DNA of 64,000 nt, taken from Nitrosopumilus sp. Lineage in GTDB: Archaea > Thermoproteota > Nitrososphaeria > Nitrososphaerales > Nitrosopumilaceae. The position numbers and the translations under genes are program-made. This document shows positions 1 through 64,000 of this stretch, in pieces (the first letter of the stretch is position 1; each line of letters starts with the position of its first letter). The notes under the pieces were generated by a model. That model was not told the origin of the DNA. It was given only the letters and a program-made list of their open reading frames with translations, and did not search any database. The stretch is taken from contig OZ240211.1 of the NCBI GenBank assembly GCA_965197525.1, positions 2,146,165 through 2,210,164 on the forward strand, given 5' to 3'.

Positions 1-78
1 TGACGCCCGTATGATGTCTTCGATTCTGAGAGGTCTGCCTGCAGAGTATAACGCAGCTTCAATTCGTGCTGTGACCAA
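1..78 (-). CDS. scpB: Segregation/condensation protein B, N-terminal part, runs off the window edge
   Basis: Minus strand reads TTG-VTARIEAALYSAGRPLRIEDIIRAS, the typical ScpB N-terminus; lies directly downstream of scpA. The 5' end is disturbed by a 31-bp duplication. Confidence 0.7.
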   Translation of the reverse strand, partial: MVTARIEAALYSAGRPLRIEDIIRAS

Positions 79-146
79 TGTATCTTTCCTTTGTATCTTC
101 TATATTACTTACTTTGACCAATGTATCTTTCCTTTGTATCTTCTAT
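73..146. repeat. 31-bp direct repeat GACCAATGTATCTTTCCTTTGTATCTTCTAT (73-103 and 116-146)
   Basis: Read directly from the sequence. Confidence 0.9.
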
Positions 147-150
147 CTTT

Positions 151-825
151 TTAATTTCTTGCATGTTTTATGGCAATAATCTTTATGTCGTCATTAATCT
201 GCTGTAGATCTACTTTTTCATCTCTTGCCAAAAATAGTGCTGCAAAGAAGCATCTGATGGAGTCGATCTGATCCAAATCTGCAATTATATCCTGTAACAG
301 TGCCGATCCTGCCGATTCAACCTTTTTCATTACCATATCTTCGTATTTAGCAATAATGTTCTCAAGTGATGTAAAGTATTCTTGAAAATCTGGTACCTCT
401 ACTGCTCCTATCTCTAGTCGTTTGTTCCGTCTTGACTGTGGGTTTGCTATCGAATCAATTAAATTCTCTAGTAGTCCTAGTAGATCATCTAGTGATACCG
501 GATATGTGGATTCATGTCTGTATGGGATATCAATTAGCTCAATATCCACATCTGTTCTTTGTAACATAGGCTTCTTCTCCATTGCAGCTTTTTGTAATGC
601 AAATATACTCTCTACTTTCATTCTGTAAATTAGCGATGATGATAGTGCTGCCATCCCTGCTATCTTGAGATCGCTTTTTCCTGTTTTTTCGAGTATTTTT
701 TTTAACAAGTCTAAAATCTGGATAAGATCAATCTCCCAAACATCTTTTTTAATAATTGATGATCTGCTAAACAGCACGTTAATCGGTTCTTGTGATATGC
801 TGTCTGGAATATGTGTTTCACCCAC
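151..825 (-). CDS. scpA: Segregation/condensation protein A (kleisin)
   Basis: DVWEIDLIQIL...LIYRMKV N-terminal motif and FFAALFLARD C-terminal winged helix; next to scpB. Confidence 0.8.
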   Translation of the reverse strand: MGETHIPDSISQEPINVLFSRSSIIKKDVWEIDLIQILDLLKKILEKTGKSDLKIAGMAALSSSLIYRMKVESIFALQKAAMEKKPMLQRTDVDIELIDIPYRHESTYPVSLDDLLGLLENLIDSIANPQSRRNKRLEIGAVEVPDFQEYFTSLENIIAKYEDMVMKKVESAGSALLQDIIADLDQIDSIRCFFAALFLARDEKVDLQQINDDIKIIAIKHARN

Positions 826-920
826 ACCGACACTATCTATCTACTTTAATAATATCTAAGGGCTTTATTTTTTTTCGGTTTTCAGTCAACTCTTATATTG
901 TCAATATTGTAAGATCGATT

Positions 921-1973
921 GTGAAATCTGCAAGAATTACTGGTCCTAACCTGCCACTGGTAATATCTGAGTCTGAGACGCCAAAACCTTCGGTCAATCA
1001 AGTTTTGGTTAGAGTTACATCTGTAGGCGTCTGTCATAGCGACCTACACCTCTGGGAAGGCGGCTACGATCTTGGCGATGGGCAGTTCATGAAGGTAACT
1101 GATAGAGGCGTCAAATATCCTGTCATTCCGGGACACGAGATAGTAGGTACAGTAGAAGAGGTAGGCTCAAACGTCTCTCTTGTCTCAAAAGGCGACAAAG
1201 TATTGGTGTTTCCCTGGATTGGCTGCGGTGCATGTCCTGCATGCAAGGTAGGCGATGAGAATCTGTGCGATGCTCCACGTTCTATGGGCGTATTCCAAGA
1301 TGGTGGCTACTCTGATTACGTTCTAATTTCAAACTCTAAATATCTGGCTAAACTAGACGGCGTTGATCCTGACTCTGCTACATCTCTTGCTTGTTCTGGA
1401 CTTACTGCATACACTGCAATTAAAAAATCAAACCAAAACTCTCCAGAGTTCCTGGTAATTGTAGGTGCAGGTGGTCTGGGATTGATGGGCGTACAAATTG
1501 CAAAGGCAATCACTGATGCCAAGATCATATGTGTTGATCTTGATGATAAAAAACTAGAGATTGCAAGCAAGATGGGTGCTGATTATACCGTTAACTCTAA
1601 AGATCCTTTGACATCCCAAAAAATTCTGTCCATATGTAATGACAAGGGTGCTGATAGCGTTGTCGATTTTGTAAATGCCCCTCCTACTGCAAAACTTGAT
1701 CTTGCCATTCTCAGAAAGAGAGGTAATTTAGTACTAGTTGGACTGTTTGGGGGTTCCATTGAACTCTCTCTTGTTACGATTCCTCTGAAATCTTTAACTG
1801 TTCAAGGCGCATACACTGGAAACTATGCTGATATGATTGAGCTACTCGATCTTGCAAGAAGAAAGATTATCGATCCAATAATATCTAAGAGATACTCTCT
1901 TGACGATGCAAATACTGCTCTTGAGGATCTAAAAGCAAGAAAGATAATTGGTCGTGCAGTGATAAATCCTTAG
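921..1973 (+). CDS. Zinc-dependent alcohol dehydrogenase
   Basis: GVCHSD, GHE, structural Zn motif CGACPACKVGDENLC, Rossmann GAGGLG; GTG start at 921 (MKSARIT). Confidence 0.92.
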   Translation: MKSARITGPNLPLVISESETPKPSVNQVLVRVTSVGVCHSDLHLWEGGYDLGDGQFMKVTDRGVKYPVIPGHEIVGTVEEVGSNVSLVSKGDKVLVFPWIGCGACPACKVGDENLCDAPRSMGVFQDGGYSDYVLISNSKYLAKLDGVDPDSATSLACSGLTAYTAIKKSNQNSPEFLVIVGAGGLGLMGVQIAKAITDAKIICVDLDDKKLEIASKMGADYTVNSKDPLTSQKILSICNDKGADSVVDFVNAPPTAKLDLAILRKRGNLVLVGLFGGSIELSLVTIPLKSLTVQGAYTGNYADMIELLDLARRKIIDPIISKRYSLDDANTALEDLKARKIIGRAVINP

Positions 1974-2575
1974 GTGTTGTCTGTCTCTTTTATCCATCCA
2001 AATTGTACTATTCCCTGATCTTTTATATCGCCTACACCCGTAGCAAATCTCCAGATAATTGGTTTGTCATCTAGTGCCGCTCCTGTTGTCATCTTCTCTT
2101 TGATCTTTAAGAGTGCCTCAGTCTCTTCATTTAGATTCCTGTCTGCTGTCTTGTACTCTTTGCAAAACTTACATTTCTGATCAAGTGTAATTGGTTCTGA
2201 CTCTATTAACGGATATGCAGTACATGCAAGCGGTCTGTCTTTGTAAATCTTGCATGTGAATCCTCCATGTGGTGATCTCTTTTCACTCTCAGTATCCAAA
2301 AATGGGCATACATCTCCGTCATCTTTGATTCCCATTAACTGATATGCCAGAATCTTTGTTGGAGAGCAGTCATCATTGCTGCCACTGTCACTGCTTTTAG
2401 ATATGCCAACTCTTGGCAAGATTTTGACTTGTAGTCTATTCTTTGTTGCCAAATCTTTGATTCTATCTACTTCATTTGGAAGTATCAATACTCCAATCTT
2501 ACCGTATTTTTTACTTGGATAATACTCTCTTTTAATACAGCACTCAGAACAATCTTGTACGCATCTAAACTCCAC
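1970..2575 (-). CDS. YkgJ-family cysteine-cluster protein
   Basis: CxxxCxxCC, CPFL, CKIYxxRPxxCxxYP motifs. Confidence 0.8.
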   Translation of the reverse strand: MEFRCVQDCSECCIKREYYPSKKYGKIGVLILPNEVDRIKDLATKNRLQVKILPRVGISKSSDSGSNDDCSPTKILAYQLMGIKDDGDVCPFLDTESEKRSPHGGFTCKIYKDRPLACTAYPLIESEPITLDQKCKFCKEYKTADRNLNEETEALLKIKEKMTTGAALDDKPIIWRFATGVGDIKDQGIVQFGWIKETDNT

Positions 2576-2679
2576 GTCTTTTCCTCTGTCATAGTAGATA
2601 AAATCTGTTATGCGTCATCATAACATGTTCTTTTTCCCCAAACATATCAGTTATATGATGATCATGATAGTGTATGTTA

Positions 2680-2991
2680 ATGGGAAAACGTCAAGTCAAA
2701 AATGAGAGTGCATTAAAAGAGATTCGGCTACCTGAAGAAGGCGAACTATTTGGGCGTGTATTAAAGATGCTTGGTGGCGAAAACATTATGATTAAATGCG
2801 ATGACAATATCACTCGATTAGGACGAATTCGAGGCAAGCTAAAGCGGAGAGTCTGGATTCGGGACAATGACATCGTCATCATCGCTCCTTGGGATTTCAA
2901 AGCCACTGAACGCGGTGACATTATTTGGCGATTTACTCTTCCTCAGGTACAATGGTTAAAAGAGAACGATCATATACCAAAAGACTTTTAA
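2680..2991 (+). CDS. eif1a: Translation initiation factor aIF-1A
   Basis: GRIRGKLKRRVWIRDND..IAPWDF...GDIIWR signature. Confidence 0.95.
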   Translation: MGKRQVKNESALKEIRLPEEGELFGRVLKMLGGENIMIKCDDNITRLGRIRGKLKRRVWIRDNDIVIIAPWDFKATERGDIIWRFTLPQVQWLKENDHIPKDF

Positions 2992-3046
2992 TCTTTTTTG
3001 TGGCGATGCTTTAATTAATATAGTGAGTTAATTGCTTGAAATTAAC

Positions 3047-3238
3047 ATGGAACAAGGCACCGTAAAGTGGTTTAACCGTACTAAAGGCTTTGGCTTTATT
3101 GAGCGAGAATCTGGTGATGATCTGTTTGTTCACAAAACAGACGTTGACGGATTTATCAACGAAGGCGATAAAGTAGAGTTTGAAGTCGGCGAAGGTAAAA
3201 AAGGACCTGCAGCACAAAAAGTCAAAAAATCAGAATAG
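3047..3238 (+). CDS. csp: Cold-shock protein
   Basis: [10 protein letters not shown]1 KGFGFI, RNP2 LFVH. Confidence 0.95.
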
Positions 3239-3331
3239 GCAACAAGTTTTTTAATTTAAGATTTAATTTTTATTTTCTTAAATTCGTCTATCTTTTTATT
3301 ATTTTTAGGATTATATTCGTAGAAAGGGTTG

Positions 3332-3458
3332 TGGTCCCAAGCGAAGGAATTGAACCTTCGACAACCCGGTTTCTGTATGCCTGATATGCTGCTTTACAGT
3401 CAGCCATCTAAAGCCGACAACTACAGCCGGAAGCTCTACCAGGCTGAGCTAGCTTGGG
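3332..3458 (-). tRNA. tRNA-Tyr(GTA) with an intron of about 50 nt in the anticodon loop and encoded CCA
   Basis: Acceptor CCCAAGC/GCTTGGG-ACCA, D-arm GCTC..GAGC, CT-GTA-G followed by the intron, T-arm GAAGG-TTCAATT-CCTTC. Confidence 0.92.
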
Positions 3459-3637
3459 ACAAAAACATGAGGATATATACTATTAAAAAACTATCGTACA
3501 GCCATCTGTATCTCAAACTATGATTCTTCTCTCAACCTTGTACCTAACTTGGTATGAAAATGTCCGTTATCGAAGATATTTGTATGGTATTTCCACCTTG
3601 TATAAGCATAAATAGTTAGATTCCACATTTACCAATA

Positions 3638-4249
3638 ATGTCCGAGTTAGTATTGGCATCATCCGGATATGTGTGTGCACCATATCTACACACACACGAA
3701 TCAATTGAATTAAAAGAATCTTGGCTTCATTCTGACAATATCGAAAAACTATTCTTTGTTACCGGAACATTCTCTCATGAAAGCAAACCATACTTTTCTG
3801 ATTCTACAAATCACTATCTTTTAGCAAAATTCAAGAACAATCAAGAGATTGAGCAGGATTTCACAGAGCATAATCAAGACAAAACATCTTTTGTTTTTAA
3901 TATCTCACATGATCTATTTGAGAGGGAAGTTGAGGGTGATACAAATTTTGTTTCTGTATATTATTTAGAGTACGGCGATGACGGTGATGACTTGCAAGAG
4001 GTCGCAAATCTTTTACTAAAACGAGATAAGATTGAGATAGCTGGTCTGGGCAATATGGCTACTTTTTGTCTCAATCCTTCAAAATTCACATTTCCATATT
4101 ATGAAAATATTGTAGTTTTAGAAGTTGCAAGTGAAAAAAGTCATCAAAGTATGAAGAAATACTGTGAACAGACAAGACGTGATGTTAATCGTAAGGGGCT
4201 GACTATGACAAATCTGATGAGCCTCTCAATTCTTGATCAGCTAAAGTAA
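3638..4249 (+). CDS. Hypothetical protein
   Basis: 203-aa ATG ORF with protein-like composition; no family recognised. Confidence 0.65.
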   Translation: MSELVLASSGYVCAPYLHTHESIELKESWLHSDNIEKLFFVTGTFSHESKPYFSDSTNHYLLAKFKNNQEIEQDFTEHNQDKTSFVFNISHDLFEREVEGDTNFVSVYYLEYGDDGDDLQEVANLLLKRDKIEIAGLGNMATFCLNPSKFTFPYYENIVVLEVASEKSHQSMKKYCEQTRRDVNRKGLTMTNLMSLSILDQLK

Positions 4250-4734
4250 TTTCATCATCTGTTGTTACTATTCTTGTAATGATTTAGTTATTCTTTTTAC
4301 CATTAATCGTATTATTCTGTCTTCATAATCTTTATCTCATCTGTACTGACTGCAATTCAAAATACGTCTCTTGTGTCGAATCAATCATTACCCGTTTACC
4401 GATTGTTGTAATCTTGTATGTTATCTCTCCTCTAGTTTTAAATCATCATTTCTAATATTGATAATTTTCTACGATAATAATCTCTACACTATAATATTTA
4501 TACATTTACCTCTAATCATAATTCTGTGGGATCCCGAAAGTAGTTCGCCCCTCTTCAAAACTTGGAGATGTTTGCATGTATGATGTTCTAGAGTGATGTA
4601 TAACTGTCTTGTGCTAAATCCTACTGTACAATTCATGAATTTTATTCATTTCCACTCCACGCATGGCAACTATTCAAAAAATTATGCATAGTATCCACTA
4701 CTAAGGACAAAACATCTGTTTTAATGTCATAATG

Positions 4735-5630
4735 CTATTCTGCACTGTACTCTTGACCTGTTTGACTATCTGTCACCGTCTTGCCAGCAGGCGGCATCTT
4801 TCTCTTAAATGCCTGTACCGGAGTCTCTAGATTGTCCCAGTCAAGTGACATATGCGGTCTGTTGTAGTTGTACCATTCCATGAACCGTTCCACGGGATCC
4901 TTTGCAGATGCGGTGTAAAACGGTCCTCCTACACTAGAGTTCTCTGTTGTACCACGTCGAGTCTTGCCAGCTGAGGCATCTTCAAAGTGGCGTAGTTTGC
5001 GCTGTATCTCTCCGTGCAGACGTTCTAGTTTACCATTTGTCTGTGGATGTCGTACACGTGCCAATATGTGTTTGATGTAGTTCCACCAGTCTTGTTCAAA
5101 TTTGGAGGCACCCTTCTTCTTGGCCTCAGACTCTGTGGCATAGAACTGGGTACCGCGATCTGTTTTGCAGGCTTGCCGTGATTTTTTATGGCCTCATCAA
5201 GTATTAGGGCGTTTTCTGTAGTTGCCTCTGCAAATACCCCAAAACCAGTCACAAAATGAAATCCTGGTAACATATGAGCCATCTGCCATCGTCAAGCTGT
5301 TTGAAATCAGTATGCCATAGGGAATTGGAGTAAGTTGTTCCCACCTAACCCACTTGCGCCTCTTGCTCTTGTTTGGACTGGCATCTCATAAATCTTTCAA
5401 TACTTTGTGTATAAAGTTGTGCGCAATATACATTCCTACAGATGATCTTATCGCTCCAAGGTTGCATCGAATCTCGTTTGCTATGCTGAGAGAATCACCG
5501 AGTGTTCTAGTCGTTGCACTCTTTTTGGGTCTTCCCATTGGGGCAGGTTGTCTGCATCTTTGTATCTCTTTGCTTTTGAACCCATGTTCATCTTTTATCT
5601 CTCTGTTACTGGCAGTATTCTTGCGTTTCT
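4735..5630 (-). pseudogene. Degraded IS481-like DDE transposase
   Basis: Frameshifted fragments RRKWVRWE, LWHTDFKQLDDGRW, HPQTNGKLERLHGEIQ, WYNYNRPHMSL. Confidence 0.8.
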
Positions 5631-6170
5631 AAATCATTCATTTCTAATATTGATAACGCCACACATTTCCATCTACGATAATAGTTGACTGTGTCTTTCT
5701 CATGGGATACTGAAAAAATCGGTCATATAATATGATTATACATTTACCTCTAATCATAATTCAATATTCCCTAATTCACTATATGTAAACCCTAATTCAT
5801 AAAGAAGCACCTATTCAATTAAATTATTTTTTAATATACATACATATGGAACTATTTGAACTTTTCATCTCAGTTCAGTCTTTACGTGTAAAGTATGGAA
5901 TCGATTCCTATGAAGATACAACAAACCCTATATAATCAATCGTGGTATTAACTATGTGTTTGCTCTAACATTATCTCTATTTGATACGTCCTTGTCTTGT
6001 ATTTCTGCTATGATTCGTAACTATACCACTTGTTATCCTGCTGCTAGTAACAATCAAATGATTATTCACAACAAAAATACTGTTGTTGTTGCTGCTGTTA
6101 TTACTGCACTAGTTCTACGCATGCATCCCAATACTATATTACCTACATCAAAGTTTTCATTGTTGTAATA

Positions 6171-6692
6171 ATGAACATAAACGTCCCTGCAAACAAGGTC
6201 AAACCCCTGCCATTTAGGGTAGAAAAGTTTGATTACAACCGGTACTATATTGATCATCCCGTAATCAAAGGCGTCTTAAATGTAGGGAATCTTCTAAACA
6301 ATGTTGGTATGATACCTGTTGATATGATTCCGCCTAACAAAATGCCGCCTGAAGGCATTGTAGTAGGACTGAGTTTTCAATCCGTTGTATCGTTTACCAA
6401 CTATGGAGAACGACATGTTGGTTCAAAGAAACTACCCTTGCCTCAAGAGATGGCAAAGATGAAAAAACAAGAGCTGACAAACTACCTGGTCCAAGAAGAA
6501 AATCACGAACCTTGGAATCACTATGTGCTATCTAATGCACCTCAAAAACTCTTGAAGACTAGAACGATGCTGCTTAAAGTGGAATGGTTAGTTGACTATT
6601 ATAACAATCTTGGAGATCCCTATCTTTTAGTCAATCATAATACCAGTCACAGTATATCTAATATTGATTCACCTGACCTAGATATGCGTTAA
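6171..6692 (+). CDS. Hypothetical protein
   Basis: 173-aa ORF co-oriented with the downstream helicase; no family recognised. Confidence 0.65.
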   Translation: MNINVPANKVKPLPFRVEKFDYNRYYIDHPVIKGVLNVGNLLNNVGMIPVDMIPPNKMPPEGIVVGLSFQSVVSFTNYGERHVGSKKLPLPQEMAKMKKQELTNYLVQEENHEPWNHYVLSNAPQKLLKTRTMLLKVEWLVDYYNNLGDPYLLVNHNTSHSISNIDSPDLDMR

Positions 6693-6938
6693 CTTTTCTT
6701 TGAAATTGTGCCTTGGTCATTATACGTGCAGGTTTGCATCATTATGATCCCTCTCTTTATTTTCCAACCATGTCCTAATCCAGTGCGTTTTAGTTCTCAT
6801 ACTCTACCATTTTTTGTTTAATTGCCTATCTTGCGCATTCTCAAAAAGGATCACACAAGTGATAATATATGTGACTATTATTTCACATTCAATAATGTCC
6901 TACCACAACAAGATCACATTACAAGGAATGCGATACCG

Positions 6939-8606
6939 ATGACGTTTTTAGATAACTTTCCTCTAAAATATTCTCCTAGATTGATTCAAAAAGACGTCAT
7001 AAACCAAGTTGAATCTGCAGTAAAATCAGGGTTTAAAAACATCTTGTTATGCGTTCCTACCGGCGTTGGAAAATCTCATATCGCAGTCGCTGTCGCAAAA
7101 TCATTAGGAACATCATTTATCGTTACAGCCCAAAAAATATTACAAGATCAATACACAAATGATTTTAGTTTCATTTATCCGATGAAGGGTAAATCGAACT
7201 TTCCATGTATTGCAAACTATGATACAAACGACATATCATACGAACTTGCAAAAAATGATCCCAATCTCTCATGCACTCTTGGAACGTGCTCGTGGGAGGA
7301 ATCCACAGAATACGGCAGCAAAAAAACTCAATATTGCAAATTCAAACCAAAGATAGGCTCTTTTCCTGTATCTGATGTGGGAACAGAGGATGAACGGATT
7401 GGTGAGCCTGATGACCAGATGTGTTACTATTACAATCAAAAGTATCAGGCATTACACGCAACGCATGCCTTGTTTAACTATTCTTCTTACTTTCGGACCA
7501 GGCTATTTAGCCAAGGGATTGATGAGCTGCTGCAACGAGATTGCTTGATAGCTGATGAAGCACACGAGATCGAAGATCAGATAATCGGATACATTGGATT
7601 TGATATCAGGCCGCGATTTTTAGAGGACGTTGGGATGAAACTAGACGATTTTGTTATAGATGAGATTGACGGCATGCTGGAGTTATTGGATGGTCTGGGT
7701 ACAGCATACACCAAAAAAGTCAACCGACTTGTAAGTGATGATGACAAACGTGCCCAAGCATTCAGAAGACGAAGAGACAAGATTGATACATTATTCTACG
7801 AGATCAAAGATAACCCTGAAAACTTTGTGATTCAAGAGTCAAAAGGATTCTCAGAGAATACAAAGATGGTATCAGTAAAACCAATTGAGATAGGCAAGTA
7901 TGTAGGTGCATTCTTTGATCGCCCTCATCAGATCTTTATGAGTGCTACAATAAACCGTCAGATGTTTTGTAGAACCATGAACATTCCTGAAGACGATTGT
8001 GCATTTATAGAGGTGACAAAATCACCATTCCCAGTCAACAACCGCCAGATACAGTTTCACAATATCCGTAAGCTGAATTACCGATCAACTGATCAGGATT
8101 ATGGTGCAATGTTTGCTAAAATCAAAGAGATTCTAGAGTTACACCCTGATGAAAAAGGATTGATTCTCACCACTACAAAGAAACAATGTGAGGATATCTC
8201 AAACTATCTGGGTGATAGGATTGTAGTTGCGCATGAGGGCGTTGATGGAAAGAGAGAGAAGATTCTAGAACATCATAGACAGACTAGGAATCCTGACGTA
8301 CTTGCCTCTCCGTCATTTTGGTATGGTGTTGATCTTAAAGACGATATATCTCGTTTCCAAATCGTATTGAAGACCCCCTATCCATCTATGGGTGACAAGC
8401 GAACCAAAATCAAATCCGATCGCGATCCGTTATGGTATCAAAACAAGACTGTGGAAAAACTATTGCAGGGTTTTGGTCGTTCTATCAGAAATGACAAGGA
8501 TTATGCCGTAACCTATGTGTTAGATGGGTCGGTAATACAGTTACTGGAACGAATGAGAAAATTTGTTCCAAAAGCGTATTATGATTCGTTGGGGTGGGAG
8601 CGCTAA
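6939..8606 (+). CDS. SF2 helicase, DinG/Rad3(XPD)-like
   Basis: Q-motif PRLIQ, Walker A PTGVGKS, DEAH box, SAT motif III, FWYGVDL, QGFGRSIR motif VI; Cys residues after motif Ia may bind Fe-S. Confidence 0.88.
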   Translation: MTFLDNFPLKYSPRLIQKDVINQVESAVKSGFKNILLCVPTGVGKSHIAVAVAKSLGTSFIVTAQKILQDQYTNDFSFIYPMKGKSNFPCIANYDTNDISYELAKNDPNLSCTLGTCSWEESTEYGSKKTQYCKFKPKIGSFPVSDVGTEDERIGEPDDQMCYYYNQKYQALHATHALFNYSSYFRTRLFSQGIDELLQRDCLIADEAHEIEDQIIGYIGFDIRPRFLEDVGMKLDDFVIDEIDGMLELLDGLGTAYTKKVNRLVSDDDKRAQAFRRRRDKIDTLFYEIKDNPENFVIQESKGFSENTKMVSVKPIEIGKYVGAFFDRPHQIFMSATINRQMFCRTMNIPEDDCAFIEVTKSPFPVNNRQIQFHNIRKLNYRSTDQDYGAMFAKIKEILELHPDEKGLILTTTKKQCEDISNYLGDRIVVAHEGVDGKREKILEHHRQTRNPDVLASPSFWYGVDLKDDISRFQIVLKTPYPSMGDKRTKIKSDRDPLWYQNKTVEKLLQGFGRSIRNDKDYAVTYVLDGSVIQLLERMRKFVPKAYYDSLGWER

Positions 8607-8758
8607 TCTGATCTTGATTAAAAGTCAACAGTGTGCCTAACTTGAAATGATCAAATATGTAAATATTGGCACGCCATCTTGAGATTGTTTCAAGTCCAGT
8701 TTTAATAACTCTGTGACACATTTTAAAGATACTAACTATCTTATATGATAAACGCCTA

Positions 8759-9469
8759 ATGCGAATGTCTGATATGGTAGTTAGCTATGAGAATCTTGTA
8801 CCCGAGCCTAAGAGCCGATTTGTAAACATTCTGTGCAGTTCATGTGATTCACCTAGTGTCATTTTTACCATGACAAAGAGTGTCATAAATTGTAAATTCT
8901 GTGGAAACGTCATAACAGAACCCACTGGTGGTCAGGCAAAGATTTTTGGGCGACTGCAAGACGTAGTCGATGATCTACCTCACATCCATATCAAAACCAT
9001 TACACAAGATTCAAAGAAGATACTCAAAAAACTATTACTTGATTCTATGATAATACACAAGATGACCAACAACTCATCTGGACAGATATTTGTTAATGAT
9101 GTCTCCAATTACAACCTTTGTTTGATTGTCTTAGATAGAATACTGATTGAAACCATTCACATGGAGAAACAGGAGTATGATGTCTCCCTGACTAAATCTG
9201 ACATTATTGAAAAGTTAGAGAGAATAGGGCCTGTTGAAACTATTAAAGTAGATCATGCATCACTAGATATGATTGCAGCACGTGAGTTATGTGACTCTAG
9301 AAAGTATGTCAACAGCAATGACGTTGGTCTTTCAGCCACTGATTGCATGTTACTTCAAATGCATCTGAAAGGGGCAGGTGATCTGGTTACCCATGATAAG
9401 ACTCTTATCAATGCTGCTGAGAGCGAAGGACGTCCATTAACATATGATTGTGTTGTATTCCCAAATTAA
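8759..9469 (+). CDS. Fusion of a ribosomal protein S27e-like Zn ribbon and a PIN-domain nuclease
   Basis: N-terminus PEPKSRF..CSSC..CKFCGNVITEPTGGQAKI matches the S27e pattern; C-terminus has PIN acidic residues (LLLDS, LIET, LSATD, VTHD). Confidence 0.75.
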   Translation: MRMSDMVVSYENLVPEPKSRFVNILCSSCDSPSVIFTMTKSVINCKFCGNVITEPTGGQAKIFGRLQDVVDDLPHIHIKTITQDSKKILKKLLLDSMIIHKMTNNSSGQIFVNDVSNYNLCLIVLDRILIETIHMEKQEYDVSLTKSDIIEKLERIGPVETIKVDHASLDMIAARELCDSRKYVNSNDVGLSATDCMLLQMHLKGAGDLVTHDKTLINAAESEGRPLTYDCVVFPN

Positions 9470-9541
9470 TTATAGTATACATATATTATAATTTATATTC
9501 TGGCAATTTATGTCCGTGTCTATTTGTATTTTTCTATAGTG

Positions 9542-9901
9542 GGTTCTGTCTAATAAATGGGAATATAGCGTAAAAATTATTTTATATAAAATCACTTTTT
9601 TAGTTTTGAAAAGAAGACAAATCATATTAGACACATTCACATTGCAGGAAAAAGAGACGGAGATAACAACAACAAGATGGGGCGTCTAAACGGTGAGATA
9701 AGAGATTGTGAAAAAGTGTTTAGAGGTCTAAAAAAGTTTGATACGCCTCTTATTGATGGCATGAAAACATATTACAATTTCACAAAGAAACACGGGTCTT
9801 TGAAAGGAAAGACACCAGCAGAAGAAGCTATTGATTCAGAATGCGAGTTTGCACAAGCAAAATTCAGAATCAAATTTAGGTCTCTATAATCCGACAGAAC
9901 C
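9542..9901 (+). mobile_element. Internally deleted IS6-like element (MITE-sized) retaining the transposase C-terminus
   Basis: Ends GGTTCTGTCTAATAA (9542) and TAATCCGACAGAACC (9887-9901); fragment DNNNKMGRLNGEIRD..YYNF..HGSLKGKTPAE; no TSD seen. Confidence 0.7.
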
Positions 9902-10159
9902 AAATTTAAAAATATTGTAATTGTATAGTTTTTTGAAGTTCATGACTACAATAAGAAAATTTACGCTCAAATTGCATATCTCATAAAACAGATAGTGATG
10001 ATTGGTTGATATCCTGTGCGTATATTCTAGTTTACTTCAAAAAACTACACAGTCACAAAATATTTATAAACTATGCATATATTTTAGCAATATAATGATC
10101 TTTTCTAGCCTCGATTTGCACATTATGTTTCTTAATTGTACTCAAAGTGCGCAAGTATC

Positions 10160-13028
10160 ATGACTAAACGTAGCATCTCTTTTACTCTTGGCAGCCTGTT
10201 CATGCTGTCTGCGGCAATAATCTTTCTTAACTTGGGGTTGTTTGCATCAGGCACGGATTTGATAGAAGATGGCCAACATACCCACACCTTAAATTTTGTA
10301 AATATTGCACATGCCCAATCAGACGAACGTATGGAATCTGAAACCTATCCATCACCTGCAAAGCAGCTGAAAGACGGTGTCAACATACATGACATCCAAT
10401 GTAACGACTCGCGAGAACTTTACATTCGACAATCACAAATGCCTGTCTGTCTTTATGATGAGACATTTAATTCTATGCAAGGCAGAGGTATAGAACTTAC
10501 ACCTGCAACTCCATCATCACTGTCATCAATTGATATATTTACGCCCGAAGAGACACAATGGCTGGCAGACAATCCTGTCATACGCGTCTCCTTTGATCCC
10601 GGATGGACGCCAATAGAGTACGCTGACGAATCCGGCAACCTTCAGGGCATTACTTTGGACTACATTGCAGAGTTTGAGGAAATCTCAGGTGCAGACCTGG
10701 CACCAGTCCCTGCAGCAGATACGTGGGCTGATGCATTAATGGCAATCGAGGAGAGAAACGCAGACATCATGTACATGGTAGCCTCCACGCCTGAAAGGCT
10801 GGAATACATGAGCTTTACATCGCCACACTCGCCACACTACGGTCAAGACTTCTATGGTGTCCCTGAGTAACACCCCTCTGAATATTGACGATGAGGGACT
10901 TAGACTTGCCACAATTAACGGCTACGCAATAGAATCGTGGCTTGATGAGAATTATCCTGATACAGAGTACGTCTCAGTAAACAATTTTGCCGAGGCCTTT
11001 GATCTTCTTGCAGTAGGCGGTGCTGATGCGTTTGCCAGCACGTGGCAGGTAGCTGTCCACCATGCAAAGATGTCCGGGGTCGGCAATGTGTACAATGCAG
11101 GCACTACAGGACACCAGTACGATCTTACCGTGGGGTACAGAAACGACATGCCTGTTCTGGGATCCATAATGCAAAAGGTCTTGGATCAGATTCCACAGGA
11201 AAAGATTGACAGTTGGTATGATGTGTCCACATCCACCGACGACATATACACATCCGAAGAGGTGCAATGGCTGGCAGACAATCCTGTCATACGCGTCTCC
11301 TTTGATCCCGGATGGACGCCAATAGAGTACGCTGACGAATCCGGCAACCTTCAGGGCATTACTTTGGACTACATTGCAGAGTTTGAGGAAATCTCAGGTG
11401 CAGACCTGGCACCAGTCCCTGCAGCAGATACGTGGGCTGATGCATTAATGGCAATCGAGGAGAGAAACGCAGACATCATGTACATGGTAGCCTCCACGCC
11501 TGAAAGGCTGGAATACATGAGCTTTACATCGCCACACTATACGGTCAAGACTTCTATGGTGTCCCTGAGTAACACCCCTCTGAATATTGACGATGAGGGA
11601 CTTAGACTTGCCACAATTAACGGCTACGCAATAGAATCGTGGCTTGATGAGAATTATCCTGATACAGAGTACGTCTCAGTAAACAATTTTGCCGAGGCCT
11701 TTGATCTTCTTGCAGCAGGCGGTGCTGATGCGTTTGCCAGCACGTGGCAGGTAGCTGTCCACCATGCAAAGATGTCCGGGGTCGGCAATGTGTACAATGC
11801 AGGCACTACAGGACACCAGTACGATCTTACCGTGGGGTACAGAAACGACATGCCTGTTCTGGGATCCATAATGCAAAAGGTCTTGGATCAGATTCCACAG
11901 GAAAAGATTGACAGTTGGTATGATGTGTCCACATCCACCGACGACATATACACATCCGAAGAGGTGCAATGGCTGGCAGACAATCCTGTCATACGCGTCT
12001 CCTTTGATCCCGGATGGACGCCAATAGAGTACGCTGACGAATCCGGCAACCTTCAGGGCATTACTTTGGACTACATTGCAGAGTTTGAGGAAATCTCAGG
12101 TGCAGACCTGGCACCAGTCCCTGCAGCAGATACGTGGGCTGATGCATTAATGGCAATCGAGGAGAGAAACGCAGACATCATGTACATGGTAGCCTCCACG
12201 CCTGAAAGGCTGGAATACATGAGCTTTACATCGCCACACTATACGGTCAAAACCACCTTGGTGTCGCTAAATGACACCCCTTTGAGCATGGATGAGGAAC
12301 TTAGACTTGCCACAATTAACGGCTACGCAATAGAATCGTGGCTTGATGAGAATTATCCTGATACAGAGTACGTCTCAGTAAACAATTTTGCCGAGGCCTT
12401 TGATCTTCTTGCAGCAGGCGGTGCTGATGCGTTTGCCAGCACGTGGCAGGTAGCTGTCCACCATGCAAAGATGTCCGGGGTCGGCAATGTGTACAATGCA
12501 GGCACTACAGGACACCAGTACGATCTTACCGTGGGGTACAGAAACGACATGCCTGTTCTGGGATCCATAATGCAAAATACACTGGATCATATCCCTCAGG
12601 AAAGGATTGATTACTGGTATGATGCAGTAGCACAGACAACAGACGACACGGCCGAACTGGAATCAACTGTAATGGGGGTCGTTGACGATACCATCGCACT
12701 GTACAACTCCGATCCCTCAAGCGCCTTTGAGAAGATTACCTCTATGGAGTTGACCAATCCGCATTATCCATTTGTTCTTGATCCTCTTACCGCCACAGTT
12801 GTGGCACACGGCTCATTTCCTGAACGTGTAGGCGAAACTTCCATAGCCCTTACCGAGTCAACCACACCGCTTGAGGAGATTCTCTCTAGTCTGCAGAAAG
12901 ACGGCGATAGCATATGGGCAGAATACCTGTTTACAAATCCCTCGACTGGAACAGAACAGCTAAAGCGGTCGCTGTATGTGTTGCATGACGGTTACATAAT
13001 CGGATCCGGATACTATACATCGTCTTAA
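10160..13028 (+). pseudogene. Exported protein with three tandem solute-binding (PBP type 2, BvgS/EvgS-like) domains and a C-terminal single Cache domain, frameshifted near 10830
   Basis: N-terminal hydrophobic segment; WLADNPVIRVSFDPGWTPIEY three times; YPFVLD..VAHG..WAEY..NP..HDGYIIGSGYY Cache pattern; CGCCACACT duplicated at 10821-10838, net +7 nt. Confidence 0.8.
10556..12575. repeat. Three near-identical tandem units of about 702 bp (starts 10556, 11265, 11967)
   Basis: Offsets of 709 and 702 bp read from the sequence. Confidence 0.95.
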
Positions 13029-13130
13029 TCTCTGATACAAACATCTTATCAAACAGTGCTGTATTCACTCAGTTGGAAAATGTCTGGATCAATTCGATAT
13101 AGAGCACAACTTGTATCCGCGTTGAGGCAG

Positions 13131-13161
13131 TAATAATAATAATAATAGTAATAGTAATAGT
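13131..13161. repeat. (TAA)n/(TAATAG)n microsatellite
   Basis: Read directly from the sequence. Confidence 0.7.
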
Positions 13162-13181
13162 GGCAGCAGTAACAACATAAT

Positions 13182-13403
13182 GTGATTACACTTGGCAAAT
13201 TTTTTCTAGAGCGTACAATACCTGACGTTAAAAATGAGTCGGTCTTTGAACTGTTCTCAAATCTTGAAAACTATCAGAAACTATTTCCACAGCATTTTCC
13301 CTCCATCCGCATACGTTCCATCCGCATACGTTCCATCCGCGGCAACACTCCCATATTCGAATCTTTTATATGCCTACTAGAAGGTTTTTTTGATAATGGT
13401 TAA
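13182..13403 (+). pseudogene. Truncated SRPBCC/START-like gene, paralog of 61997-62428
   Basis: FFLER..ESVFELFSNLENYQKLFPQHFPSIRIRS aligns with FSLER..ESVFDTFSNVENYQTLFPRHFPSIRVRS; in-frame 15-bp duplication at 13302-13331. Confidence 0.7.
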
Positions 13404-14106
13404 TCCAAGAGCATATCTTGCTGAGGCAATTTCAACTTATGGTCTTGTATTCTTTGGGCCTCTTTCAGTAATTCTGGCAATTGCCTCCTTTGGTGAAGGC
13501 CTGACTACTCAATCAGTGTTGTTTATCTCTCTTGCGCACGGTGGTGCCATCGCTTTGATGATTTATGCATTTGGTCACATATCTGGTGCTCACATTAATC
13601 CTGCAGTCACCATACCTATGATGATCTTAAGGAAGATTAGTATTGCAGATGGAATTGGCTATATAATTTCACAACTAGTTGGTGCAATAGCAGCAGCTGC
13701 AACACTTTGGGTAATACTGCCTGATCTTGGTGCCAAAGTCAACTTTGGAACTCAGGGAGGTCCATCTGAACTACTAAACAATAGTGTGGCATCAGGTTTT
13801 GCAGTCGAGGCAATTCTGACATTCTTCTTGGTACTGGTAATCTTTATGACTGCAGTTCATAAAAAAGCATCACCTGGATGGCATGGATTTACAATAGGCG
13901 GTATGGTATTTCTCATTCACCTGATTGCAGTGCCTCTAACTGGTGCATCAGTAAATCCTGCAAGAACATTTGGTCCTGCATTAATATCCGGATTCTGGGA
14001 GTTCCATTGGTTGTATTGGGCAGCACCTATCTTGGGTGGTATTATTGCAGGAGTATTGATGAATTATATCTATGTTAAACCTGCAGAGAAAGAGTCCTCC
14101 TCTTAA
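13396..14106 (+). CDS. Aquaporin (MIP family)
   Basis: Two NPA motifs (HINPAVT, SVNPART) and six hydrophobic helices. Confidence 0.96.
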   Translation: MVNPRAYLAEAISTYGLVFFGPLSVILAIASFGEGLTTQSVLFISLAHGGAIALMIYAFGHISGAHINPAVTIPMMILRKISIADGIGYIISQLVGAIAAAATLWVILPDLGAKVNFGTQGGPSELLNNSVASGFAVEAILTFFLVLVIFMTAVHKKASPGWHGFTIGGMVFLIHLIAVPLTGASVNPARTFGPALISGFWEFHWLYWAAPILGGIIAGVLMNYIYVKPAEKESSS

Positions 14107-14144
14107 TACCAACACTTTTAAAAATTTAAAATTATTTTCTTCAT

Positions 14145-14573
14145 GTGGACGACTATCTTGAACTGTTCGATATTGAATCTAAAAAACTAGACGATCAAAT
14201 TAGTCATATTGCCACCATCTCTGAACCATCTACCCAAAAGATAGTAGAGCTCTACTACCAAGTTATCAATATTACATCCATGATTACTGTATTAAAACAA
14301 CAGATCACTCCAGATGATAACAAGACGCAATTTGATAAAATTACTCAAGTTGAAAATATGATATCCACAAAATTTAATCATGACATTCATCCCCAACTAG
14401 TAACAAAACTGACAAACTCTATTGAAGATACAACAAAGCGTCTACAACACTTATCTTCTGATAAACAATCTCTTGATGATATTCAACGAGATGCCAAACT
14501 CTATGAAGATTTAAGAGAAAAGATGAGTACTAGAGAATTCGTTGTACAGCAGTATCAAAGGTCAATCTCATGA
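14145..14573 (+). CDS. Hypothetical helical protein
   Basis: 142-aa ORF overlapping the start of the next gene (ATGA). Confidence 0.65.
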   Translation: MDDYLELFDIESKKLDDQISHIATISEPSTQKIVELYYQVINITSMITVLKQQITPDDNKTQFDKITQVENMISTKFNHDIHPQLVTKLTNSIEDTTKRLQHLSSDKQSLDDIQRDAKLYEDLREKMSTREFVVQQYQRSIS

Positions 14574-15400
14574 TGGCAGTAACAACAATCGCTTCCAATC
14601 TTGTAAATCTAAAGAAGGAATTTGTATCTGTTTATCGCGGCTCAAGCCAGACTCAAGAGGTTATTCCAGTCTCAAAATCCGAATCATTCCCAATAGAATC
14701 ACGTGATTTGGAATTGCTGCATCAATTTGCAACAAAGAATTCTATCTATTACAATTCGTATGAGCAGACCATTAACGGTACTCCTTGTATTGTTTATGAG
14801 GGTGATATCAACCGATACTGGCTAAACAGCATTCAGCATGATTCAAGTCATGCGCCATTCTCTCCCACTTGGATTCTCTCTGCCTATCTTTGTACCACAC
14901 TTGCTCGAGAACTTGGTTATACAGAGTTAGTTGATGTTGGTTCCGGTGATGGCCGTACTGCGTTTTGTGCCAGTATACTTGGTATGACATCTCATAGTAT
15001 TGAGATTGATGACACTCTAGTTAACCTTCAAAGACACTTGTGTAGTATTGTTGATTTTAATCCGCACTGTTCTGATTCTGGTTGTTTTGATTATTTGCAG
15101 CTGAATCTATTACGCCCTGTATTTTTTATCGGCGGCCTTGCCCAAATGGGCGGTACATCTCTAGCATCTACTGTGTTGAAGCAGGTTAATTCTGTACCTG
15201 ATCTGAAAAAAAATTCAGGATGGGTATTTGCAGGTACTACATCCCAAAAATACGCAACAGACCCAAAAGGTGAATTCGGATGGGGTACGCTGATTGTAGA
15301 GAATGATTTGAAATCCATTCAGACTGTTGTGTTGCCCACTGCATGGACGTTTGGCGAACCGGACGATACGTCATATGTCTTTGCGCAGTCATACTACTGA
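14570..15400 (+). CDS. Putative class I SAM-dependent methyltransferase-like protein
   Basis: LVDVGSGDGR motif I followed by SHSIEID. Confidence 0.65.
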   Translation: MMAVTTIASNLVNLKKEFVSVYRGSSQTQEVIPVSKSESFPIESRDLELLHQFATKNSIYYNSYEQTINGTPCIVYEGDINRYWLNSIQHDSSHAPFSPTWILSAYLCTTLARELGYTELVDVGSGDGRTAFCASILGMTSHSIEIDDTLVNLQRHLCSIVDFNPHCSDSGCFDYLQLNLLRPVFFIGGLAQMGGTSLASTVLKQVNSVPDLKKNSGWVFAGTTSQKYATDPKGEFGWGTLIVENDLKSIQTVVLPTAWTFGEPDDTSYVFAQSYY

Positions 15401-15440
15401 TATAGTAACCAAAATAAAGCCAAGACAGATTAAATTTTTT

Positions 15441-15515
15441 GGACTCGTTGCATAGCTTGGATAGTGCGATTGCTTGCGGAGCAATAGGTCGCCGGTTCGA
15501 ATCCGGTCGGGTCCG
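15441..15515 (+). tRNA. tRNA-Arg(GCG)
   Basis: Acceptor GGACTCG/CGGGTCC-G, anticodon arm ATTGC-TTGCGGA-GCAAT, T-arm GCCGG-TTCGAAT-CCGGT. Confidence 0.95.
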
Positions 15516-15859
15516 CTTTTTCTTTTTCTTTGTAACTGTGATCCTATAGTATTCCAAGAATCTATGTATTGCGTATAACTATCCTGCCATGATGTTATTT
15601 GCGTGGTTTACTTTTGTTTCAAACTATCTGCAGTCGAATTTTAACTTGAACGGGATGTTTGATTCCGGGTAAAAGTCTTGGTCATCCTTTCTTATGTACT
15701 AGTACCTACGTTTTACATCTGGCCAATTCAAAGGCGAGTACTCGTCCATCCCTCATGTATCGTATTACGCTAGTGGTTTTCTTTGTTCAAAATATTTGAG
15801 CACTGTTTTTGTAGGACTTTGATATTTAGTCTGTCCAATACGTCAATAAGTGCATGGGC

Positions 15860-16246
15860 TTACGGATCCAGTCTCTTTTTGACTCTGCTAACGATTCTTT
15901 CTGCCCACTTTACAGAGTCTTGGGCATCCTTTGGTTCCATGAGATCTGGCTGGTACTCTGCTGCATTCTTTTTGTCTATTAATGAGGTAAACTGTCTCTT
16001 GATCTCACGGTACTCCTGCGGGGAAAATATCCCCTTGACAAGTGACAGCGCCTGGGTGTGGTCATCTGAGGCGCGCCTTCCCTTGTACGATGTGGTCAGC
16101 GCATCCAGTGCACTGATGGCACTGTGCACGGCACCAGTCACTGCGCTGTTGTACTTTGCATTCTGTGCTGCAAGCTTGGCCACCTCCAAAAACTCCTCTG
16201 ATTTTGTGAGATAGTTTGTCGCCTCACTGGGATCAACGTCTCTCAT
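15860..16246 (-). CDS. HEPN-domain toxin (MNT-HEPN pair)
   Basis: AEEFL..AK..YNSAV..AVHSAISALDAL..DH pattern; ATGA-coupled to the upstream MNT gene. Confidence 0.85.
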   Translation of the reverse strand: MRDVDPSEATNYLTKSEEFLEVAKLAAQNAKYNSAVTGAVHSAISALDALTTSYKGRRASDDHTQALSLVKGIFSPQEYREIKRQFTSLIDKKNAAEYQPDLMEPKDAQDSVKWAERIVSRVKKRLDP

Positions 16247-16848
16247 TTCAATAGATCCTCCAGATTCCTCCCATGTACCATAGTATGGTTGCCCAGTATG
16301 GAACGTACAAGACCGCTTCTCTTTTTTAACCTTAATTCGGACTCTGAGAAGACAATTGGGGAGATCCTGCCGTGGAATTTCGCAAATATCTCCTCACCGG
16401 CATCTGATGCTGCGGCGATGGCGCCGTCAAAATCATCTGATATGACAAGGACGTCAATGTCGCTACCTTCCTTCTCCTGACCTTTTGGAACACTTCCAAA
16501 GATTGCAGCCGAGGTGTTTTTTCCCGCACCCAAGTATCTTTTGAGAACCAAGATCATCTGGTCAAGTGTCCGCTCTTCGGCCTCAAACATCGGCACTATG
16601 ATCCTTTTGAGGATATGGCTTTTTTCATTCAGTGAGACTTGATGGGATCTGCCTATTGGCTGAATATGCACAACTCCAAGCTTCTCCAACTCCTTGACGG
16701 TCTTGGACACTCTGGGATGTGAGACGTGTGCATCGTGTGCCAGTCTCCTTATGGTAAATATCTTGCCCCTGTGTCTTACTAGGGTGCGAAGCACGCTGAT
16801 TGAGGCCTTGCTGCCGAGTAATTGTTCCAGATATCTGTGCAGTTTCAT
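16243..16848 (-). CDS. wHTH plus minimal nucleotidyltransferase (MNT) antitoxin; alternative start at 16890
   Basis: FGSVPKGQEKEGSDIDVLVI (GS-x10-DxD); N-terminal HTH. Confidence 0.88.
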   Translation of the reverse strand: MKLHRYLEQLLGSKASISVLRTLVRHRGKIFTIRRLAHDAHVSHPRVSKTVKELEKLGVVHIQPIGRSHQVSLNEKSHILKRIIVPMFEAEERTLDQMILVLKRYLGAGKNTSAAIFGSVPKGQEKEGSDIDVLVISDDFDGAIAAASDAGEEIFAKFHGRISPIVFSESELRLKKRSGLVRSILGNHTMVHGRNLEDLLK

Positions 16849-17033
16849 GTATGGTAAATAATATTTCCATATGGTATTAATGTTTTCCATATTGATGTTT
16901 TAAACTATCTCAAAAACAAGACAATCAACTAAGATATGGAAGTGTCTTATTATAGGCATGTTCCAGATAATGAACAATCTGTGATATTATTATGGTTTTA
17001 CTGATATTTGTTGGAGTGGATCCTCTTTTGCAG

Positions 17034-17287
17034 CCCATAAAATGAGAACGTTTTTTGCATGATCATCCATACAGTCTCCCTCATTTATTCTTCATCTCCC
17101 ACTGCGATGCAAATTCTACAGGCGTCATGTATCCTATGGCAGAGTGAATTCTTTCTTGGTTGCAGTCTGCAAAAGCGTCTACCAGGATCTTTTCGGCCTC
17201 CTGATAACTAGCAAATTCATGCGCAGCCACAAGTATTCTTTTTTGAGAGTCTTGTGGAACGATTCCACATGACCGTTCTGTTCCACT
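17034..17287 (-). mobile_element. Partial duplicate of the 3' end of the IS3-family element
   Basis: Near-identical to 17731-17975. Confidence 0.85.
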
Positions 17288-17776
17288 ATACATGCAGCAG
17301 GGACATCGTACTATGCAAGATATTTCTGCGTCTCATACCGGTCCGACCCTTCTGCCATACCGCGCGTAGTTAGTTGGGATTAACTTGCAGTGAAGAAAAA
17401 ATTTACATACGTTCTTAAGCGTTGTTCCTGTGAGTGTTTGTTGTGTGCGTCCCTTCATTTGTGGATATCTGAAGGGATTTCACACTGTATGTTATTAAGA
17501 GACGGTATCAATTACGTTTGAATTACAGCTAAACTGATCGTAAGGCACGCACATGCAGGATTGATCAGATCGTGTTGATTACCCATTCACGCATCTGTTG
17601 TAGGAACTTTTTCTAGAAAGTGTCCGGATCTTTAATCAGAATAGTATGCATGTGGTATTATAGGCATGTTCCAGATAATGAACAATCTGTGATATTATTA
17701 TGGTTTTACTGATATTTGTTGGAGTGGACCCCATAAAATGAGAACGTTTTTTGCATGATCATCCATACAGTCTCCC

Positions 17777-18619
17777 TCATTTATTCTTCATCTCCCACTG
17801 CGATGCAAATTCTACAGGCGTCATGTATCCTATGGCAGAGTGAATTCTTTCTTGGTTGCAGTCTGCAAAAGCGTCTACCAGGATCTTTTCGGCCTCCTGA
17901 TAACTAGCAAATTCATGCGGCCACAAGTATTCTTTTTTGAGAGTCTTGTGGAACGATTCCACATGACCGTTCTGTTCGGGTGTGTGCTTCCAGATGAACT
18001 CGTGTTTTATGCCAAATACCGATACTTCTTTTCTAAAATCATTACTGGTGTACTGCGTGCCGTTGTCGGTTCTAAGTCTAAGTCTGGAGCAGTCAGGATT
18101 CTCTACATACACGGCATTTGTTATGGAGTCAATTGCCACTTGTTTTGTGGCATCTACGTCAAACGCATACGATATCCATCTACGCGTAAAGCAGTCCACC
18201 ACGTTAAAGCAATAGCACCATCCGTCCATCCCACACCAGACGTACGTCATGTCCGTCTCCCATAGCCGGTTCGGTGCATCCGGTTCGAAGAGCTTGCGAT
18301 TGGTGTGAATGATGTCGTTTTTTGTCTTTTGAGGCTCAATCCCGCCCAGTTTTCGGAATATTCTTTGTATCTTCTTGCGATTTGTGGCAGTGTGTGTCTC
18401 GCAGCACACTTGGGCTGCCATGCGGCGTGTGCCATAGGTGGGTCTTCTGCTGCCTATCCTCTGCACTGCCTGTACGGCTGCCGGATCCAATCTCATCTCC
18501 CTTGCCTTGGGTTTGTGATACCACATACGTCTTGACACTCCGGCATAGCGTAGTGATTTACGCAGGCTCATCTTTTCATACAGTTCTCTGACGGCACTCA
18601 ATCTCTGGCTTCCTCCCAA
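17777..18619 (-). CDS. IS3 OrfB (DDE integrase core)
   Basis: WETDMTY, RTDNGTQY, QNGHVESFHKTLKKE motifs. Confidence 0.92.
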   Translation of the reverse strand: MGGSQRLSAVRELYEKMSLRKSLRYAGVSRRMWYHKPKAREMRLDPAAVQAVQRIGSRRPTYGTRRMAAQVCCETHTATNRKKIQRIFRKLGGIEPQKTKNDIIHTNRKLFEPDAPNRLWETDMTYVWCGMDGWCYCFNVVDCFTRRWISYAFDVDATKQVAIDSITNAVYVENPDCSRLRLRTDNGTQYTSNDFRKEVSVFGIKHEFIWKHTPEQNGHVESFHKTLKKEYLWPHEFASYQEAEKILVDAFADCNQERIHSAIGYMTPVEFASQWEMKNK

Positions 18620-18888
18620 GTTTTTTTTAAAACGTCGTTGGCAATGGTCAGCTCGCCTATCAGTCTCTTGTAATCATCCTCTCTCTTTTTCATTGTCTTG
18701 ATTGGATCTTTCTTTCCTGACTGGCTCAGACCTGCCTTGCCGGACTCCATGAATCTCTGTTTCCAGTTATGAAACGTCTGTGGGCTAACATTGTGCTTGC
18801 GGCATAGTTCTGCCGTACTTGTACTGGTTTTGATTGATTCCAGTACAATCTGGATCTTTTGCTCTGGTGTAAATTTGCTTTTTACCAT
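18598..18888 (-). CDS. IS3 OrfA (HTH)
   Basis: KFTPEQKIQIVLES..ELCRKHNVSPQTFHNWK. Confidence 0.92.
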   Translation of the reverse strand: MVKSKFTPEQKIQIVLESIKTSTSTAELCRKHNVSPQTFHNWKQRFMESGKAGLSQSGKKDPIKTMKKREDDYKRLIGELTIANDVLKKTWEEARD

Positions 18889-19161
18889 GATATTTGTCCT
18901 CCGATGCTGTACCTAATGTATATGGATGCAAGTGTTCTCCTTCTAGAGGGGTCCCCACCAAAACGTATCACAGTTCAGGCATTTTACACGTATTGTACGC
19001 AACTGTTTTGACCTGTATATCTTTACGGTGTCCTAGTCCATGCGCACGGGTTTTTCCTCTGTCCAGCATGAGTGACACAGCAGATCCCATGTTTGAAAAC
19101 ATTATCATTTTCTCATACAACTGACTAAAGATTGAGTGGTTCTAGAGGGATTCGGGTAGTA

Positions 19162-19521
19162 TCAGCTGGTTATTTTGGACCGGTAATAGGGTAGATAAGG
19201 ATGACCTTTTCTTGTTATTTTAAAAATGACTTCTCCCTGATTATCTGGCAATGTTGCACTTGGAAATTTTCCATCCAGCATTACATTTCTTGTATTTCTC
19301 AAAAATTCATAACCCTTTTCCATATGTACTTTGTATTCTTCACCATGTTTCTCACGAAAACGTGTAAAAATTGAATCGCTTAGTAATGTTGCAATAACTG
19401 TTTTTCCGCTATTTGGAGGACCTAAGAATGCCGTAATATTTTGATCGTCTAGATCCTCTTTCATTTTTGTCAAAAGAGGGTTTTCTTGATTCACATTTCC
19501 TATATCGCTTTCATCACTCAT
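19162..19521 (-). pseudogene. Truncated P-loop NTPase/GTPase N-terminus
   Basis: FLGPPNSGKT Walker A and PSAT; the ORF ends abruptly with no Walker B/G3 motif. Confidence 0.6.
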
Positions 19522-21644
19522 TTTCTCACCATTTTAATTGAATGCTCAGGAATAAACTTACCTCTTGCCATATTGTTATACTTTTCAAATTCACTTAGAA
19601 AATACTTTGACGAACGTTTCTTGCCAAGATCCGGATAGTTTAATCCAATACAAATTCTTGCCGCACCAACTGCATCAAAGTGACGTTTTGAAAACTGCTC
19701 ATTTTCATATTGTTTTAATATTTCGGTAGAATTTCTGATTATTTCATCAATTTCTCCAATCGTTTGAAATCCTAGATCTTGCAGTTCTTCTACAAATTCT
19801 TGAATATTTTGATTTGATTGGTTTTGTCTGATAAAGAAACGCCAATCAAGATAGATCTTAAAACGATGAATATTGATCTCCAGTTCCTTTTCAAAATATT
19901 CATTGTTTTTTAACAATTTGATATATGTTGTTCTTCCAACAGAATATTTTTGAATTGTTCCATTTTTTTCTAATGCATCAGTTCTATTTCGAATCATTGG
20001 TTCGGTAATATCCCCTCCATTCAACAGTTCAACTATTTCTTTTATTGGCATACTTCCGCCACGTACCAATCTTTTGATCAATATGTCTATAACACGTCTC
20101 CTTAGTTTTTTTAGAAATGGAGCAATAATGCCTGTTTGCTCTGCAAGATACGATATCTGATCAAAAATAACTGTTGTAAAGTCTTTTGTGGGGCTAATGC
20201 GCTCTTGTATTAGAATTTCTTCCCAAACCCATTCCCAATCAAAAGAACCATGTTGTAATTCTTGAGGTGTATTTGGACTACCCGTGACCAGTGCGGCCAT
20301 ATCCTGTATGTCCCCTTCTCTATTTGCTATTGCTTTGAGTAAAAATATATCTTCATTTCTTAGCAATCCTACTTTTAATTTTCCATAGTCTTTAATGTCT
20401 GCTCTTTCTTTCATAGTTGAAGATAACGACAGATCTTGCATTATTGTAGATGTGAATAGATCAATCCTACTTTTTTCATCATGTTCAAAAATATCATCTG
20501 GTTTTATTCTTCTATCTTCATCAGAATAACTTGTTTCCACTATTCTTTTGTATCTAATCTTAGTAAGAATTTGAGCCAAATGTTCAAAATCATCTTTATT
20601 CTCTACTACTATGTCACAATCTTTTGTACTGTCTTTTAATGATTTTATTCTCATATTTTCTCCACCAAACAGGTATATTGTTTTTGATTCTTTTAATTCG
20701 TCACTAATTTCTCTAAACAATAAATTACTTGGTTTTGACAATGTATATTTTTCAATTGGTATATCATATAATTTTGCTTTAGATAGAAATTCATTCCATG
20801 GTAAAAACAAGTATGTATTTTTCAATTGTTTTCTACGCATGTAAGCTTCAATATCTAACCAAATCTCCAATATTCCTAACTCTGTTGCCTTTTTTCGTAA
20901 TTGTAAAATATCCATCTTATCCTTGTGTTTTGCATAAAAAACAATTGCAATCAGTAATTCCATTTTATTTTTTGAATAGTTTGCAGAATAAACTGCATGC
21001 AGTAACACATCTTGTATGTCTAAATCATCTTTTTGTTCACAAAAATATTCACGTGTGGTTTGATATTCCATATCATAATCTGAAAATAACGTAAATCCTG
21101 TCGTTGCACCTTTTGCAATTTTTCCACTTGGTGTTTTTCGTAATATCGTTGAATTATTATTATAAATAATTTCAGTGCTTCCGTCTTCATATTTTTTTTC
21201 TCTTTCAGTTTTTAATAATTTTGTAAATAAAACCAATTGTTCTTTTGATTCATCAATGTTTATTACATCTTCATCTTTTAGAATGGATCCAATGGATTGT
21301 AAATCTGAAATAGATCTATAGGTTGTTGCCTTTGATAATCCTGATTTTTTTATTAATTGATCTACTGTAATATTTTTATCTATATTGGAAAGTATTATTT
21401 CATTTGAATTGCAAAGTAATTTCTCAACATCTACAACCTGTGTAATATCTCTAAACAGTGTAGCCTTTGGTGTTTCTTTTAATTTGATTACTGTATTTTC
21501 TTTTTCTATGTAATCTTCTTCCACAAGATTTTTTGTCATGTATGCTAATTGTCTTTTCTTTATTCCTAACAGATTTAGTAACTCGTTTGTTTCTTTTTGT
21601 CCTTCAACTAGTGATTTGAGAAGCTTTATTGAAATTGCATTCAT
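19518..21644 (-). CDS. Multidomain protein: HTH/wHTH, AbiEi-like region, DUF6036/AbiEii-like nucleotidyltransferase, C-terminal wHTH
   Basis: IYLFGGENM..KDSTKDCDIVV and LLKAIANREGDIQD motifs; HTH-like segments LSKATTYR and PMIRNR. Confidence 0.7.
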   Translation of the reverse strand: MNAISIKLLKSLVEGQKETNELLNLLGIKKRQLAYMTKNLVEEDYIEKENTVIKLKETPKATLFRDITQVVDVEKLLCNSNEIILSNIDKNITVDQLIKKSGLSKATTYRSISDLQSIGSILKDEDVINIDESKEQLVLFTKLLKTEREKKYEDGSTEIIYNNNSTILRKTPSGKIAKGATTGFTLFSDYDMEYQTTREYFCEQKDDLDIQDVLLHAVYSANYSKNKMELLIAIVFYAKHKDKMDILQLRKKATELGILEIWLDIEAYMRRKQLKNTYLFLPWNEFLSKAKLYDIPIEKYTLSKPSNLLFREISDELKESKTIYLFGGENMRIKSLKDSTKDCDIVVENKDDFEHLAQILTKIRYKRIVETSYSDEDRRIKPDDIFEHDEKSRIDLFTSTIMQDLSLSSTMKERADIKDYGKLKVGLLRNEDIFLLKAIANREGDIQDMAALVTGSPNTPQELQHGSFDWEWVWEEILIQERISPTKDFTTVIFDQISYLAEQTGIIAPFLKKLRRRVIDILIKRLVRGGSMPIKEIVELLNGGDITEPMIRNRTDALEKNGTIQKYSVGRTTYIKLLKNNEYFEKELEINIHRFKIYLDWRFFIRQNQSNQNIQEFVEELQDLGFQTIGEIDEIIRNSTEILKQYENEQFSKRHFDAVGAARICIGLNYPDLGKKRSSKYFLSEFEKYNNMARGKFIPEHSIKMVRK

Positions 21645-22253
21645 TTAGTATTATTATACTGCTTTGATTAATATAGTTTTGCACTAATTTGAGACTAAAT
21701 ATTAGATAATTTGAACAAAATATGAAATTCATCTACATGAATTACGGCTGATTTCCTACAGAAATTCTGCAGTATATGAAAAATAATTCCATCACGATTC
21801 GGCGATCTGTGCGCTGGTCATATTGCCTTCCCTCTTCTTTCTGACTACTCAGTTTATTTTGGATTCGTCCAGCTTTTCATGACGCGGATACGGTGTTGTT
21901 TTATATGCCTCTACTGTTCTGCACGACACAACCATCCGCGTATCTTCATTCCAGCTCTGCACCACAAGTCAGTCATGGCACGTTCCTTCTACGGTATATG
22001 ATGGGTGTATGCTATTTTTCGAACTATAGAGCCAACTGTAATCTACGCAAAGATAACACACCATCCATTTTCATACATACCTAAGCATGAAATTCCATTC
22101 AACATCCAAGCCTGCATTGATCATCAAACAAATAAAATGCCATGAAAAACAGTATACAATCTATTATGGCCTTGTTTTTTTAAGTGTCTTACACATGGAG
22201 CGTCTGGCACCGTGTCCGCAAGCTGCGTAGACGTCCTGTCAGTCCTACAAGCA

Positions 22254-22340
22254 GTTGACGTCATTCTGTCCTGTTGACACCGCCATCGTTGGCGTAATGG
22301 AACCTAAAAAGGAACTATACTGATGCGAGTCCGGTCGGGT
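22254..22340 (+). repeat. att-like end motif copy A followed by a tRNA-Arg tail mimic
   Basis: GGAACCTAAAAA at 22299; CGAGTCCGGTCGGGT at 22326-22340 matches tRNA 15498-15512 at 14/15. Confidence 0.75.
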
Positions 22341-22379
22341 GCAAGCTAGGCAATATTCCCATTCACGCTTCGTGTGATT

Positions 22380-22724
22380 CCCCCACTAGGTTGTTGATAG
22401 CATGTTAACCCCCGTCCATCCGCCAAGCGCGGCAGATTGGTCCCTGGCCAAACATGATCGAAAAAACCTTTAGAATGATTGGGACTATCCGAGCTGCCGT
22501 GTGACTGAGTTTGATGGATCTTGCATCTTCCAGCCCCTGCAGGCACCTGTACAGCAGCAGCCCGTCATCGATTTTACCACCATCAGGGACGCAAACAGCG
22601 ACTCGGCGTACTGGAACGGCGCACCCGCCTTGTTCCTGTTTGCGGCCTCCTCCTCGCGCTTTTGAGGATCGCCTCCGATGATCAATGCCTGGCAGCTCTT
22701 GGCGTATTTTTCGTTGTCAGTCAT
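22380..22724 (-). pseudogene. IS5-family-like transposase remnant
   Basis: N-terminus with NRNKAGAPFQYAESL, then frameshifts. Confidence 0.5.
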
Positions 22725-22927
22725 CTACAATCTGTGTCTGATTTACTGATCCTTAGCTTTTTCGGTCTCGAGGAAGGCAGAATATTCATGGTAGTGCTAA
22801 GATGAATAATGCAACAAACTAGGACTGCCGGTGGCAGCTGCCTTGAAACGAATGCAGGCAGTTCGGGAAAATTCCAAATCCGAAGGGGCGTCAAATTATT
22901 TAAATGTATGAATGCCGCTAAAAAATA

Positions 22928-23614
22928 GTGCAAAAGGATAGGCTGTCTGAATGGTTTGTGCCCAAGTTCGGCTCTAGGAATTTTCGGCTATCAATAGGAA
23001 TCCTGTTTCTGCCCTACACCGGAATGGTGGTATCCTTTACCGTGTGGGGCTCCCTCTCGGTGGACTTCAGTCTTGACAGGCTGGCGTCAGCCTGCCTGCT
23101 CTATTTCCTTGCAATTGGGATATCCGCACACTGTCTTGACGCACTAGGAAGCAAAAAAAAGCCTTGGGGACGCATATCGCCATCAAAGCTCTGGCTAGTA
23201 TCGACAGTTTCCCTGACTGCCTCCCTTTCCATCGGGCTGTACTATGCATTTTTGGATTCCTGGCTGCTGTTCCCGATAGGTGCCATCGAGGTGTTCTTTC
23301 TTTTGGCGTATAACTTGGAGCTGTTTCGCGGCAAATTCCACAACAACGCGTCGTTCGTCATATCCTGGGGGGTCCTGCCAGTTTTTGCCGGCGCCTCAAT
23401 CCAGTCAAACGCCGTATCAGTCGAGACCGTAGTGCTTTCTGCGATTGCGGGACTTGCAAGCTATGTCCACATAACCACGTCCAGAAAATACAAGGAGCTG
23501 AAGCGTCAGAACGTAGGCCGCGGGTCGTACTACAGAAAGGAGGCAGTTCTCAAGGTGACAAGCCTGGCGGTGATATCTGGCACGGCCTGCTTTTTCATCT
23601 TACGATATCTTTAA
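22928..23614 (+). CDS. UbiA-like prenyltransferase-family membrane protein
   Basis: Multi-TM protein with ISAHCLDAL and LAYNLELF..KFH motifs. Confidence 0.6.
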   Translation: MQKDRLSEWFVPKFGSRNFRLSIGILFLPYTGMVVSFTVWGSLSVDFSLDRLASACLLYFLAIGISAHCLDALGSKKKPWGRISPSKLWLVSTVSLTASLSIGLYYAFLDSWLLFPIGAIEVFFLLAYNLELFRGKFHNNASFVISWGVLPVFAGASIQSNAVSVETVVLSAIAGLASYVHITTSRKYKELKRQNVGRGSYYRKEAVLKVTSLAVISGTACFFILRYL

Positions 23615-23623
23615 TTCGTGTAA

Positions 23624-24076
23624 ATGGGATACCATTGTATGAAGTCAGGTTCCGATATGCTTCTGGCCAGGATACTGGACGCCCCCGTGGGCCAGGTGGT
23701 CACCGTCCTAGGGGAGGTCCTTGACTGTGCTGTCCAGCTGCAGGTGGTGGAGCAGAACGCCGTTGCGCCCAATCAGTTCGTAAGGAAGGTCGTGATTACC
23801 GCGCGGGGGCTGCCTGTCATAAAGGCAAGCGTGAAGTTTGACTCCGCCGTGCTGCCTGAGTCCGTCATGGGCGAGCTTCTGAGGAAGAAGCGCGGCATCG
23901 GAACCATTCTCAACGTCAATGACATCGTCGCAACCAGAAGGATCATGTCCCTGGACCTGCATCCGGACCAAGGCATAACCTTGAGGGAGTACGAACTCGT
24001 TCACGGTGGGGCCGTGTGGTTTACCATATTTGAGGAGATAAACCTAGACAGTCTTGGTTCCGACAAGCACGGCTGA
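23624..24076 (+). CDS. Chorismate pyruvate-lyase/UTRA-fold-like protein
   Basis: R.VVI..GLPVI.A.V.F..GIG.IL..REY..I.EEI pattern. Confidence 0.55.
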   Translation: MGYHCMKSGSDMLLARILDAPVGQVVTVLGEVLDCAVQLQVVEQNAVAPNQFVRKVVITARGLPVIKASVKFDSAVLPESVMGELLRKKRGIGTILNVNDIVATRRIMSLDLHPDQGITLREYELVHGGAVWFTIFEEINLDSLGSDKHG

Positions 24077-24727
24077 AGAGCCCCACGTCAGATCCTGCCT
24101 GCGGGTTTCCAGTCCGTGATCTTCCATGGCCTCCTCGTACTCCTGCACCCAGTTTGAGGCCCTTATCAGGCGGGGCAGGTCGGCGAAGACCTGTCTCCAA
24201 CCTGGGGTGAAAAGGCCCGCGAGATTCAGCAGCCTGAAATAAAAATCCCACATTCTGCGCACCGGGCCGGCCTTTGGATATGTAAAGTCATGCAGAATTA
24301 TCTTCCCGCCGGCATCGAGGTGGTCAAGGCAGCTCCTGATCAGGGTATCTGGCGTGCAGTATTTTGGCAGGTATGACGCAGTGATGCAGGAGAACTTTTC
24401 CCCTAGGCTGAGCTTTTCGGCATCCTGATTTACAAAGGAGATGTTCCGGTGCGGGGCCGACTTCTCCATGGCCTTCTCAAGGTACCCTTGGGTAACGTCG
24501 ACGCCCACTATCTCCGCGTCCGGCAGCGTTTTTGCAATCTGTCTCGTAAGGATGCCCGTACCGCAGGCAAGATCCAACACGTTTTTTTCATCAGACATGT
24601 GCTCCAGAATCTTACGTTTCCAAAGGCCGTCCTTGCCAAAGGTGGTCCAGCTGACTATCCTGTCATACGAGCTGGCGTTGCTGTTAAAAAATTTCGGGAC
24701 CATGCACTTCGGACTCTCTTCGGCCAT
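24044..24727 (-). CDS. UbiE/MenG-like class I methyltransferase
   Basis: FFNSNASSYDRI..W..VLDLACGTG..GGKIILHDF. Confidence 0.85.
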   Translation of the reverse strand: MAEESPKCMVPKFFNSNASSYDRIVSWTTFGKDGLWKRKILEHMSDEKNVLDLACGTGILTRQIAKTLPDAEIVGVDVTQGYLEKAMEKSAPHRNISFVNQDAEKLSLGEKFSCITASYLPKYCTPDTLIRSCLDHLDAGGKIILHDFTYPKAGPVRRMWDFYFRLLNLAGLFTPGWRQVFADLPRLIRASNWVQEYEEAMEDHGLETRRQDLTWGSSAVLVGTKTV

Positions 24728-24791
24728 GCTTACTGCTGGTTTTTTTGTCTAAAATAGTTTGTGAGTAGGGGTTCTGTGAAGTTATCGAGGG

Positions 24792-25985
24792 TTAACCCCT
24801 ATAACTTGACTTTGACATATCGACTATTCGGATTACCAATGGTGTGCCGGGTTCCGTCATCGCTGGCTCAAAAGTGCCAGACTGCGCTTCATCTATGTCA
24901 TCTCTACTACCCCTAAACCTAGGGGGCAGCTTGCGTGATATGTTCATGGCAGCGATAATATCCCTGTCCATAAACAAACCGCAATTATTACACGACATTT
25001 TACGATGTTGTTGCATGTCCTCTTGGAGTCTCTTTCCGCATTTCGGACACTGCGTGCTCGTGTTTCTTGGGTCTACTGTCTCGACTGGAGGCAACCCGAC
25101 CCATTGGGCTTTGTATTCTATTTGGCGTTGTAACTCGTAGAATTGCCACCCGTTCAATCTACGCCTGTACTTGTTACCTTGACTGTTTCCTTTTCGGTAC
25201 AATTTTCTTATTCCTTTCAGGTTTTCCATGACGATTGCAGTCTTGTTTTTGACTGCGTTGTCTACTATATCCTTTGAGATTCTGTGGATGTACTGCTTTG
25301 TTCTATTGCTCATTCGTCTCTGTCTTTGTTTCCAGAATTGACCTTTCTTTCTGCGATCATTTCTGTGGAATCCTGCCCTAGCGTGTATTGTGTTCTCCTT
25401 TATGGATAACAGTTTGTTTGTCTTGTAGACTGTCACCTCTTTCTCGTTCCCACACGTCACATTTCTTAGGTTTCTGTCTATTCCCACTTGATTGGTGCAC
25501 TCTATCTCTTGTACTGTTTTTGAAACACAAAGACTGATGTTGAGAGCAGTCAATGAAAACGAGCGCACCGTCAAGGCGGGATCAGATAGGATTTTTTGGG
25601 TGTGAACGTTGAGTAAAATGTTGATTGGGTTATGTTTCTTGTATGGGATTGTGAGTAGTGCACCGCTGTGTTGTATACCGTAACAGTTTGTCATAAAGGG
25701 ATTTTTGACTATTGGGTCTCTTATTCTGACACCTCGTTTGATTGATTGTCTTCTGTTTGATAACATGCCTGCAGCTCGTGATATTGCATTTAGTTTGTAT
25801 GAAGACAGGATGTCATAATTACGTAATTCATGATAACATAATATGGACAACCTCTTCATATTGTGAGTGTCTTCTTTCAATCCTGTCTTGATGCAATGAT
25901 TGACCATCTTTGTGAATATAGCCATCATATCCATTAGATCAGAGTTCGGCGTATATTTCTGTGATATTGACTTTATCGCTTTCAA
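24792..25985 (-). CDS. tnpB: TnpB RNA-guided endonuclease
   Basis: RuvC GIDRN, VMENL, MDRDIIAAMNI; Zn finger CPKC..CNNC; stop codon lies within the TIR. Confidence 0.95.
   Translation of the reverse strand: MKAIKSISQKYTPNSDLMDMMAIFTKMVNHCIKTGLKEDTHNMKRLSILCYHELRNYDILSSYKLNAISRAAGMLSNRRQSIKRGVRIRDPIVKNPFMTNCYGIQHSGALLTIPYKKHNPINILLNVHTQKILSDPALTVRSFSLTALNISLCVSKTVQEIECTNQVGIDRNLRNVTCGNEKEVTVYKTNKLLSIKENTIHARAGFHRNDRRKKGQFWKQRQRRMSNRTKQYIHRISKDIVDNAVKNKTAIVMENLKGIRKLYRKGNSQGNKYRRRLNGWQFYELQRQIEYKAQWVGLPPVETVDPRNTSTQCPKCGKRLQEDMQQHRKMSCNNCGLFMDRDIIAAMNISRKLPPRFRGSRDDIDEAQSGTFEPAMTEPGTPLVIRIVDMSKSSYRG
24795..24945 (-). ncRNA. Candidate omegaRNA scaffold overlapping the tnpB 3' end
   Basis: Conserved with 61135-61265; covarying hairpin CTGGC/GCCAG versus CCGGT/ACCGG. 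Confidence 0.6.
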
Positions 25986-26171
25986 CGAATATCTTACGGT
26001 TTAGAGGTTTATACAATTTAGGGATTAACAGATAACCCTCGATAACTTCACAGAACCTGAGTAGGCAACTTGGCAAACGGCAAGACCGTGCTGGAGAAAA
26101 ACACAGACTGATAAAGTGGGCGGATCCTGAGATCCCTGGAAACAGAGGCAGGATCACACCCCATAGTGAAA

Positions 26172-26445
26172 GCGGGTCTAAAGGAATTCGAACCCATTAT
26201 GCGGCATTTTTAGGTTCCGCCACGCCGATGATGGCGATGCCGACAGGGCAGAATAGCGCCGACTACCTGAAGGGCTCTGACAGACCGCATGCCGACCGTA
26301 GACAAACATCTGATCCCATTCACAGGTGCAGACAGGTACAATTACATCTTTATAATTAGTGGCAAGCGCAAGTGCGGAACATACCACATCTGACCAGATT
26401 ATGCGGCATTTTCAGGTTCCGCAATGCCAACGATGGCGTGCCAAC
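26172..26445 (-). repeat. att-like end motif copies B and C (inverted orientation)
   Basis: Plus-strand GGCATTTT(T/C)AGGTTCC at 26203-26218 and 26405-26420; copy B is followed by the tRNA-like GGGTTCGAATTCCTTTAGACCCGC. Confidence 0.75.
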
Positions 26446-26809
26446 TTGTACCTTGTGTGCTTTTGACGGTATGTCGCTCTTCTTTTTCTCTCCTCCTACC
26501 CCTCCCCATCTTTTTTTCTTTGCACTGTACATCTTTGATCCCTTTTGCCGGGATGGCTAAACATTGCAGTTGTTATGCCGGCACCGCCCGTGTTTTAGAT
26601 CAGCGACCAATCGATTTAATTCCTCAATCATCTACACTACCCCTGCCATCTTTTCACATCGTCCTTCGTCTGATCAGCCACGTTTGTATTTGCCGCGAAC
26701 ACCATCAAATCAATAACAAGGAATAGCCTTCTTGTCATGTCCGCTCCGGCCAACACACCACACATATTTATAGTTAAAAACTATAATATTATAGTAGATT
26801 ACAATAATA

Positions 26810-27892
26810 GTGGATACAATGGACGAGGCAACATACAGAATACTGGACATACTGTCACGAAGACTGGGCGCCCCCATGTCCATCAATGAGATTACAAAAA
26901 ACATTGATGAAATACATGGCGGAACCTATTATGCCAACACGCATAAAAAGATCAAGGAACTTGACAGGGAAGAAATACTGACACTGACAAAGACTGGCAG
27001 GTCATCTCTTGTGTCGCTCAACTTTGATAACTATATGGTAATTGGCATGCTTGCAGAAATGGAGCTCAAACGCAAACATGATTTTCTGAAAGGAAAGCAA
27101 GAGATACAGATGTTCATGTTGGAAACTGATACGTATCTTCGTAGCATTCCTCTAATATCCCATATACTGCTGATGTATCCGGAAAAAAATACAAAGCTGA
27201 ACAAAGCAGAGATGCTGATTCATCTGAAAGAATCCGACGACAAAAAAGCACTTGAAGGGACAAAGATCCAAATTCATGCAATGGCAGAAACCTTGCAGCA
27301 AACCTGCAACATAAGGATTGATTATCTTGCACTGGAGAACGGGACATTTATTGATCTGCTCAAATCAAATGAGCGCAATACGGTCAGAGAGATGCTGCAC
27401 GACAAGATTGCAATACTGCACCCTCAGGATTTTTGGTTGGATATGAAAAACGTAACAGGAAAAGGAATCAAAATATCTGCCATTTCACATGAGACAAGCC
27501 CTGCCAAAATATCTGAGGAAGATATTGTGTTTAATCTTGCACGGTTCGGATATGTGGAGATTGGATCCAAAGTCAAACAAGGAAAGCCGTTCTGCATAGA
27601 GTACGTAATATCATCAATAATGTTTCATGATGATGCAAGAAGGATTGATGCCGTCCCGGTAATCATCGCAAAGAACCCAAAAATAAGCTATGATCTGTTG
27701 TTGTTTCTTGCACGAAAGTATGGGTTTGGTGGCAAGATGCTTGGCATACTGCGCACATTAAGAAACCTGGTTGCACATGGAATGAATACAGTAGATGAGC
27801 CAATAGCACTGCTGGAAGCCATGAGGATAGAAGAGGTAAAGGCAGACGCCAAGAGCATCGAAGAAAAATTGAGGCTGTACAATGTCACTTGA
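26810..27892 (+). CDS. wHTH-containing AbiEi-like antitoxin/regulator
   Basis: N-terminal wHTH; coupled to the downstream DUF6036-like NTase gene. Confidence 0.6.
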   Translation: MDTMDEATYRILDILSRRLGAPMSINEITKNIDEIHGGTYYANTHKKIKELDREEILTLTKTGRSSLVSLNFDNYMVIGMLAEMELKRKHDFLKGKQEIQMFMLETDTYLRSIPLISHILLMYPEKNTKLNKAEMLIHLKESDDKKALEGTKIQIHAMAETLQQTCNIRIDYLALENGTFIDLLKSNERNTVREMLHDKIAILHPQDFWLDMKNVTGKGIKISAISHETSPAKISEEDIVFNLARFGYVEIGSKVKQGKPFCIEYVISSIMFHDDARRIDAVPVIIAKNPKISYDLLLFLARKYGFGGKMLGILRTLRNLVAHGMNTVDEPIALLEAMRIEEVKADAKSIEEKLRLYNVT

Positions 27893-28397
27893 TAACACAA
27901 AACTGCTTGATTTTCTCGAAGAGATAGACAGGGAACTTTCTTGCAAAATTGTCATAGTTGCAGTGGGAGGTACTGCAATGACACTTGTGAATGCAAAGCC
28001 GTCCACCATAGACATTGATTTTACCATTCCAGGCGGGGATTATGACGAGCTTGAGCGCGCAAGGAAGATTGTACAGCCAGGCTTTCGGGTGAATGTTTTT
28101 CGCGATGGTGCAGTGTTTGTAACCGTTCTGCCTGATGACTATCTGGAAAAAAGCATGTCGATTGCAACAAACCTCAAAAACATTGATCTTAGGGTTTTGG
28201 ACCCGGTGGATATCATAATTACAAAGATTGAAAGGCTTGACGGACGAGACGTACAGGACATAGAGTCGTGCATAACCAATTTTCAGATAACTCAAAAACA
28301 GATTGAACAGCGGGCAAAAGACATGAATTATGCAGGAAACAGCGAGGTCTTTGTGAGCAATCTCAAAACGGTGCTGGGAAGATTCTTCAAAGAATAA
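27882..28397 (+). CDS. DUF6036/AbiEii-like nucleotidyltransferase
   Basis: VAVGGTAM..KPSTIDIDF and IITKIER..RDVQD. Confidence 0.75.
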   Translation: MSLDNTKLLDFLEEIDRELSCKIVIVAVGGTAMTLVNAKPSTIDIDFTIPGGDYDELERARKIVQPGFRVNVFRDGAVFVTVLPDDYLEKSMSIATNLKNIDLRVLDPVDIIITKIERLDGRDVQDIESCITNFQITQKQIEQRAKDMNYAGNSEVFVSNLKTVLGRFFKE

Positions 28398-28546
28398 CAT
28401 GCTTTTTTTATTTGATTAAATTAATTGTAACAGACACCTGAATCCATATCGGAGTTAGATTGTAAACATTCGGCATACACAACATCCAACTGTTTTGGTC
28501 TAATAACATGAATAGAATCTTTATTTATTTTGTAATATTTTTGTAA

Positions 28547-29640
28547 CTAGATAGTTTTTTGACACGTTTTAATCAGATGTGCATACATTATATCAAGAAA
28601 ATTATCCTTCTTTGCCTTGCATGTTTGTTTTACACTCATCAGCACGGCTATGGCCGCTGCACCTTCCTCGGATCTGCTTCCGTAGCTGTTGTTGCGCAGT
28701 ATGACACACGGTCTGATGCCTCTCTCTGCAGAGTTGTTATGCCATTCCACCCCTTTAACTTCAAGGAATGTAAACAGATGGTCTTTCACCCTTTTGAGCC
28801 TCTTGAACATCTTTTTACAATGCTTGTCCGTCTCTCTGCTGAGTCTGTTGAGAAGATCATAAATGCGTCTGTCCAGCTTTTTCTTGGCCGCAAGCGCCTT
28901 TTTTCCTCCCGGTGCCGCAGTGATGTGTGAATCCTCAAGTATGCGTCTGAACGTCTGTGCATGTTTTTTATAATCGGCACTTGGGGAGTGATATAGATTT
29001 GTCTCTTTGATGTTGCGGATGTAATGCACGTGGCATTTTTGATGTTCTCCTCCAACGTGATTCCGCGCACCCCACGAGTCAGATCCAACAACCCCTTCAT
29101 ATTCTGGGCCAAGCATCTTTTTCGGCACGGCAGCTTTTCTGGTTTTGTCCACATGGTATAGGGCAGCATATTTTGTTACAACCACCCACAACCAGTGATT
29201 TGCACCGTCAACGCGCCAGGAGCTCTCATCCCCGTTACATGTCGGGGACTGGCGTACCTCTTCTCTGATCTGCTCGTACAGCGGTCCGAGCTTGCGTGCC
29301 ATTCTGAGTATCATGCGATTTATGGCGGATTCTGTTATGGATATGGCGTAAATCATTGCAAGGATTTCGCGTATTCTCAGGTTGGACATTCCGTGCAGCT
29401 TTAGCACCGTTACCATCATCATGAGGTTTATTCCAAATCTGGAATTGGGGAGTGCCAGAGTCGTCCTCCCGGAGACTATTTTTTTGCAGTTGGTGCATCG
29501 TCTTCTTTTGACGGTTATCCTTGTAATTTTGGTCTTTATCTGTTCAATTTCAGTTATGACTCTTTCGTACTCGTCGAGTACTTTTGAGAGATGGCAGGAG
29601 TTGACGCGATTTACCGTTTGCTACATGCCAGAACACATGT
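28547..29640 (-). pseudogene. IS66-family transposase, 5' part frameshifted
   Basis: GDESSWRVDG, VVGSDSW, QKCHVHYIRN, HNNSAERGIRPCVI; upstream CTNC Zn-finger fragment in another frame. Confidence 0.85.
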
Positions 29641-29682
29641 AAAAGCAGTAATCTTTTTAACGTTATTGAGGCTAATAATGCC

Positions 29683-29892
29683 ATGAGCACTACCATACAA
29701 AAAAAGACGTACTCGGTCATAATAACCAAAGATGATGACGGGATCTTCGTTGGAAGGTGCGATGAGCTGCATGCGAACTCACAAGGTAAGACGTTTGGGG
29801 AGATTGTAGAGAACATGCGAGAAGCAGTAGAGCTTGCGGCCGAGGAGCTTGGAAGCGCGACAGATTTTAACATGCTCATAGTCGAACGATAA
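29683..29892 (+). CDS. hicB: HicB-family antitoxin
   Basis: YSVIITKDDDG.FVGRC.EL..NSQGKTF.E..ENM.EA. Confidence 0.88.
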   Translation: MSTTIQKKTYSVIITKDDDGIFVGRCDELHANSQGKTFGEIVENMREAVELAAEELGSATDFNMLIVER

Positions 29893-30128
29893 TGCCAAAG
29901 ATGCCAAAAATATCAGGTAATCAACTGATAAAATATCTACAGAAGAAGGGATTTGTCGCAACCCGCAGAAAGGGCAGTCATCTAACTCTAAGAAAAAAAA
30001 ATATCTTTACAACTGTGCCTGCTGGAAATAAAATATTGGGCATTGGAATCCAACACGGTATACTGTCAGATGTTGACATCACTAGGGAGGAATTTATCAA
30101 TGATTACGAGAATGGGCTGATAAAATAA
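29892..30128 (+). CDS. hicA: HicA-family toxin
   Basis: GF..R.KGSH..L..TTVP..ILSDVDIT.EEF. Confidence 0.88.
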   Translation: MPKMPKISGNQLIKYLQKKGFVATRRKGSHLTLRKKNIFTTVPAGNKILGIGIQHGILSDVDITREEFINDYENGLIK

Positions 30129-30671
30129 ATCCACAACAAGCATCGGCGTAAAAGTCTAAAACGCTAAAAAAATCCAAAAAGCGAGAAATTCTTGACAGTT
30201 TGTTTTCAGCGTTAAGGTCCGGAGAACTGATCGTGTCTGAGGGCATACAAAACTCCCTCACAATCTTACCAAAACCAAACTCTGTTTTCCAATTTCGATA
30301 AACGTATCTGAGTTGCCACAAAGAGCACGATTCTCGTGTGACTTGACGCTGTTTACGAACTAAATTAATCGTAAAAGTGCGAAATGTACGAGTTGGGAAA
30401 CAAAATTCAAAACCAAGCACTTTGACTAGATTGGCTTTCACAAATATCCCGACTCTATGCTCGAATTCGTAAATGGAGCCACGAATTGCCTCATATCGTA
30501 CAAGAGTACTGATATCACGACAGATATCATTGATGGTTTTATGGCAGACAGGAATCCTGTAGTATTTCGAGATACGAATTGTCAACATCTACAAAGTCAC
30601 ATGAAAACACCCGCCAATTATCCAGTGCAGGATTATAACACTCTTAAGTTCTTATCATCAGTCAATCATTC

Positions 30672-31142
30672 ATGGCTAGAGGTGGAGTTTTAGGTTTTGG
30701 TATTTTTCTTCTAGCACTTGCAACGGCAGGATACATAATTCCAATTAATGACCTCGGTTTGACTGCACCTGAAACAAATGATTTATGTTCTTCTGATTTG
30801 GGGAGATTTGGGCAACTATTCAGCGGAGATGCGCAACAAGCATGCTCACAAATGAAATACATTACATTTGGAATCTATGGATCTGGATTAATTGGAATTA
30901 TTTTGCTTATTGTAGGGGCGTTGATTCCACCGAAATCAAAAAAAGAAAATTCATCGATTTGCAACTATTGTAATTTTGTTGCAATGTCTGAGACTGAAAT
31001 GCTCAAACATAAAACAGAGAAACATTTGGATAAATCACCATACGTATGCGAGTATTGTGATTTTATTGGAATGACTGAAGAAATTCTATGGAATCATTAC
31101 AATGATGAGCATCCCGATAAGAAAAAATGGAAATGGAATTAA
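30672..31142 (+). CDS. Membrane protein with two C-terminal C2H2 zinc fingers
   Basis: Two TM segments; CNYC..H..H and CEYC..H..H. Confidence 0.75.
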   Translation: MARGGVLGFGIFLLALATAGYIIPINDLGLTAPETNDLCSSDLGRFGQLFSGDAQQACSQMKYITFGIYGSGLIGIILLIVGALIPPKSKKENSSICNYCNFVAMSETEMLKHKTEKHLDKSPYVCEYCDFIGMTEEILWNHYNDEHPDKKKWKWN

Positions 31143-31575
31143 AAAATCATAAATTCTAAAGAATCATAGTGCCTGCCAAAATAATCATAGGGATCAAATA
31201 CAACTATCCATGTGGGAAGCCAATAAATTTTCGCGTGGTTTTTACGGCATGTGTAATAGTATACGTCAGAGAAGTGTCAGTTCATCACAAGGTATAAGGC
31301 ATGCATGCAAAAACATCCTGTCGTAATCTAGGTGATGGATTGGCCCCTTTGTAAACATACACTTCGTACACTTAACTTTGAATGGAAGCACTTCGATCTA
31401 CTACGTCCTTGTGCTTTACTCGCTGATAAGTGATTATAGCTTTCTATCCATCAAGGAGATAGTTGTCCTGCACTCTCGCAGAATCCGACAGCGGGTCTTA
31501 TCTTGCGTTATCTAATTCTTGTCAACTGCACGCTTCGCACAAAAATAGATCATGTGTATGTTCGGCCCGTGAGCG

Positions 31576-31870
31576 TTAGTCGTGTTCGTGATGCGGGTGC
31601 ACTCCCTCTGGTTTGTGCTCATCAGATCTCTTGCGCCTGGCTTTCTTGGATCCGTGTCCGGACAGAGCATCATCCCCGATACCTGCGCGCCTCAGCACCT
31701 CTGTTACCGTCTTTTTGAGCTCGGCTATCTCTCTGTCCTTTTCTGCGTCCATGGGCTTTTTCTCAGGTTTTTTCTTGATCGGTGTCAGCACTTCTACCCC
31801 TTTGTACATCTTCTGTGCCCCCGACTATCCACTGTCCACATAGACCAGTACTTTTGCGTTCTCACCCTTG
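31576..31870 (-). pseudogene. Transposase remnant (IS5/ISL2-like C-terminal piece)
   Basis: Frameshifted LVYVDSG..MYKGVEVLTPIKKKPEKKP. Confidence 0.4.
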
Positions 31871-31907
31871 CAGCCGGAACGACACGGGGCAGCCTTTCAT
31901 CCACGGT

Positions 31908-32139
31908 GGAACCTGAAAATGCCTAGTTATCAGGTCAAGTCCCTTCCGATTGATATTGTAACAACGTTGATGTTGCTTGCGATCGGTATGGTATGGTTAA
32001 TTAGCAAGGCAGCACAGTTTTTTTGCAAGGTATCTGCTCACTGACAAGGAACGTCAAATGACTGGCAGTTACTCCCGACCAAAGGCATACGTATGGAACC
32101 TGAAAATGCCTCGTTATCAAGTCGAGTCCGATCAGTTCC
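31908..32139 (+). repeat. att-like end motif copies D and E
   Basis: GGAACCTGAAAATGCC at 31908 and 32095; E is followed by CGAGTCCGATCAGTTCC, a degenerate tRNA tail. Confidence 0.8.
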
Positions 32140-32582
32140 AGACCGGTTGTGCGGTATTTTCAAGTTCCACGTGTATGCCATTTGCCATGGTGTTTGTCTT
32201 CTGGCGCTGAACCTGATGTATATGGACGCAGGTGTATCCTTCTAGCGGGTTTTCTACCACTACGCTTCCGCGACAAGTCCTTGTTTCTGGTTATTTTATT
32301 TTTAGTCTTACGCAAAACACAGGTCTGTCATTCTTGGGTTCTTTTTTCATGAATTGGAAAATCTCGACTGATTTGATCTCTCTGATCTTGACAGTGAGAT
32401 GATTTGGATGCAATACAGTTGATTTTGAATCAAAGATTTGGACAACGCCACGTCATCATTAGTCTCATCATGGGATAAAATTGTATCTAGACTCTCCAAA
32501 CTTGTTATGTTCAATGAGAAATAAACTCAACTAATCCAAAAACGAAGTATTTTTGATCCAAACAAAGTTTCAGAAATTTTCT

Positions 32583-32888
32583 TCAATTGACTTGTTTGAT
32601 TTTGTATGAATTGTATATTGTTTCTTTTGTTTTGGGATAGAATATTCCTACGTCTACCATTTTGTAAACCAGTGTTCTTTCTAGATATTTTAAAAACTCT
32701 TTTATGTTTGCATTTATTTCAATCCACTCAAATGAACGACTATCGGTAGAAAACCAAGATATTTCCCCGCCCTTTTCTATTGCAACCTTTACATGATTTA
32801 CAAAGTCTACTTTTGAAATTGTTTGAATTTTTGGTTCCTCAAATAACGGTGATTCATTTTTTATTAATTCTGTATTGTCAGATAACAT
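32583..32888 (-). CDS. Hypothetical protein
   Basis: 101-aa ORF in an AT-rich segment. Confidence 0.5.
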   Translation of the reverse strand: MLSDNTELIKNESPLFEEPKIQTISKVDFVNHVKVAIEKGGEISWFSTDSRSFEWIEINANIKEFLKYLERTLVYKMVDVGIFYPKTKETIYNSYKIKQVN

Positions 32889-33009
32889 GTCTTTTTAATA
32901 CGATGTATCATTAATAAAAGTTAACTCAGAGTTAACTTGCTAGTTAACTAGTTTGTAGTTTGCTACCTAGAGACTGTGGAATACGAAAAGCAGTTCCTCC
33001 TTCCACCTT

Positions 33010-33190
33010 ATTTGACATGATATTCCTCCCCTGTTTGCTTGTCAACTACGGTTTCTCCTCTAGACGGCATCTTGCGTATGAATACATGGACTGTAGTCTA
33101 ATTCTCTCCGTCTACACCAAGAGACATGTGTAGTCTCCTGTGGCTGTACCACTCCATAAACAGATCCACGGGATCACTCTTACGCATCAT
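33010..33190 (-). pseudogene. IS481-like transposase 3' remnant
   Basis: DNA similarity to 4735-4900. Confidence 0.6.
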
Positions 33191-33726
33191 GAGTTATACG
33201 ACAGAGCGTTATTGGTCATGGGTCTAAAAGAAGAGCAAGCTCATCCATCTATTCGTATCGGTTGCAACAGATTCAATACGTAGAAGAGATTGATGTTGCA
33301 GTTGGTGAAATTTTGGCTTGCATAAAATTATTGAATCAAATACGAATATGAATCTGAAATAACTCTGAATGAAAAATAAAAGCTATTTTGTACGCCAAAA
33401 CCTACACAAGAGTAATAAGGTACATGATTTTATATACATCCAGTATGAAACCCAGTCTGGAATTTTCAATTAAATTCATAAAACAGCATGAAAAAGTAGT
33501 ATTTAATTTGTGTATATTAGGAAAATATTTTCTTAGATATTGTAACTGCAATACCTAGCAATGTTATTACTCCCATTACTAAGAATAGTTTACCTGCTCC
33601 ATGTGTGTTTTACAAAATTTGGATTTACACCTAGACGGTTTACTGATTTTGCATGAATATGACAGGGGCAGAAAGGTAAGGAAATCAAATGATTTGCTGA
33701 CCGCTCCCGGCAAATTTCGTGCATGT

Positions 33727-33772
33727 GGAACCTGAAAATGCCTCGTTATCAAGTCAAATCCGGTCGGGTCCG
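33727..33772 (+). repeat. att-like end motif copy F with an exact tRNA-Arg tail (attR-like)
   Basis: GGAACCTGAAAATGCCTCGTTATCAAGTCA followed by AATCCGGTCGGGTCCG. Confidence 0.88.
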
Positions 33773-34144
33773 CTTTTTCTTTTTCTTTGTAACTGTGATC
33801 CTGTAGTATTCTAAGAATCTATGTATTGCGTATAACTATCCTGCCATGATGTTATTTGCGTGGTTTACTTTTGTTTCAAACTATCTGCAGTCGAATTTTA
33901 ACTTGAACGGGATGTTTGATTCCTGGGAAAAGTCTTGATCATCCTTTCTTATGTACTAGTACCTACGTTTTGCATCTGGCCAATTCAAAGGCGAGTACTC
34001 GTCCATCCCTCATGCATCGTATTACGCTAGTGGTTTTCTTTGTTCAAAATATTTGAGCACTGTTTTTGTAGGACTTTGATATTTAGTCTGTCCAATACGT
34101 CAATAAGTGCATGGGCTTACGGATCCAGTCTCTTTTTGACTCTG

Positions 34145-34501
34145 CTAACGATTCTTTCTGCCCATTTTACAATCTTGGGCATCCTTTGGTTCCATGAGAT
34201 CTGGCTGGTACTCTGCTGCATTCTTTTTGTCTATTAATGAGGTAAACTGTCTCTTGATCTCACGGTACTCCTGCGGGGAAAATATCCCCTTGACAAGTGA
34301 CAGCGCCTGGGTGTGGTCATCTGAGGCGCGCCTTCCCTTGTACGATGTGGTCAGCGCATCCAGTGCACTGATGGCACTGTGCACGGCACCAGTCACTGCG
34401 CTGTTGTACTTTGCATTCTGTGCTGCAAGCTTGGCCATCTCCAATAACTCCTCTGATTTTGTGGGATAGTTTGTCGCCTCACTGGGATCAACGTCTCTCA
34501 T
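34145..34501 (-). pseudogene. HEPN toxin copy 2 with a frameshifted C-terminus
   Basis: 2-nt loss near 34170 replaces DSVKWAERIV.. with DCKMGRKNR. Confidence 0.8.
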
Positions 34502-35103
34502 TTCAATAGATCCTCCAGATTCCTCCCATGTACCATAGTATGGTTGCCCAGTATGGAACATACAAGACCGCTTCTCTTTTTTAACCTTAATTCGGACTCT
34601 GAGAAGACAATTGGGGAGATCCTGCCGTGGAATTTCGCAAATATCTCCTCACCGGCATCTGATGCTGCGGAGATGGCGCCGTCAAAATCATCTGATATGA
34701 TAAGGACGTCAATGTCGCTACCTTCCTTCTCCTGACCTTTTGGAACACTTCCAAAGATTGCAGCCGAGGTGTTTTTTTCCGCACCCAAGTATCTTTTGAG
34801 AATCAAGATCATCTGGTCAAGTGTCCGCTCTTCGGCCTCAAACATCGGCACTATGATCCTTTTGAGGATATGGCTTTTCTCATTCAGTGAGACTTGATGG
34901 GACCTGCCTATTGGCTGAATATGCACAACCCCAAGCTTCTCCAACTCCTTGACGGTCTTGGACACTCTGGGGTGTGAGACGTGTGCATCGTGCGCCAGTC
35001 CCCTTATGGTAAATATCTTGCCCCTATGTCTTACTAGGGTGCGAAGCACGCTGATTGAGGTCTTGCTGCCAAGCAGTTGTTCCAGATATCTGTGCAGTTT
35101 CAT
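34498..35103 (-). CDS. wHTH-MNT antitoxin copy 2
   Basis: Near-identical to copy 1; GS-x10-DxD intact. Confidence 0.88.
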   Translation of the reverse strand: MKLHRYLEQLLGSKTSISVLRTLVRHRGKIFTIRGLAHDAHVSHPRVSKTVKELEKLGVVHIQPIGRSHQVSLNEKSHILKRIIVPMFEAEERTLDQMILILKRYLGAEKNTSAAIFGSVPKGQEKEGSDIDVLIISDDFDGAISAASDAGEEIFAKFHGRISPIVFSESELRLKKRSGLVCSILGNHTMVHGRNLEDLLK

Positions 35104-35470
35104 GTATGGTAAATAATATTTCCATATGGTATTAATGTTTTCCATATTGATGTTTTAAACTATCTGCATGTGGTATTATAGGCATGTTTCAGATAATGAA
35201 CAATCTGTGATATTATTATGGTTTTACTGATATTCGTCTTTTAATACCTCTTGGGAAAAACCAAACCGTATTGCAATGTCTGACAGGTTCTGCATGCGCA
35301 GCATGTATGCGTCGTTACAGCTTCCAGGAATCTCCTAGCAGAGTCCCGCCTTTGTAATCATGGACATGATGACAGGTCCCGCTAACCTCTTACAACGATC
35401 CTATGACACTTTTTCAAGATGCCTGCCATGGTACCTAAACCACACAAAGACAAGTCAAATTCTATTACTC

Positions 35471-35507
35471 AATATTTCGCAGTAATGCGAATCGCTAAAA
35501 AGCGAAA
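35471..35507. repeat. 37-bp palindromic unit, copy 1 (copy 2 at 36716-36752)
   Basis: AATATTTCGCAGTAATGCGAATCGCTAAAAAGCGAAA versus AATATTTCGCAATAGTGCGAATCGCAATAATGCGAAA. Confidence 0.8.
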
Positions 35508-36696
35508 TCAATTCATTCGCTTCAACCATTCCTTAAAGAAAGCATCCGAGATGACATAGCTGTTTTCCTCTTTCTCTATCAGGCCCTTTTCTTCAAGGGC
35601 GGCGGCAGTCCTTGCCACCGTGGATGGCGCCCCCAAGCTGTACATGTCTCTGAAATCGGATGAAAATATTTTTTTATCCCCTGAAGATGCCATGGATGAC
35701 AGCAAAGTACGCTGTTTTCCCCTTATCGAATCCCATAGTACGCTGTTTTCCCCTTATCGAATCCCATAGGGATGTGTATGCATAGTTTTGATTTTTCATG
35801 ACCTGCTCGAGTGCTTTAGAAATATCCGAATCCTTGACAGTTTTTCTTCCTTGAGACTTGCAACAGTTCCAAATCTCATGACATAATTGCTGTGTATAGT
35901 ATGGATGGCATTCCGTTGATTGTAATATGGCATCGATGTTTTTTTCTGATACCTGGATTTTGTCAATTTGGAATTTGTCTTTGATAAATATCCCAAACTC
36001 GTATTCTGGAATTTTGCACAGGTTAAATGGCTTGCCTGATTTGTACAGTGCCCGGTTCTTGTCGTTAAACATTTGATCTAAAAGGTGTCTTTGGCTTCCC
36101 ATGAACACATATGAGACGTTTTTGTGCCGTTGGATCTTTGATCTAAAGTTACCTTCGATCTCTTCGCCGTCTAGCCTTGCTATTTCCTGAAACTCATCAA
36201 AAACTACGACCATTCTTTTCTTCTTCTTCTTGGCTATTCTCTCTGGAAGATCGTATAATTTTGTCAGATTTGCATCGATGTCTTCCTTGCCTTTTGACAG
36301 TTCCAACTCCATTCCGCTGCCATCCATCCCTGACATGGATTCTGGTCTGACTGTTAACTTGACTGGAGGGATCAGGTCCCGGATGGCTTGCACAATCTCA
36401 TCGATTCTACCGATCTTTGCTTGTGTCATGGAACTTGCAATGATATTTGCAAACTTTGCCTTGTTGGTTGCAGGATACAAATCGATATAAATACAGACGA
36501 TTCCTTTTTTTCGTAGTTTTTCCATAACCTGGAAAATTAACGAAGTTTTTCCATACCTGCGGGGAGAAAATATGATGAGATTTGTCTTGCCTGACAGGTC
36601 TTTTACCAGTTCTGCGATCTCGTTTTTCCTGTCTGTAAAGCTCTCACCGCTTACAATAGTGCCAAACACAAAAGGATTTTCTGCCATCCAAGTCAT
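35508..36696 (-). pseudogene. Archaeal AAA-type ATPase with C-terminal wHTH, frameshifted by a 31-bp tandem duplication
   Basis: NPFVFG, SPRRYGKTSL, VVFDEFQEI; duplication at 35707-35737/35738-35768. Confidence 0.88.
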
Positions 36697-36715
36697 AATT
36701 ACACGTTCGTATTAT

Positions 36716-36752
36716 AATATTTCGCAATAGTGCGAATCGCAATAATGCGAAA
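36716..36752. repeat. 37-bp palindromic unit, copy 2
   Basis: See 35471-35507. Confidence 0.8.
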
Positions 36753-37007
36753 AAATAACTGTCATAATCTAAGAAATTCAACCAATACAGTACTCGTAGC
36801 GTGACTGTAAGCAAGTCCGCGATGTCCAAACACGTAAACTGGTTTGTGGCACAAAATGCCCCAGATTAGATCGGATCTGCTCTCCCGCTATGCACGGACC
36901 ATGACAGGTTGATAAAATGACGGAACTAGGCTCACATAATATATTAAAGACACCTCTGTGCTGCCTCTCTTTTTAAGATTCTAATACTTCTCACTATTCT
37001 GTATGTT

Positions 37008-37370
37008 ATGGATCATGAAAAGTTCTGCAATGATATATTGGCAATAGATCCCAAAATCCGATTTGCTTCAATCTATGACGCATGGGCCACTCGCGTATGT
37101 GGAGGTATGAGACCAGATGTAAAAAATCTATTATCAGAACGTGCAGAGCACGAACTAGTTAATCTCTCTATTCTTGATTGGAAATCAAGAAAAAATGTCT
37201 CAAAGTGGCTTGGCAAAACAAAGTATGCTATGGCAGAATACGACAAAATCCGTCGCTTTTCATTTTATCTTGGCGATGACTATCTACTTCTTGTAAGCAC
37301 TGAAACGGATTACGATATCAACTTGACAGTTAACCATGTAATCAATCTTTATTATGCAAACCAAGATTGA
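37008..37370 (+). CDS. Small thaumarchaeal roadblock-like hypothetical protein
   Basis: C..IL..DPKIRFA..GGMR..LGK.KYA..EY.K.....LLVS.E pattern. Confidence 0.7.
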   Translation: MDHEKFCNDILAIDPKIRFASIYDAWATRVCGGMRPDVKNLLSERAEHELVNLSILDWKSRKNVSKWLGKTKYAMAEYDKIRRFSFYLGDDYLLLVSTETDYDINLTVNHVINLYYANQD

Positions 37371-37634
37371 CTGCTGTTCCCCTAGACACCCGCACATATA
37401 ACGCCAGCATTCAATTAGTTGGAAAATTACTTGCTTGATTTTCTTGCATACCATATCTACATCTAGTATGTTGTCTGAAAATACGTTTTTTGATATGTCC
37501 TCTATTTGACCCGGACATATTTTATTACACTCTTGCCATTCTCATTGAACGCTGTCTATCTTGCCATCTATCTACACACCGAATAACTGTTTTCAATTAA
37601 CCACACTTAAACGACAGACCGGAATATCTTATTT

Positions 37635-38444
37635 TCATCTAAAGCGTTTTTTGTAGATCTTGTCATTTTTCTCTTCTAACTCAGCCAGCTTTGCGATAAA
37701 TGCAGGCTCTAATCTAATCTTAGAGAGGGATTCTGCCGATAATTTCACATTGTTGGCATCCAAATAAACATTTGATTTTGGGAGGTTCTTCTTTGCCCAA
37801 AATTTCATAACCTTGTCTTCTAACTTGTAATCCCGGAATCCTGAAGGGAATTTTTTTGTTATATGGTTTAGCAGCGTTCGATCGTTGAATACTGCACGTG
37901 GCTCAAACAATCTAGTCTCATCGCTGAAGGCATTTTCAAACAAATTTCCAGAGATTTCATCAGAAAGCAATCTCATTTTTGAGATCTTTCTCATCATATC
38001 TAAAAAATGTAAAAATTCATGCGCTAAAATTGCATGAACTGTTCCTTTTAATCCGTATGCAATTAGCGGTGCTGAGATCTGAATTAAGACTTGGAATTTT
38101 TCTTCAAATACTACCGGCAGCGTTCTTGCAAACAGTATGCCAAACTCGTAAGAGTTTGCATCATGTGATGTGATTACAAGTGATGGCTCTACATATGCCA
38201 TAGGGTATTTAATTCCTGATGCCTTTTCTATTCGATTTATACCTGCCACAGTTATTGGAAAGCGTTCGATCACACGATTGTATATGTTATCTGGAATCAC
38301 TCCTTTAGAATGGGCTTCTTTGAAGCGTATCAGTGGATCCAATACTATTCTAAGATAATTTTCAATGTAAAAAATGTTGATTCTCTCAAGCGCGCAGTTT
38401 ACCTGCTTTCTTCTTTTTACGGGCATCTGCTCTCTGGTCCGCAC
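37635..38444 (-). CDS. Hypothetical protein with an HExxH motif; true start probably downstream
   Basis: ILAHEFLH. Confidence 0.7.
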   Translation of the reverse strand: MRTREQMPVKRRKQVNCALERINIFYIENYLRIVLDPLIRFKEAHSKGVIPDNIYNRVIERFPITVAGINRIEKASGIKYPMAYVEPSLVITSHDANSYEFGILFARTLPVVFEEKFQVLIQISAPLIAYGLKGTVHAILAHEFLHFLDMMRKISKMRLLSDEISGNLFENAFSDETRLFEPRAVFNDRTLLNHITKKFPSGFRDYKLEDKVMKFWAKKNLPKSNVYLDANNVKLSAESLSKIRLEPAFIAKLAELEEKNDKIYKKRFR

Positions 38445-38714
38445 GTCTTTGATGTTTACCTCTCTTTCTATCTGGCATACCGTTCTTGATATCTAGTGTT
38501 AGTTAATTGTTGTCATTGATGTCTGCCTGTTCTCAAACCATATCTTAAATATTGATTTAACACTACTTTTTCATGCTGTTTTATTAATTTGAGGGGAATT
38601 TTTGGATTGGGTTTCATACCGGATGTATGTAAAATCGGAACTGGTAACTTAACGGGAGTTAATTCTACTTGGTAACTCTCGGGAGCTGTTTAGTTAAAAT
38701 AGATTCCTTCATAA

Positions 38715-38734
38715 GGTTCTGTCAAGTTAACGAG
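38715..38734 (+). mobile_element. Solo IS6-type terminal repeat
   Basis: GGTTCTGTCAAGTTAACGAG matches the TIR at 24770 at 18/20. Confidence 0.7.
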
Positions 38735-38743
38735 TGCTGAGCC

Positions 38744-39010
38744 TCAAGCTCCAGATAAGTTTACAGAGTTTGATGGCATTCTCTTTCTCATCTGTATGTA
38801 CGGGTATACAGATTTAGGGCGTTTGGCACTGTTTCGTAGAGATACCCCACAACACTCACAAGATGCAAGTTTTGTAATTACCGCTTTCTCACAAACAGAA
38901 CAATATTTGTGACCTTTTATGTAATCGTATCTAGTTGCACGATGGTTAAGGAACTCTGTAACCAGTGTTGGCATATCGGGCCCACAATGTCCGTTACATG
39001 ATTTTGTCAT
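38744..39010 (-). CDS. Small Cys-rich zinc-binding protein
   Basis: CSVC..CECCG motifs. Confidence 0.6.
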   Translation of the reverse strand: MTKSCNGHCGPDMPTLVTEFLNHRATRYDYIKGHKYCSVCEKAVITKLASCECCGVSLRNSAKRPKSVYPYIQMRKRMPSNSVNLSGA

Positions 39011-39042
39011 TGTCTTTACGCTCCTACATCATCTTTTTAGAA

Positions 39043-39318
39043 CTAATGCACTGGTTGTCTGCCTCTCCACTTGATGACAAATCTGCCTCCTATTATGAGT
39101 GCCGAACCGATCAAAATATTTAGAAAGATGTGCAGATAGAAGATCTCTTTTGGTGTCACGGTTCCGTGAAGTACAGTCGGTTCAATTATCTCAAACCCTC
39201 CATTTGTTACTAGATTATGTAGTATAACTGCAACTACAAAGAAGGGCCACCATGTAAAATAGAATGATGATATTATCATCCCCCATCCTGCCAGTTTGTA
39301 AAATTTTGGGTTAATCAT
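39043..39318 (-). CDS. Small two-TM membrane protein
   Basis: Two hydrophobic segments; starts just downstream of the secreted-protein gene. Confidence 0.65.
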   Translation of the reverse strand: MINPKFYKLAGWGMIISSFYFTWWPFFVVAVILHNLVTNGGFEIIEPTVLHGTVTPKEIFYLHIFLNILIGSALIIGGRFVIKWRGRQPVH

Positions 39319-39335
39319 GGTCTAGAAAAAAAAGG

Positions 39336-40217
39336 TTAGGATATAAGTAGACTTGTTTCTACAGATCCTAATTGAGTAGTTCTTGACGATTGTGATGCAT
39401 CATATTGGTTGTGTGTTGATATGAATACATATGCACCTGGTCCAAACCCGTTGCACCCGACCTCATCAGTTTCTGACGTATTATTGACAGTTACGGTACA
39501 TACTTGTGGACGCACATCAGTTCCTGGACGAGCGGCTATTATGTCGTGTCTCTGTGCTGCAGAATTATGGTCAAAGTCCGTACATGTAAAGGTTCTACGT
39601 TCCCTAATATCCTTGTCTAGATCTTCTGGGTACCTAAACGTCACAGATATGGTGGCGTCTCCATTTCTCTCTGATAGTAGTGTGGATGTAGCGGTTCCTC
39701 TCACGTTTCTTGAATCACTGCAGTCGTACTGTGTCTGGGTGTGGGTCCTCCCTAGTACGGCATCATAAGATCCGTGACCATGTGTCTCTACCATGTTCCT
39801 AGCGGTAGCTTCTATAAATGGTGTCCTGTGTGTATGGGCAGGGCTTGTTGTAGAATCTACAAAGTCACCAGGTCCGTATGTACTGTCCAGGATTACAAAC
39901 ATCTCATCCACTGTCATATCGGCATAGTCTTCCTCTACCTCCATGTCATGTGTGAGCTGATATATTGCCTGTACTGCACTGAGTCTCGTGATGATGGTTT
40001 CTATGGCTTGTGCCTCTTCTGTATCGTCTTCTGCTGGTACCACGTTCTCATAGTATCTGAGTAGTTCTTCCAGCTCGTCGTATCCGTCTGTTGTCGATGC
40101 TATTGGGTCTACAGCACCACCACCTGGTTGTGGAGGTGTGGCATCTGCACTGATACCCAACGGGATCAGTATGACCAAAGCAAAGAAAGGTATTGCGAAC
40201 TTTGTTTTTGTGTTCAT
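39336..40217 (-). CDS. Secreted protein of unknown function
   Basis: Signal peptide MNTKTKFAIPFFALVILIPLGISADA; four Cys in the C-terminal domain. Confidence 0.75.
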   Translation of the reverse strand: MNTKTKFAIPFFALVILIPLGISADATPPQPGGGAVDPIASTTDGYDELEELLRYYENVVPAEDDTEEAQAIETIITRLSAVQAIYQLTHDMEVEEDYADMTVDEMFVILDSTYGPGDFVDSTTSPAHTHRTPFIEATARNMVETHGHGSYDAVLGRTHTQTQYDCSDSRNVRGTATSTLLSERNGDATISVTFRYPEDLDKDIRERRTFTCTDFDHNSAAQRHDIIAARPGTDVRPQVCTVTVNNTSETDEVGCNGFGPGAYVFISTHNQYDASQSSRTTQLGSVETSLLIS

Positions 40218-40256
40218 GTTGTTGTGTACAGTCTAAATGTGGTTATTAAAAATTAG

Positions 40257-40272
40257 TTCAATCCAGATTGAA
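40257..40272. promoter_or_regulatory. Palindromic operator TTCAATC-CA-GATTGAA
   Basis: About 40-55 bp upstream of the 40217 start, next to a TATA-like run. Confidence 0.7.
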
Positions 40273-40287
40273 TAAATCTTTATTAAT

Positions 40288-40340
40288 AGAACTTGTGAGT
40301 AATCTCAAAATATAAGAAAAAAACGGCAGTCACAAAGTCA
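40288..40340. mobile_element. Solo end of the IS5/ISL2-like element
   Basis: AGAACTTGTGAGTAATCTC..CAGTCACAAAGTCA is the inverted near-match of 49285-49338. Confidence 0.75.
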
Positions 40341-40398
40341 CCTAGAGTGACGTCAAAAAGTCTTTGCAATTTTCAAAAACACTAGAAACACTTATAGC

Positions 40399-40728
40399 TT
40401 GAAACATTTATCGCCCATCGTGGAAAACCAGAATGTGCAATTAATGTGTGTCTACAAGAAGGAATTAAACCCAAAGGCAAAAGAACGGATGCTTGCAGTG
40501 TTAAATGTCATAGAGGAAGGTGAAACGATTTCAATAATCGCACAGTTGTTTTACAAATCTTACAACACAATTAAAAATTGGGTTATGCGATTTAAAGAAT
40601 TTGGAGTTGCAGGATTGTATGAAAAACCAAGATCCGGACGCCCGACAAAAATAGTAAATCATAAGATTACAGAATTTTTTGCAGGTGTTAAAAACGGTAT
40701 TTTTCCAAAACAACTCGTACTAGTTTGA
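40399..40728 (+). pseudogene. IS630-like transposase N-terminal HTH fragment
   Basis: KERMLAVL..TIKNWVMRFKEFGVAGLYEKPRSGRP. Confidence 0.8.
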
Positions 40729-40739
40729 ATGCATGTAAA

Positions 40740-40998
40740 AACACCCTCGTCGTAGTCTAGGTGGTGGATCTACGCCTAGACAAAGATGTGCTTAGTGCAC
40801 TTTATCCTGAATGGGTCAACCGATCTACTGTGTTCCAGTGCCTCACACACTGACAAGTGATTGCAATCTCCAATCCATCAGAAGTAATTCACACGGAGAT
40901 GTTGAAAAGGATGAGTGATGTCAGTAAGAAGAGATGCATAGCATTCATAATGAATGACAAGGGAAAGATACTGGAAGATAATATGTATGATAACACAC
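40740..40998 (+). mobile_element. IS110-like remnant: noncoding leader plus N-terminal fragment
   Basis: DVSKKRCIAFIMNDKGKIL resembles the DEDD RuvC-fold start; leader hairpin GTCTAGG/CCTAGAC at 40755-40781. Confidence 0.5.
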
Positions 40999-41144
40999 TG
41001 GTAGATACCTTCGTAGATTACAACCACGAAAGAATTCATTCTGTCATATGATGCACAACACCTGTATAGTTTGCATCACAGTGGGAGACGAAGAATAAAT
41101 GAGACCGTATGGATGATCATGCAAAAAGTGTTCTCATTTTATGG
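40999..41144 (+). mobile_element. IS3-family 3' end remnant
   Basis: Reverse-complement similarity to 17731-17885. Confidence 0.75.
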
Positions 41145-41217
41145 AATCTCCTCTAAACATCACCTGATAAATTCTATAGTTTGTCAAGGTCTATTCACAC
41201 AGTGTATCAAATATTAT

Positions 41218-41233
41218 CTCAATCCAGATTGAG
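41218..41233. promoter_or_regulatory. Palindromic operator CTCAATC-CA-GATTGAG
   Basis: About 40-55 bp upstream of the 41271 start. Confidence 0.7.
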
Positions 41234-41270
41234 GATCTTCTTATTATAATGGGCATGTGTAAACTAGGCA

Positions 41271-41819
41271 ATGACTACAAAAACAACAAGAGTAATTTTT
41301 GTTGCGGTTTTAGCACTTGGAGTGATTGGATCCGGCGTAACACTGTCACAAAATGTTACAGCACAGAATCCGGTAGGAGAAGACATCATCAAATCTGAAC
41401 TCCCTACATTTGACACTCTAGAGATACAACGAATGACAGAAATTGCACAAAAACTGGGCAACGCAACTACTACAGAAGCTGAAAAAACTGCTTTGATTAC
41501 AGAGGCAACTCAGATCAAAGAGTCATTTGCAGCAAATGCTGATATGACTACCAGACAAGAAATGAAAGCCAAGGAAGCAATGATCTCTAATTTCATCACT
41601 GAAAGACTAAAGACACAGCCGTTTGATGAATTTTATAATGAATTTCCAATAACCGGCTTGTATGTAGATGATGTAACCAATCAGCTGGTAGTCAATATCG
41701 ACTCAAATAAATTCTCCGATACTGTTACAGCAAGCGTGCGGCAACAAGTCAGAGAAATTGTAGGAGAAGAGATTGATGTGGTATTTCAACCGATGCCTCC
41801 CATGATACCTTGGAGATAA
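41271..41819 (+). CDS. Secreted protein, probably truncated after its N-terminal domain
   Basis: Signal peptide MTTKTTRVIFVAVLALGVIG; abrupt C-terminus. Confidence 0.65.
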   Translation: MTTKTTRVIFVAVLALGVIGSGVTLSQNVTAQNPVGEDIIKSELPTFDTLEIQRMTEIAQKLGNATTTEAEKTALITEATQIKESFAANADMTTRQEMKAKEAMISNFITERLKTQPFDEFYNEFPITGLYVDDVTNQLVVNIDSNKFSDTVTASVRQQVREIVGEEIDVVFQPMPPMIPWR

Positions 41820-41891
41820 AGCTAATTTGGTGACCATTTTCCAATCTATACAGTAAAATGACACAACTCTTTTTTTAAACAATATTATATT

Positions 41892-42104
41892 ATGACTAAA
41901 CAAAACGCACCAATTTTTGAGTATGATGACAGATATATTGTAGCATCAAAATACACTCGCAAAGAATTATTTGAATTACAAGAAATTGTTTTAGATCAAA
42001 TAAAAAAGAACCCAACTACCTACGCATATGAATTAAAAAAATTAGAGTATGACCAAAAAGAGATTGAAATTATACTCATAAAATTGAAAACTGCAAAAAC
42101 CTGA
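41892..42104 (+). CDS. Hypothetical protein
   Basis: 70-aa ATG ORF. Confidence 0.45.
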   Translation: MTKQNAPIFEYDDRYIVASKYTRKELFELQEIVLDQIKKNPTTYAYELKKLEYDQKEIEIILIKLKTAKT

Positions 42105-42288
42105 ACTCCTCTTTGAAGCGTCCAACCCAAGAGGACACCCAATCAGGACATTGCATGAGTGAATTTGCAGTATGTGCAATACTTTCATTGTTAAAGACAA
42201 CCATATTTACTGCAATCATTCTTGTCTTGATCCTGATGTCCTTTTCTTTCTTGTACGCTTTTTTAAGATCTTCTGGTTTTATGTCCAT
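42076..42288 (-). pseudogene. IS630-like HTH fragment
   Basis: KKEKDIRIKTRMIAV..WVSSWVGRFKE. Confidence 0.7.
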
Positions 42289-42445
42289 ACATCAGTTTGG
42301 TGTGCCGGGATCAATACAGTTTGTGGTTTATTAAAATTTACATACCGATAAATTTTTGATTATCAGTATACATACGTATTATTAAAAAATACAATACACA
42401 TATATTATAATCAATTATTCATGATCTCTACTATTTATATTTTAG

Positions 42446-42461
42446 TTCAATCCAGATTGAA
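42446..42461. promoter_or_regulatory. Palindromic operator TTCAATC-CA-GATTGAA
   Basis: About 40-55 bp upstream of the 42503 start. Confidence 0.7.
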
Positions 42462-42502
42462 GTAATTTTTAACAATCACATATTTAGACTATACACAATA
42501 AC

Positions 42503-43243
42503 ATGAAAAACATAACAAAAAACGCAAAAACAATTCTGTTTGCTGGTCTGATTGCTGCAATGATATTTCCATTTGGTGGCATATCCCAAGTTAACGCTGA
42601 TGTAAACAACCCTCATGATAGATCTAATGATTCTGCATATAGGGAAGTAACAATCACAGTGGATGCAGAGAAACAACGAATTATAGAAAAAATTGCATCT
42701 ATTGGAGAAAAACTAGATAATACTTCTAATGAGGAAAAGATAGAAAGACTACAAGATAAATTAGACAATCTAAAACCAAAGATGTTGGAACACCAATTAA
42801 CTCCAAACTTTGACTTCGGAGAAGATGTTCAAGAATGGGAACAAAGATTCGAAGAGCCCACAATTCAAACACGACACAGTAATAATGGTGATTGGAGAGT
42901 AGTTCATGAACTAAAATGGGGTTGCAATAGTTGGGTTTATTGTCATGACCGATGGCCTGAATATGTTGATCTGAATGATTGGTCCTCTATATCTTGGAAT
43001 ATGCCAACCTTGTACATTGATAACGGTCATATAAAACACTTTGTAGAAAATCATAGCAGTTCTTCTCAAACTGAAACTATGAATGGCTGGGGAACCCATT
43101 CAAGTGGAACAACGGTTGTAGATAACAATAGTTATTCAAAGACTCAATTTTGGCTCAATCATGAAGTTGAAGATGAAGTAGTTCTACAATATGATAATGC
43201 ATCTACAGGCGACAGATTATACAGCACCATACGGGTTACATAA
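42503..43243 (+). CDS. Secreted protein of unknown function
   Basis: Signal peptide MKNITKNAKTILFAGLIAAMIFPFGG; coiled-coil segment followed by a beta-rich domain. Confidence 0.78.
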   Translation: MKNITKNAKTILFAGLIAAMIFPFGGISQVNADVNNPHDRSNDSAYREVTITVDAEKQRIIEKIASIGEKLDNTSNEEKIERLQDKLDNLKPKMLEHQLTPNFDFGEDVQEWEQRFEEPTIQTRHSNNGDWRVVHELKWGCNSWVYCHDRWPEYVDLNDWSSISWNMPTLYIDNGHIKHFVENHSSSSQTETMNGWGTHSSGTTVVDNNSYSKTQFWLNHEVEDEVVLQYDNASTGDRLYSTIRVT

Positions 43244-43258
43244 CCCTTTTTTTTTACT

Positions 43259-43456
43259 TTGATTCCCAGAATTCTTTTAATCGTTTTAATCATTATATGT
43301 ATCTGGAGTATAGGGATAGATGTTTTTATTATATCTGCAGAGATTTTTTCATGTCTTTATTCTCCGGATATTCAATACGAGGGTACAGCTATACATTATT
43401 GTGATGATTTAGGGAATAGTATTATTGATAGTGTCATAATACGTGTTTTTAATTAG
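43259..43456 (+). CDS. Small membrane protein, copy 1
   Basis: TTG start, N-terminal TM segment, two Cys. Confidence 0.65.
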   Translation: MIPRILLIVLIIICIWSIGIDVFIISAEIFSCLYSPDIQYEGTAIHYCDDLGNSIIDSVIIRVFN

Positions 43457-43629
43457 ATATAATTGGTTGAGTTTCATTAATAACGTAGATTCAGATGCCA
43501 ACTATATTTCCACTTCCTTTTTTGTCATACAAGGCCATCGGATTTCTTCTGTGAATGATATCTGAAGTCATACTCGGACATCATGCTATGGATACATTCA
43601 TACGGGTTACATAACCCTTTTTTTTTACT

Positions 43630-43827
43630 TTGATTCCAAGAATTCTTTTAATCGTTTTAGTCATTATAGGTGTATGGAGTATAGGGATAGATGTTTTTAT
43701 TATATCTGCAGAGATCGTTTCATGTCTTTATTCTCCAGATATTCCATACGAAGGCACAGCTATACATTATTGTGGTGATTTAGAGGGTAGCATTATTGAT
43801 AATATCATAATACGTATTTTTAATTAG
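43630..43827 (+). CDS. Small membrane protein, copy 2
   Basis: Paralog of copy 1 with intact frame. Confidence 0.65.
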   Translation: MIPRILLIVLVIIGVWSIGIDVFIISAEIVSCLYSPDIPYEGTAIHYCGDLEGSIIDNIIIRIFN

Positions 43828-43990
43828 ATATGGTTAGCCCGAACAACGATTCTATAACCTAGGTGGAACTACTCATCAACCAATCAATATAATAGATGGA
43901 TATTTCTTCTACAACGTAGATTAACATGCCTACTGTACTCCTTTTTTTTTATCTAGAATCAAGACATATGCGTGGCTTGCAATATCTGGC

Positions 43991-44284
43991 TTGGGAATAA
44001 TCGGGACTGCATATCACCTTACAGCTATGGTAAATTTGTTTAATTTGACTGACAGTGTATGGTGCAGTGGATTAGTTCTGGCACCTGTATTCATTGCAAT
44101 TACACTAATAGGCACATTCAAGGTTCGTCACTCTTTGAGACGGTACGTATGGATTTACATTCCAATCTTGGCCATAATCGGAATGTTATTCATTAATGGG
44201 CAGTCGTTTTTCATAGGGCCGGTCTGTTTCGGGGAATTCGAACTTGGTAATATGAGATCATCACCCCTTTTTTTATTAAAATGA
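43991..44284 (+). CDS. Small multi-TM protein
   Basis: Three hydrophobic segments. Confidence 0.55.
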   Translation: MGIIGTAYHLTAMVNLFNLTDSVWCSGLVLAPVFIAITLIGTFKVRHSLRRYVWIYIPILAIIGMLFINGQSFFIGPVCFGEFELGNMRSSPLFLLK

Positions 44285-44478
44285 ACGACACTAGAAAAAA
44301 GCTCATGGGACTGGTCTACCTGACAATAGGCATCATGTCCCTGTTGTATGGCCTGCATCATACGGGGGATGCGTACAGGTATTACGACGTCATTCCACCA
44401 GACTACATAATATTTCTGATTCCTGCATACGCTTTGTGTGGAATCACCTTCTTTTTTGGGATAAAGTGTTTGAGATAG
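44281..44478 (+). CDS. Small two-TM protein
   Basis: Overlaps the stop of the previous gene; two hydrophobic segments. Confidence 0.55.
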   Translation: MNDTRKKLMGLVYLTIGIMSLLYGLHHTGDAYRYYDVIPPDYIIFLIPAYALCGITFFFGIKCLR

Positions 44479-44628
44479 CCGATAAGGTCTTTGGGTAAAT
44501 TGGAACAAAACCTATGCAAAGATATGTCATAATTGTAATTCAGATCCGTATAGATGGATTCTGTAATGTTATGTTGATATAAAGTCTAGAGATTCTATCA
44601 CGCAGTAAGAGGCTAGGTCTCCCTACGA

Positions 44629-45321
44629 CTATGATATTTTAGAATAACGAAATTTTCTTTTGAGCAATATCATTCCCACAACTGATCCAGAGATAATTAA
44701 AACCAGACTTGAAGAAAAGGGTAGATAAAATCCAAATATTTCTCCGTGAGTTACCTCGTCATTTCCTTCAACTATGATTGTCCGACCCGGACCTATACGA
44801 TAGTCATCGCCGTCAAGTACTGCTGAATGTATTCTATAAATCCCCGCCTTTTGTGGAATAAAGGAAACAGAATATTCCATCACATCATTTGGTTTCAAAA
44901 TAAGTTCTTCTAAATGATTAGGTGGTAATTGGAAATACCAATCAATATTGCCATCAGATTTTGCAGAGCAAAAACTGGCAGGTTCAAGGTAAATTCTGAA
45001 AAAATCATATGAAAAAGATGTATGATTAGAATCTGTAATCACACCCCCCAGTTTTAATTGCTGTTGGGTTGCGAGTAGGTTTACCAGTGATCCCTTAACA
45101 TTCAATACTTCACCCGTCTGAACATATAAGAAATATGGATAATGTACTGATGTCAGGTGTGATCCCTTAACATTCAATACTTCATCCGTCTGAACTGTAT
45201 GTCTTGAAAAAGTTTCATCTTCAATTCTAAAATCGGTCGAAATACATTGATGGCCATCTGAACTATTAAAATAAACCCCCATGAGAATCAGAATTGAAGT
45301 CAGAATCAAGATTATTTTCAA
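44629..45321 (-). CDS. Exported protein with C-terminal TM anchor and an internal 24-codon duplication
   Basis: Signal peptide; 37-nt repeat at 45087-45123 and 45159-45195. Confidence 0.7.
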   Translation of the reverse strand: MKIILILTSILILMGVYFNSSDGHQCISTDFRIEDETFSRHTVQTDEVLNVKGSHLTSVHYPYFLYVQTGEVLNVKGSLVNLLATQQQLKLGGVITDSNHTSFSYDFFRIYLEPASFCSAKSDGNIDWYFQLPPNHLEELILKPNDVMEYSVSFIPQKAGIYRIHSAVLDGDDYRIGPGRTIIVEGNDEVTHGEIFGFYLPFSSSLVLIISGSVVGMILLKRKFRYSKIS

Positions 45322-45636
45322 TGCAAAGCAATGATCTTACAAGATAGTTATAAAGAATTTATTTGGAACAATATTTGACAATACTGTTTTTAATAAAATA
45401 TGAATAAACCTGCCAAGATTTGTACATTAAATCCCGTTAGAGGCTTTATCTAATTGGTTTAAGTTTCTGATGATATTTTTAATAAAAACAGCTACACACC
45501 CCTAAAAATCCAAAAAAAGATCCTTAAATAGAATTTGATATACACATAATGGAAATGCTGTGTTTGTTGCAAAAAATAAGAGTTGCCAGAAAGATTTATC
45601 TACACAAGATTCAATAAAAGATAGGAGGAAATTTAG

Positions 45637-45948
45637 ATGACTGTAAATATTACCACTGAATCAAAAGTTGGAGAATCTAACATAATTGTAGACAAACTGT
45701 TCACAGAAAATCCATCATTGGATAAAAAATTTGATAATTTTATAGAAAATTCAGATTGGTTTTATGAAAATAAAGATGATTTGAGGAAAGAATATGGAGG
45801 TAACCACATTGCAGTCTATGAGAAGAAAGTCTGTCTTGCAGACAAAGACCCAATAAAACTAGTCAAATCCGTTAAAACCAAATATGGAGATGACCCCAGT
45901 GTCATGGTAACTTTTATAGGAAAAGAAAAAAGAAAATTCTTGCTATAA
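45637..45948 (+). CDS. DUF5678-like protein
   Basis: WF..NKDDLRKEYGGNHIAV..KKV..D.D pattern; upstream of an aspartyl protease gene. Confidence 0.7.
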   Translation: MTVNITTESKVGESNIIVDKLFTENPSLDKKFDNFIENSDWFYENKDDLRKEYGGNHIAVYEKKVCLADKDPIKLVKSVKTKYGDDPSVMVTFIGKEKRKFLL

Positions 45949-45960
45949 ATTTATGAAAGA

Positions 45961-46396
45961 TTGGAAATAAAAATTAAACAAGAGGGTACTCGTGTATGGG
46001 TACCGATTGGCATAGCTAATCCAAATTTAGGAAATAGAGTAACTCTAATAAATTTTCTAGCAGATACCGGTGCCGATATAACGACAATAGGATCGGACGA
46101 CGCGTTAAAAATTCAAATAGATTTTTCTAAACTAAAAAAAAACGAAATGTCCACCAATAGGTGTTGGCGGTGTACAATCTTGTGTATATGAACTCAGAAA
46201 TGTATGGTTCATATTCAAGGATGTTAGTGGAAATTCAACTGACATCAAACTTGACTCTATTGATGTAATAAAACCTGATCTAGAAGAAGAAAGCGATTCA
46301 GATAGATCTGAGATTCCAAGTCTATTGGGTACTGACATGTTGCAGCATTTGAAATTCACTTACAACTCTCATGCCAAACTTGAATTGAAAAAATAA
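45961..46396 (+). pseudogene. Retropepsin-like aspartyl protease split by a frameshift in an A9 run
   Basis: FLADTGADITTI in the first frame; GVGG flap and LLGTDML in the shifted frame; A9 at 46134-46142. Confidence 0.82.
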
Positions 46397-47733
46397 TGTT
46401 AATTATCCAACATAAACTGCTATACATAGTAAGCGACAAAAAATTGTGTTTATTTTTCCAGCGAGATCACAAGTAGCATAAAACTAGAAATTGTAATTAG
46501 TTAGGATCAAAACAGATTTTCATGACTTTCAAATACGGTTAATTCATCTCCAATAGTAACATACTCAAATATTTCACCCCAGATAACAAACCACAATAAT
46601 GGATTAATCCAAACGCAAAGAAGTGTTAGAGTGTGTGTAAGTGTAATTACTTTAAATAAATTATCAGAGATATTACAATGATGGGTTGTTTTTGATGTTG
46701 TGAGATTTTGCAGTCGTTTTAGAGTTTGTGGGTAGACTACCTATCTTTTTTGGTTGGTTTGGTACTGGTTTTTTTGGTTGATGATAATGTACGGACTTTT
46801 CTAGTGGGTTTAGTGACAGAATCTTTGACTTCTTTAGGAATCAGAGTTTTAGAACCATCTGTAGAACGTCTTGAACTTCTATCAAAAAATGCTTTTCGTA
46901 ATAGGTTATCTATGTACGCTCTTTTTAAGGATTTTCTGGATTTTAGTATGTTCGAGTACAACATCAGATAGGAATAGTGTTTCGCCAAGAAGATGGTTGG
47001 GCACATACCTATACGAACCCTATCACTCAGTACTATTCTTCACCCATTCATTATGGTTAATTGCAGTTAGGTTTCTGAACACGAAAACTAACGTATGTAC
47101 GAAGCAAACAAAGATACACCAGAAGCTTGTAACAGTCGGAGGAAAGATCATGTTCGGCACAATAATGACGTGCATGCTCACGTGGGACAATCATGAATTG
47201 AATTGGTTCAAAAAACTGATAGAAACGTTCTGGGCGACCTAACCTTCTACAACCCGACAACATAAAAAGTTATTACTTGTTTGCTTTGTATAAAATACAT
47301 TCATGAAAAAGAAGATAACCTCCGAATGCTAGGTAGATTCGAATGGGGCAGAAATGACTGTTATTACACACTCTGTATATGACGAATCAACCTCAAGCAG
47401 GGTTGACGATGTGTTCACTTTTCAAAAAGAACTCCTAACTGATCCTCCAGGCGTGAGCTATAATTGTATAAAATACGAAAAGAACAAATCCCGATAATGT
47501 TACAGAACCCTTTTTAGTACAATTTAAGTAGTCTGTAAATAATATAAAAGTATGAACAGAGGAGAACAAACAATACAGACTCCACATGTGTATCAGATTG
47601 TCTTGGTAAAGGATGAGGATGGTCGTGTAGTAGTTACATGTCCCGAACTCCTTGGCATGGTTACGGATGGCATCAATGAACATGAGGCAAAGAAGAACGC
47701 ACGATATGCGATTTCAGACATGCTGGATTCATT

Positions 47734-49338
47734 AGAACTTATGAGTAATCTCGTAAAAGATCGATTTTTTTGAAACTGTGTGTATAAATAACACCAAAAT
47801 CACAGATTGTTCCCTCAATTCAGGCACGGGACTCTAAACTCGAACTGTTACGTAATCTCTGATTTCTCAGATTGCCATAGATGCATTAACACTGCTGTCA
47901 AAAATTTATGATTTAGCCTGCTAAAACGAAAAAATACAAGTCATATTGTTGTCAAAGCAAGAAATAAAGCGCTTGCAAAAAGAGATTAAAATTCTCAGAG
48001 AGAGAAACAAGCGTAAGGACGAGATCATCTTACACGAACGAGGTCTCTGGAATACTCGGAACGGTTCTGAATCCGGAGTTGCAGGACAGGCAGCCACCAT
48101 GCACCGCGTAGAAGTGTTCGATGAGATTGTTAATAATGATGCAAAGATTCATGATGCCACATTAACGAATGTAGCAAAGTTTCAGTATATACTTGCCAGA
48201 GTTACACTGTGCATGAAACAAGACAACAAATCTCTCTTGTTCAGAGATAATGATGATAGGTCATCTGATGCAGGAAATCGCTGCAAGCTGTATCTCAGAC
48301 ACGCACTACTCATGGCATTGATGTATAAAAAAGGCAATCCCACACAGGGAGCCCTTGCAGCATTATTTGGAGTGGATCAAGCTGCAATATCACGATACAT
48401 CAAAGTCATAGATTCAATGTTGAGTATAGTGTTGCCTACAGCCAACAACATTTCAAAAGATATAGCAAACGCAAAAACAAAAGAAGAGTTTAAGAAAATA
48501 ATGCCAGGATCTGATGGAGGTACTGGCATGATTGACGGCACTCATTGTCCTGTGGACAGACCTAGTAACAAACAGATGAGAAGCATAACATATTCTGGCA
48601 AGAAGAAAAAATTTACGTTTAACACCACTGTATGCATAAACGAGAACGGAGTCATTGTTGCAGCATCAAACAGTACTTTGGGATCTATCCACGACATTAC
48701 GTTACTCAGAGAGAGTCCGCTGCCATTTGGGATATGGTGGGATAAGATGTGCAGTGAGGATACCCCTGAAGAGGATCGTGTACATCTCTTTACGGACTTG
48801 GGTTACAAGGGAATTGAAAAGGAATTGCCAGGCACAATTACCCAACAGCCACACAAGAGAAGCAAGAATCATAGACATTTTACACCAGAAGAGAAAAAAG
48901 AGAACCACAACGTCAATTCCATCATGGTAAAGGTAGAGCACAGTATTGGCAGGCTAAAACGATACGGTAGATTGGTTGCCCCATACAGTGGAACAGTCAG
49001 TGAATTTAATAATGAATTTAACATCATAACCGGACTTGTAAACTTGGATCTCTTGTGGGATAAGATGGAGAAGGGACCGCCTGTGAATGATAATCCAAGA
49101 CCGGTAATAGACTGGAATAAGACGAATACTGCTACCACCAGTCAAGATACCGCTACATAGTTAATTCCGTGCACATTGCAGTGCTGCAAGTCTGCGCATG
49201 AATTTCATGCATGGTATAATGAAAATATCAAACATATTAGATTGTCGTCTTGATAATGCGCTGTATGGTGTATTTTTATTATTTTGACTTTGTGACTGTA
49301 GTTTTTTTTCTTATATGTTGAGATTACTCATAAGTTCT
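47734..49338 (+). mobile_element. IS5-family (ISL2-group-like) element
   Basis: 19-bp perfect TIR AGAACTTATGAGTAATCTC; 3-bp TSD ATT at 47731-47733 and 49339-49341. Confidence 0.9.
47946..49160 (+). CDS. DDE_Tnp_4-type transposase
   Basis: MIDGTH, YSGKKK, GSIHDITL, DLGYKG, KVEHSIGRLK. Confidence 0.92.
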   Translation: MLSKQEIKRLQKEIKILRERNKRKDEIILHERGLWNTRNGSESGVAGQAATMHRVEVFDEIVNNDAKIHDATLTNVAKFQYILARVTLCMKQDNKSLLFRDNDDRSSDAGNRCKLYLRHALLMALMYKKGNPTQGALAALFGVDQAAISRYIKVIDSMLSIVLPTANNISKDIANAKTKEEFKKIMPGSDGGTGMIDGTHCPVDRPSNKQMRSITYSGKKKKFTFNTTVCINENGVIVAASNSTLGSIHDITLLRESPLPFGIWWDKMCSEDTPEEDRVHLFTDLGYKGIEKELPGTITQQPHKRSKNHRHFTPEEKKENHNVNSIMVKVEHSIGRLKRYGRLVAPYSGTVSEFNNEFNIITGLVNLDLLWDKMEKGPPVNDNPRPVIDWNKTNTATTSQDTAT

Positions 49339-49385
49339 ATTAGGCAGATCAAACGAACCGTTCAATATATCCATACTTTCCTGAT

Positions 49386-49610
49386 ATGTCTAAACTTCCA
49401 GTAGTTACCAACGACAAGATGATTAAATATCTTATAAAGAAAGGGTTTAAACCTCATCAAGGCGGCAGGCATGTTACATTCCATAAGGGCAGCATCCGAA
49501 CACAGGTTCCACGGCACGGGAACAGGGAGCTGGGGAAGGGTCTGCTGAAGGAAATTTTGAATCAGGCCGGAATTTCAATTGAAGAATTTAAGAAGGATTT
49601 TTTGCGCTGA
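49386..49610 (+). CDS. hicA: HicA-family toxin
   Basis: GF...GRHVTF..VPRHGNRELGKGLLKEIL. Confidence 0.9.
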   Translation: MSKLPVVTNDKMIKYLIKKGFKPHQGGRHVTFHKGSIRTQVPRHGNRELGKGLLKEILNQAGISIEEFKKDFLR

Positions 49611-49973
49611 GTGGATACGTCATGATGATAATGCATTTGCCATGTCAGAGGAGTTTCTGGATCCAGAGATTGCAAGGCCTAATCACACACTATAGAAAGT
49701 AGGAGATATACCACATCATACACAGCATGACACAGAACGCAACGCCGGAGCAGCTCGGCTCGATGTTGGAGGCACTCTTGAAATGCTCAAATGTCACGTA
49801 TCCACTAGATGGGATCATCTTCAATATCTCTATAATGCCAGGACTGGTGTTCAGATCTTCTGGTGTCACAGAACGTATTATTTTATAATATGTTGTCATA
49901 ATCTATGACTCCAATTATTATATAAACCCCAAAAATAACACTTGTTAAATATTGATACAAATTATGAAACTAT

Positions 49974-50363
49974 ATGATTATAGTTGACTGCAAAGATGTC
50001 CTCTCAATTCAAAATGACCTCCTAATCTACGTGGCCGATCAACTTGAAGCTATTCCCACTCTGAAAAAACATCAATTTACATTATCTACTTTGGATGATG
50101 ATCAGCTTTTGAGTACTAATGATGCAGTATCTGCTATCAAAGAGTACTTGGATTCGATTCATGAGGCAAATAACTTTGCAGTGATTGCAATTGACGATGT
50201 TATTCGAATATCCTCATTCTCTGGCAAAATTATCAAACCGGATAGTAGTAGTGGTGGTGGCGGCACTGACCCTGAAAATGAAATGTTCTCCTGCACTCAT
50301 TGTGGCTTTATAACCCGTTATCAGGTAGAACTCAATGTCCATATGCGAATTCATTATATCTAA
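49974..50363 (+). CDS. Hypothetical protein with a C-terminal C2H2 finger
   Basis: CTHCGF..ELNVHMRIH. Confidence 0.8.
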   Translation: MIIVDCKDVLSIQNDLLIYVADQLEAIPTLKKHQFTLSTLDDDQLLSTNDAVSAIKEYLDSIHEANNFAVIAIDDVIRISSFSGKIIKPDSSSGGGGTDPENEMFSCTHCGFITRYQVELNVHMRIHYI

Positions 50364-50586
50364 TTCTCCTCAAATCATGTTTTAACTAAACTTGCATCTT
50401 ATTTTTTGATAATGACTATGATCGTTTTAATCTATAATACGTCGTTTTATTTTTATTTTATTCTGTTGCACATTTCTTTGGCATTGTCTATTTTGTAACT
50501 CTGTAAAACTTTGCAAATTTCATAACTGTTATTTTTTACAACCTTATTCCTCTCTACAAGATCTTTATAAGCATCTATACTGTGAC

Positions 50587-50796
50587 ATGAACATGGAAAA
50601 ACCATCAAAAAATAATACTACAAAGATCTATTGCGAACAATGTAACACTGTCTTTGAATCGCGCAAACAATTTGAAAAACATGCTAATACACACTCATTA
50701 CACTCCACTGTAGTCTGTGAGGCATGTCCTATTGATACTGCCATCTCAAAATTCGTAAATCTGTTCAAACGTGATTCATCCCGTAATTTGGGATAA
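50587..50796 (+). CDS. Small C2H2 zinc-finger protein
   Basis: CEQC..F..FEKH..H; CEAC. Confidence 0.7.
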   Translation: MNMEKPSKNNTTKIYCEQCNTVFESRKQFEKHANTHSLHSTVVCEACPIDTAISKFVNLFKRDSSRNLG

Positions 50797-50828
50797 GTTT
50801 TTTTAGATGCCTGGTACCATTTTTACAT

Positions 50829-51503
50829 ATGGGTAAAAAGTTTATCATTTTAGGAATTCTTATAATCGGTGTTTTAGTGGGGGCTGTCCTTGGGGCATCT
50901 AACCTATCATCTGAATCTGAAACTGTCAACCTTGACATGAGCAGATCTCACGGTAGCATATCTACTGCTTTTGGTTCACCAATTTTAGGCAACCCTCAGG
51001 CACCAATCACTATTGTTGAGTTTGGAGATTATCAATGTCACCAGTGTGCTAACTGGTTTCATAATACCAAACCTGAGATAACAACTCAGTATATCGAAAC
51101 TAACAAAGCAAATCTCATCTTCGTTGACTTGGCATTTTTAGGAAATGATTCAAGAACTGCTGCTCAAGCTTCATACTGTGCAGAAGATCAAGAAGCGTAT
51201 TGGGATTATCATGATCTTCTATACAATTCACAAGAAGACAGAATTGACGGAGGTTGGGCAAATACTGAACGACTAAAGGCGTTTGCTTTTAGTCTAGATC
51301 TTGATATGGAATTATTTGAGAGTTGTCTTGATTCTGGAAAATATGCAAAACGTGTCGCATACAATTCACAACAAGCACGAGATAACGGCGTCACAGGAAC
51401 TCCTGGATTTTTTATAGTTGGTCCCAACGGTGAGCAAACACAAGTTGCTGGTGCACAGCCATACGGAATCTTCAAACAAATATTGGATTCTATGGCGCAA
51501 TGA
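50829..51503 (+). CDS. DsbA-like thioredoxin-fold oxidoreductase
   Basis: EFGDYQCHQC, GVTGTPGF, GAQPY; N-terminal anchor. Confidence 0.92.
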   Translation: MGKKFIILGILIIGVLVGAVLGASNLSSESETVNLDMSRSHGSISTAFGSPILGNPQAPITIVEFGDYQCHQCANWFHNTKPEITTQYIETNKANLIFVDLAFLGNDSRTAAQASYCAEDQEAYWDYHDLLYNSQEDRIDGGWANTERLKAFAFSLDLDMELFESCLDSGKYAKRVAYNSQQARDNGVTGTPGFFIVGPNGEQTQVAGAQPYGIFKQILDSMAQ

Positions 51504-51979
51504 CTTCTTCTATCAAACTCGTATACTCTGACATCAAATATCTTGTTTTAGCATTTGTAATTTTTTCATCGATGCTTACCGGTCTGTTAATTGTATCTGA
51601 ACACATCTTTTTGGAGCCTTTCTTTGTAAGTCATCTGCCATCCGGGACTGAATTAGGATTTATTCTTATTGTAATACTTTCTATACTATCTGCACTAGTC
51701 ATACCTATGAACGTCTATAGAATCGTTGTATTGCGCTCTTCAAAACAAAAGATCAGTGGAGGTGTTTTTGGTTCCATAGTCGGTGCTGCAGCAGGCGCAT
51801 GCAGTTGTGGTCCGGTAGGATTTGCTATAATCTCTACATTTGGCTCAGTAGGCGCAGTAACTACCTCCTTTCTAACATACTATGAGATTCCAATCAGGAT
51901 ACTGGCAGTTCTGGTTTTATGTGTAACATATTATACCACTACAAGATCATTGCAAGTTGACTGTCATCTTCGTAATTAG
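51500..51979 (+). CDS. Membrane protein with a CSC motif, coupled to the DsbA gene
   Basis: Four TM segments; GACSCG. Confidence 0.7.
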   Translation: MTSSIKLVYSDIKYLVLAFVIFSSMLTGLLIVSEHIFLEPFFVSHLPSGTELGFILIVILSILSALVIPMNVYRIVVLRSSKQKISGGVFGSIVGAAAGACSCGPVGFAIISTFGSVGAVTTSFLTYYEIPIRILAVLVLCVTYYTTTRSLQVDCHLRN

Positions 51980-52100
51980 GCCCGTCTTTGGAATTTGTCA
52001 GTATCAGTCACAAAGATTCTCTTTGATCATTTTATCTGTCTTTTTTTAGTTCTTTTGTTTTGTAAAGTTTGGATATTTATTTACCTTTTTTTGATTTGAT

Positions 52101-53042
52101 GTGATTGCGATGCTAAAATCAAAAGGTATTCAAAATTGGAATCTTATCTTTGCCATTCTTATAATTTCTAGCCCTATTCTTTTTGCAATGATAGCATATC
52201 CTGATACCATAGCATGGAGTTGGAACGAGGGCCGTGGCGGATATTTCTTTGGATTAGTGTTTATAGTTGCTGAGCTGATAGGGTTAAAAATAATCATCTC
52301 CAAGAAACGGCTACTAGCTGTACTGCCTCTTGCAGCCATCACTATAATGTATCTTGTCTCTTTAGAGTTTGGTCTTCGAGAGTTTATCCTTGAATCATCT
52401 ACGTCATACAATGTACAACTAATTGATTCATGGATTTGGATGTGGGATTTTATTGTTATGGCATTATTTACTATTACTGCTTTGAGTATATTTTTTGGTA
52501 AACGATGGATTCGAATTGCTCCTGCAGGACCTATCTTTCTTACTGGCACTGCCATTATTTTGTCCCTTGATGCATTTTTTCCATATGACACACTTGGTCC
52601 ATTGCAATATGTTGTTCCATACTTTGTTCAAGCAAACGTGTGGCTAGTTCAAGTCCTTGATCTTGGTACTGCTGTTGCTCGTGATAATATCATGTTTTTG
52701 AGGGGTGACCACGGTTCGATGGCACTACAAGTGTTTTGGCCATCAGCTGGCGTTCACAGCGTGATTATCTTCTCTTTGGTGATTGGAGCATTTATGCTCA
52801 AACTCAACATATCTAGACGTAGAAAAATCATATATTTTGTCCTAGGAATTATCGGCACTATTACAGTCAACCTGATTCGAATCTTTTCATTATCCTGGTA
52901 CGCCCTCAAGGTTACCGCTGATCCGGTTGCGTGGGAAGAATATCACAAGATCGCAGGTGAGATAATGTTTCTGCCGTGGCTGTTTGCGTTTATTTTGGTT
53001 GTAATCCTGATAGAGTCAAGGCGTCTTAAAAAATCACAATGA
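52101..53042 (+). CDS. Thaumarchaeosortase (archaeosortase/exosortase family)
   Basis: Multi-TM protein; WPSAGVHS (Ser in place of Cys), NLIRI, YH triad pattern. Confidence 0.85.
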   Translation: MIAMLKSKGIQNWNLIFAILIISSPILFAMIAYPDTIAWSWNEGRGGYFFGLVFIVAELIGLKIIISKKRLLAVLPLAAITIMYLVSLEFGLREFILESSTSYNVQLIDSWIWMWDFIVMALFTITALSIFFGKRWIRIAPAGPIFLTGTAIILSLDAFFPYDTLGPLQYVVPYFVQANVWLVQVLDLGTAVARDNIMFLRGDHGSMALQVFWPSAGVHSVIIFSLVIGAFMLKLNISRRRKIIYFVLGIIGTITVNLIRIFSLSWYALKVTADPVAWEEYHKIAGEIMFLPWLFAFILVVILIESRRLKKSQ

Positions 53043-53062
53043 CTTTGTTATCGTTCAATATT

Positions 53063-54157
53063 TTAAAAATACGTTGTAATCTCGCTTTGTCCTTGAATCT
53101 TTGTTAGTTCTGATACTCGCACACCTAATCTTCTAAATGTCATTGTTTGTTTTTCCAATGCTTGTTTTAGTAATTGATCTGCATTTTTTTGTAATTCTTC
53201 AATACTTGAAGTTGGAGCTCTCAGCATCCTTGATTTTGTTTTACTTGTCAAGTCTGATTGAATAAATTGTACACCTACTGATCTAAACATCTGATTATTC
53301 TCTTTGACTATGCTATGAACTTGCTTGCATAATTCATTAATATTTTCTGACAAGAACTGATAGTCCTTTGAATCGTTTTTCAGTGTTGTGATTTTACTAT
53401 ACTGTATGCTTGCCTTCCGCTGTTTTACTGGCTGATAGTCTACTCCTTTTGCAGCATTATATATCCGAGTTCCGTTTTTTCGACCAAACTCTTTGTTTAG
53501 AGTAAATATGTCTAATTTTTTTAAATCTTTGATTGTCTCTTTCCCCATATCTTGCAGTCTGTTTGCTGTCTTTGCTCCAATACCGGGTATTTTTCGTATG
53601 TTAAGTGGCTCTAAAAACTCATCGATCTTATCTGGAAGTACCATTGTGAGACCATCGGGTTTTTGAAAATCCGATGCTATCTTTGAGATTAATTTATTTG
53701 GTGATATTCCTACAGAGCAGCTAAGCTTTAATTCTTTTCTGATGGTGTTTTTGATCTGTTGTGCTAGGTGACTTGCTTTTTCAAAATTCCCTTCTGTCCG
53801 TCTTGTCACATCAAGGTATGCTTCATCCCGTCCTACATACTCAAAAATATCTGCACTCTTCTCTATGATGCGCATCGCTTTTTCAGATAATTCTGAATAG
53901 AAATCAAAATCTACCGGTAAGAATACTGCATCGTTTCTTTCTGCCAAGTGTTTTTTGGCAAATGCAATTGGCATTCCTGATTTTACATTGTATTTTCTAG
54001 CAATATAATTTGCAGTTGCAATTGCCCCTCTCTCTGTCTCTTTATCTGAAAATACACAGACGCATACAGGCTTTAATTTTAGTTTAGGTGACCGCGTCTC
54101 TTCACACTGTGCATAAAAGTAGTCAAAATCTATGTGGAAAACTATCTTGGTTTCCAA
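53063..54157 (-). CDS. dbh: Y-family DNA polymerase IV (Dbh/DinB)
   Basis: HIDFDYFYAQ, ATANY.AR, DEAYLD, IPGIG. Confidence 0.95.
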   Translation of the reverse strand: METKIVFHIDFDYFYAQCEETRSPKLKLKPVCVCVFSDKETERGAIATANYIARKYNVKSGMPIAFAKKHLAERNDAVFLPVDFDFYSELSEKAMRIIEKSADIFEYVGRDEAYLDVTRRTEGNFEKASHLAQQIKNTIRKELKLSCSVGISPNKLISKIASDFQKPDGLTMVLPDKIDEFLEPLNIRKIPGIGAKTANRLQDMGKETIKDLKKLDIFTLNKEFGRKNGTRIYNAAKGVDYQPVKQRKASIQYSKITTLKNDSKDYQFLSENINELCKQVHSIVKENNQMFRSVGVQFIQSDLTSKTKSRMLRAPTSSIEELQKNADQLLKQALEKQTMTFRRLGVRVSELTKIQGQSEITTYF

Positions 54158-54229
54158 TATTTATTGATTGCATCTTGATTATTATTGTATTGTGTATTCA
54201 TCTAAATACTGTTAATTCTTTGAATTATT

Positions 54230-54469
54230 ATGGAATATCCTGTATCTGTTGACAAAAATGGGATAAATATGAAACCCGAAAAGATGGAAAAAGAGCGACT
54301 TTATCACTGTATCTTTAAAGATAAGGTAATGTTGATCTTCAAGGATTCTCAGGATGTATTAAACTGCTATGAGATTGAAGAGCCGGATTTAGTTGAAAAG
54401 ATCAAAAAATGTGTAGATGATGTTGATCTTGAGCCGATTTTTGAAGATTATTTGAAGGGAAATACCTGA
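54230..54469 (+). CDS. Hypothetical protein
   Basis: 79-aa ATG ORF. Confidence 0.7.
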   Translation: MEYPVSVDKNGINMKPEKMEKERLYHCIFKDKVMLIFKDSQDVLNCYEIEEPDLVEKIKKCVDDVDLEPIFEDYLKGNT

Positions 54470-54514
54470 AAAATTAAATAAAAGCAGCGGCTAAATCTAA
54501 TAACGGTAAATAAA

Positions 54515-56152
54515 TTGAACGAGGCAAAAAGACGTAAAGACGCAGAAGATATTTTAGGCGAATTTAATTCTCGTACTAAATCTACAACCCCCGAACCCGT
54601 TGAAGAACCAACACCCGAACCCACTACTGAAACTATTCCAGAACCAACACCCGAACCCACTACTGAAACTATTCCAGAACCAACACCCGAACCTGTTACT
54701 GAAACTATTCCAGAACCAACACCCGAACCCGTTGAAGAACCAACACCCGAACCCACTACTGAAACTATTCCAGAACCAACACCCGAACCCGTTACTGAAA
54801 CTATTCCAGAACCAACACCCGAACCCGTTGAAGAACCAACACCCGAACCCACTACTGAAACTATTCCAGAGCCAACACCCGAACCTGTTACTGAAACTAT
54901 TCCAGAACCAACACCTGAACCAGTTGAAGAACCAACACCCGAACCCACTACTGAAACTATTCCAGAACCAACACCCGAACCCACTACTGAAACTATTCCA
55001 GAACCAACACCCGAACCCACTACTGAAACTATTCCAGAACCAACACCTGAACCAGTTGAAGAACCAACACCCAAACCAGTTGAAGAACCAACACCCGAAC
55101 CCACTACTGAAACTATTCCAGAACCAACACCCGAACCCACTACTGAAACTATTCCAGAACCAACACCCGAACCCGTTGAAGAACCAACACCCGAACCCAC
55201 TACTGAAACTATTCCAGAACCAACACCCGAACCCACTACTGAAACTATTCCAGAACCAACACCCGAACCCACTACTGAAACTATTCCAGAACCAACACCC
55301 GAACCCACTACTGAAACTATTCCAGAACCAACACCCGAACCCACTACTGAAACTATTCCAGAACCAACACCTGAACCAGTTGAAGAACCAACACCCGAAC
55401 CCACTACTGAAACTATTCCAGAGCCAACACCCGAACCCACTACTGAAACTATTCCAGAACCAACACCCGAACCCACTACTGAAACTATTCCAGAACCAAC
55501 ACCTGAACCAGTTGAAGAACCAACACCCGAACCCACTACTGAAACTATTCCAGAACCAACACCTGAACCAGTTGAAGAACCAACACCCGAACCCACTACT
55601 GAAACTATTCCAGAACCAACACCCGAACCCGTTGAAGAACCAACACCCGAACCCACTACTGAAACTATTCCAGAACCAACACCCGAACCCGTTGAAGAAC
55701 CAACACCCGAACCCACTACTGAAACTATTCCAGAACCAACACCCGAACCCACTACTGAAACTATTCCAGAACCAACACCTGAACCAGTTGAAGAACCAAC
55801 ACCCGAACCCACTACTGAAACTATTCCAGAACCAACACCTGAACCAGAAACTTCTGATTCAACTACTAGCACACCTACAAAAGAACGCAATGTAATTTTC
55901 ATAGGTAGTAAGCCCATCTTGGCATATGTTTCTGCAACATTGACCCAACTCGCAACTCTTCCTACTGTTACACTAAAGGCAAGAGGCAGAAAAATTACAC
56001 AAGCTGTTGATGTTTCTCAAATGATTCTTAAACGCATGGATTCCGTAGGCTATGTTATTACAGATGTGAGAATTTCATCTGACTCTTTAATTTCCCAAGA
56101 TGGTAAAAAACGCAATGTCTCTATAATGGAAATTGATATTTCAAAAAATTAG
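54515..56152 (+). CDS. Alba DNA/RNA-binding protein with about 420 aa of Pro/Glu/Thr repeats at the N-terminus
   Basis: C-terminal [32 protein letters not shown] is the Alba signature. Confidence 0.85.
54590..55847. repeat. Coding minisatellite of mixed 36-bp ([12 protein letters not shown]) and 24-bp (PEPVEEPT) units
   Basis: Read directly from the sequence. Confidence 0.97.
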
Positions 56153-56384
56153 TTTAAAAAATCTAACACTAATTATATCTGTGATATTTTTTGTTGGATT
56201 GATACTGGCATTAATCTCTAATTCTTCTAATTCCTTTTGTGGTATACAACATATGCTAATTCTTAACGATATCTCATTATATGAGGAATCTTTTGATCCT
56301 GAATTTTGTGAAATTACCGTCACAAAAATTCTTGCATTCAATGATGTATGTGAACCTCAAATAGATATTTTTGATTGTGGGTAA
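56133..56384 (+). CDS. Small membrane-anchored Cys-containing protein
   Basis: N-terminal TM segment; four Cys. Confidence 0.6.
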
Positions 56385-56386
56385 TC

Positions 56387-56992
56387 TCAAATATTTATTA
56401 AAAATGTAATTCCAAAATAAACTAGTATTCCACTTAACCCTATCATAATTATCTTGTAGTTTTTATTCGAGATGATTTTTGAACTTTTTGACGCAAGCCA
56501 TGCAGTTGCTCCCAACCATGCAAAATCCATCCAAATATGCAAAGCAAACATGACTAGTATGCCTGCAAATGCCCACATCAACATTGCATCTGAAATTAAC
56601 TTAAATCCTATTGTAAGCCACCATATTATAAAAAATGGATTTAGCGCACTTAGTGCAATACCTACAACTATTGGACCATGTTTTGTTTTTACATCTGAAT
56701 CTTTATTCTTTTTTAACACTGATCTGATCTGCATGAAAGCAAATCCAAAAAGTGTGATTGCGCCTACAATAGATATTACTGTTCTAAACTCTGGAAACGC
56801 CTCTAGCGAAAATACTCCTATTCCTAATAAAATTACTAGAGGTAATTCAACTATTGTATGACCTGCTGCTATTTTGAGTCCTGCTCTTGCACCGTATCGT
56901 AGTCCATATGATACATTTGCTGTAAACATTGGTCCGGGTGCCATAACTCCGGATGCTGAAACTCCAATAACTAGCAATACAAACTCTAACAT
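56387..56992 (-). CDS. LysE-family translocator
   Basis: MAPGPMF..G..GH..ELP..ALNP..WW motifs. Confidence 0.9.
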   Translation of the reverse strand: MLEFVLLVIGVSASGVMAPGPMFTANVSYGLRYGARAGLKIAAGHTIVELPLVILLGIGVFSLEAFPEFRTVISIVGAITLFGFAFMQIRSVLKKNKDSDVKTKHGPIVVGIALSALNPFFIIWWLTIGFKLISDAMLMWAFAGILVMFALHIWMDFAWLGATAWLASKSSKIISNKNYKIIMIGLSGILVYFGITFLINI

Positions 56993-57120
56993 CTGTGCTA
57001 TTTTTTCATACTCGAGTATATTTATAATCTAGATGTTCGCTTACTTGTTCTTGTTTTCATTTTATACGTGATTGTCCTTGAAGTAAACTTTAAACCCGCG
57101 ATATAACTCTAAATTTTCAA

Positions 57121-58215
57121 TTGACTGATAGAATTAAAGTTGCTCTAGTAGGAATAGGCAATTGTTTTTCTGGTTTAATCCAGGGTATAGAGTATTACAG
57201 ACGTAATCCTTCCCAAAAAGTTACAGGCATTATTCATGATGAATTAGCAGGATATGGTATTCATGATATCGATTTTGTCTGCGGGTTTGATGTTGGTGAA
57301 AATAAGGTAGGTCATTTACTCAATGATGCAATTTACGAGTATCCAAATATGGTTAATTGGATACCCAAAGACGAACTACCAAAAAATGATGCCAAAGTTT
57401 ACGAAAGTCCAATATTAGATGGTGTGGGTCTCTGGGTAGAGAATAGAATTAAACCCATTACTAGTACTAAAACCCCTGCACAGATAGCTGATGAGGCAAA
57501 ACAGATCATTAAAGATACAGGCGCTCAGATAGTTGTGTCATATCTTCCTGTAGGTTCTGACAAGGTAACCAAATTTTGGGCTCAAGTATGTCTTGACACT
57601 AACACTGCTTTTGTAAACTGTATTCCATCTTTTATTGCATCAGATCCAGAATGGGCCAAGAAATTTGAAGAGAAAAATATCCCTTGTATTGGTGATGATA
57701 TAAAAGGTCAAGTTGGTGCAACTATTGTTCATAGAACTTTGGCTAAATTGTGTAATGACCGTGGTACCAAGATTGAAAAGACGTATCAGATTAACGTTGG
57801 TGGAAACACTGATTTTCTAAACATGAAAGAGCATGATAGATTAATCTCCAAGAAGATCTCCAAGACTGAAAGCGTTCAAAGTCAACTCTCTGAGCGATTA
57901 GATGATGATCAAATCTATGTAGGCCCTTCTGATTTTATTCCATTTTTAGGTAATACCAAACTTATGTTCATGAGAATTGAAGGTCGTCAATGGGCCAACA
58001 TTCCATACAACATGGAGGTTCGACTAGAAGTTGATGACAAAGCAAACTCTGCTGGAATAGTAGTTGATGCAATTAGATTGGCAAAGATTGCACTTGACAG
58101 AGGAGTGGGTGGACCAATCCAATCTGCTAGTGCATATCTGATGAAGCATCCAATCAAACAGACATCAGACGTTCAAGCAAAAGCTGCATGCGAAGAGTTT
58201 GTTAAAGGAAATTAA
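57121..58215 (+). CDS. ino1: Myo-inositol-1-phosphate synthase
   Basis: VGIGNC..L.QG, YLPVGS, GDDIKGQVGAT, NVGGNTDFLNM, DKANSAG. Confidence 0.95.
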   Translation: MTDRIKVALVGIGNCFSGLIQGIEYYRRNPSQKVTGIIHDELAGYGIHDIDFVCGFDVGENKVGHLLNDAIYEYPNMVNWIPKDELPKNDAKVYESPILDGVGLWVENRIKPITSTKTPAQIADEAKQIIKDTGAQIVVSYLPVGSDKVTKFWAQVCLDTNTAFVNCIPSFIASDPEWAKKFEEKNIPCIGDDIKGQVGATIVHRTLAKLCNDRGTKIEKTYQINVGGNTDFLNMKEHDRLISKKISKTESVQSQLSERLDDDQIYVGPSDFIPFLGNTKLMFMRIEGRQWANIPYNMEVRLEVDDKANSAGIVVDAIRLAKIALDRGVGGPIQSASAYLMKHPIKQTSDVQAKAACEEFVKGN

Positions 58216-58516
58216 TTGTAAATATTCGTGTATTTGGAGTGTTATTCATCTAGTGAGTCTAATTTAACACTGAATTGAAAAGTATTTGAGATTTGAGTGC
58301 AATAACACACCGTACGTATATTATGATAAATCATTTGGTTGGATTTGTCTATTATTTTTTTTATTTCAATAATCCTATTGGGATTAAACAACCAATGTAG
58401 AAATCTATGGAATTTATGCCCAAATTATAATAATTATAATATTTCATTACATTGTTTGCAAAAAATCACATTAAATATTAAATACCATTATGTATTATAC
58501 TAATTGATGTCGTTAG

Positions 58517-58655
58517 TTCCAAAATCTGGCGATTAAGTTGCGTTGCCCCGCAGAACAAAAAAGGCAATCAGGCACTTGGTGACTGACTATGAGAGGGAAT
58601 CTCTCAAAGTTCTGCAGTTTTGGGGTATGCGCCTTTATCTTTAATCCTGATGGAA
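58517..58655. ncRNA. Candidate structured RNA (long stem ending in a multi-branch junction)
   Basis: Nested pairings TTCCA/TGGAA, GATTAA/TTAATC, CCCC/GGGG, GCAGAAC/GTTCTGC, TGAGAG/CTCTCA. Confidence 0.45.
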
Positions 58656-58676
58656 TGGTGTATATCTTTAGTCATT

Positions 58677-59768
58677 CTATGTAACAATCTCGTCTAATCG
58701 TTCATCTTTTTTTGCCTTTTTTATCTCCATTGCAATTCTTCTTCCTACCCCGAACGTCTCTCCGTACTGGTATTTTGTATATGGACTAGTCGTAGCTAGG
58801 ATTGGGTTTCCTGGAACTCTTAATGATACGTCATACACTACTAGCTCTAAATCTTTTGTAATTACACTCTGAAGCGAAAACGGTCCTATTATTCCTGGAG
58901 TGTATTCTTTTTTGACCGTAGCTACAAACTTGTCGCCCATCTTGATTACTTTTTCTAGCAATGATTCCCTGACACTTGCAGGTGTGTGTCCTACCTCGAT
59001 ATTCTGCAAGTCCACTGTGATCTCTAGCTGTTGTTTTGCAGGCAGTGCATTATAATCATGAATGTTTGTTTGCAGCCGTCTCTCTATTCCCATAAAATCC
59101 ACTTGTTCTGAGATAGGTGTATGAAAGAAATTAAAGTTCATATACGTACCTATTACCAGCTCTTCGATGCTTGCTTTTGCAAGATCTTTTTTTGCGATCA
59201 CACCTTCCTTTATTTTGGCATTTGATTTCTCAACATAATCTTCATATGATGATACTGTAAAGAATGCTCTCTCTAATGGTCTGTCCTTCTCTTGCACTTT
59301 GACAATACACGGCCTGTCAATTTTTTTGGGATTATGGTATACTTTTGGATATTTTATCTTGGCTTTGTCTAGTAGATAGTACTGACCTTTCTTTGTCGTT
59401 CTCTCTTCTGCTTGAAACAGTCTACGATTTCCAAATATTGGTACTCTAAACGACTCTTCTATCTGCTGGTATCCTAGATACACCGCAAATGATCTATGTG
59501 GTATGACGATGCTATTTGAGTCCCGTAGATACTTTTGATATTTTGCTGATGCCATGTTTTTAAATTTATCAACTATTATGATTTCATCAGCCACTCTCTT
59601 GAATCTCTGGTACGGGGTTTCTCTGCCTTTTTGACAAAAAACCGTTGTCTGAAACCCCTCATCTTTTGCACCATCCATTATCTCTAGTGCCGAATGACTG
59701 CCCATGACTACAATTTTAACATCAGAGTAATCTTTGACTATTCTTTTAATCTCAGAATCCTTTATCAT
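58677..59768 (-). CDS. purP: PurP-family FAICAR synthetase (ATP-grasp)
   Basis: GSHSALEI..GAKDEGF, IPHRSF, GHTPAS.RESLL, GPFSLQ. Confidence 0.93.
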   Translation of the reverse strand: MIKDSEIKRIVKDYSDVKIVVMGSHSALEIMDGAKDEGFQTTVFCQKGRETPYQRFKRVADEIIIVDKFKNMASAKYQKYLRDSNSIVIPHRSFAVYLGYQQIEESFRVPIFGNRRLFQAEERTTKKGQYYLLDKAKIKYPKVYHNPKKIDRPCIVKVQEKDRPLERAFFTVSSYEDYVEKSNAKIKEGVIAKKDLAKASIEELVIGTYMNFNFFHTPISEQVDFMGIERRLQTNIHDYNALPAKQQLEITVDLQNIEVGHTPASVRESLLEKVIKMGDKFVATVKKEYTPGIIGPFSLQSVITKDLELVVYDVSLRVPGNPILATTSPYTKYQYGETFGVGRRIAMEIKKAKKDERLDEIVT

Positions 59769-59853
59769 GCTACCTGTTGGTAACGGGATATAATATATCT
59801 AGTTTGATCGTGCAGACCGATAGATTTTTCTTGTTTGATGTACCACACTAATC

Positions 59854-60024
59854 ATGCTGTATCATTTCGAACTACAAATGGCAGGCGTTATTCTTCTTAC
59901 CGCTATGGTAGTTTGTGGTATTTCAATATGGATTAGACGACGGAGAGCTGAAAATAACCCGCAAACGTCATTAAACGAACCTAGTGACCAGCCGTCATCT
60001 GATACAACTGGTTCGTTGGATTAA
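59854..60024 (+). CDS. Small membrane protein whose last codons are replaced by the TnpB element
   Basis: MLYHFELQMAGVILLTAMVVCGISIWIRRRR..DTT; the empty-site frame would end DTTNR*. Confidence 0.55.
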   Translation: MLYHFELQMAGVILLTAMVVCGISIWIRRRRAENNPQTSLNEPSDQPSSDTTGSLD

Positions 60025-61340
60025 CTGGTGTTAATCAGAAATTATACTCATAACACTAAATATAGATAGCCTTAAACCGTATAATACTTGTTGAGAGCAA
60101 TAAAGTCAATAGCACAAAAACATACACCAAACTCTGACCTAATGGACATGATGATCACGTTCACAGACATGGTTAACCGTTGTATCAAGATAGGGCTAAA
60201 GGAAGATACCCACAACATGAAACGGTTGTCTATGTTATGCTATCACGAATTACGTCACTACGACATCCTATCTTCATACAAACTCAATGCAATATCACGA
60301 GCTGCTGGCATCCTGGCAAACAGAGATCAGTCAGTCAAACGTGGCCTCAAAGTAAAAGATCCAATTATCAAAAATCCGTTTATCACTAATTGTTACCGTA
60401 TAAAACACAACGGCGCCTTACTCACAATTCCATACAAGCCAAGAAATCCAATTAACATCCTACTCGACGAACATACTCAAAAAATACTGTCTGATCCCGC
60501 CTTGGCAGTGCGCTCGTTTTCATTGACTGCTCTCAACATCAGTCTTTGTATTTCAAAAAAAGTACAGGAGATAGAGTGCGCCAAGACAGTAGGAGTAGAC
60601 AGAAACCTTAGAAACGTCACATGCGGAAATGAAGAAGAGGTAACATTCTACAAAACCAACAAGTTACTCTCAATCAAAGAGAACACAATACATGCCAGAT
60701 CTGGTTTCCGTAGAAACGACAAAAGAAAGAAAGGTCAATTCTACAACGAAAAACAGAGAAGAATGTCAAACAGAACAAAACAGTACATACACAGAATCTC
60801 AAAAAACATAGTAGACAATGCAGTCAAGAAAAAGGCTGTCATTGTTCTAGAAAATCTAAAGGGAATTAGAAAACTGTACAGAAAAGGAAACGGTCAAGGC
60901 AACAAATACAGACGTAGATTGAACGGATGGCAATTCTTTGAACTACAAAGACAAATAGAATACAAAGCCCAATGGGTCGGGCTACCTGTAAAAACAGTAG
61001 ACCCAAAAAACACGAGCACGCAGTGTCCGCAATGCGGAAAGAGACTCCAAGAGGACATGCAACAACATCGTAAATCATCGTGTAATAATTGCGGTTTATT
61101 TATGGACAGGGATATCATCGCTGCCATGAACATATCACGCAAACTGTCTCCTAGGTTTAGAGATAGTAGAGATGGCATACATGAAGCGCAGTCCGGTGTT
61201 TTTGAACCGGCGATGGCGGAACCCTGCAGACCGGTAATCCGAATAGTCGATATGTCAAAGTCGAGTAGTCAATGTGTTGTTGATGGTTGTGGAATCTGAC
61301 ATGATCCTCCGCAGTCAACACCCGCTAACCCAACAGAACC
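60010..61340 (+). mobile_element. Second TnpB-only element with TIRs of about 15 bp and an 8-bp TSD
   Basis: GGTTC-GTTGGATTA at 60010-60023 versus TAACCCAACAGAACC at 61326-61340; ATACAACT at 60002-60009 and 61341-61348. Confidence 0.9.
60088..61299 (+). CDS. tnpB: TnpB RNA-guided endonuclease, paralog of 24792-25985
   Basis: GVDRN, VLENL, MDRDIIAAMNI; CPQC..CNNC. Confidence 0.95.
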   Translation: MLRAIKSIAQKHTPNSDLMDMMITFTDMVNRCIKIGLKEDTHNMKRLSMLCYHELRHYDILSSYKLNAISRAAGILANRDQSVKRGLKVKDPIIKNPFITNCYRIKHNGALLTIPYKPRNPINILLDEHTQKILSDPALAVRSFSLTALNISLCISKKVQEIECAKTVGVDRNLRNVTCGNEEEVTFYKTNKLLSIKENTIHARSGFRRNDKRKKGQFYNEKQRRMSNRTKQYIHRISKNIVDNAVKKKAVIVLENLKGIRKLYRKGNGQGNKYRRRLNGWQFFELQRQIEYKAQWVGLPVKTVDPKNTSTQCPQCGKRLQEDMQQHRKSSCNNCGLFMDRDIIAAMNISRKLSPRFRDSRDGIHEAQSGVFEPAMAEPCRPVIRIVDMSKSSSQCVVDGCGI

Positions 61341-61381
61341 ATACAACTAATAGATAAAATACTTGATGATTCGTATATTAT

Positions 61382-61990
61382 GTGATGCATCTAGTCGTTG
61401 GAATTACTGGCAGTACCGGCGTGATTTACGGTATTCGTTTACTCGAAGTCCTAAAAAAATTAAACATAAAGACACATCTTGTTATCTCTGAATGGGGTGA
61501 GAAGTGTATCCCTATGGAGACTGATTACACAGCTGCTAGTGTAAAGTCGCTTGCAACTGCAACGTCTGATGAAAAGAACATGGCATCAAGTATCTCAAGT
61601 GGAACTCATAGAACTGACGGTATGATAGTTGCTCCCTGTAGCATGAAGACGTTATCTGCAATTGCAACTGGTTATGATAATACACTTGTTGCACGAGCTG
61701 CTGGCGTAACAATAAAAGAATCACGGCGACTAATTTTAATGGTAAGAGAATCTCCGTTCTCTGCCATACATCTTGAAAATATGTTGAAACTATCTCGACT
61801 AGGTATCGTCATCATGCCTCCTGTCTCCGAGTTTTACACAAAGCCTCAATCAATTGATGATATGATTAATCACACAATTGGAAAATGTTTGGATCAGTTT
61901 GGGATAGAGCACAATTTGTCTCCGCGTTGGGGCTCTAACAATACTACTGATAATCATACCAACAACCACGCCAACAACAATCCGTCGTGA
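61382..61990 (+). CDS. ubiX: Flavin prenyltransferase
   Basis: VGITGSTG..YG, SSG, APCSMKTL, RESP, FY.KP. Confidence 0.95.
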   Translation: MMHLVVGITGSTGVIYGIRLLEVLKKLNIKTHLVISEWGEKCIPMETDYTAASVKSLATATSDEKNMASSISSGTHRTDGMIVAPCSMKTLSAIATGYDNTLVARAAGVTIKESRRLILMVRESPFSAIHLENMLKLSRLGIVIMPPVSEFYTKPQSIDDMINHTIGKCLDQFGIEHNLSPRWGSNNTTDNHTNNHANNNPS

Positions 61991-61996
61991 TTACAC

Positions 61997-62428
61997 TTGG
62001 TCCGCTTTTCTCTAGAACGGGTAACGCCAAACAAAGACAGAGAATCCGTCTTTGATACGTTTTCAAATGTCGAAAACTATCAAACACTGTTTCCACGACA
62101 TTTTCCATCCATTCGTGTTCGTTCTGTTCGTGGTAATACCTCAGTAGTTGAACAGCATATGAATCTTGGAGACAGAGAACTCTTAATCATGGCAAAACAT
62201 GTTTCAACAAAACCTGTCTTGCACGAGTTCTTTATCATTGGCGGTCATGCAAAAGGCAGTCATATCAAAGAAGAGTTCGTAGAGTTAGATACCGGAACAC
62301 AAATCTTAGTTGATGTTGATTTAAAGCTCAAAAGTATTTTGCGGATTGTGTCCAACCCATTTCAAAAAAACACTATCCAGTCTGACTATGCAAAAATTTT
62401 AGATGATTTTGTAGCGTCACTTAGCTAG
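61997..62428 (+). CDS. SRPBCC/START-like protein
   Basis: VF..FSNVENY..LFP N-terminal motif. Confidence 0.75.
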   Translation: MVRFSLERVTPNKDRESVFDTFSNVENYQTLFPRHFPSIRVRSVRGNTSVVEQHMNLGDRELLIMAKHVSTKPVLHEFFIIGGHAKGSHIKEEFVELDTGTQILVDVDLKLKSILRIVSNPFQKNTIQSDYAKILDDFVASLS

Positions 62429-62630
62429 TCTCATTTTTTTCTTTATCTTTGAAATCATTTAATTCCTTTTCCCCCTGAATTTTGCCTTTCTCAAACTCTC
62501 CTTTTGCCTTGCCAAACGTCTTTGCTAGTTCCGGAATCTTTTTTGCCCCAAAGATAAACACTAGTGCGATAATAATGATAAAGATCCATTCCTGTCCTGC
62601 TATAAAATTCGCTAAACCTTCCATTATCAT
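62421..62630 (-). CDS. tatA: Twin-arginine translocase TatA
   Basis: IFGAKKIPELAKTFGKA.GEF.K. Confidence 0.93.
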   Translation of the reverse strand: MIMEGLANFIAGQEWIFIIIIALVFIFGAKKIPELAKTFGKAKGEFEKGKIQGEKELNDFKDKEKNETS

Positions 62631-62654
62631 ATCTATGTTTAATCAAATTTAGAT

Positions 62655-63440
62655 TTAAGTGTTCAATTTTGTGCTTTTTCTACGTTCTATGCCAATCATG
62701 CCTATCAGATACAGCGCAATCATGGGTCCTGCAATAAACCACATGGTGACACCGCTGCCATCAGGCGTCACCAACGCTCCAAAAATTACGATTATGACGA
62801 TTGCATATCGTATGTTCCTTCTCCAAAAATCGGATTCTACAATTCCCGAGACTGATGTTGCATACATTACCAAGGGGAGCTGAAATGATAGTCCAAAGGC
62901 AAGCAAGAACTGCAAAACAAATGTTACAAACTCTATTACATTAAGAAACGTGACTAACCCTGCCGATTCTCCATATCTGTACAAAAAATCCAAGATGTAT
63001 GGTATGACCAAAATATATGAGAATACGCAACCTGCGACAAATAACCCAAGAGCTGGCAGCGTTATGTTTCTACTAATCTTTATCTCGTTCTCTTTTAGTG
63101 CCGGTTTGATAAATCCCACTAGCTCTCTTACGATTACCGGCATTCCGATTACAATACCTACTAGTACTGCAATGTACAGTTGTGCAAAGAATGCCTGTCC
63201 CGGAGACGTCTGGATTAACTGAACATCTTGCGGAACTAGATTGTCTTTCATATGATTTGTAATCTGAGCTGCTATGTTGTCAAGCGGATCCAGTATTGGG
63301 TAGTATATTGTAAACTGTTCCGTTTGAAATGGTTCTGCATGGACTGTTAGAATAAACGCTGTAATGACTCCAATCACTAATACAATTCGTAGTAATCTCT
63401 TTCGCAGCTCTTCAAAATGCCGATTAATATTATCTTCCAA
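62655..63440 (-). CDS. tatC: Twin-arginine translocase TatC
   Basis: HFEELRKRL, FGLSFQLP, TPD. Confidence 0.95.
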   Translation of the reverse strand: MEDNINRHFEELRKRLLRIVLVIGVITAFILTVHAEPFQTEQFTIYYPILDPLDNIAAQITNHMKDNLVPQDVQLIQTSPGQAFFAQLYIAVLVGIVIGMPVIVRELVGFIKPALKENEIKISRNITLPALGLFVAGCVFSYILVIPYILDFLYRYGESAGLVTFLNVIEFVTFVLQFLLAFGLSFQLPLVMYATSVSGIVESDFWRRNIRYAIVIIVIFGALVTPDGSGVTMWFIAGPMIALYLIGMIGIERRKSTKLNT

Positions 63441-63470
63441 CTCTAATCTTTATTTCTAAAACTATATCAA

Positions 63471-63938
63471 TTATGTGGGGATGGGCAATAGCTTTGCCTC
63501 TGGCAACCCTGCATCTTTGAGCTCTTCTGATGTTAAATCTGAAAACTCTAACGATATCGTTGCTTTGGTGTCAAACTTCTCTTCCATCTCTTTTGCCAAG
63601 GTGCTAATATCTTTGGCAGCATAGATCTCTTCTGAGTCTCTGAGGATGATTCTGTCTCCTTTTTCCATGTCTTTGCCTCTGAACTTTCCTTGAAGGAAAT
63701 TTGTAATTGACGGTAGCTCTTTTCTGTCAATATTGTTATAGAAATAACATATTCCCTTTATTGATTCATAGTCGTACGGTGTTCCATGCCTATACATAAA
63801 AATTCCAATAAAATGAGCCTCATCTTCAGGCTCTCTGACACATTTGATCTCCCAATTCAGTAATTTTGCTTCATCGTAGGCATAATTAGCCATCTCTTCT
63901 GCTGTTATCTTCCAGTACCTTGATCTGTTTCTTCCCAT
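63471..63938 (-). CDS. Hypothetical protein
   Basis: 155-aa ATG ORF co-oriented with tatC. Confidence 0.7.
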   Translation of the reverse strand: MGRNRSRYWKITAEEMANYAYDEAKLLNWEIKCVREPEDEAHFIGIFMYRHGTPYDYESIKGICYFYNNIDRKELPSITNFLQGKFRGKDMEKGDRIILRDSEEIYAAKDISTLAKEMEEKFDTKATISLEFSDLTSEELKDAGLPEAKLLPIPT

Positions 63939-64000
63939 GAGATTTTCTTAAATACTCTGGTATAAATTCCATAAACAACCCTCATCTATATCATCGTCAT

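What the first reader, a model, noticed from the sequence alone, without database searches (positions are those of the whole stretch)
8759..9469. Ribosomal protein S27e-like domain fused to a PIN ribonuclease
Seen: the N-terminal 60 aa carry the S27e pattern (PxPxSxF, CxxC, CxxCG, EPTGGxAKI); the C-terminus has the four acidic PIN residues. Known: S27e is normally a stand-alone small-subunit protein of about 60 aa, and the archaeal rRNA-processing PIN nuclease Nob1 has the opposite order (PIN then Zn ribbon). Inference: a captured ribosomal protein may dock an RNase on the ribosome, giving a ribosome-targeted toxin or abortive-infection effector. I know of no description of this fusion.
Basis: partly seen in the sequence, partly recalled or inferred. 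Interest (0 to 1): 0.8.

Follow-up and report, generated by a model that had tools for sequence, protein, structure and literature searches.

The report
Ribosomal protein eS27 copy fused to PIN nuclease
An ammonia-oxidising archaeon carries, besides its normal ribosomal protein eS27, a conserved second copy joined by a flexible linker to an apparently active PIN-type RNA-cutting enzyme, a fusion I found described nowhere and which in one related complete genome is the only eS27 gene left.

Summary
Observation confirmed. ORF 8759-9469 (+, 236 aa; likely true start 8774) has three parts:
- a complete eS27 zinc-ribbon domain, res 17-71 (Pfam 50.5 bits vs cut-off 24.5; Z 8.7, rmsd 1.4 A to P. abyssi eS27);
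- a variable, low-confidence linker, res 72-88;
- a VapC-like PIN domain, res 89-233 (Z 11.1), with invariant D95, E131, D195, D213.

Contigs from three studies span the ORF without indels.

The genome keeps a canonical 65-aa S27e next to L44e, and its own Nob1. The fusion occurs in at least 7 Nitrosopumilaceae genomes (5 of 301 sampled). All fused S27e domains form one clade. The S27e part is the best conserved part of the protein.

In one complete relative (G028) the canonical S27e is deleted at its syntenic site, so the fusion is the only S27e homologue.

No antitoxin gene or conserved neighbour was found, and there was no defence-model hit or viral copy. The adjacent DinG-like helicase is a widespread gene that is unlinked elsewhere.

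The PIN belongs to a small family (about 50 clusters). Most members that could be scored carry a putative RNA-binding add-on: a K/R-rich tail, a Zn ribbon or eS27.

Best reading (inferred): a nuclease targeted to the 30S subunit or rRNA, not a classical toxin. This is a new variant of a known kind. The scan's other first-reader notes on this same stretch raised the same idea.

The parts
8759..9469 (+). Whole ORF, 236 aa plus stop: eS27-like domain, linker, PIN domain. The true start is probably the ATG at 8774 (MVVSYENL...), giving 231 aa.
   Evidence: ORF list and sequence. Orthologues P0002, P0003 and L006 start at the position equivalent to 8774. Contigs of three studies span it without indels.
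8740..8749 (+). Putative TATA-like promoter element (cttatatgat), about 25-30 nt upstream of the ATG at 8774. This suggests a monocistronic, possibly leaderless transcript (inferred).
   Evidence: Similar A/T-rich 'CATATTA'-type motifs lie at the same distance upstream of the orthologues in L007, L009, L010 and L018. No transcript data are available.
8807..8971 (+). Complete eS27 (S27e) C4 zinc-ribbon domain, res 17-71. Zinc ligands are C26, C29, C45 and C48.
   Evidence: Pfam PF01667 50.5 bits. NCBIfam S27e 60.6 bits, below the equivalog cut-off of 70. Fold Z 8.7, rmsd 1.4 A over 55 residues to 7zhg_W. 33% identical over 58 ungapped residues to the genome's own canonical S27e.
8972..9022 (+). 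Linker, res 72-88, probably flexible.
   Evidence: pLDDT below 50 for res 73-83. It is the least conserved segment among orthologues: 26-44% identity except in the closest pair.
9023..9457 (+). VapC-like PIN domain, res 89-233. Catalytic acidic residues: D95 (9041-9043), E131 (9149-9151), D195 (9341-9343), D213 (9395-9397).
   Evidence: VIA Z 11.1 to 5x3t_B and 11.0 to VapC20 5wzf_B; Foldseek hits to 2fe1, 1w8i and 1v8p. Profile hit to PIN 1o4w at E 5.5e-5. Acidic residues conserved.

Best explanation
The gene encodes a diverged but complete paralogue of small-subunit ribosomal protein eS27. A flexible linker of roughly 17-20 residues tethers it to a catalytically intact VapC-like PIN endoribonuclease.

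It belongs to a small PIN family, found so far only in Nitrosopumilaceae. Most members that could be scored carry a putative nucleic-acid-binding appendage. Usually this is a lysine/arginine-rich N-terminal tail, sometimes a C-terminal zinc ribbon, and in one monophyletic subgroup eS27.

Most likely (inferred), the eS27 module directs the nuclease to 16S rRNA or the 30S subunit. It would bind at or near the site that eS27 occupies on the solvent side of the platform/body. From there the tethered PIN domain could cut rRNA or emerging mRNA. The likely role is ribosome or mRNA turnover, quality control or stress shut-down, not a toxin-antitoxin module.

Shown here: domain identities, an intact active-site tetrad, a single origin of the fusion, strong constraint on the eS27 part, absence of a partner gene, and loss of the canonical S27e in one genome that keeps the fusion.

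Inferred: ribosome binding, the substrate and the physiological role.
For: - Domain identities.
- Active-site residues invariant.
- The fused S27e domains score as high on the S27e model as genuine ribosomal copies of the same genomes. G177: 63.9 vs 66.1 bits. G014: 63.0 vs 56.7. G287: 60.1 vs 58.5.
- 11 of the 15 columns that are >=80% conserved in 39 canonical S27e are kept in the fused clade, and 2 more are V-to-I changes.
- The whole archaeal protein is retained, not just the zinc knuckle: model res 17-71 align to chain residues 11-65 of P. abyssi eS27.
- The S27e part is the most conserved part of the fusion among 7 orthologues: 56-82% identity, against 41-77% for the PIN and 26-44% for the linker. 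Its dN is about half that of the PIN in distant pairs.
- All 10 fused S27e domains form one clade (support 97/90), separate from the canonical Nitrosopumilaceae clade. This points to an old fusion that has been maintained.
- G028 is a 99% complete, single-contig genome. The fusion is its only S27e homologue. At the syntenic site L44e abuts the convergent neighbour gene, with no room for S27e. In contrast, all 61 Thermoproteota genomes sampled have S27e.
- Of the representatives that could be scored, most carry an appendage: 40-100-residue N-terminal tails with 25-38% K/R, or double CxxC C-termini. This fits a targeting-module role for the N-terminus.
- eS27 lies where the HCV IRES contacts the subunit, together with eS1, uS11 and eS28, so it is surface-exposed at the platform (PMC9932298).
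Against: - There is no direct evidence of ribosome binding, RNase activity or expression. No RNA run holds the locus.
- The fused clade has changed a Gln that is invariant in all 39 canonical S27e (col. 22; S33 here). It has also changed the CxxCG glycine and the common Ser-His pair (Thr-Met here). Its binding surface may therefore differ from that of the ribosomal protein.
- NCBIfam's S27e equivalog cut-off is not reached: 60.6 vs 70 bits.
- The G028 inference rests on a single genome. Other explanations are that eS27 is dispensable there, or that the fusion is cleaved into a free S27e.
- The gene is rare (5 of 301 family genomes), so whatever it does is not essential in most relatives.
- I could not check whether the C-terminus of eS27 is free to carry a domain in the assembled subunit.
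Confidence: 0.5

Rival explanations
1. The S27e-derived zinc ribbon is only a general RNA-binding or regulatory module, interchangeable with the K/R-rich tails and zinc ribbons of its paralogues. The PIN nuclease acts on free RNA (tRNA, mRNA or rRNA precursors) away from the eS27 site.
For: Paralogues with about 50% identical PIN domains replace S27e with a basic tail (P0011-P0018) or add a C-terminal zinc ribbon. The fused clade has lost the canonical invariant Gln and other common residues. The gene is dispensable in most relatives.
Against: A complete, full-length eS27 fold is retained and is the most constrained part of the protein. The domain scores like bona fide ribosomal copies. G028 lost the canonical gene but kept the fusion.
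Confidence: 0.27
2. A toxin or abortive-infection/defence effector: a VapC-type toxin aimed at the ribosome and switched on by infection or stress.
For: The best structural matches are VapC toxins, including VapC20, which cleaves the sarcin-ricin loop. Distribution is patchy. In this window IS/integrase fragments lie nearby (4735-5064; 9677-9889), and strains diverge immediately downstream of the gene. A relative with a basic tail sits beside a run of small ORFs near a CARF-like gene.
Against: No upstream or downstream partner ORF is conserved among nine loci, even at 30 aa and E 1e-3. There is no PADLOC hit and no relative on viral contigs. Neighbours elsewhere are housekeeping genes such as eS17, KEOPS, Sua5, ABCE1 and dTMP kinase. 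The neighbouring DinG-like helicase occurs in 55 of 81 family genomes and lies far from the fusion in G028 and G014.
Confidence: 0.1
3. A bifunctional precursor or in-cis assembly factor. The eS27 part becomes a true ribosomal protein. The PIN part acts once during 30S maturation (Nob1- or Utp24-like processing) or is removed, as ubiquitin is from eS31 and eL40 precursors.
For: G028 has no other S27e. PIN nucleases of small-subunit biogenesis (Utp24 in 90S particles) are among the structural matches at Z about 8.5. In yeast, eS27 joins the subunit early (PMC9932298).
Against: The genome already has a canonical Nob1 (PIN_6, 64.4 bits). Most relatives manage without the fusion. VapC matches score higher than Utp24. 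No cleavage motif is known in the variable linker.
Confidence: 0.1

Closest known systems
Archaeal/eukaryotic ribosomal protein eS27 (S27e; PF01667, COG2051)
   Same: Complete C4 zinc-ribbon beta fold with the motifs PxPxSxF, CxxC, CxxCG and PTGG. The Pfam score is above the cut-off. Rmsd is 1.4 A over 55 residues to P. abyssi eS27.
   Different: It is a paralogue: only 33% identical to the genome's own S27e and not next to rpl44e. It lacks the Gln that is invariant in canonical copies. It carries a 165-residue C-terminal extension. Canonical S27e is a stand-alone protein of about 65 aa. The only longer 'S27e' proteins found were gene-call artefacts.
VapC-type PIN-domain ribonucleases (PF01850), e.g. 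M. tuberculosis VapC20/VapC26, Pyrobaculum PAE0151, A. fulgidus AF1683
   Same: The fold matches (Z 9.6-11.1). The four acidic residues are present with VapC-like spacing: D95, E131, D195, D213.
   Different: There is no VapB-type antitoxin gene. The sequence is too divergent for PF01850 to hit this protein. An RNA-binding module is fused at the N-terminus.
Nob1 (PIN_6 plus C-terminal zinc ribbon), the endonuclease that makes the 3' end of 16S/18S rRNA on the small subunit
   Same: A PIN nuclease combined with a zinc ribbon, and a candidate for acting on the small subunit's platform side.
   Different: The domain order is reversed. The zinc ribbon here is a whole ribosomal protein. The PIN is not of the PIN_6 type. 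The genome has its own Nob1 at G000:C1:644805-645065.
Ribosome-dependent endonucleases such as B. subtilis Rae1 (PIN/NYN-like) and RelE (from my own knowledge, not tested here)
   Same: The concept of an RNase that works on the translating ribosome.
   Different: Those enzymes enter the A site as free factors. None is built from a ribosomal protein.
Ubiquitin-ribosomal protein fusions (Ub-eS31, Ub-eL40) (from my own knowledge)
   Same: Natural fusions of a ribosomal protein with a non-ribosomal domain.
   Different: There the extra domain is N-terminal, non-enzymatic and cleaved off before function.

Membership tests
Ribosomal protein eS27 / S27e (PF01667) | Sequence match above the curated Pfam threshold | tested here: met
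   50.5 bits vs 24.5, res 17-64. Orthologues score up to 63.9 bits.
Ribosomal protein eS27 / S27e (PF01667) | NCBIfam equivalog threshold (functional equivalence to 30S protein S27e) | tested here: not met
   NF001629: 60.6 bits for the whole protein and 63.5 for the domain alone, against a cut-off of 70.
Ribosomal protein eS27 / S27e (PF01667) | C4 zinc ribbon and eS27 beta fold | tested here: met
   C26, C29, C45 and C48 are present. Z 8.7, rmsd 1.4 A over 55 residues to 7zhg_W; Foldseek E 8e-7.
Ribosomal protein eS27 / S27e (PF01667) | Residues conserved in canonical copies | tested here: inconclusive
   11 of 15 conserved columns are kept and 2 show conservative changes. The invariant Gln and the CxxCG Gly are changed.
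Ribosomal protein eS27 / S27e (PF01667) | Gene position in the rpl44e-rps27e pair | tested here: not met
   That position is held by the canonical 65-aa copy at G000:C1:~1481863.
Ribosomal protein eS27 / S27e (PF01667) | Incorporation into the 30S subunit | not testable with these tools
   There is only an indirect hint: G028 has no other S27e.
PIN domain nuclease (PF01850 / PIN-like superfamily) | Sequence match to a curated PIN model | tested here: inconclusive
   This protein has no Pfam hit. TIGR00028 gives E 0.17. 13 of 19 relatives hit PF01850 weakly, best E 8e-4. The family profile hits PDB PIN 1o4w at E 5.5e-5 and VapC 7by2 at 1.3e-3.
PIN domain nuclease (PF01850 / PIN-like superfamily) | PIN fold | tested here: met
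   Z 11.1, rmsd 3.1 A over 128 of 137 residues (5x3t_B). Dozens of VapC/PIN chains score Z > 8. pLDDT is 80-90 over the domain.
PIN domain nuclease (PF01850 / PIN-like superfamily) | Four conserved acidic active-site residues | tested here: met
   D95, E131, D195 and D213 are invariant in A1/A2. Across 33 distant relatives D95 and E131 are invariant and D195 and D213 are >=90% conserved. They align to the DTN, E and TxD motifs of 1o4w.
VapBC type II toxin-antitoxin system | Adjacent antitoxin gene co-oriented with the toxin | tested here: not met
   No + strand ORF of 40 aa or more lies in the 152-bp gap upstream. No small ORF is shared among nine loci. No larger neighbour is shared except with the closest relative.
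Nob1 | PIN_6-type PIN domain followed by a C-terminal zinc ribbon | tested here: not met
   The order is reversed. The PF17146 search of the genome hit only a separate gene at 644805-645065.
Known anti-phage defence systems (PADLOC) | Match to a defence-system protein model | tested here: not met
   The fusion has no hit at E <= 0.01. Only the neighbouring helicase hits generic DinG models.

The most novel reading that the evidence does not exclude
The fusion is a genuine alternative small-subunit protein. It would occupy the eS27 site and give a subpopulation of ribosomes a built-in endoribonuclease. In the G028-type symbiont, which has lost the canonical gene, every ribosome would carry it. 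That would be the first ribosomal protein with an enzymatic nuclease domain, and a hard-wired link between translation and RNA decay in archaea.
Probability: 0.3. Interest if true: 0.9.

Novelty: new variant of a known kind. Interest (0 to 1): 0.66.

Why it matters
Both domains are well known, but their combination is not described in the searchable literature or in the standard PIN classification. Apart from eukaryotic ubiquitin fusions, ribosomal proteins are, as far as I know, almost never fused to other domains, and I know of none fused to an enzyme.

If the eS27 module docks where eS27 sits, the protein would place a nuclease on the platform side of the 30S subunit. That is near the mRNA exit and the 16S 3' end. 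It would be a new way of coupling translation to RNA cleavage in archaea, whose mRNA surveillance and ribosome turnover are poorly understood.

The relative that keeps only the fused copy makes the question directly testable: is the full-length protein in its ribosomes? The organisms are ammonia-oxidising Nitrosopumilaceae known only from MAGs. Genomes with the fusion are mostly larger than those of their relatives without it.

Tried and rejected
- **Pfam/NCBIfam on the C-terminal half alone.** No Pfam hit, and only E 0.17 to a VapC model. The fold and a family profile were needed.
- **PDB profile search with the close-relative alignment A1.** It found only eS27 chains. The broader A3 profile was needed to reach PIN.
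- **Search for stand-alone close relatives of the fused S27e domain.** No candidate shared enough words. This is weak evidence because of the word filter.
- **Search for other long proteins with an S27e domain.** There were 13 hits. The six read in full are S27e at the C-terminal end of over-extended gene calls. By their precomputed Pfam labels the rest look like L44e-S27e read-throughs or overlapping calls; I did not read them. Only the 8000 best candidates were scored.
- **Viral contigs.** No relative was found.
- **Metagenome contigs.** Three PIN-only relatives and no new fusion.
- **Source names for cluster members.** None were available.
- **RNA evidence.** No RNA holder is listed for the locus, so expression is unknown.
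- **dN/dS.** Synonymous sites are saturated in nearly all pairs. Only amino-acid identity and dN were used.
- **'Three-gene module' (173-aa protein, DinG-like helicase, fusion).** Rejected. Synteny holds only with the closest relative, L006. The helicase occurs in 55 of 81 family genomes and is hundreds of kb from the fusion in G028 and G014.
- **ABCE1 linkage.** It is seen only in G028.
- **TPR-gene linkage.** It is seen beside three distant family members and in one TPR-PIN fusion. There is no orthologue next to the window's gene, and TPR genes are common, so this stays an open lead.
- **Weak second S27e-like hit in G028 (L033, E 0.03).** It is a 156-aa protein with an unrelated N-terminus and only a similar zinc ribbon, so not a ribosomal S27e.
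- **Complex prediction.** Not used, because no protein-protein binding is claimed.

Full report
**What is there**

Window 8759-9469 (+) is one open frame of 236 codons. Orthologues begin at the position equivalent to the third ATG, 8774. An A/T-rich TATA-like element lies about 25-30 nt upstream of that ATG. Similar elements lie upstream of the orthologues. The real product is therefore probably 231 aa, made from its own, possibly leaderless, transcript. This is inferred.

The gene upstream ends at 8606. The 152-bp gap holds no + strand ORF of 40 aa or more.

**N-terminal domain**

- Residues 17-64 match Pfam Ribosomal_S27e with 50.5 bits against a cut-off of 24.5. Generic zinc-ribbon families score 1000-fold or more worse.
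- NCBIfam's S27e equivalog gives 60.6 bits, below its cut-off of 70.
- In an AlphaFold model built on 19 relatives (mean pLDDT 72), residues 17-71 superpose on P. abyssi eS27. Foldseek gives E 8e-7 and TMt 0.84. VIA gives Z 8.7 and rmsd 1.4 A over 55 residues, covering chain residues 11-65.
- This is therefore a whole archaeal S27e, not just a zinc knuckle. The zinc ligands are C26, C29, C45 and C48.

**C-terminal domain**

- Alone it has no Pfam hit.
- The model (pLDDT 80-90) matches VapC/PIN structures. Z is 11.1 with rmsd 3.1 A over 128 residues for 5x3t_B, and 11.0 for VapC20. PAE0151, AF1683 and P. horikoshii VapC4 score 9.6-9.9.
- 13 of 19 relatives give weak PF01850 hits.
- A profile of 33 family members hits the A. 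fulgidus PIN domain 1o4w at E 5.5e-5 and VapC 7by2 at E 1.3e-3. The DTN, E, S-x-x-D and T-x-D motifs are aligned.
- D95, E131, D195 and D213 are invariant among close relatives. Their spacing is typical of VapC.
- Residues 73-83 have pLDDT below 50. Residues 72-90 are the least conserved stretch of the protein, so this is a flexible linker.

**Is it real?**

Short-read contigs from three studies cross the whole ORF. X1 is identical and may be the source sample. X4 and X5 are strain variants with 66 and 74 substitutions over about 1.2 kb. Their only indels lie in the upstream intergenic region. The 'two separate ORFs' refutation therefore fails.

**The genome's other copies**

The genome is one contig of 2.21 Mb, 99% complete. 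It has a canonical 65-aa S27e immediately downstream of rpl44e. That copy is 33% identical to the fused domain. The genome also has a canonical Nob1-type PIN_6 gene.

**Distribution**

- Named records place the relatives in Nitrosopumilus/Nitrosopumilaceae MAGs.
- A PIN-only profile finds the family in 8 of 301 genomes of the family. Five of these carry the S27e-PIN fusion: G000, G177, G287, G014 and G028.
- Two more fused genomes (L006, L008) and the metagenomic proteins P0005, P0006 and P0020 bring the total to ten or more lineages.
- Gene calls that start inside the S27e domain (P0007, P0010) are miscalls. The frame is open further upstream and has ATG, TTG or GTG starts.
- Against 1.84 billion representative proteins the PIN profile finds only 50 clusters.
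- Of the representatives that could be scored, most have N-terminal tails of 40-100 residues with 25-38% Lys/Arg. At least six have a C-terminal double CxxC. Three are S27e fusions.
- No viral contig encodes a relative.

**Evolution of the S27e module**

- In a tree of 49 S27e domains, all ten fused domains form one clade (97/90). The canonical Nitrosopumilaceae copies form another (98/87). There are few columns, so the deeper order is unresolved.
- This indicates one old fusion followed by many losses, or some transfer.
- Among seven orthologues the S27e part is the best conserved: 56-82% identity, against 41-77% for the PIN and 26-44% for the linker outside the closest pair.
- Fused domains score on the S27e model as well as true ribosomal copies of the same genomes.
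- Of 15 columns that are >=80% conserved in 39 canonical copies, 11 are kept and 2 show V-to-I changes. An invariant Gln and the CxxCG Gly are changed. The common Ser-His pair is Thr-Met.
- The domain is therefore constrained but has a signature of its own.

**The key side observation**

G028 belongs to the same family but a different genus. It is a single 2.0-Mb contig, 99% complete, with high GC. Its only S27e homologue is the fusion:

- PF01667 gives one match.
- A search with the canonical protein at E <= 10 adds only noise.
- At the syntenic site rpl44e directly abuts the convergent nucleotidyltransferase-like gene. In G000 the S27e gene lies between these two genes.

The four other genomes of that genus keep the stand-alone gene and lack the fusion. 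All 61 Thermoproteota genomes sampled have S27e.

Three explanations remain. The fused protein supplies eS27 function there, it is processed into a free S27e, or eS27 is dispensable in that lineage.

**Context**

- Synteny exists only with the closest relative, L006 (75% identical).
- No small or large neighbour is shared among nine loci, so there is no VapB-like partner.
- Neighbours elsewhere are housekeeping genes. One locus has eS17, a KEOPS subunit, THUMP and Sua5. G014 has dTMP kinase. In G028, ABCE1 starts 27 nt downstream on the same strand.
- The upstream DinG-like helicase occurs in 55 of 81 family genomes. It lies far from the fusion in G028 and G014. The 'three-gene module' noted elsewhere in the scan is therefore not supported.
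- The fusion has no PADLOC hit.

**Interpretation**

The identity of the parts is secure. The function is inferred.

I favour a nuclease targeted to the 30S subunit or rRNA (0.5), for four reasons:
- a complete eS27 is retained and is the most constrained part;
- family members that could be scored mostly carry an RNA-binding-like appendage;
- there is no antitoxin gene;
- G028 kept only the fused copy.

eS27 is surface-exposed on the platform side, where the HCV IRES contacts it together with eS1, uS11 and eS28 (PMC9932298). A short flexible tether could therefore place the PIN near the mRNA exit or the 16S 3' end. This is inference.

The rivals are a generic RNA-binding module (0.27), a toxin or defence effector (0.1), and a precursor or assembly factor acting in cis (0.1).

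**Novelty**

No paper in the library combines S27e with a PIN domain. The comprehensive PIN classification mentions neither S27 nor ribosomal proteins. Only the open-access library was searched. I rate the finding a new variant of a known kind, with interest 0.66.

Noticed in passing
G028:C1:1693729-1694379 (L018/L027) and L037: In this complete relative the canonical rps27e has been deleted from between rpl44e and the convergent nucleotidyltransferase-like gene. The S27e-PIN fusion is the only S27e homologue left. The four other genomes of that genus keep the stand-alone gene and lack the fusion.
   Followed up: yes
L018 (G028), junction downstream of the fusion: The ribosome-recycling ATPase ABCE1 starts 27 nt after the fusion's stop codon on the same strand, so the two may be co-transcribed. 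No ABCE1 was found in the window or the other loci searched.
   Followed up: partly
L033:1195-1662 (+) (G028:C1:~1062617-1063084): A 156-aa, low-GC ORF whose C-terminal zinc ribbon weakly resembles S27e (CNECG...C..C...PT.G; E 0.03). Its N-terminal 110 residues are unrelated. It may be another S27e-derived ribbon on a foreign gene.
   Followed up: no
window 6822-8606 (+) and 6171-6692 (+): A DinG/XPD-like helicase (PADLOC typeIV_DinG model, 200 bits; Helicase_C_2) preceded by a 173-aa protein with no family. The helicase is in 55 of 81 family genomes and is not linked to the fusion elsewhere. The 173-aa protein was not characterised.
   Followed up: partly
window 10136-13028 (+): Two overlapping ORFs (244 and 724 aa) encode tandem, nearly identical repeats of about 230 residues of a solute-binding (SBP_bac_3) domain. 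The break at about 10854-10870 could be a frameshift or an assembly problem in a repeat.
   Followed up: no
window 4735-5064 (-), 9677-9889 (+), and from 9486 on: An integrase-core (rve_3) fragment lies at 4735-5064. The ORF at 9677-9889 has no Pfam hit but ends in a motif that looks transposase-like to me. Contigs of strain variants from other studies diverge from the window right after 9486. The stretch downstream of the fusion therefore looks like a strain-specific insertion or variable region.
   Followed up: partly
L072:1484-2395, L005:7034-7921, L019:2423-2872, protein P0057: TPR-repeat genes sit next to three distant members of this PIN family, one of them the basal S27e-PIN P0020. One family member is a TPR-PIN fusion. 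No TPR orthologue lies next to the window's gene.
   Followed up: partly
L015:778-1197 (-) (G287): About 300 nt downstream of the fusion (L015:1495-2169) in this relative lies a second, unrelated small PIN-like ORF of 140 aa.
   Followed up: no
window 2674-2991 (+): Translation initiation factor aIF1A (Pfam eIF-1a, 72.5 bits) lies 6 kb upstream. It is syntenic with L006.
   Followed up: no

What the first reader, a model, noticed from the sequence alone, without database searches (positions are those of the whole stretch)
24762..26065. TnpB packaged in IS6-type terminal inverted repeats with an 8-bp target duplication
Seen: perfect 25-bp TIRs (GGTTCTGTGAAGTTATCGAGGGTTA) and TSD TGAGTAGG enclose only a tnpB with intact RuvC D-E-D and Zn finger; its stop codon lies in the TIR. 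Known: IS200/IS605 and IS607 elements have no TIRs and make no TSD, whereas IS6-family members (IS257/IS431, ISS1, IS1216) start GGTTCTGT and duplicate 8 bp. Inference: a non-autonomous element in which an RNA-guided nuclease is moved in trans by an IS6-like DDE transposase. A second independent insertion at 60010 shows this is a family. Broad TnpB surveys may already list DDE associations, so novelty needs a literature check.
Basis: partly seen in the sequence, partly recalled or inferred. Interest (0 to 1): 0.92.

Follow-up and report, generated by a model that had tools for sequence, protein, structure and literature searches.

The report
TnpB element with IS6-like ends
A 1.3-kb mobile element in a Nitrosopumilus-type archaeon carries only the RNA-guided nuclease TnpB and its guide-RNA scaffold between IS6-like transposon ends, and every intact copy sits next to a one-sided TTA/TTG motif, which suggests the nuclease decides where borrowed-transposase insertions persist.

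Summary
Window 24770-26057 is a 1288-bp element with perfect 25-bp inverted ends, an exact 8-bp duplication (TGAGTAGG) and one gene, an intact tnpB whose stop codon lies in the end repeat. A second, 80%-identical member lies at 60010-61340 with its own 8-bp duplication.

The complete 2.21-Mb genome holds about 50 copies or guide-RNA-only miniatures. It has no Y1 or serine TnpA. It does have IS6-like DDE transposase elements with the same GGTTCTGT termini and 8-bp duplications, so mobilisation in trans is well supported but inferred.

- A structured RNA with compensatory changes overlaps the tnpB 3' end.
- The three bases just outside the duplication on the tnpB-5' side read [T/A]T[A/G] in 33 of 36 copies, against 8 of 34 on the other side and 5 of 28 ends of transposase-bearing relatives. 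This is where a TAM must lie if the guide is read from the flank beyond the right end.

TnpB in DDE transposons, including solo copies moved in trans, was published in 2023. The IS6-like partner and the one-sided motif were not in the papers I could read. Earlier notes of this scan already recorded this family in this genome and in other archaea. Verdict: a new variant of a known kind.

The parts
24770..26057 (-). TnpB element copy 1 (subfamily A), 1288 bp. The right end (tnpB 3' side) is at 24770 and the left end at 26057.
   Evidence: It is 94-100% identical to 15 other copies in the genome.
24770..24794 (+). Terminal inverted repeat at the right end of the element. It contains the tnpB stop codon at 24792-24794.
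26033..26057 (-). Terminal inverted repeat at the left end of the element.
24762..24769 (.). 8-bp target-site duplication, right-end copy (TGAGTAGG on +). It would form the first 8 nt of the guide if the guide is read from the flank.
   Evidence: Relatives G002 and G018 carry the same flank through this octamer with no element.
26058..26065 (.). 8-bp target-site duplication, left-end copy.
26066..26068 (-). TAM-like trinucleotide TTG (CAA on +), directly outside the left-end duplication.
   Evidence: The position reads [T/A]T[A/G] in 33/36 left ends and 29/29 pooled copies with exact duplications.
24792..25985 (-). tnpB, 397 aa, with intact RuvC D170/E254/D342 and a CxxC...CxxC zinc finger.
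   Evidence: dN/dS is about 0.09 between subfamilies.
24809..24967 (-). Conserved structured RNA (omegaRNA-like scaffold) overlapping the tnpB 3' end. The invariant core lies at 24808-24836 and the invariant hairpin loop at about 24914-24921.
   Evidence: Of 37 pairs, 15 show compensatory change, against 5.4 +/- 1.5 in shuffles.
60010..61340 (+). TnpB element copy 2 (subfamily B), 1331 bp. tnpB lies at 60088-61299, the conserved RNA core at about 61234-61262, and the duplication ATACAACT at 60002-60009 and 61341-61348. The upstream trinucleotide CTG lies at 59999-60001.
9542..9901 (+). Remnant of an IS6-like DDE element. It holds a C-terminal transposase fragment (about 9605-9829) and one recognisable GGTTCTGT end at 9901.

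Best explanation
This is a non-autonomous transposon family that consists of an RNA-guided nuclease module (tnpB plus an omegaRNA-like scaffold) placed between IS6-like inverted ends.

Inferred: it is moved in trans by zinc-finger IS6-like DDE transposases encoded elsewhere in the genome, which make the 8-bp duplication.

Shown: the RNA scaffold overlaps the tnpB 3' end.

Inferred: the scaffold runs on through the right inverted repeat, so the guide is transcribed from the flanking DNA and begins with the 8-bp duplication.

Shown: intact copies lie with a [T/A]T[A/G] motif directly outside the duplication on the tnpB-5' side. The unoccupied or precisely vacated site therefore reads TAM-like motif + octamer + right flank, which is a target for that copy's own guide.

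Inferred: TnpB cuts such empty alleles, and repair from an occupied chromosome copy restores or spreads the element. Only insertions that happen to land beside the motif are retained or reach high frequency. Miniature derivatives that keep only the ends and the RNA part use both proteins in trans.
For: Ends and duplication:
- The ends are perfect and the duplication exact, far beyond chance.
- There are 25 such pairs in the genome, 22 of which hold tnpB or its remnant.

Mobility without a TnpA:
- Sixteen copies are at least 94% identical and about 20 more are 76-86% identical.
- The single-contig, 99%-complete genome has no Y1 TnpA or serine recombinase.

Partner transposase:
- The 1970-bp element at genome 746475-748444 has 29/30 inverted ends starting GGTTCTGT and an 8-bp duplication.
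- It encodes a 378-aa transposase that matches Pfam DDE_Tnp_IS240 above cut-off. Its best NCBIfam match is IS6.
- tnpB subfamily C shares about 19 terminal bases with it.
- A related genome has a transposase-linked end of the window's own end type.

RNA:
- A 29-nt core is invariant in 50 places, including miniatures whose ORF is destroyed.
- The consensus structure is 96.5% paired, with 15 compensatory pairs; 0 of 500 shuffles reach this and slid controls give 4 or fewer.

Motif:
- NTR occurs at 33/36 left-end flanks against 8/34 right-end flanks (Fisher 4.6e-9), with a genome background of 14.5%.
- It occurs in 29/29 pooled copies with exact duplications, including two other genomes.
- It occurs in 6/7 distant relatives at 37-50% aa identity.
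- It occurs at only 5/28 ends of transposase-bearing IS6-like elements.

Selection on TnpB:
- Median dN/dS is 0.089, and 24/26 full copies keep all catalytic and zinc motifs.

The closest solved relatives are Cas12f-type and TnpB nucleases. From my own knowledge, several of these use TTTR/NTTR-type motifs.
Against: - No transposase-bearing element in this genome has the exact end sequence of subfamily A.
- The transposase scores below NCBIfam's IS6 cut-off.
- I obtained no clean empty-site allele. Relatives share only the left flank here, other regions are only about 70% identical, and there is no paralogous empty site.
- The RNA ends are unmapped. Only assembled contigs were available, so transcription and the guide position are not shown.
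- A variable spacer of 8-85 nt lies between the conserved RNA core and the right end. The predicted hairpin that bridges it did not clearly beat shuffled controls.
- Classical IS6 elements move by replicative cointegration without excision (PMC7986276). Restorative homing would then bring little benefit, so why essentially all retained copies show the motif is not explained quantitatively.
Confidence: 0.7

Rival explanations
1. The element is moved by the DDE transposase as proposed, but the one-sided TTR motif is a target preference of the transpososome assembled on these particular ends. TnpB and its RNA would play no part in site choice or retention.
For: The motif directly abuts the duplication, where transposase target preferences usually lie. 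A weaker A at -7 (20/29) lies outside the usual reach of a TAM.
Against: Transposase-bearing IS6-like elements from six genomes show the motif at background level (5/28 ends). DDE target preferences are normally symmetric, whereas here the other side is at 8/34. The side is set by the orientation of the RNA module even in miniatures that lack tnpB, including the 208-bp one. Strong purifying selection on tnpB implies it matters to the element.
Confidence: 0.13
2. TnpB acts at the insertion step. Bound near the transpososome, it recognises the TTR motif in target DNA and steers DDE integration to the adjacent 8 bp, serving as a target selector without guide pairing.
For: The association of intact insertions with the motif is near-absolute even among very young copies at 97-100% identity. 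Post-insertion selection has to work hard to achieve that.
Against: There is no precedent. A TAM-bound TnpB would occupy the very DNA that is cut for integration. The genome is probably a population consensus, which by itself filters for insertions that reached high frequency. Nothing in the sequence distinguishes this reading from retention.
Confidence: 0.1
3. The element is a composite. An IS1341-type tnpB unit once inserted into an IS6-derived miniature, the guide is a fixed internal sequence next to the conserved RNA core, and the outer ends merely carry it along.
For: A conserved RNA core is followed by a variable spacer before the end repeat. Miniatures with the same ends exist.
Against: The miniatures are deletion derivatives of the tnpB element, not empty hosts. 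A fixed internal guide would not predict a TAM-like motif outside the element that abuts the duplication. The tnpB stop codon lies inside the end repeat, and the layout is kept in relatives at 37-50% identity.
Confidence: 0.05
4. It is an ordinary IS200/IS605-type (IS1341-group) element moved by a Y1 TnpA through hairpin ends, and the inverted repeats and duplications are incidental.
For: tnpB-only elements are usually filed this way.
Against: The complete genome has no Y1 or serine TnpA. At least 22 copies have exact 8-bp duplications at the same end positions. The same holds in other genomes.
Confidence: 0.02

Closest known systems
DDE-transposase-associated TnpB branches (DDE-1 to DDE-6) and solo TnpBs with matching ends, Altae-Tran et al. 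2023 (PMC10691335)
   Same: tnpB lies inside elements with inverted terminal repeats. The tnpB 3' end is close to a transposon end. Solo tnpB copies are proposed to be moved in trans, and the elements appear active.
   Different: A 2026 review (PMC13565253) names the partners of those branches as ISL2, IS630 and IS1031, not IS6. The paper's supplementary tables were not readable here, so overlap with one of the six branches cannot be excluded. A one-sided motif outside a variable 8-bp duplication is not described in the text I read.
IS6/IS26 family insertion sequences (IS26, IS257; longer zinc-finger members of clade h), Varani et al. 2021 (PMC7986276)
   Same: Both make an 8-bp duplication and have short inverted ends starting GG. 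Both encode a DDE transposase with an IS240-type core. Miniature derivatives exist in both. From memory, several family members start GGTTCTGTTGCAAA, and some ends here read GGTTCTGTTGCA.
   Different: Classical members are 0.7-0.9 kb with a 213-254 aa transposase. The review lists a single member with a passenger gene and none with tnpB. The transposase here is 378 aa with extra N-terminal zinc motifs, scores below NCBIfam's IS6 cut-off, and sits in elements of 1.6-3.7 kb.
IS200/IS605 family, IS1341 group (tnpB only), and the TnpB homing model (ISDra2, IS608)
   Same: Same nuclease family. The omegaRNA overlaps the tnpB 3' end, the guide is taken from the flank beyond the right end, and the TAM lies at the left-end junction of the empty site.
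   Different: Those elements have no inverted repeats and make no duplication. They are moved by a Y1 transposase that itself inserts next to the TAM sequence. Here the insertion chemistry does not supply the motif.
Fanzor nucleases in eukaryotic DDE transposons (Mariner/Tc1, hAT and others)
   Same: A TnpB-type nuclease rides in transposons that have inverted repeats and duplications and use DDE transposases.
   Different: According to PMC13565253, the fixed 5' duplication (such as TA) there forms part of the TAM, and the 3' duplication lies in the RNA scaffold. Here the duplication is variable. The motif lies outside it, and the 3' copy would be the first 8 nt of the guide.
PATEs and other RNA-only derivatives of IS200/IS605 elements
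   Same: These are protein-less miniatures that keep the ends and the RNA part.
   Different: The miniatures here have IS6-like ends and 8-bp duplications, and they obey the same one-sided motif rule.

Membership tests
TnpB (RNA-guided nuclease, OMEGA system) | Sequence membership in curated TnpB models | tested here: met
   NCBIfam NF040570 guided_TnpB scores 127.6 bits against a 100-bit cut-off. Pfam Cas12f1-like_TNB scores 75 bits against 26.3.
TnpB (RNA-guided nuclease, OMEGA system) | RuvC D-E-D catalytic triad and zinc finger | tested here: met
   D170, E254 and D342 are present. E and the last D align to Cas12f/TnpB chains, and CPKCG/CNNCG are present. 24/26 full copies in the genome keep them all.
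TnpB (RNA-guided nuclease, OMEGA system) | Structured omegaRNA overlapping the tnpB 3' end | tested here: met
   RNAalifold and pair counts give 37 pairs, 96.5% paired, with 15 compensatory; 0/500 shuffles reach this. No Rfam family matched. Transcription is not shown.
TnpB (RNA-guided nuclease, OMEGA system) | Guide taken from the flank beyond the right end; TAM 5' of the target in the empty site | tested here: inconclusive
   A one-sided [T/A]T[A/G] motif lies exactly where a TAM is required. However, the RNA 3' end and any cleavage are untested (one search gave contigs only).
IS6/IS26 family | 8-bp target-site duplication | tested here: met
   The duplication is exact at both window copies. 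At least 22 further copies and transposase-bearing elements have it.
IS6/IS26 family | Short terminal inverted repeats starting GG | tested here: met
   The ends start GGTTCTGT and the repeats are 22-30 bp. Likeness to the IS257/ISS1 ends rests on memory only.
IS6/IS26 family | IS6-type DDE transposase | tested here: inconclusive
   The partner transposase's best NCBIfam model is IS6 at 102.8 bits, covering 1-199/202 of the model but below the 125-bit cut-off. Pfam DDE_Tnp_IS240 scores 42 bits, above its 27-bit cut-off. The element itself encodes no transposase.
IS6/IS26 family | Replicative cointegrate pathway | not testable with these tools
   Swapped duplications between two inverted copies in a related genome (L040/L043) fit either replicative inversion or plain recombination.
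IS200/IS605 family (IS1341 group) | No inverted repeats and no target duplication; hairpin ends acted on by a Y1 TnpA | tested here: not met
   The element has 25-bp inverted repeats and 8-bp duplications. PF01797 is not found in the complete genome.
IS607 family | Serine-recombinase TnpA; no inverted repeats or duplication | tested here: not met
   PF00239 is not found in the genome. Inverted repeats and duplications are present.

The most novel reading that the evidence does not exclude
TnpB is coupled to DDE transposition at the level of site choice. The nuclease's TAM recognition, with or without its RNA, determines where an IS6-like transpososome integrates. The terminal bases of the inverted repeat would serve both as the transposase site and as the pseudoknot strand of the omegaRNA just before the guide. 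That would make this a natural nuclease-assisted DDE transposon distinct from CRISPR-associated transposons.
Probability: 0.1. Interest if true: 0.9.

Novelty: new variant of a known kind. Interest (0 to 1): 0.62.

Why it matters
TnpB is thought to pay its way by restoring transposons that excise without a scar. A 2026 review therefore treats its rare association with DDE transposons as a puzzle. This family gives that puzzle a concrete and abundant test case.

- The ends are IS6-like and the 8-bp duplication is variable, so the duplication cannot itself be the TAM.
- Even so, a one-sided TTR motif sits beside every intact insertion, in several genera.
- tnpB is under strong purifying selection, although it is not needed for the cut-and-join chemistry.

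If the motif is the TAM, nuclease function shapes which DDE insertions survive. That can be tested directly with a TAM screen, small-RNA mapping and transposition assays with and without TnpB. The compact 397-aa nuclease, with an implied short TAM, is also an ordinary candidate for characterisation as a small editor.

Tried and rejected
- Rfam gave no match in the element.
- Empty sites in relatives: G002 and G018 match the left flank at 97-98% up to and including the octamer, then diverge. This is not a clean empty site.
- Two 20-kb regions holding six elements are only about 65-78% identical to these relatives. Synteny suggests the elements are absent there, but no base-level junction could be read.
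- No paralogous empty site exists in the genome.
- Public runs: only assembled contigs were available. The window's organism is at about 9x in the best run, where a relative at about 1490x dominates. No contig bridges an empty site. One contig joins the two end repeats with only a 20-nt side, and I set it aside as uninformative. A sponge metatranscriptome has contigs on tnpB, but this does not show transcription.
- The right-end hairpin, in which the inner repeat pairs with the sequence after the RNA core, looked to covary by eye. It did not clearly beat controls: cognate against non-cognate duplex energy was -9.7 against -8.0, and paired bases were 12.1 against 9.8 in shuffles, with the left end folding as well. 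I treat it as suggestive only. The 5' arm could equally be a subterminal transposase site.
- Pseudoknot between the invariant loop GGUUU and the repeat tip GAACC: one compensatory case (L127), one kept by a wobble pair (L128) and one lineage not compensated (L129/L136). That is too few cases to claim it.
- A promoter (TATA/BRE) reading of the motif is rejected. G is as common as A at -1, the octamer downstream is not AT-rich, and the protein-less miniatures obey the rule too.
- Searches for transposase-bearing elements often failed to find both ends within the fetched flanks. Only 14 elements with exact duplications entered the control.
- Supplementary tables of PMC10691335 are not held. PMC1847376 is not held.
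Full report
**1. The observation**

- The octamer TGAGTAGG abuts both ends, at 24762-24769 and 26058-26065.
- The only long ORF between the repeats is 24792-25985 on the minus strand, 397 aa. It is a TnpB: Pfam Cas12f1-like_TNB at 4.9e-21 and NCBIfam guided_TnpB at 127.6 bits against a 100-bit cut-off.
- Its stop codon is the innermost triplet of the repeat.
- D170, E254, D342 and the two CxxC pairs are present. The last two acidic residues align to the catalytic residues of solved Cas12f and TnpB chains.
- The second insertion is real. It spans 60010-61340 with tnpB at 60088-61299 and is about 80% identical in DNA. Its end repeats differ after the first eight bases, and it has its own exact octamer, ATACAACT, on both sides.

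**2. The family in this genome**

The window is the last 64 kb of a single-contig genome of 2,210,164 bp, 99% complete. Close relatives of the TnpB lie in records named Nitrosopumilus and Thaumarchaeota, one of them from a sponge bin.

- Sixteen copies are at least 94% identical to the window's element. About twenty more are 76-86% identical.
- A script that pairs GGTTCTGT with ACAGAACC and asks for an 8-bp duplication found 25 elements.
  - The tnpB elements are 1280-1450 bp.
  - The miniatures are 208-851 bp.
  - Two transposase-bearing elements were also found.
- A tblastn catalogue found 49 tnpB loci or remnants. Of these, 22 have a duplication matching at 7 or 8 of 8 positions.
- The miniatures are internal deletions. 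They keep 60-100 bp of the left end and the last 270-345 bp of the element.

**3. What moves it**

Neither a Y1 transposase (PF01797) nor a serine recombinase (PF00239) is found in the genome, although the control genomes ring for both.

Eight places match the IS240-type DDE domain. The clearest is genome 746475-748444:
- It is 1970 bp, with 29 of 30 terminal bases inverted, starting GGTTCTGT, and the duplication CTATTGTG.
- It encodes a 378-aa protein.
- The protein matches Pfam DDE_Tnp_IS240 above cut-off.
- Its best NCBIfam model is IS6, covering the whole model at 102.8 bits. This is below the curated 125-bit cut-off. IS1 is second at 61 bits, and an IS1/IS1595-type zinc domain lies at the N-terminus.

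Further points on the partner:
- Paralogues at 89%, 43%, 43%, 37% and 28% identity exist in the genome. Those whose ends could be read also start GGTTCTGT.
- tnpB subfamily C shares about 19 terminal bases with the 1970-bp element.
- No transposase-bearing element here has the exact ends of the window's subfamily A. In the related genome that holds twelve A-type copies, however, one transposase remnant is linked to an end of that type.
- This transposase type is common in the family, in 54 of 121 genomes searched. The TnpB type was found in 12 of 121 genomes and 7 of 27 genera.

Mobilisation in trans by an IS6-like DDE enzyme is therefore the only mechanism consistent with the anatomy. It remains inferred.

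**4. The RNA**

- A 29-nt block near the tnpB stop is invariant at 50 places in the genome, including miniatures in which the reading frame is broken.
- Sixteen diverse 159-nt segments ending at this block, drawn from four genomes, give a consensus structure of 37 pairs. In that structure 96.5% of cells are paired and 15 pairs show changes on both sides. Shuffles give 5.4 +/- 1.5, with 0 of 500 reaching the observed value. Sliding the partners gives at most 4.
- This is what an omegaRNA scaffold overlapping the 3' end of tnpB looks like. No Rfam family matches.
- Between the block and the right repeat lies a spacer of 8 to about 85 nt that differs among subfamilies.
- Folding suggests the spacer and the inner half of the repeat form a hairpin, but my controls did not separate this clearly from chance.
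- An invariant hairpin loop, GGUUU, could pair with the repeat tip GAACC that directly precedes the flank. This would resemble the 3' pseudoknot of prokaryotic omegaRNAs mentioned in PMC13565253. One relative with AGTTCTGT ends has AGUUU in that loop, but another lineage is not compensated. I leave this as an idea.

**5. The one-sided motif**

I oriented every element by tnpB and aligned the flanks. I did this before opening the scan's earlier notes.

- In the 22 copies whose duplication matches at 7-8 of 8 positions, the base two positions outside the left-end octamer is T in 22 of 22, and the base next to the octamer is A or G in 22 of 22. The third base out is T or A in all 22.
- Over all left ends the NTR pattern holds in 33 of 36. 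The three exceptions have lost their duplication. At right ends it holds in 8 of 34 (Fisher 4.6e-9). The genome background is 14.5%, or 15.9% in the local flanks.
- The pattern holds in the related genomes, in the window's second copy (CTG), and in six of seven distant relatives at 37-50% protein identity from other genera.
- It also holds in the 208-bp miniature, whose RNA part lies on the other strand.
- Pooled over 29 copies with exact duplications, the pattern is T 29/29, R 29/29 and W 29/29, with a weaker A at -7.
- As a control, fourteen transposase-bearing IS6-like elements with exact duplications, from six genomes, show NTR at 5 of 28 ends and on neither side preferentially.

So the motif goes with the nuclease/RNA module, not with the transposase. 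It is also exactly placed. In the unoccupied site it directly precedes the octamer and the right flank. That is the sequence a guide would carry if it starts at the first base after the right repeat. The solved relatives closest to this TnpB are Cas12f-type enzymes. From my own knowledge, several of those read TTTR or NTTR.

**6. How it most likely works**

*Shown:* the ends, the duplications, the copy number, the absence of TnpA, the presence of IS6-like transposases with matching termini, the conserved structured RNA, the one-sided motif, and strong purifying selection on tnpB. Median dN/dS is 0.089 over 218 pairs, and 24 of 26 full copies are catalytically intact.

*Inferred:* the transposase inserts the element with little site preference. 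The element's RNA then reads its guide from the new flank. Where TTR happens to precede the octamer, TnpB can cut any empty copy of that site, whether on a sister chromosome, in a recombining population, or after precise loss across the duplication. Repair from an occupied copy then restores or spreads the element. Copies at other sites are not protected and do not reach the frequency at which an assembly records them.

*Open:* classical IS6 elements copy themselves without excising (PMC7986276), and PMC13565253 argues that restorative homing helps only elements that excise. The size of the effect, essentially every retained copy, is therefore not explained. A role of TnpB at the insertion step cannot be excluded.

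**7. Comparison with what is known**

- Altae-Tran et al. 2023 (PMC10691335) describe six DDE-associated TnpB branches with inverted terminal repeats. They also describe solo TnpBs with the same ends, which they interpret as moved in trans.
- The 2026 review names the partners as ISL2, IS630 and IS1031.
- The IS6 review lists one passenger-carrying member and no tnpB.
- Full-text searches for TnpB with "IS6 family" or with Nitrosopumilus found nothing relevant.
- The element is not an IS200/IS605 or IS607 member, because defining features of both were tested and not met.
- It works like a TnpB/omegaRNA element whose carrier has been exchanged for IS6-like ends.
- It differs from Fanzor-bearing DDE transposons. 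There the fixed duplication is part of the TAM (PMC13565253). Here the duplication is variable and the motif lies outside it.

**8. Earlier notes of this scan**

- The same family was already followed up elsewhere in this genome.
- Similar elements were noted in Asgard, Bathyarchaeia, Nitrososphaera and sponge-symbiont genomes.
- Two of those notes mention a one-sided TTG/TTA motif, and one mentions AANYMTTW.
- My tests here agree with them and add three things: the transposase-bearing control, the count across subfamilies and genera, and the RNA covariation statistics.

**Verdict.** It is a new variant of a known kind.

Noticed in passing
L032:178-535 (genome 921863-922220, outside the window): About 50 tandem copies of the heptamer GGTTCTT lie directly upstream of an IS6-like transposase paralogue. 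The unit resembles the first bases of the transposon ends.
   Followed up: no
L040 and L043 (related genome, 126 kb apart, inverted): Two tnpB elements carry each other's flanking octamers (TAGAAACT/TTATGTTA and the reverse). This is the signature of an inversion between two copies, produced either by recombination or by replicative intramolecular transposition.
   Followed up: partly
window 23800-24769: The methyltransferase-like gene left of the element is 97-98% identical to two same-genus genomes that are otherwise only about 65-78% identical in the two 20-kb regions compared. In the best public run that relative's version stands at about 1490x, against about 9x for the window's own right flank. 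Beyond the octamer the relatives continue with unrelated GC-rich sequence.
   Followed up: partly
window 54461-55600: A long array with 12-nt periodicity gives 66 overlapping repeat registers. It is probably a repetitive coding region.
   Followed up: no
window 10532-12533: Three tandem units of about 700 bp are 85-99% identical.
   Followed up: no
window 15497-16217 and 33754-34472; also 16943-17977, 35169-35249 and 40989-41156: These are further dispersed repeats at 97-99% identity, unrelated to the tnpB element. They probably belong to another mobile element family.
   Followed up: no
window 38715 (+), 47509 (-), 8922 (-): Solo GGTTCTGT-type ends have no clear partner. The end at 47509 pairs weakly (17/24) with a degenerate end at 44557.
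   Followed up: partly
genome 2002312 and 701182 (L037, L033): A tRNA T-arm-like string (GGTTCAAATCCCAC) lies next to two IS6-like transposase genes, inside or at the edge of their elements.
   Followed up: no
L159, L161, L170, L176 (other genomes): Transposase-bearing IS6-like elements with exact 8-bp duplications are 2.7-3.7 kb long. That is far longer than the transposase gene, so they probably carry passenger genes.
   Followed up: no

What the first reader, a model, noticed from the sequence alone, without database searches (positions are those of the whole stretch)
24770..24945. omegaRNA with covarying stem; the guide may be fixed inside the element
The 3' regions of both tnpB copies are conserved up to GATATGTCAAAGTC and share a hairpin with two compensatory changes (CTGGC/GCCAG at 24863-24880; CCGGT/ACCGG at 61193-61210). 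They then diverge before the TIR. If the scaffold ends there, the guide is internal and constant rather than taken from flanking DNA; in element 1 it would run into the TIR itself. TnpB could then target IS6-type ends or uninterrupted MITEs (homing into, or policing, the helper transposon) or act as a regulator. This last part is inference.
Basis: partly seen in the sequence, partly recalled or inferred. Interest (0 to 1): 0.72.

Follow-up and report, generated by a model that had tools for sequence, protein, structure and literature searches.

The report
TnpB guide RNA inside IS6-like transposon
The conserved, covarying RNA at the end of both tnpB genes is a real guide-RNA scaffold, but the guide is most likely taken from the DNA just beyond the transposon's inverted-repeat end and is not fixed inside the element; the repeat seems to be folded away in a hairpin, as in eukaryotic Fanzor elements.

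Summary
Both tnpB copies are conserved up to GATATGTCAAAGTC. The CTGGC/GCCAG versus CCGGT/ACCGG hairpin covaries and belongs to a ~125-nt omegaRNA scaffold present 51 times in this 2.2-Mb sponge-associated Nitrosopumilus-type genome.

The fixed internal guide is not supported.
- The elements are IS6-like: GGTTCTGT inverted repeats, 8-bp target duplications, and a DDE transposase encoded elsewhere.
- The 36-102 nt between scaffold and end folds into a hairpin that pairs an internal segment with the inner right repeat. That segment has indels at its start among near-identical copies and no target in the genome.
- A T-purine (mostly TTR) lies directly 5' of the left duplication in 25/25 copies with perfect duplications here. 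It is also there in 11/11 close copies from three other assemblies and 11/12 distant relatives.
- Transposase-carrying IS6 copies show it in only 1 of 14 orientations.

That is where a TAM must lie if the guide is the duplication plus the right flank. I therefore read the RNA as running through the hairpinned repeat into the flank (about 0.68; no RNA ends were mapped).

This is a new variant of a known kind (DDE-associated TnpBs, Fanzor reRNAs). Earlier agents of this scan had already noted the IS6-like ends and TTR on other windows of this genome.

The parts
26066..26068 (-). Copy 1: candidate TAM (TTG on the tnpB strand), directly 5' of the left target-site duplication
   Evidence: Read from the sequence. 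W-T-R at this position in 25/25 elements with perfect TSD.
26058..26065 (-). Copy 1: left 8-bp target-site duplication (CCTACTCA on the tnpB strand)
   Evidence: Identical 8-mer at 24762-24769.
26033..26057 (-). Copy 1: left IS6-type TIR (GGTTCTGTGAAGTTATCGAGGGTTA)
   Evidence: Inverted repeat of 24770-24794. Subfamily identity ends here.
24792..25985 (-). Copy 1: tnpB ORF (397 aa), RuvC D-E-D and zinc ribbon present
   Evidence: Pfam Cas12f1-like_TNB 4.9e-21. NCBIfam guided_TnpB 127.6 bits, above cut-off. Catalytic E and D motifs align to solved TnpB/Cas12f chains.
24907..24929 (-). Copy 1: scaffold hairpin A. Its loop AGGUUU (24915-24920) is invariant across the family and complementary to the element's last 5 nt (GAACC)
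   Evidence: Consensus fold and covarying stem. Loop invariant in 45/48 own copies and 10/12 distant relatives. Duplex with the terminus predicted.
24863..24880 (-).
   Evidence: Compensatory changes at all five pairs. Absent from distant relatives and deleted in one MITE copy.
24829..24856 (-). Copy 1: scaffold hairpin C (CGGAACC...GGUAAUCCG)
   Evidence: Consensus fold. The closing pair is C-G in 8 and U-A in 8 of 16 sequences.
24808..24821 (-). Copy 1: invariant end of the conserved core (GAUAUGUCAAAGUC). UAUGUCA pairs with UGACAUA at 24894-24900 (closing stem)
   Evidence: The closing stem covaries across the family.
24779..24807 (-). Copy 1: 3' hairpin. An internal partial copy of the TIR pairs with the inner part of the right TIR
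   Evidence: Predicted in all subfamilies. More stable than the mirrored left end in 20/21.
24770..24778 (-). Copy 1: unpaired terminal 9 nt of the right TIR (CACAGAACC), the proposed last scaffold nucleotides before the guide
24750..24769 (-). Copy 1: predicted guide template = right TSD copy plus flank (CCTACTCACAAACTATTTTA)
   Evidence: Inference from the TAM position. The same flank with a single TSD copy occurs in relatives G129 and G076.
59999..60009 (+). Copy 2: candidate TAM (CTG, 59999-60001) plus left TSD (ATACAACT, 60002-60009)
60010..61340 (+). Copy 2: whole IS6-like element. The left TIR is degenerate in this copy; tnpB ORF 60088-61299
   Evidence: Five sister copies 97-99% identical from end to end. 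Relatives G159, G212 and G411 lack the element at this site.
61144..61262 (+). Copy 2: omegaRNA scaffold (hairpin A 61144-61166, hairpin B 61193-61210, hairpin C 61217-61241, core end 61249-61262)
61263..61340 (+). Copy 2: 78-nt subfamily-specific tail ending in the right TIR (...CAACAGAACC)
61341..61360 (+). Copy 2: predicted guide template = right TSD copy plus flank (ATACAACTAATAGATAAAAT)
   Evidence: Inference from the TAM position.

Best explanation
Each tnpB copy is the only gene of a non-autonomous IS6-like transposon with 25-30 bp TIRs starting GGTTCTGT and an 8-bp target duplication. A DDE (IS240/IS6-type) transposase encoded elsewhere in the genome presumably moves it. The omegaRNA is transcribed from the 3' end of tnpB. 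It has a conserved core of about 125 nt: hairpins A, B and C and a closing stem ending ...UAUGUCAAAGUC. I propose that the RNA does not stop there. It continues through a variable hairpin in which an internal partial TIR copy pairs with, and so tucks away, the inner right TIR. It then runs through the last ~9 nt of the TIR (CACAGAACC) into the flank. The guide is then the right copy of the target duplication plus the next ~8-12 nt, so it differs for every copy. The TAM is the T-purine (usually TTR) that lies directly 5' of the duplication in the unoccupied site. The occupied site escapes cutting. At the left junction only 8 nt match, and at the right junction ACC stands in the TAM position. 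TnpB would then cut unoccupied alleles and favour retention or copying of the element by homologous repair, as shown for IS605 TnpB. Shown here: element anatomy, scaffold covariation, hairpin, TSDs, flank motif, intact catalytic residues. Inferred: the RNA 3' end, that the motif is a TAM, and homing.
For: (1) TIR-to-TIR identity within subfamilies and perfect 8-bp TSDs in 25 elements. (2) Three IS6-like transposase-bearing copies (two complete, one truncated) whose first 18 TIR nt are identical to those of one tnpB subfamily. (3) Left flank: T at -10 in 25/25, purine at -9 in 25/25, A/T at -11 in 25/25. Nothing comparable on the right flank. Background frequency of NTR is 0.145, so 25/25 has p about 1e-21. 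(4) The same motif occurs in 11/11 close copies from three other assemblies and in 11/12 relatives at 41-65% protein identity in other genera. It is also present in all 4 omegaRNA-only miniature copies with perfect TSDs. (5) Seven complete transposase-bearing IS6 copies with perfect TSDs show NTR in 1 of 14 orientations, against 2 expected by chance. The motif therefore goes with the omegaRNA and not with the transposase. (6) The strand and position are those required for a TnpB TAM if the guide starts at the first base after the right TIR. (7) The tail folds as a TIR-sequestering hairpin in all 15 subfamilies. It is specific to the omegaRNA end (20/21, mean -11.8 vs -6.0 kcal/mol) and more stable on the sense strand in 11/15. 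(8) Precedent: in Fanzor1 and Fanzor2* the TIR and TSD are predicted parts of the reRNA scaffold, and small-RNA reads run ~15 nt beyond the TSD (PMC10711439). Six DDE-associated prokaryotic TnpB branches with inverted ends are on record (PMC10691335). (9) The invariant hairpin-A loop GGUUU is complementary to the terminal GAACC. This would be a pseudoknot directly before the guide, as in ISXfa1 (U-130:A-3, PMC10711439). (10) Catalytic D-E-D intact.
Against: No RNA end has been mapped. The only RNA-library data are assembled contigs, which cannot show ends or strand. A 36-102 nt insertion between the conserved core and the guide has no experimentally shown precedent in prokaryotic TnpB. The hairpin is imperfect, and its mismatches are not clearly biased to G-U (23 G-U vs 15 A-C vs 50 transversions), so selection at the RNA level is only weakly shown. 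The motif is short (2-3 nt), and its role as a TAM is inferred. Loop A also lies in coding sequence (Arg-Phe) and has a second possible partner (internal GGAACC). It is unexplained how every surviving insertion has the motif when the transposase shows no such preference.
Confidence: 0.68

Rival explanations
1. One reading: the scaffold ends at ...AAAGUC and the next 16-20 nt inside the element are a fixed guide. It would direct TnpB to IS6-type ends, to uninterrupted MITEs or to a regulatory site.
For: The conserved core does end at AAAGUC in all 51 copies and in relatives (AAGUY). In canonical TnpB the guide follows the core directly. The next nucleotides resemble the subfamily's own TIR, and in subfamily 1 that TIR stretch is preceded by GTG, an N-T-R. 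One viral contig has an exact 18-nt match preceded by TTA.
Against: The resemblance to the TIR is what a hairpin arm requires, and it is too poor for targeting: 3 mismatches in 16 for subfamily 1 and worse for the others. In subfamilies 2 and 4 the TIR stretch is preceded by GTT, not T-R. The would-be seed has indels and an A/G polymorphism at position 1 among 94-99% identical copies. No genome target has fewer than 2 mismatches. Three of four segments have no viral match, and one 18-mer hit is about what chance gives in a collection of 2.9 million contigs. This reading leaves the orientation-locked flank motif unexplained.
Confidence: 0.1
2. The RNA ends at or before the tail hairpin, which would act as a stabiliser, a terminator or a DNA-level transposase site. 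The flank motif is then not a TAM for a flank guide. It would reflect target choice at integration, for example TnpB protein bound at the element end recognising T-R in the target and positioning the IS6 transpososome 0 nt downstream.
For: 100% compliance with the motif, at exact spacing, is easier to get from a mechanism acting at integration than from later selection. The transposase alone shows no preference. The RNA-library contig ends exactly at the element terminus.
Against: No precedent for TnpB taking part in DDE target capture. Contigs of a multicopy repeat break at the repeat boundary for assembly reasons. The miniature copies without tnpB keep both scaffold and motif, which fits an RNA-borne function. 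Abundant subfamilies have no oligo-T run in the tail.
Confidence: 0.15
3. The scaffold is a relic: the elements spread only as IS6 passengers, and TnpB and its RNA are no longer functional.
For: Some copies carry stops or truncations. Copy 2 has a degenerate left TIR.
Against: Most ORFs are intact, with D-E-D present. The scaffold pairs are kept by compensatory changes across subfamilies and genera. The flank motif is maintained.
Confidence: 0.04

Closest known systems
DDE-transposase-associated TnpB branches (DDE-1 to DDE-6) and solo TnpBs with matching ends (Altae-Tran et al. 2023, PMC10691335)
   Same: Prokaryotic TnpB inside elements with inverted terminal repeats. The TnpB 3' end lies within 250 bp of the element end. 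Solo TnpB copies share ends with transposase-bearing elements.
   Different: The main text of that paper names IS630 and a 2026 review (PMC13565253) adds ISL2 and IS1031; IS6 is not mentioned there. I could not place this protein in their branches. Here the helper is IS6-like, the TSD is a variable 8-mer that becomes the start of the guide, and the TAM-like motif is not a preference of the transposase.
Fanzor1 / Fanzor2* reRNAs in eukaryotic TIR transposons (Yoon et al. 2023, PMC10711439)
   Same: The guide RNA runs through the right TIR. The TIR is paired within the scaffold and the guide comes from beyond the element.
   Different: There the TSD is short and fixed and counts as scaffold; here it is variable and should be guide. 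Fanzor1 has lost the pseudoknot, whereas this family keeps an invariant loop that could pair with the TIR terminus. This one is archaeal.
IS200/IS605 IS1341-type tnpB-only elements and their omegaRNA-bearing miniature derivatives (PATEs)
   Same: TnpB with a 3' overlapping omegaRNA, many copies, and protein-less derivatives that keep the RNA.
   Different: Those have no TIRs and no TSDs, and insert 3' of a TnpA-specified motif. This element has TIRs and 8-bp TSDs.
TldR, nuclease-dead TnpB derivatives with fixed guides (PMC10705468)
   Different: TldRs are catalytically dead and immobile. Here D-E-D is intact and the element is mobile and multicopy.
IS6/IS26 family insertion sequences and their MITEs (PMC6807381)
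   Same: GG-initiated TIRs, 8-bp TSDs, DDE transposase with an IS240-type domain, internal-deletion derivatives.
   Different: The cargo is an RNA-guided nuclease. The transposase scores below NCBIfam's IS6 equivalog cut-off (102.8 vs 125 bits), so I call it IS6-like.

Membership tests
TnpB-omegaRNA (OMEGA) system | TnpB protein with RuvC D-E-D triad and zinc ribbon | tested here: met
   Pfam PF07282. NCBIfam NF040570 at 127.6 bits, above the cut-off of 100. ENL and DRD motifs align to catalytic motifs of solved TnpB/Cas12f chains; GIDRN upstream.
TnpB-omegaRNA (OMEGA) system | Structured RNA scaffold overlapping the 3' end of tnpB | tested here: met
   32-pair consensus, 9 pairs with compensatory changes. 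Stems covary across genera. 51 copies.
TnpB-omegaRNA (OMEGA) system | Guide taken from DNA flanking the right end | tested here: inconclusive
   Indirect support from the flank motif. RNA contigs cannot show ends.
TnpB-omegaRNA (OMEGA) system | TAM immediately 5' of the target in the unoccupied site | tested here: met
   W-T-R directly 5' of the TSD in 25/25. Absent from transposase-bearing IS6 copies. Its function as a TAM is not tested.
TnpB-omegaRNA (OMEGA) system | RNA-guided DNA cleavage | not testable with these tools
   Needs biochemistry or an interference assay.
IS200/IS605 family (IS1341 group) | No TIRs, no TSDs, subterminal hairpins, Y1 TnpA partner | tested here: not met
   25-30 bp TIRs and perfect 8-bp TSDs.
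IS6-family non-autonomous element | TIRs shared with a DDE (IS240-domain) transposase-bearing element in the same genome | tested here: met
   The first 18 TIR nt are identical between the IS6-like element at genome 746475-748444 and one tnpB subfamily.
IS6-family non-autonomous element | 8-bp target-site duplication | tested here: met
   25 elements here, and others in relatives.
IS6-family non-autonomous element | Transposase reaches the curated IS6 family threshold | tested here: not met
   NF033587 gives 102.8 bits against a cut-off of 125. Pfam DDE_Tnp_IS240 is above its cut-off. Hence 'IS6-like'.
TldR-type domesticated TnpB with fixed guide | Inactivated nuclease, immobile single locus, guide matching a host promoter | tested here: not met
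   D-E-D intact. About 51 mobile copies. No target for the internal segment.
Fanzor-type reRNA architecture | TIR base-paired within the scaffold, guide beyond the element | tested here: inconclusive
   The TIR-pairing hairpin is predicted in all subfamilies and is specific to this end. The RNA extent is not mapped.

The most novel reading that the evidence does not exclude
TnpB acts as an obligatory filter or partner for IS6-type transposition. The helper transposase inserts without sequence preference, yet every surviving tnpB- or omegaRNA-bearing copy sits exactly 0 nt downstream of a T-purine TAM. Either RNA-guided restorative homing is so decisive in these archaea that insertions without a TAM are lost quickly, or TnpB bound at the element end takes part in choosing the target. 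On this reading the IS6 TIR terminus (GAACC in the RNA) has been recruited as the 3' strand of the omegaRNA pseudoknot.
Probability: 0.3. Interest if true: 0.8.

Novelty: new variant of a known kind. Interest (0 to 1): 0.6.

Why it matters
It is a prokaryotic (archaeal) counterpart of the Fanzor solution to a general problem: how an RNA-guided nuclease that reads its guide from the transposon flank can ride a TIR/TSD transposon.

It also offers a natural experiment. The transposase has no target preference, but the cargo-bearing copies show a strict TAM-like motif. The insertion landscape may therefore record TnpB activity in vivo. That makes the homing or retention model testable for DDE transposons, where reviews have argued it should bring little benefit (PMC13565253).

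In practical terms it predicts the scaffold, guide position and TAM (TTR/NTR) of a compact 397-aa TnpB from a mesophilic archaeon.

Tried and rejected
- **RNA evidence.** One search for runs and one lay of contigs from four sponge metatranscriptome runs. Only assembled contigs were served. The neighbouring methyltransferase gene is covered. One 195-nt contig (run X3, depth 2.5) covers 24770-24962, from the element terminus through the tail and ~155 nt of scaffold. Contigs of a repeat break at its boundary, so this shows neither read-through nor an RNA end.
- **Rfam.** At gathering thresholds there were only two tRNAs and no omegaRNA family hit.
- **Genome search for internal 'guide' targets.** Seven subfamilies, 16-mers, up to 3 mismatches: only chance-level hits and the own left TIR at 3 mismatches.
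Of four internal segments, three had no hit. One had a single exact 18-nt hit preceded by TTA in a terminase-bearing contig of unknown host (L112). I judged this to be about chance.
- **G-U versus A-C mismatch test for RNA-level selection on the tail hairpin.** Weak: 23 vs 15, with 50 transversions.
- **Arm-swap permutation test for arm covariation.** Only p = 0.019, because the outer arm positions are shared among subfamilies.
- **Clean empty site for copy 1.** Relatives G129 and G076 share the right flank and a single TSD copy at 98% identity but differ beyond the TAM side. Copy 2 does have empty sites in G159, G212 and G411, at only ~74% identity.
- **Independent-capture idea.** I considered that the conserved cassette is itself an IS1341-type element captured independently by different MITEs. 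Homology at the left side decays gradually and no cassette-free MITE of matching ends was found, so I set this aside.
- **L080.** A hit that suggested an IS6 copy carrying an omegaRNA was spurious.

Full report
**What is there**

The window holds two tnpB genes: copy 1 on the minus strand (ORF 24792-25985) and copy 2 on the plus strand (ORF 60088-61299).
- Both are TnpB by Pfam and NCBIfam.
- They keep the RuvC motifs GIDRN, MENL and DRD and the CxxC...CxxC ribbon.
- They align at 86% mean column identity, from about 70 nt upstream of the ORF to GATATGTCAAAGTC, and then diverge.

**The element**

The window lies in a single-contig 2.21-Mb genome with 39.6% G+C. The closest records found are Nitrosopumilus MAGs, and the runs that hold the sequence are sponge metagenomes and metatranscriptomes.
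- BLAST finds about 35 full-length and about 15 short copies in ten or more subfamilies. Within a subfamily, identity runs from one inverted repeat to the other: 24770-26057 for copy 1 and 60010-61340 for copy 2.
- All copies end in ...ACAGAACC, the inverse of a left end GGTTCTGT... Twenty-five have perfect 8-bp target duplications, all different.
- Three IS6-like elements carry a DDE_Tnp_IS240 transposase: two complete with their own 8-bp duplications and one truncated.
- The first 18 nt of their TIR are identical to those of one tnpB subfamily.

**The scaffold**

nhmmer with the last 200 nt before ...AAAGTC finds 51 copies. RNAalifold on 16 diverse copies gives 32 pairs, 9 of them with compensatory changes. 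The parts in copy 1 are:
- hairpin A (24907-24929);
- hairpin C (24829-24856), whose closing pair is C-G in 8 and U-A in 8 sequences;
- a closing stem, UGACAUA (24894-24900) with UAUGUCA (24813-24819).

Relatives at 41-65% protein identity in other genera of the class keep hairpin A and the closing stem with quite different sequences (GCUUCC/GGAAGC, GAUGCA/UGCAUC). They lack hairpin B, which is also deleted in one miniature copy. Hairpin B is thus real but peripheral.

**What follows the core**

The 36-102 nt between ...AAAGTC and the end fold in every one of 15 subfamilies into a hairpin. Its 5' arm starts 0-3 nt after GTC and pairs with the inner right TIR, leaving about 9 nt, (C)ACAGAACC, unpaired.
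- The mirrored left end has no such structure (mean -6.0 vs -11.8 kcal/mol; the tail is more stable in 20 of 21).
- The sense strand folds better than the antisense in 11 of 15.
- The stems are imperfect, and their mismatches are only mildly biased to G-U (23 vs 15 A-C, 50 transversions). An arm-swap test gives p = 0.019. I count the hairpin as a consistent feature, not as proven RNA-level covariation.

**Is this stretch a guide?**

If it were a common guide, its TAM-proximal part should be conserved. Instead, copies that are 94-99% identical differ there: AAGTTATAGG, AAGTTTAGG, AAGTTTATAGG, GAGTTATAGG.
- None of seven such segments has a match in the genome with fewer than 2 mismatches in 16. 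The subfamily's own left TIR matches with 3 mismatches.
- Of four segments searched in viral contigs, three have no exact match. One has a single 18-nt match preceded by TTA, in a terminase-bearing contig of unknown host. I judge one such match to be about chance for that collection.

**The flank motif**

In tnpB orientation, the three bases directly 5' of the left duplication are W-T-R in 25 of 25 elements with perfect duplications (T 19/A 6; T 25; A 12/G 13). The right flank shows nothing comparable.
- The genome-wide frequency of N-T-R is 0.145, giving about 1e-21 for 25 of 25.
- I saw the motif before consulting the scan's notes. Those notes show that other agents had reported it, and the IS6-like ends, on other windows of this genome.
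- The motif recurs in 11 of 11 close copies from three other assemblies and in 11 of 12 distant relatives with GGTTCTGT-type ends.
- It is present in all four omegaRNA-only miniature copies with perfect duplications.
- Seven complete transposase-bearing IS6-like copies with perfect duplications (two here, five in relatives) show N-T-R in 1 of 14 orientations, with 2 expected by chance.
- The motif therefore goes with the omegaRNA, not with the transposase. Its strand and position are those a TnpB TAM must have if the guide begins at the first base beyond the right TIR, that is, with the duplication itself.
- For copy 1 this gives TAM TTG (26066-26068) and guide template 24750-24769. For copy 2 it gives TAM CTG (59999-60001) and guide template 61341-61360.
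- Relatives G159, G212 and G411 lack the element at the copy 2 site. G129 and G076 carry the copy 1 right flank with a single duplication copy preceded by CTG.

**A possible pseudoknot**

The loop of hairpin A is AGGUUU in 45 of 48 copies here and in 10 of 12 distant relatives, although its stem changes completely. It is constant at synonymous positions of the Arg and Phe codons it overlaps.
- GGUUU is complementary to GAACC, the last five nucleotides of the element.
- In ISXfa1 a loop about 130 nt upstream pairs with the nucleotides just before the guide (U-130:A-3; PMC10711439).
- If the same holds here, the scaffold ends at the TIR terminus.
- This is inference. The terminus never varies, so no covariation test is possible, and an internal GGAACC in hairpin C is an alternative partner.

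**RNA data**

Only assembled contigs of sponge metatranscriptomes were available. The neighbouring gene is covered at 98% identity. One 195-nt contig covers 24770-24962, from the element terminus through the tail and about 155 nt of scaffold. Contigs break at repeat boundaries, so this decides nothing about the RNA's 3' end.

**Comparison with what is known**

- IS200/IS605 and IS607 have neither TIRs nor TSDs (PMC13565253), so these elements are not members.
- Altae-Tran et al. list six DDE-associated TnpB branches with inverted ends, and solo TnpBs with matching ends. IS6 is not named in their main text (PMC10691335).
- Yoon et al. show that in Fanzor1 and Fanzor2* the TIR and TSD are predicted parts of the reRNA scaffold, and that the RNA runs about 15 nt beyond the TSD (PMC10711439).
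- The present case works like these. It differs in three ways: the helper is IS6-like; the duplication is a variable 8-mer that should be the first part of the guide; and the TAM-like motif is not a preference of the transposase.

**Verdict**

The fixed internal guide is not. My best reading is that the guide comes from the flank beyond a hairpinned TIR (0.68). The open question worth an experiment is why every cargo-bearing copy has the motif: strong TnpB-dependent retention, or a role of TnpB in target choice.

Noticed in passing
window 24915-24920 and 61153-61158 (loop of hairpin A); element termini 24770-24774 and 61336-61340: The loop AGGUUU is invariant across the family while its stem covaries. 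GGUUU is complementary to the terminal GAACC of the IS6-type TIR, a possible pseudoknot that would place the scaffold end at the transposon end.
   Followed up: partly
window 9542-9901: A 360-bp GGTTCTGT...ACAGAACC element that keeps only the C-terminal part of an IS6-like transposase frame (an internal-deletion derivative). It has no target duplication.
   Followed up: partly
window 24000-24769 (methyltransferase gene next to copy 1); window 22001-24000 has 50% G+C: This flank is 98% identical in relatives G129 and G076, whose other shared regions are only 65-70% identical to this genome. It is G+C-rich against a 39.6% genome, so it may be a recently exchanged island. Homology stops at the TAM side of the insertion site.
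   Followed up: partly
L010 and L013 (Nitrosopumilus MAG OZ245003.1): Two copies carry each other's target-duplication halves (TAGAAACT/TTATGTTA and TTATGTTA/TAGAAACT). This is the footprint of an inversion by recombination between two element copies, and it explains many copies without matching duplications.
   Followed up: no
L112:2190-2207 (IMG/VR contig with large and small terminase genes): Exact 18-nt match to the subfamily 1 internal segment AAGTTATAGGGGTTAACC, preceded by TTA. The three other internal segments searched have no viral match, so I judged it a chance hit. It is worth a second look if the internal-guide idea is revived.
   Followed up: partly
genome 143852-144348, 803351-803738, 870887-871264, 1385894-1386101 (outside the window): Miniature copies (208-497 bp) have lost tnpB but keep TIRs, scaffold, tail, 8-bp duplications and the T-R motif. 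They may be guide-RNA-only satellites that use TnpB in trans.
   Followed up: partly
window 60010-60038: The left TIR of copy 2 is degenerate (GGTTCGTTGGATTAACTGG against GGTTCTGTTGGGTTAACGG in its sister copies), so this copy may no longer be mobile although its tnpB is intact.
   Followed up: no
genome 800010-801200 (outside the window): One subfamily 1 copy has an in-frame TAG in tnpB. Several relatives also carry stops, so decay of individual copies is ongoing.
   Followed up: no
window 3335-3458: A tRNA match 124 nt long on the minus strand, so probably an intron-containing archaeal tRNA.
   Followed up: no

What the first reader, a model, noticed from the sequence alone, without database searches (positions are those of the whole stretch)
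60002..61348. Second independent TIR-TnpB insertion with a different TIR subtype
TSD ATACAACT is perfect, and removing the element restores a small membrane ORF ending DTTNR*, which confirms the boundaries. Its TIR resembles the IS6 remnant at 9887-9901, while element 1 resembles the solo end at 38715. The two diverged tnpB paralogs therefore appear matched to two helper-transposase end types, implying a long-standing association or repeated capture.
Basis: partly seen in the sequence, partly recalled or inferred. Interest (0 to 1): 0.85.

Follow-up and report, generated by a model that had tools for sequence, protein, structure and literature searches.

The report
TnpB nuclease riding IS6-like transposon ends
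This is a real 1.3-kb insertion of a small archaeal mobile element that carries only the RNA-guided nuclease TnpB between IS6-like inverted ends, one of about 33 full-length copies in this genome; nearly all copies sit in one orientation next to a short T-T-purine motif, so the nuclease seems to influence where this cut-or-copy-type transposon lands or survives.

Summary
The element spans 60010-61340 (1331 bp). It has imperfect 29-nt TIRs and a perfect 8-bp TSD, ATACAACT (60002-9 and 61341-8). Its only gene is an intact tnpB (60088-61299). A sponge metatranscriptome contig from a ~98% identical strain joins the two flanks exactly, minus the element and one TSD copy, so a natural empty site exists.

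The element is not unusual within this genome. The scan has flagged the same family many times on other windows. I count about 33 full-length tnpB copies, about 15 truncated or MITE copies and 130 family ends.

- 9887-9901 is a true DDE-transposase remnant, but it matches this TIR only over the outer 15 nt.
- The solo end at 38715 is closer to another subtype than to element 1.
- The A and B TIR types, the two in this window, have no transposase-bearing partner in this genome.

The broader idea holds. TnpB clades track TIR types. Type C ends are identical to ends beside SWIM-DDE (IS6-like) transposase genes. Relatives as distant as Bathyarchaeota keep GGTTCTGT ends and 8-bp TSDs.

New here:
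- 37 of 43 tnpB-module elements have W-T-R directly 5' of the TSD on the tnpB-upstream side only. No transposase-bearing element does (0 of 14 sides).
- All deletion derivatives keep the omega-RNA part.

Verdict: a new variant of the published DDE-associated TnpB kind.

The parts
59999..60001 (+). CTG, the trinucleotide directly 5' of the left TSD copy. It sits at the position of the family-wide W-T-R (TAM-like) motif. This copy has T-R but C instead of W.
   Evidence: Position -10 is T in 29/31 copies and position -9 is R in 30/31.
60002..60009 (.). Left copy of the 8-bp target-site duplication, ATACAACT.
   Evidence: The empty-site contig carries one copy only.
60010..60038 (+). Left terminal inverted repeat, a degenerate A-type. 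Against the family consensus it has a 1-nt deletion at position 6 and three substitutions.
60056..60066 (+). TATA-like box (CTAAATATAGA) about 27 nt before the tnpB start. Putative internal promoter (inferred).
   Evidence: Read. Not tested.
60088..61299 (+). tnpB, 403 aa, an intact open frame. RuvC motifs are GVDRN, VLENL and MDRDII. The zinc ribbon is CPQC...CNNC.
61089..61266 (+). Conserved structured RNA block (omega-RNA scaffold) overlapping the 3' end of tnpB.
   Evidence: Alignment A1 and fold: 19 pairs, 13 of them with compensatory changes. Contigs of all four runs diverge after 61266.
61267..61311 (+). Subfamily-specific tail between the scaffold and the right TIR. It is predicted to pair with the inner part of the right TIR.
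   Evidence: The signal is weak for any single sequence.
61312..61340 (-). Right terminal inverted repeat. The reverse complement starts GGTTCTGTTGGGTTAGCGGGTG.
61341..61348 (.). Right copy of the TSD, ATACAACT. It would also be the first 8 nt of the predicted flank-derived guide.
   Evidence: The guide role is inferred.
59854..60024 (+). Small membrane ORF whose last codons are replaced by the insertion. The 47-49-aa orthologues in relatives lie directly upstream of ubiX.
24770..26057 (-). Element 1 of the window: a B-type tnpB element of 1288 bp. In tnpB orientation its TSD is CCTACTCA and TTG lies 5' of it.
9542..9901 (+). Remnant of an IS6-like autonomous element. It has a left-type end at 9542, a DDE fragment at 9605-9829 and a right end at 9901. 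The flanks do not match.

Best explanation
This is a non-autonomous transposon with the ends and 8-bp target duplication of archaeal IS6-like elements. Its only cargo is a TnpB nuclease gene and the omega-RNA encoded over the gene's 3' end.

How it moves (inferred). It has no transposase. It is most likely moved in trans by the SWIM-zinc-finger/DDE (IS6-like) transposases of autonomous elements in the same genome, which share the GGTTCTGT terminus.

What TnpB does (inferred). The omega-RNA is read through the right TIR into the flank, so its guide is the TSD plus the downstream bases. The W-T-R motif that abuts the TSD on the other side would be the TAM. TnpB could then cut exactly the empty site (TAM + TSD + right flank) and favour retention of the copy or homing into empty alleles. 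The filled site would be spared, because the right TIR ends in ACC.

State of the window copy. It landed 41 nt upstream of ubiX, in the last codons of a small ORF. Its tnpB is intact but its TIRs have decayed.

My confidence by step: element identity and boundaries about 0.95; IS6-like helper about 0.75; W-T-R as TAM with a flank-derived guide about 0.55.
For: Shown:
- TIRs, the TSD and a natural empty site.
- About 33 full-length copies; 22 of the 31 with both ends defined have TSDs.
- The TnpB family assignment and catalytic motifs.
- No Y1 TnpA anywhere in the genome.
- Autonomous elements at 746475-748444 and 1956395-1960520 have the same first 18 nt of TIR and 8-bp TSDs. They encode a 378-aa SWIM+DDE protein (or a frameshifted copy of it). 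Its best family match is IS6: NF033587, E 2e-29, full profile length; PF13610 above its cut-off.
- An exact C-type TIR lies beside a DDE remnant at 919007.
- 8 of the 12 other tnpB-positive genomes hold this DDE, against 54 of 150 sampled overall.
- The omega scaffold shows covariation in 13 of 19 pairs.

Target motif:
- W-T-R lies 5' of the left TSD in 28/31 full copies. That is binomial p 8e-27 against a background of 8.8%.
- It also occurs in 9/12 MITE derivatives that keep the tnpB 3' end.
- It occurs in 15/18 TSD-flanked copies in other genomes, including two Bathyarchaeota.
- The mirror motif on the right flank appears in only 7/48.
- It is absent from both sides of 7 transposase-bearing elements, 0/14.
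- C-type tnpB copies share TIRs with those elements and still show the motif in 4/4.
- It is not a promoter feature: it follows TATA-like hexamers in only 11.5% of cases.

Other:
- All 15 truncated copies keep the 3' omega-RNA part and none keeps only the 5' part.
Against: - The conserved, covarying scaffold ends at 61266. That is 74 nt before this element's end, and 32-98 nt before it in other subfamilies. In characterised TnpBs the guide follows the scaffold directly. A flank-derived guide therefore needs a variable insert to be tolerated. The predicted tail/inner-TIR hairpin is only weakly supported (z from -0.06 to -3.6).
- No helper with A-type or B-type inner TIRs exists in this genome.
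- The transposase scores below NCBIfam's IS6 cut-off (102.8 against 125). Harmer and Hall (PMC6807381) argue that archaeal 'IS6' elements are not true IS6/IS26 members.
- IS26-type transposition is replicative and leaves no empty donor site, which would make restorative homing pointless.
- Four small MITEs derived from DDE elements have W-T-R on one side. The motif is therefore not strictly exclusive to omega-RNA carriers.
- This copy's motif is CTG, not WTG.
- Copies within one genome are related, and the sample of autonomous elements is small (7).
Confidence: 0.68

Rival explanations
1. The one-sided W-T-R motif is the target preference of a transposase or transpososome that serves the tnpB elements. 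TnpB would be passive cargo with no influence on where copies sit.
For: - DDE transposases can have sequence preferences.
- The helper for A- and B-type ends is unidentified.
- Four small MITEs derived from DDE elements show W-T-R on one side.
- The left and right TIRs differ in their inner parts, so an asymmetric complex is possible.
Against: - 0 of 14 sides of seven transposase-bearing elements have the motif.
- C-type tnpB copies share TIRs with two of those elements, yet 4/4 have the motif.
- The motif sits exactly where a TAM must sit for a guide that starts at the first flank base.
- All deletion derivatives keep the omega-RNA region.
Confidence: 0.2
2. This is a frozen IS605-type cassette. 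The omega-RNA ends at 61266 and the next 16-20 nt, which are element-internal and fixed per subfamily, are the guide. TnpB would then target some fixed sequence, such as another element or a regulatory site, and not the empty site.
For: - Scaffold conservation and covariation stop at 61266, and everything beyond is subfamily-specific.
- Contigs in four runs diverge at that point.
- An earlier first-reader note (e1-5476426) proposed the same idea.
Against: - Genome-wide searches with each subfamily's 18 nt after the block found only the elements themselves, plus a few 3-mismatch hits with no W-T-R upstream.
- This reading leaves the one-sided W-T-R motif next to the TSD unexplained.
- The tail's 5' part is complementary to the inner right TIR in 12 of 13 subfamilies and relatives. 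That looks structural, not guide-like.
Confidence: 0.12
3. A canonical IS200/IS605-type tnpB element nested by chance inside an unrelated MITE.
For: None, beyond the general rule that prokaryotic tnpB usually lies in IS200/IS605 or IS607 elements.
Against: - The same architecture occurs in about 33 full and about 15 truncated copies here, and in at least 6 other genomes of 2 or 3 archaeal phyla. TnpB clades track TIR types.
- The genome has no Y1 TnpA.
- Only about 78 nt upstream of tnpB and 41 nt downstream lie inside the TIR-bounded element, which leaves no room for separate IS605 ends.
Confidence: 0.01
4. The helper is an IS1595-family transposase, which also makes 8-bp TSDs. An earlier follow-up concluded this for a look-alike element in another genome.
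For: - Two IS1595-like genes exist in this genome.
- One lies next to an A-type copy.
- One chimeric element joins an IS1595-like N-terminus to a tnpB 3' end.
Against: - Complete IS1595-like elements in relatives are bounded by GGGAATTAT... TIRs, not GGTTCTGT.
- IS1595-like genes were found in none of the 12 other tnpB-positive genomes.
- The adjacency seen here is nested insertion.
Confidence: 0.03

Closest known systems
DDE-transposase-associated TnpB branches (DDE-1 to DDE-6) and solo TnpBs with matching ends (Altae-Tran et al. 2023, PNAS, PMC10691335)
   Same: - tnpB lies between inverted terminal repeats.
- The tnpB 3' end is within 250 bp of the transposon end (41 bp here).
- Solo copies have ends like those of transposase-bearing elements, which implies mobilisation in trans.
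   Different: - The paper's text names only IS630 as a DDE partner. A 2026 review (PMC13565253) lists ISL2, IS630 and IS1031. IS6-like SWIM-DDE is not named, and the supplement was not readable, so I could not test whether this clade is one of DDE-1 to DDE-5.
- Here tnpB and the transposase were never found inside one TIR pair.
- The copy number (about 33 full-length copies in 2.2 Mb) exceeds what that paper describes as typical.
- That text does not report the one-sided W-T-R motif next to a non-specific 8-bp TSD.
Fanzor1 in eukaryotic TIR/DDE transposons (Bao and Jurka 2013; Jiang et al. 2023, PMC10530073)
   Same: - A TnpB-family nuclease travels as cargo of DDE transposons with TIRs and TSDs.
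- The guide RNA overlaps the right TIR.
- In some cases the TAM agrees with the insertion site.
   Different: - Fanzor1 is eukaryotic or viral and has a rearranged RuvC-II glutamate.
- In Fanzor systems the TAM can overlap a sequence-specific TSD such as TA. Here the TSD is arbitrary and the motif lies just outside it.
IS1341-type solo-tnpB elements of IS200/IS605 (ISDra2, IS608 relatives)
   Same: - TnpB with an omega-RNA over its 3' end.
- Only one gene.
- A TAM-like motif upstream of the element's left end.
   Different: IS200/IS605 elements have no TIRs and no TSD, and a Y1 TnpA moves them as single strands. Here there are 26-29-nt TIRs and an 8-bp TSD, and the genome has no Y1 TnpA.
IS6 family (IS26, IS257) and archaeal 'IS6' elements (Varani et al. 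2021, PMC7986276; Harmer and Hall 2019, PMC6807381)
   Same: - GG tips with a cTGTt motif. GGTTCTGTTG... matches IS257-like ends as I recall them.
- An 8-bp TSD.
- A DDE domain that matches PF13610 in the autonomous relatives.
- MITE derivatives are known in the family.
   Different: - The reviews record only one IS6 member with a passenger gene and none with tnpB.
- The transposases here are 378-383 aa with an N-terminal SWIM finger and zinc ribbon, and they score below NCBIfam's IS6 cut-off.
- The TIRs are longer.
- The mechanism in archaea is untested.

Membership tests
TnpB / OMEGA RNA-guided nuclease | Split RuvC domain with a D-E-D triad, plus the zinc-ribbon (TNB) domain | tested here: met
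   PF07282 scores 1.4e-21. NF040570 scores 128.5 bits against a cut-off of 100. The alignment to solved TnpB/Cas12f chains covers VLENL and DRDII...NI. The RuvC-I motif GVDRN was read from the sequence.
TnpB / OMEGA RNA-guided nuclease | Structured omega-RNA overlapping the gene's 3' end | tested here: met
   In alignment A1, 13 of 19 predicted pairs keep pairing through changes on both sides across 21 sequences from 6 genomes. There was no Rfam match.
TnpB / OMEGA RNA-guided nuclease | Guide taken from DNA flanking the right end, with RNA-guided, TAM-dependent cleavage | not testable with these tools
   Only indirect evidence: the one-sided W-T-R motif. The scaffold ends 74 nt before the element's end.
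IS200/IS605 (including the IS1341 group) | No terminal inverted repeats, no target duplication, and a Y1 HUH TnpA as transposase | tested here: not met
   The element has 29-nt TIRs and an 8-bp TSD. PF01797 found nothing in a genome that is 99% complete.
IS6 / IS26 family | Short TIRs with GG tips and a cTGTt motif, and an 8-bp TSD | tested here: met
   The ends read GGTTCTGT..., and 8-bp TSDs flank 22 of 31 copies. The motif is as described in PMC7986276.
IS6 / IS26 family | Encodes an IS6-type DDE transposase | tested here: not met
   This element has no transposase. Autonomous elements with the same termini encode a SWIM+DDE protein. PF13610 scores 42-53 bits against a cut-off of 27, but NF033587 scores 102.8-120.6 bits against a cut-off of 125. 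They are IS6-like, and strict membership is not shown.
IS6 / IS26 family | Replicative cointegrate mechanism | not testable with these tools
   9 of 31 copies lack matching flanks, but no reciprocal or inverted TSD partners were found.
DDE-associated TnpB (Altae-Tran 2023) | Inverted terminal repeats, with the tnpB 3' end within 250 bp of the transposon end | tested here: met
   The stop codon is at 61299 and the element ends at 61340.
DDE-associated TnpB (Altae-Tran 2023) | Solo TnpB ends nearly identical to the ends of transposase-bearing elements | tested here: inconclusive
   Met for C-type copies: 26 of 26 nt at 919007, beside a DDE remnant. For this A-type copy only the outer 8-15 nt are shared with any DDE-linked end.
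DDE-associated TnpB (Altae-Tran 2023) | Placement in one of the named branches DDE-1 to DDE-6 | not tested
   The supplementary tables are not held.

The most novel reading that the evidence does not exclude
TnpB, or its RNP, takes part in integration itself. It would read the W-T-R TAM and position the IS6-like DDE transposase so that each new copy is born directly next to a usable TAM, in the orientation that makes its read-through guide match its own empty site. This would be a CRISPR-less, natural coupling of a TnpB nuclease to DDE transposition, conceptually upstream of Cas12k transposons.
Probability: 0.12. Interest if true: 0.9.

Novelty: new variant of a known kind. Interest (0 to 1): 0.58.

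Why it matters
TnpB is the ancestor of Cas12, and its known biology is tied to IS200/IS605 and IS607 elements, which excise without scars. Whether and how it serves DDE transposons in prokaryotes is an open point. A 2026 review (PMC13565253) discusses why the association is rare.

This family offers a large natural data set: about 50 insertions in one genome, plus relatives in other genera and in Bathyarchaeota. In that set, an arbitrary 8-bp TSD is preceded on one side only by a T-T-purine motif. Transposase-only elements with the same ends lack the motif, and every deletion derivative keeps the omega-RNA.

That turns 'does TnpB matter to a DDE transposon?' into concrete tests: a TAM screen, guide mapping, and transposition with and without the module. 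It also predicts a compact archaeal nuclease of about 400 aa with a short TAM.

If the motif proves to be only a transposase preference, the element is an ordinary non-autonomous IS with cargo.

Tried and rejected
1. IS1595-like transposase as helper. Rejected.
2. Internal fixed guide. A search of the 18 nt after the scaffold in each subfamily found no targets with the motif. Kept as a rival.
3. W-T-R as part of archaeal promoters. Rejected: it follows TATA-like hexamers in 11.5% of cases. A weaker TATA-like signal at -20 to -15 and the closeness to downstream genes are real but separate.
4. Reciprocal or inverted TSD partners for the 9 copies with unmatched flanks. None found.
5. Rfam. No family matched in 60900-61420.
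6. Forty SWIM-DDE loci from other genomes were fetched with 900-bp flanks. Only 3 gave TIR+TSD, because many elements are larger or have other ends such as GGTTCTGGGAAAT... and GGCAACTGGGAAG.... The autonomous sample therefore stays small.
7. Depth along the element in RNA contigs. The 3' part is far deeper than the 5' part in X4, but contig depth cannot rank parts of a gene, and many copies and MITEs share that part. I did not use it as evidence of omega-RNA expression.
8. Habitat. X4 and X5 are sponge metatranscriptomes with small word shares. After laying, X4 holds the flank at about 98% identity. I take this only as a related strain occurring in that sample.
9. Literature searches for TnpB with IS6, Thaumarchaeota or Nitrosopumilus found no report. 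The library is incomplete.
10. The supplement of PMC10691335 is not held.
Full report
**What is at 60002-61348**

Read directly, ATACAACT occurs at 60002-60009 and at 61341-61348. Between them lies a 1331-bp element, 60010-61340. Its ends are inverted repeats of about 29 nt. The left end reads GGTTC-GTTGGATTAACTGGTGTTAATCAG. The reverse complement of the right end reads GGTTCTGTTGGGTTAGCGGGTGTTGACTG.

The only gene is a 403-aa ORF at 60088-61299. It is a TnpB:
- Pfam PF07282 scores 1.4e-21.
- NCBIfam guided_TnpB scores 128.5 bits against a cut-off of 100.

The ORF also stays open with the insertion, and its tail is not conserved, so that argument is weak.

**The boundaries are proven in other ways**

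- A tblastn search of the whole 2.21-Mb genome finds about 33 full-length copies of this gene and about 15 fragments.
- 31 full-length copies have both ends defined. 22 of them carry a different perfect or 1-mismatch 8-bp duplication.
- A contig in an RNA library from a sponge metatranscriptome (run X4, a different study) joins 60003 to 61343. It skips 1339 nt, which is the element plus one copy of the duplication. Its flank differs at 8 of 358 positions. This is a natural empty site in a close strain.
- More distant relatives (72-74% nt identity) have purP, the small ORF and ubiX with nothing in between.

**What kind of element it is**

The genome has no Y1 TnpA, so an IS200/IS605 mechanism is excluded, as the TIRs and TSD already imply. 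GGTTCTGT... tips with an 8-bp duplication are the marks of IS6-type elements (PMC7986276).

The genome holds seven loci of a 378-383-aa protein with a SWIM finger, a zinc ribbon and a DDE domain:
- PF13610 scores above its cut-off.
- The best NCBIfam match is IS6, 2e-29 to 7e-35 over the whole profile, but 102.8-120.6 bits against a cut-off of 125.

Complete elements with this gene or a frameshifted copy of it (746475-748444 and 1956395-1960520) have TIRs that share their first 18 nt with C-type tnpB elements, and they have 8-bp TSDs. A DDE remnant at 918635-919007 ends in a TIR identical over 26 nt to the C-type tnpB TIR. In other genomes, L036, L042 and L050 show the same architecture.

IS1595-like transposases also exist here, but they are not the helper:
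- Complete copies in relatives end in GGGAATTAT....
- They do not co-occur with the tnpB.

The SWIM-DDE gene is present in 8 of the 12 other tnpB-positive genomes, against 54 of 150 sampled overall. Related genomes are not independent samples.

A scan of the genome finds 130 ends of this family. TnpB clades coincide with TIR types: A has 5 copies, B 16, C 3, E 3 and D 2, plus singletons. This is expected for lineages of one element.

More telling, a TnpB only 62% identical (1649168-1650609) carries C-type ends. Ends can therefore be exchanged or re-acquired. C-type, D-like and E-like ends have counterparts next to DDE genes or remnants. To this extent the idea that tnpB lineages are matched to helper end types holds.

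The specific pairings do not hold:
- 9887-9901 is a genuine remnant, with a DDE fragment at 9605-9829. It shares only the outer ~15 nt with this element, and its inner part is E-like.
- The solo end at 38715 is 2-3 mismatches from the 248639 and 992252 types and 6 of 26 from element 1.
- A and B ends, the two types in the window, occur only on tnpB elements.

This copy's left TIR is also decayed. 6 of its roughly 12 private differences lie in the 56 nt of TIRs.

The association is old. Copies in another genus (G094, G077), in two other Nitrosopumilus MAGs and in two Bathyarchaeota MAGs have the same kind of ends and 8-bp TSDs. Their TnpBs are 37-85% identical to this one.

**New observation: a one-sided target motif**

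I oriented every copy by tnpB and looked at the three bases directly 5' of the left TSD copy:
- Position -11 is W (T in 23, A in 7).
- Position -10 is T in 29 of 31.
- Position -9 is R in 30 of 31.
- The chi-square p values are 9e-7, 8e-13 and 6e-7.

Counts of W-T-R:
- 28 of 31 full copies, against a genomic frequency of 8.8% (binomial p 8e-27).
- 9 of 12 MITE-like derivatives.
- 15 of 18 TSD-flanked copies in other genomes.
- The mirror image to the right of the right TSD appears in only 7 of 48.
- Seven transposase-bearing elements with the same kind of ends show it on neither side, 0 of 14.
- The four tnpB copies that share C-type ends with two of those elements all have it.

The motif is not a promoter feature. 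Three nucleotides after TATA-like hexamers upstream of genes, it occurs at 11.5%.

The position is exactly where a TAM must lie if the guide starts at the first base after the right TIR. In the empty site the sequence reads W-T-R, then the TSD, then the right flank. Inferring a TAM from conservation next to the left end is the standard approach for TnpB (from my knowledge of Karvelis 2021 and Altae-Tran 2021).

All 15 truncated copies keep the 3' part of tnpB and none keeps only the 5' part.

**The RNA**

An alignment of 21 right-hand regions from six genomes gives a consensus fold with 19 pairs. 13 of them are kept through changes on both sides. They include a 7-bp hairpin and a 7-bp long-range helix that closes at about 61257. 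Conservation ends at 61266, and contigs in all four runs diverge there.

From 61266 to the element's end there are 74 nt here and 32-98 nt in other subfamilies. In 12 of 13 cases the 5' part of this tail is predicted to pair with the inner part of the right TIR, leaving the outer 10-18 nt free. The z-scores are all negative but modest.

This is the main difficulty for a flank-derived guide. Characterised TnpB guides follow the scaffold directly. Fanzor RNAs do overlap the TIR (PMC10530073). An internal fixed guide is therefore kept as a rival, although no target for it was found and it would leave the motif unexplained.

**How it most likely works**

Shown:
- The element's structure, its copy number and the natural empty site.
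- The intact nuclease motifs and the structured RNA.
- The one-sided motif.

Inferred:
- A SWIM-DDE transposase acting in trans inserts the element and makes the 8-bp duplication.
- Transcription through the right TIR yields a guide made of the TSD plus the flank.
- TnpB, reading W-T-R, can cut the empty allele but not the filled one. This would favour retention after excision, or homing after DNA exchange.
- MITEs that keep the omega-RNA could use TnpB in trans.

Simple retention would leave many motif-less copies unless excision far outpaces re-integration. A direct role of TnpB in choosing the integration site is therefore not excluded. I give that reading 0.12.

**Comparison with what is known**

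Altae-Tran et al. 2023 describe six DDE-associated TnpB branches with inverted repeats, and solo TnpBs with matching ends. The general kind is therefore published. IS630 is named in that text, and a 2026 review lists ISL2, IS630 and IS1031. IS6-like partners are not named, and the IS6 reviews record no tnpB cargo. I could not read the supplement.

This scan has already noted the family on many other windows of this genome and in other genomes. One earlier follow-up (e1-2558213) reached the same closest-known family. None of the notes shown to me reported the motif statistics for this genome.

**Verdict**

This is a new variant of a known kind, of moderate interest because of the testable TAM-like signature.

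Noticed in passing
window 60010-60038 and 61312-61340: This copy's TIRs carry about 6 of its roughly 12 private differences from the A-family consensus, including a 1-nt deletion at position 6 of the left TIR. The 1.27 kb between the TIRs carries about 6. The copy is probably no longer mobile although its tnpB is intact.
   Followed up: partly
window 61340-61382 and 24727-24770; genome-wide: Both window copies end 41-42 nt upstream of a co-oriented host gene start (ubiX; ORF 24044-24727). Genome-wide, 14 of 27 TSD-flanked insertions have an ORF of at least 100 aa starting within -60 to +120 nt downstream in the same orientation. Random positions give 10.7%. A weak TATA-like signal lies at -20 to -15 of the left flank. 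This may reflect promoter-proximal landing, read-through into host genes, or tolerance of intergenic insertions.
   Followed up: partly
window 47482-47509 (-): A solo G-type family end (GGTTCTGTAACATTATCGGGATTT...) lies about 440 bp upstream of an IS5/Harbinger-like DDE_Tnp_4 transposase gene at 47946-49160 (PF13359, 2e-22). That gene is unrelated to the tnpB family.
   Followed up: no
window 38715-38742 (+): A solo left-type end. It is closest to the ends of the elements at genome 248639 and 992252 (2-3 mismatches). No tnpB or DDE remnant was detected inside it by tblastn.
   Followed up: partly
genome G000:C1:1394563-1396016: A chimeric 1454-bp element with D-type TIRs, a perfect TSD and TTG. 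It joins the upstream region and first 79 codons of an IS1595-like transposase to the tnpB 3' (omega-RNA) part at the first scaffold hairpin. A nested family end lies near its left side.
   Followed up: partly
genome G000:C1:583727-588872, 699962-703151, 1956395-1960520: These SWIM-DDE elements are 3.2-5.1 kb long, so they carry 2-4 kb of extra DNA of unknown content. Two of them lack matching TSDs.
   Followed up: no
genome-wide, 9 of 31 full copies (e.g. 182311-183642, 189527-190855): These copies have good TIRs but unrelated 8-nt flanks. No reciprocal or inverted partner flanks were found, so simple recombination between two copies or a single IS26-type inversion does not explain them.
   Followed up: partly
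genome small MITEs 883991-884841, 572469-573303, 338241-338411, 1583610-1583748: These MITEs derive from DDE elements, not from tnpB. Each has W-T-R on one side, where about 17% would be expected for either of two sides. Only one has a TSD. This is unexplained and weakens the exclusivity of the motif.
   Followed up: partly
L091-L093, L095, L096 (genomes G083, G100, G125): IS1595-like elements of 1.3-2.1 kb with GGGAATTAT... TIRs and perfect 8-bp TSDs are common in one genus of the family. In the sample of that genus, 9 of 9 genomes hold the gene.
   Followed up: partly
window 60906-61307, runs X1, X3, X4, X5: In both the DNA and RNA contig sets the omega-RNA part of the element is covered far more deeply than the 5' part of tnpB. 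Many contigs branch at 61266 into different tails. This reflects many related copies and subfamilies in the sponge-associated communities. Contig depth cannot show expression.
   Followed up: no
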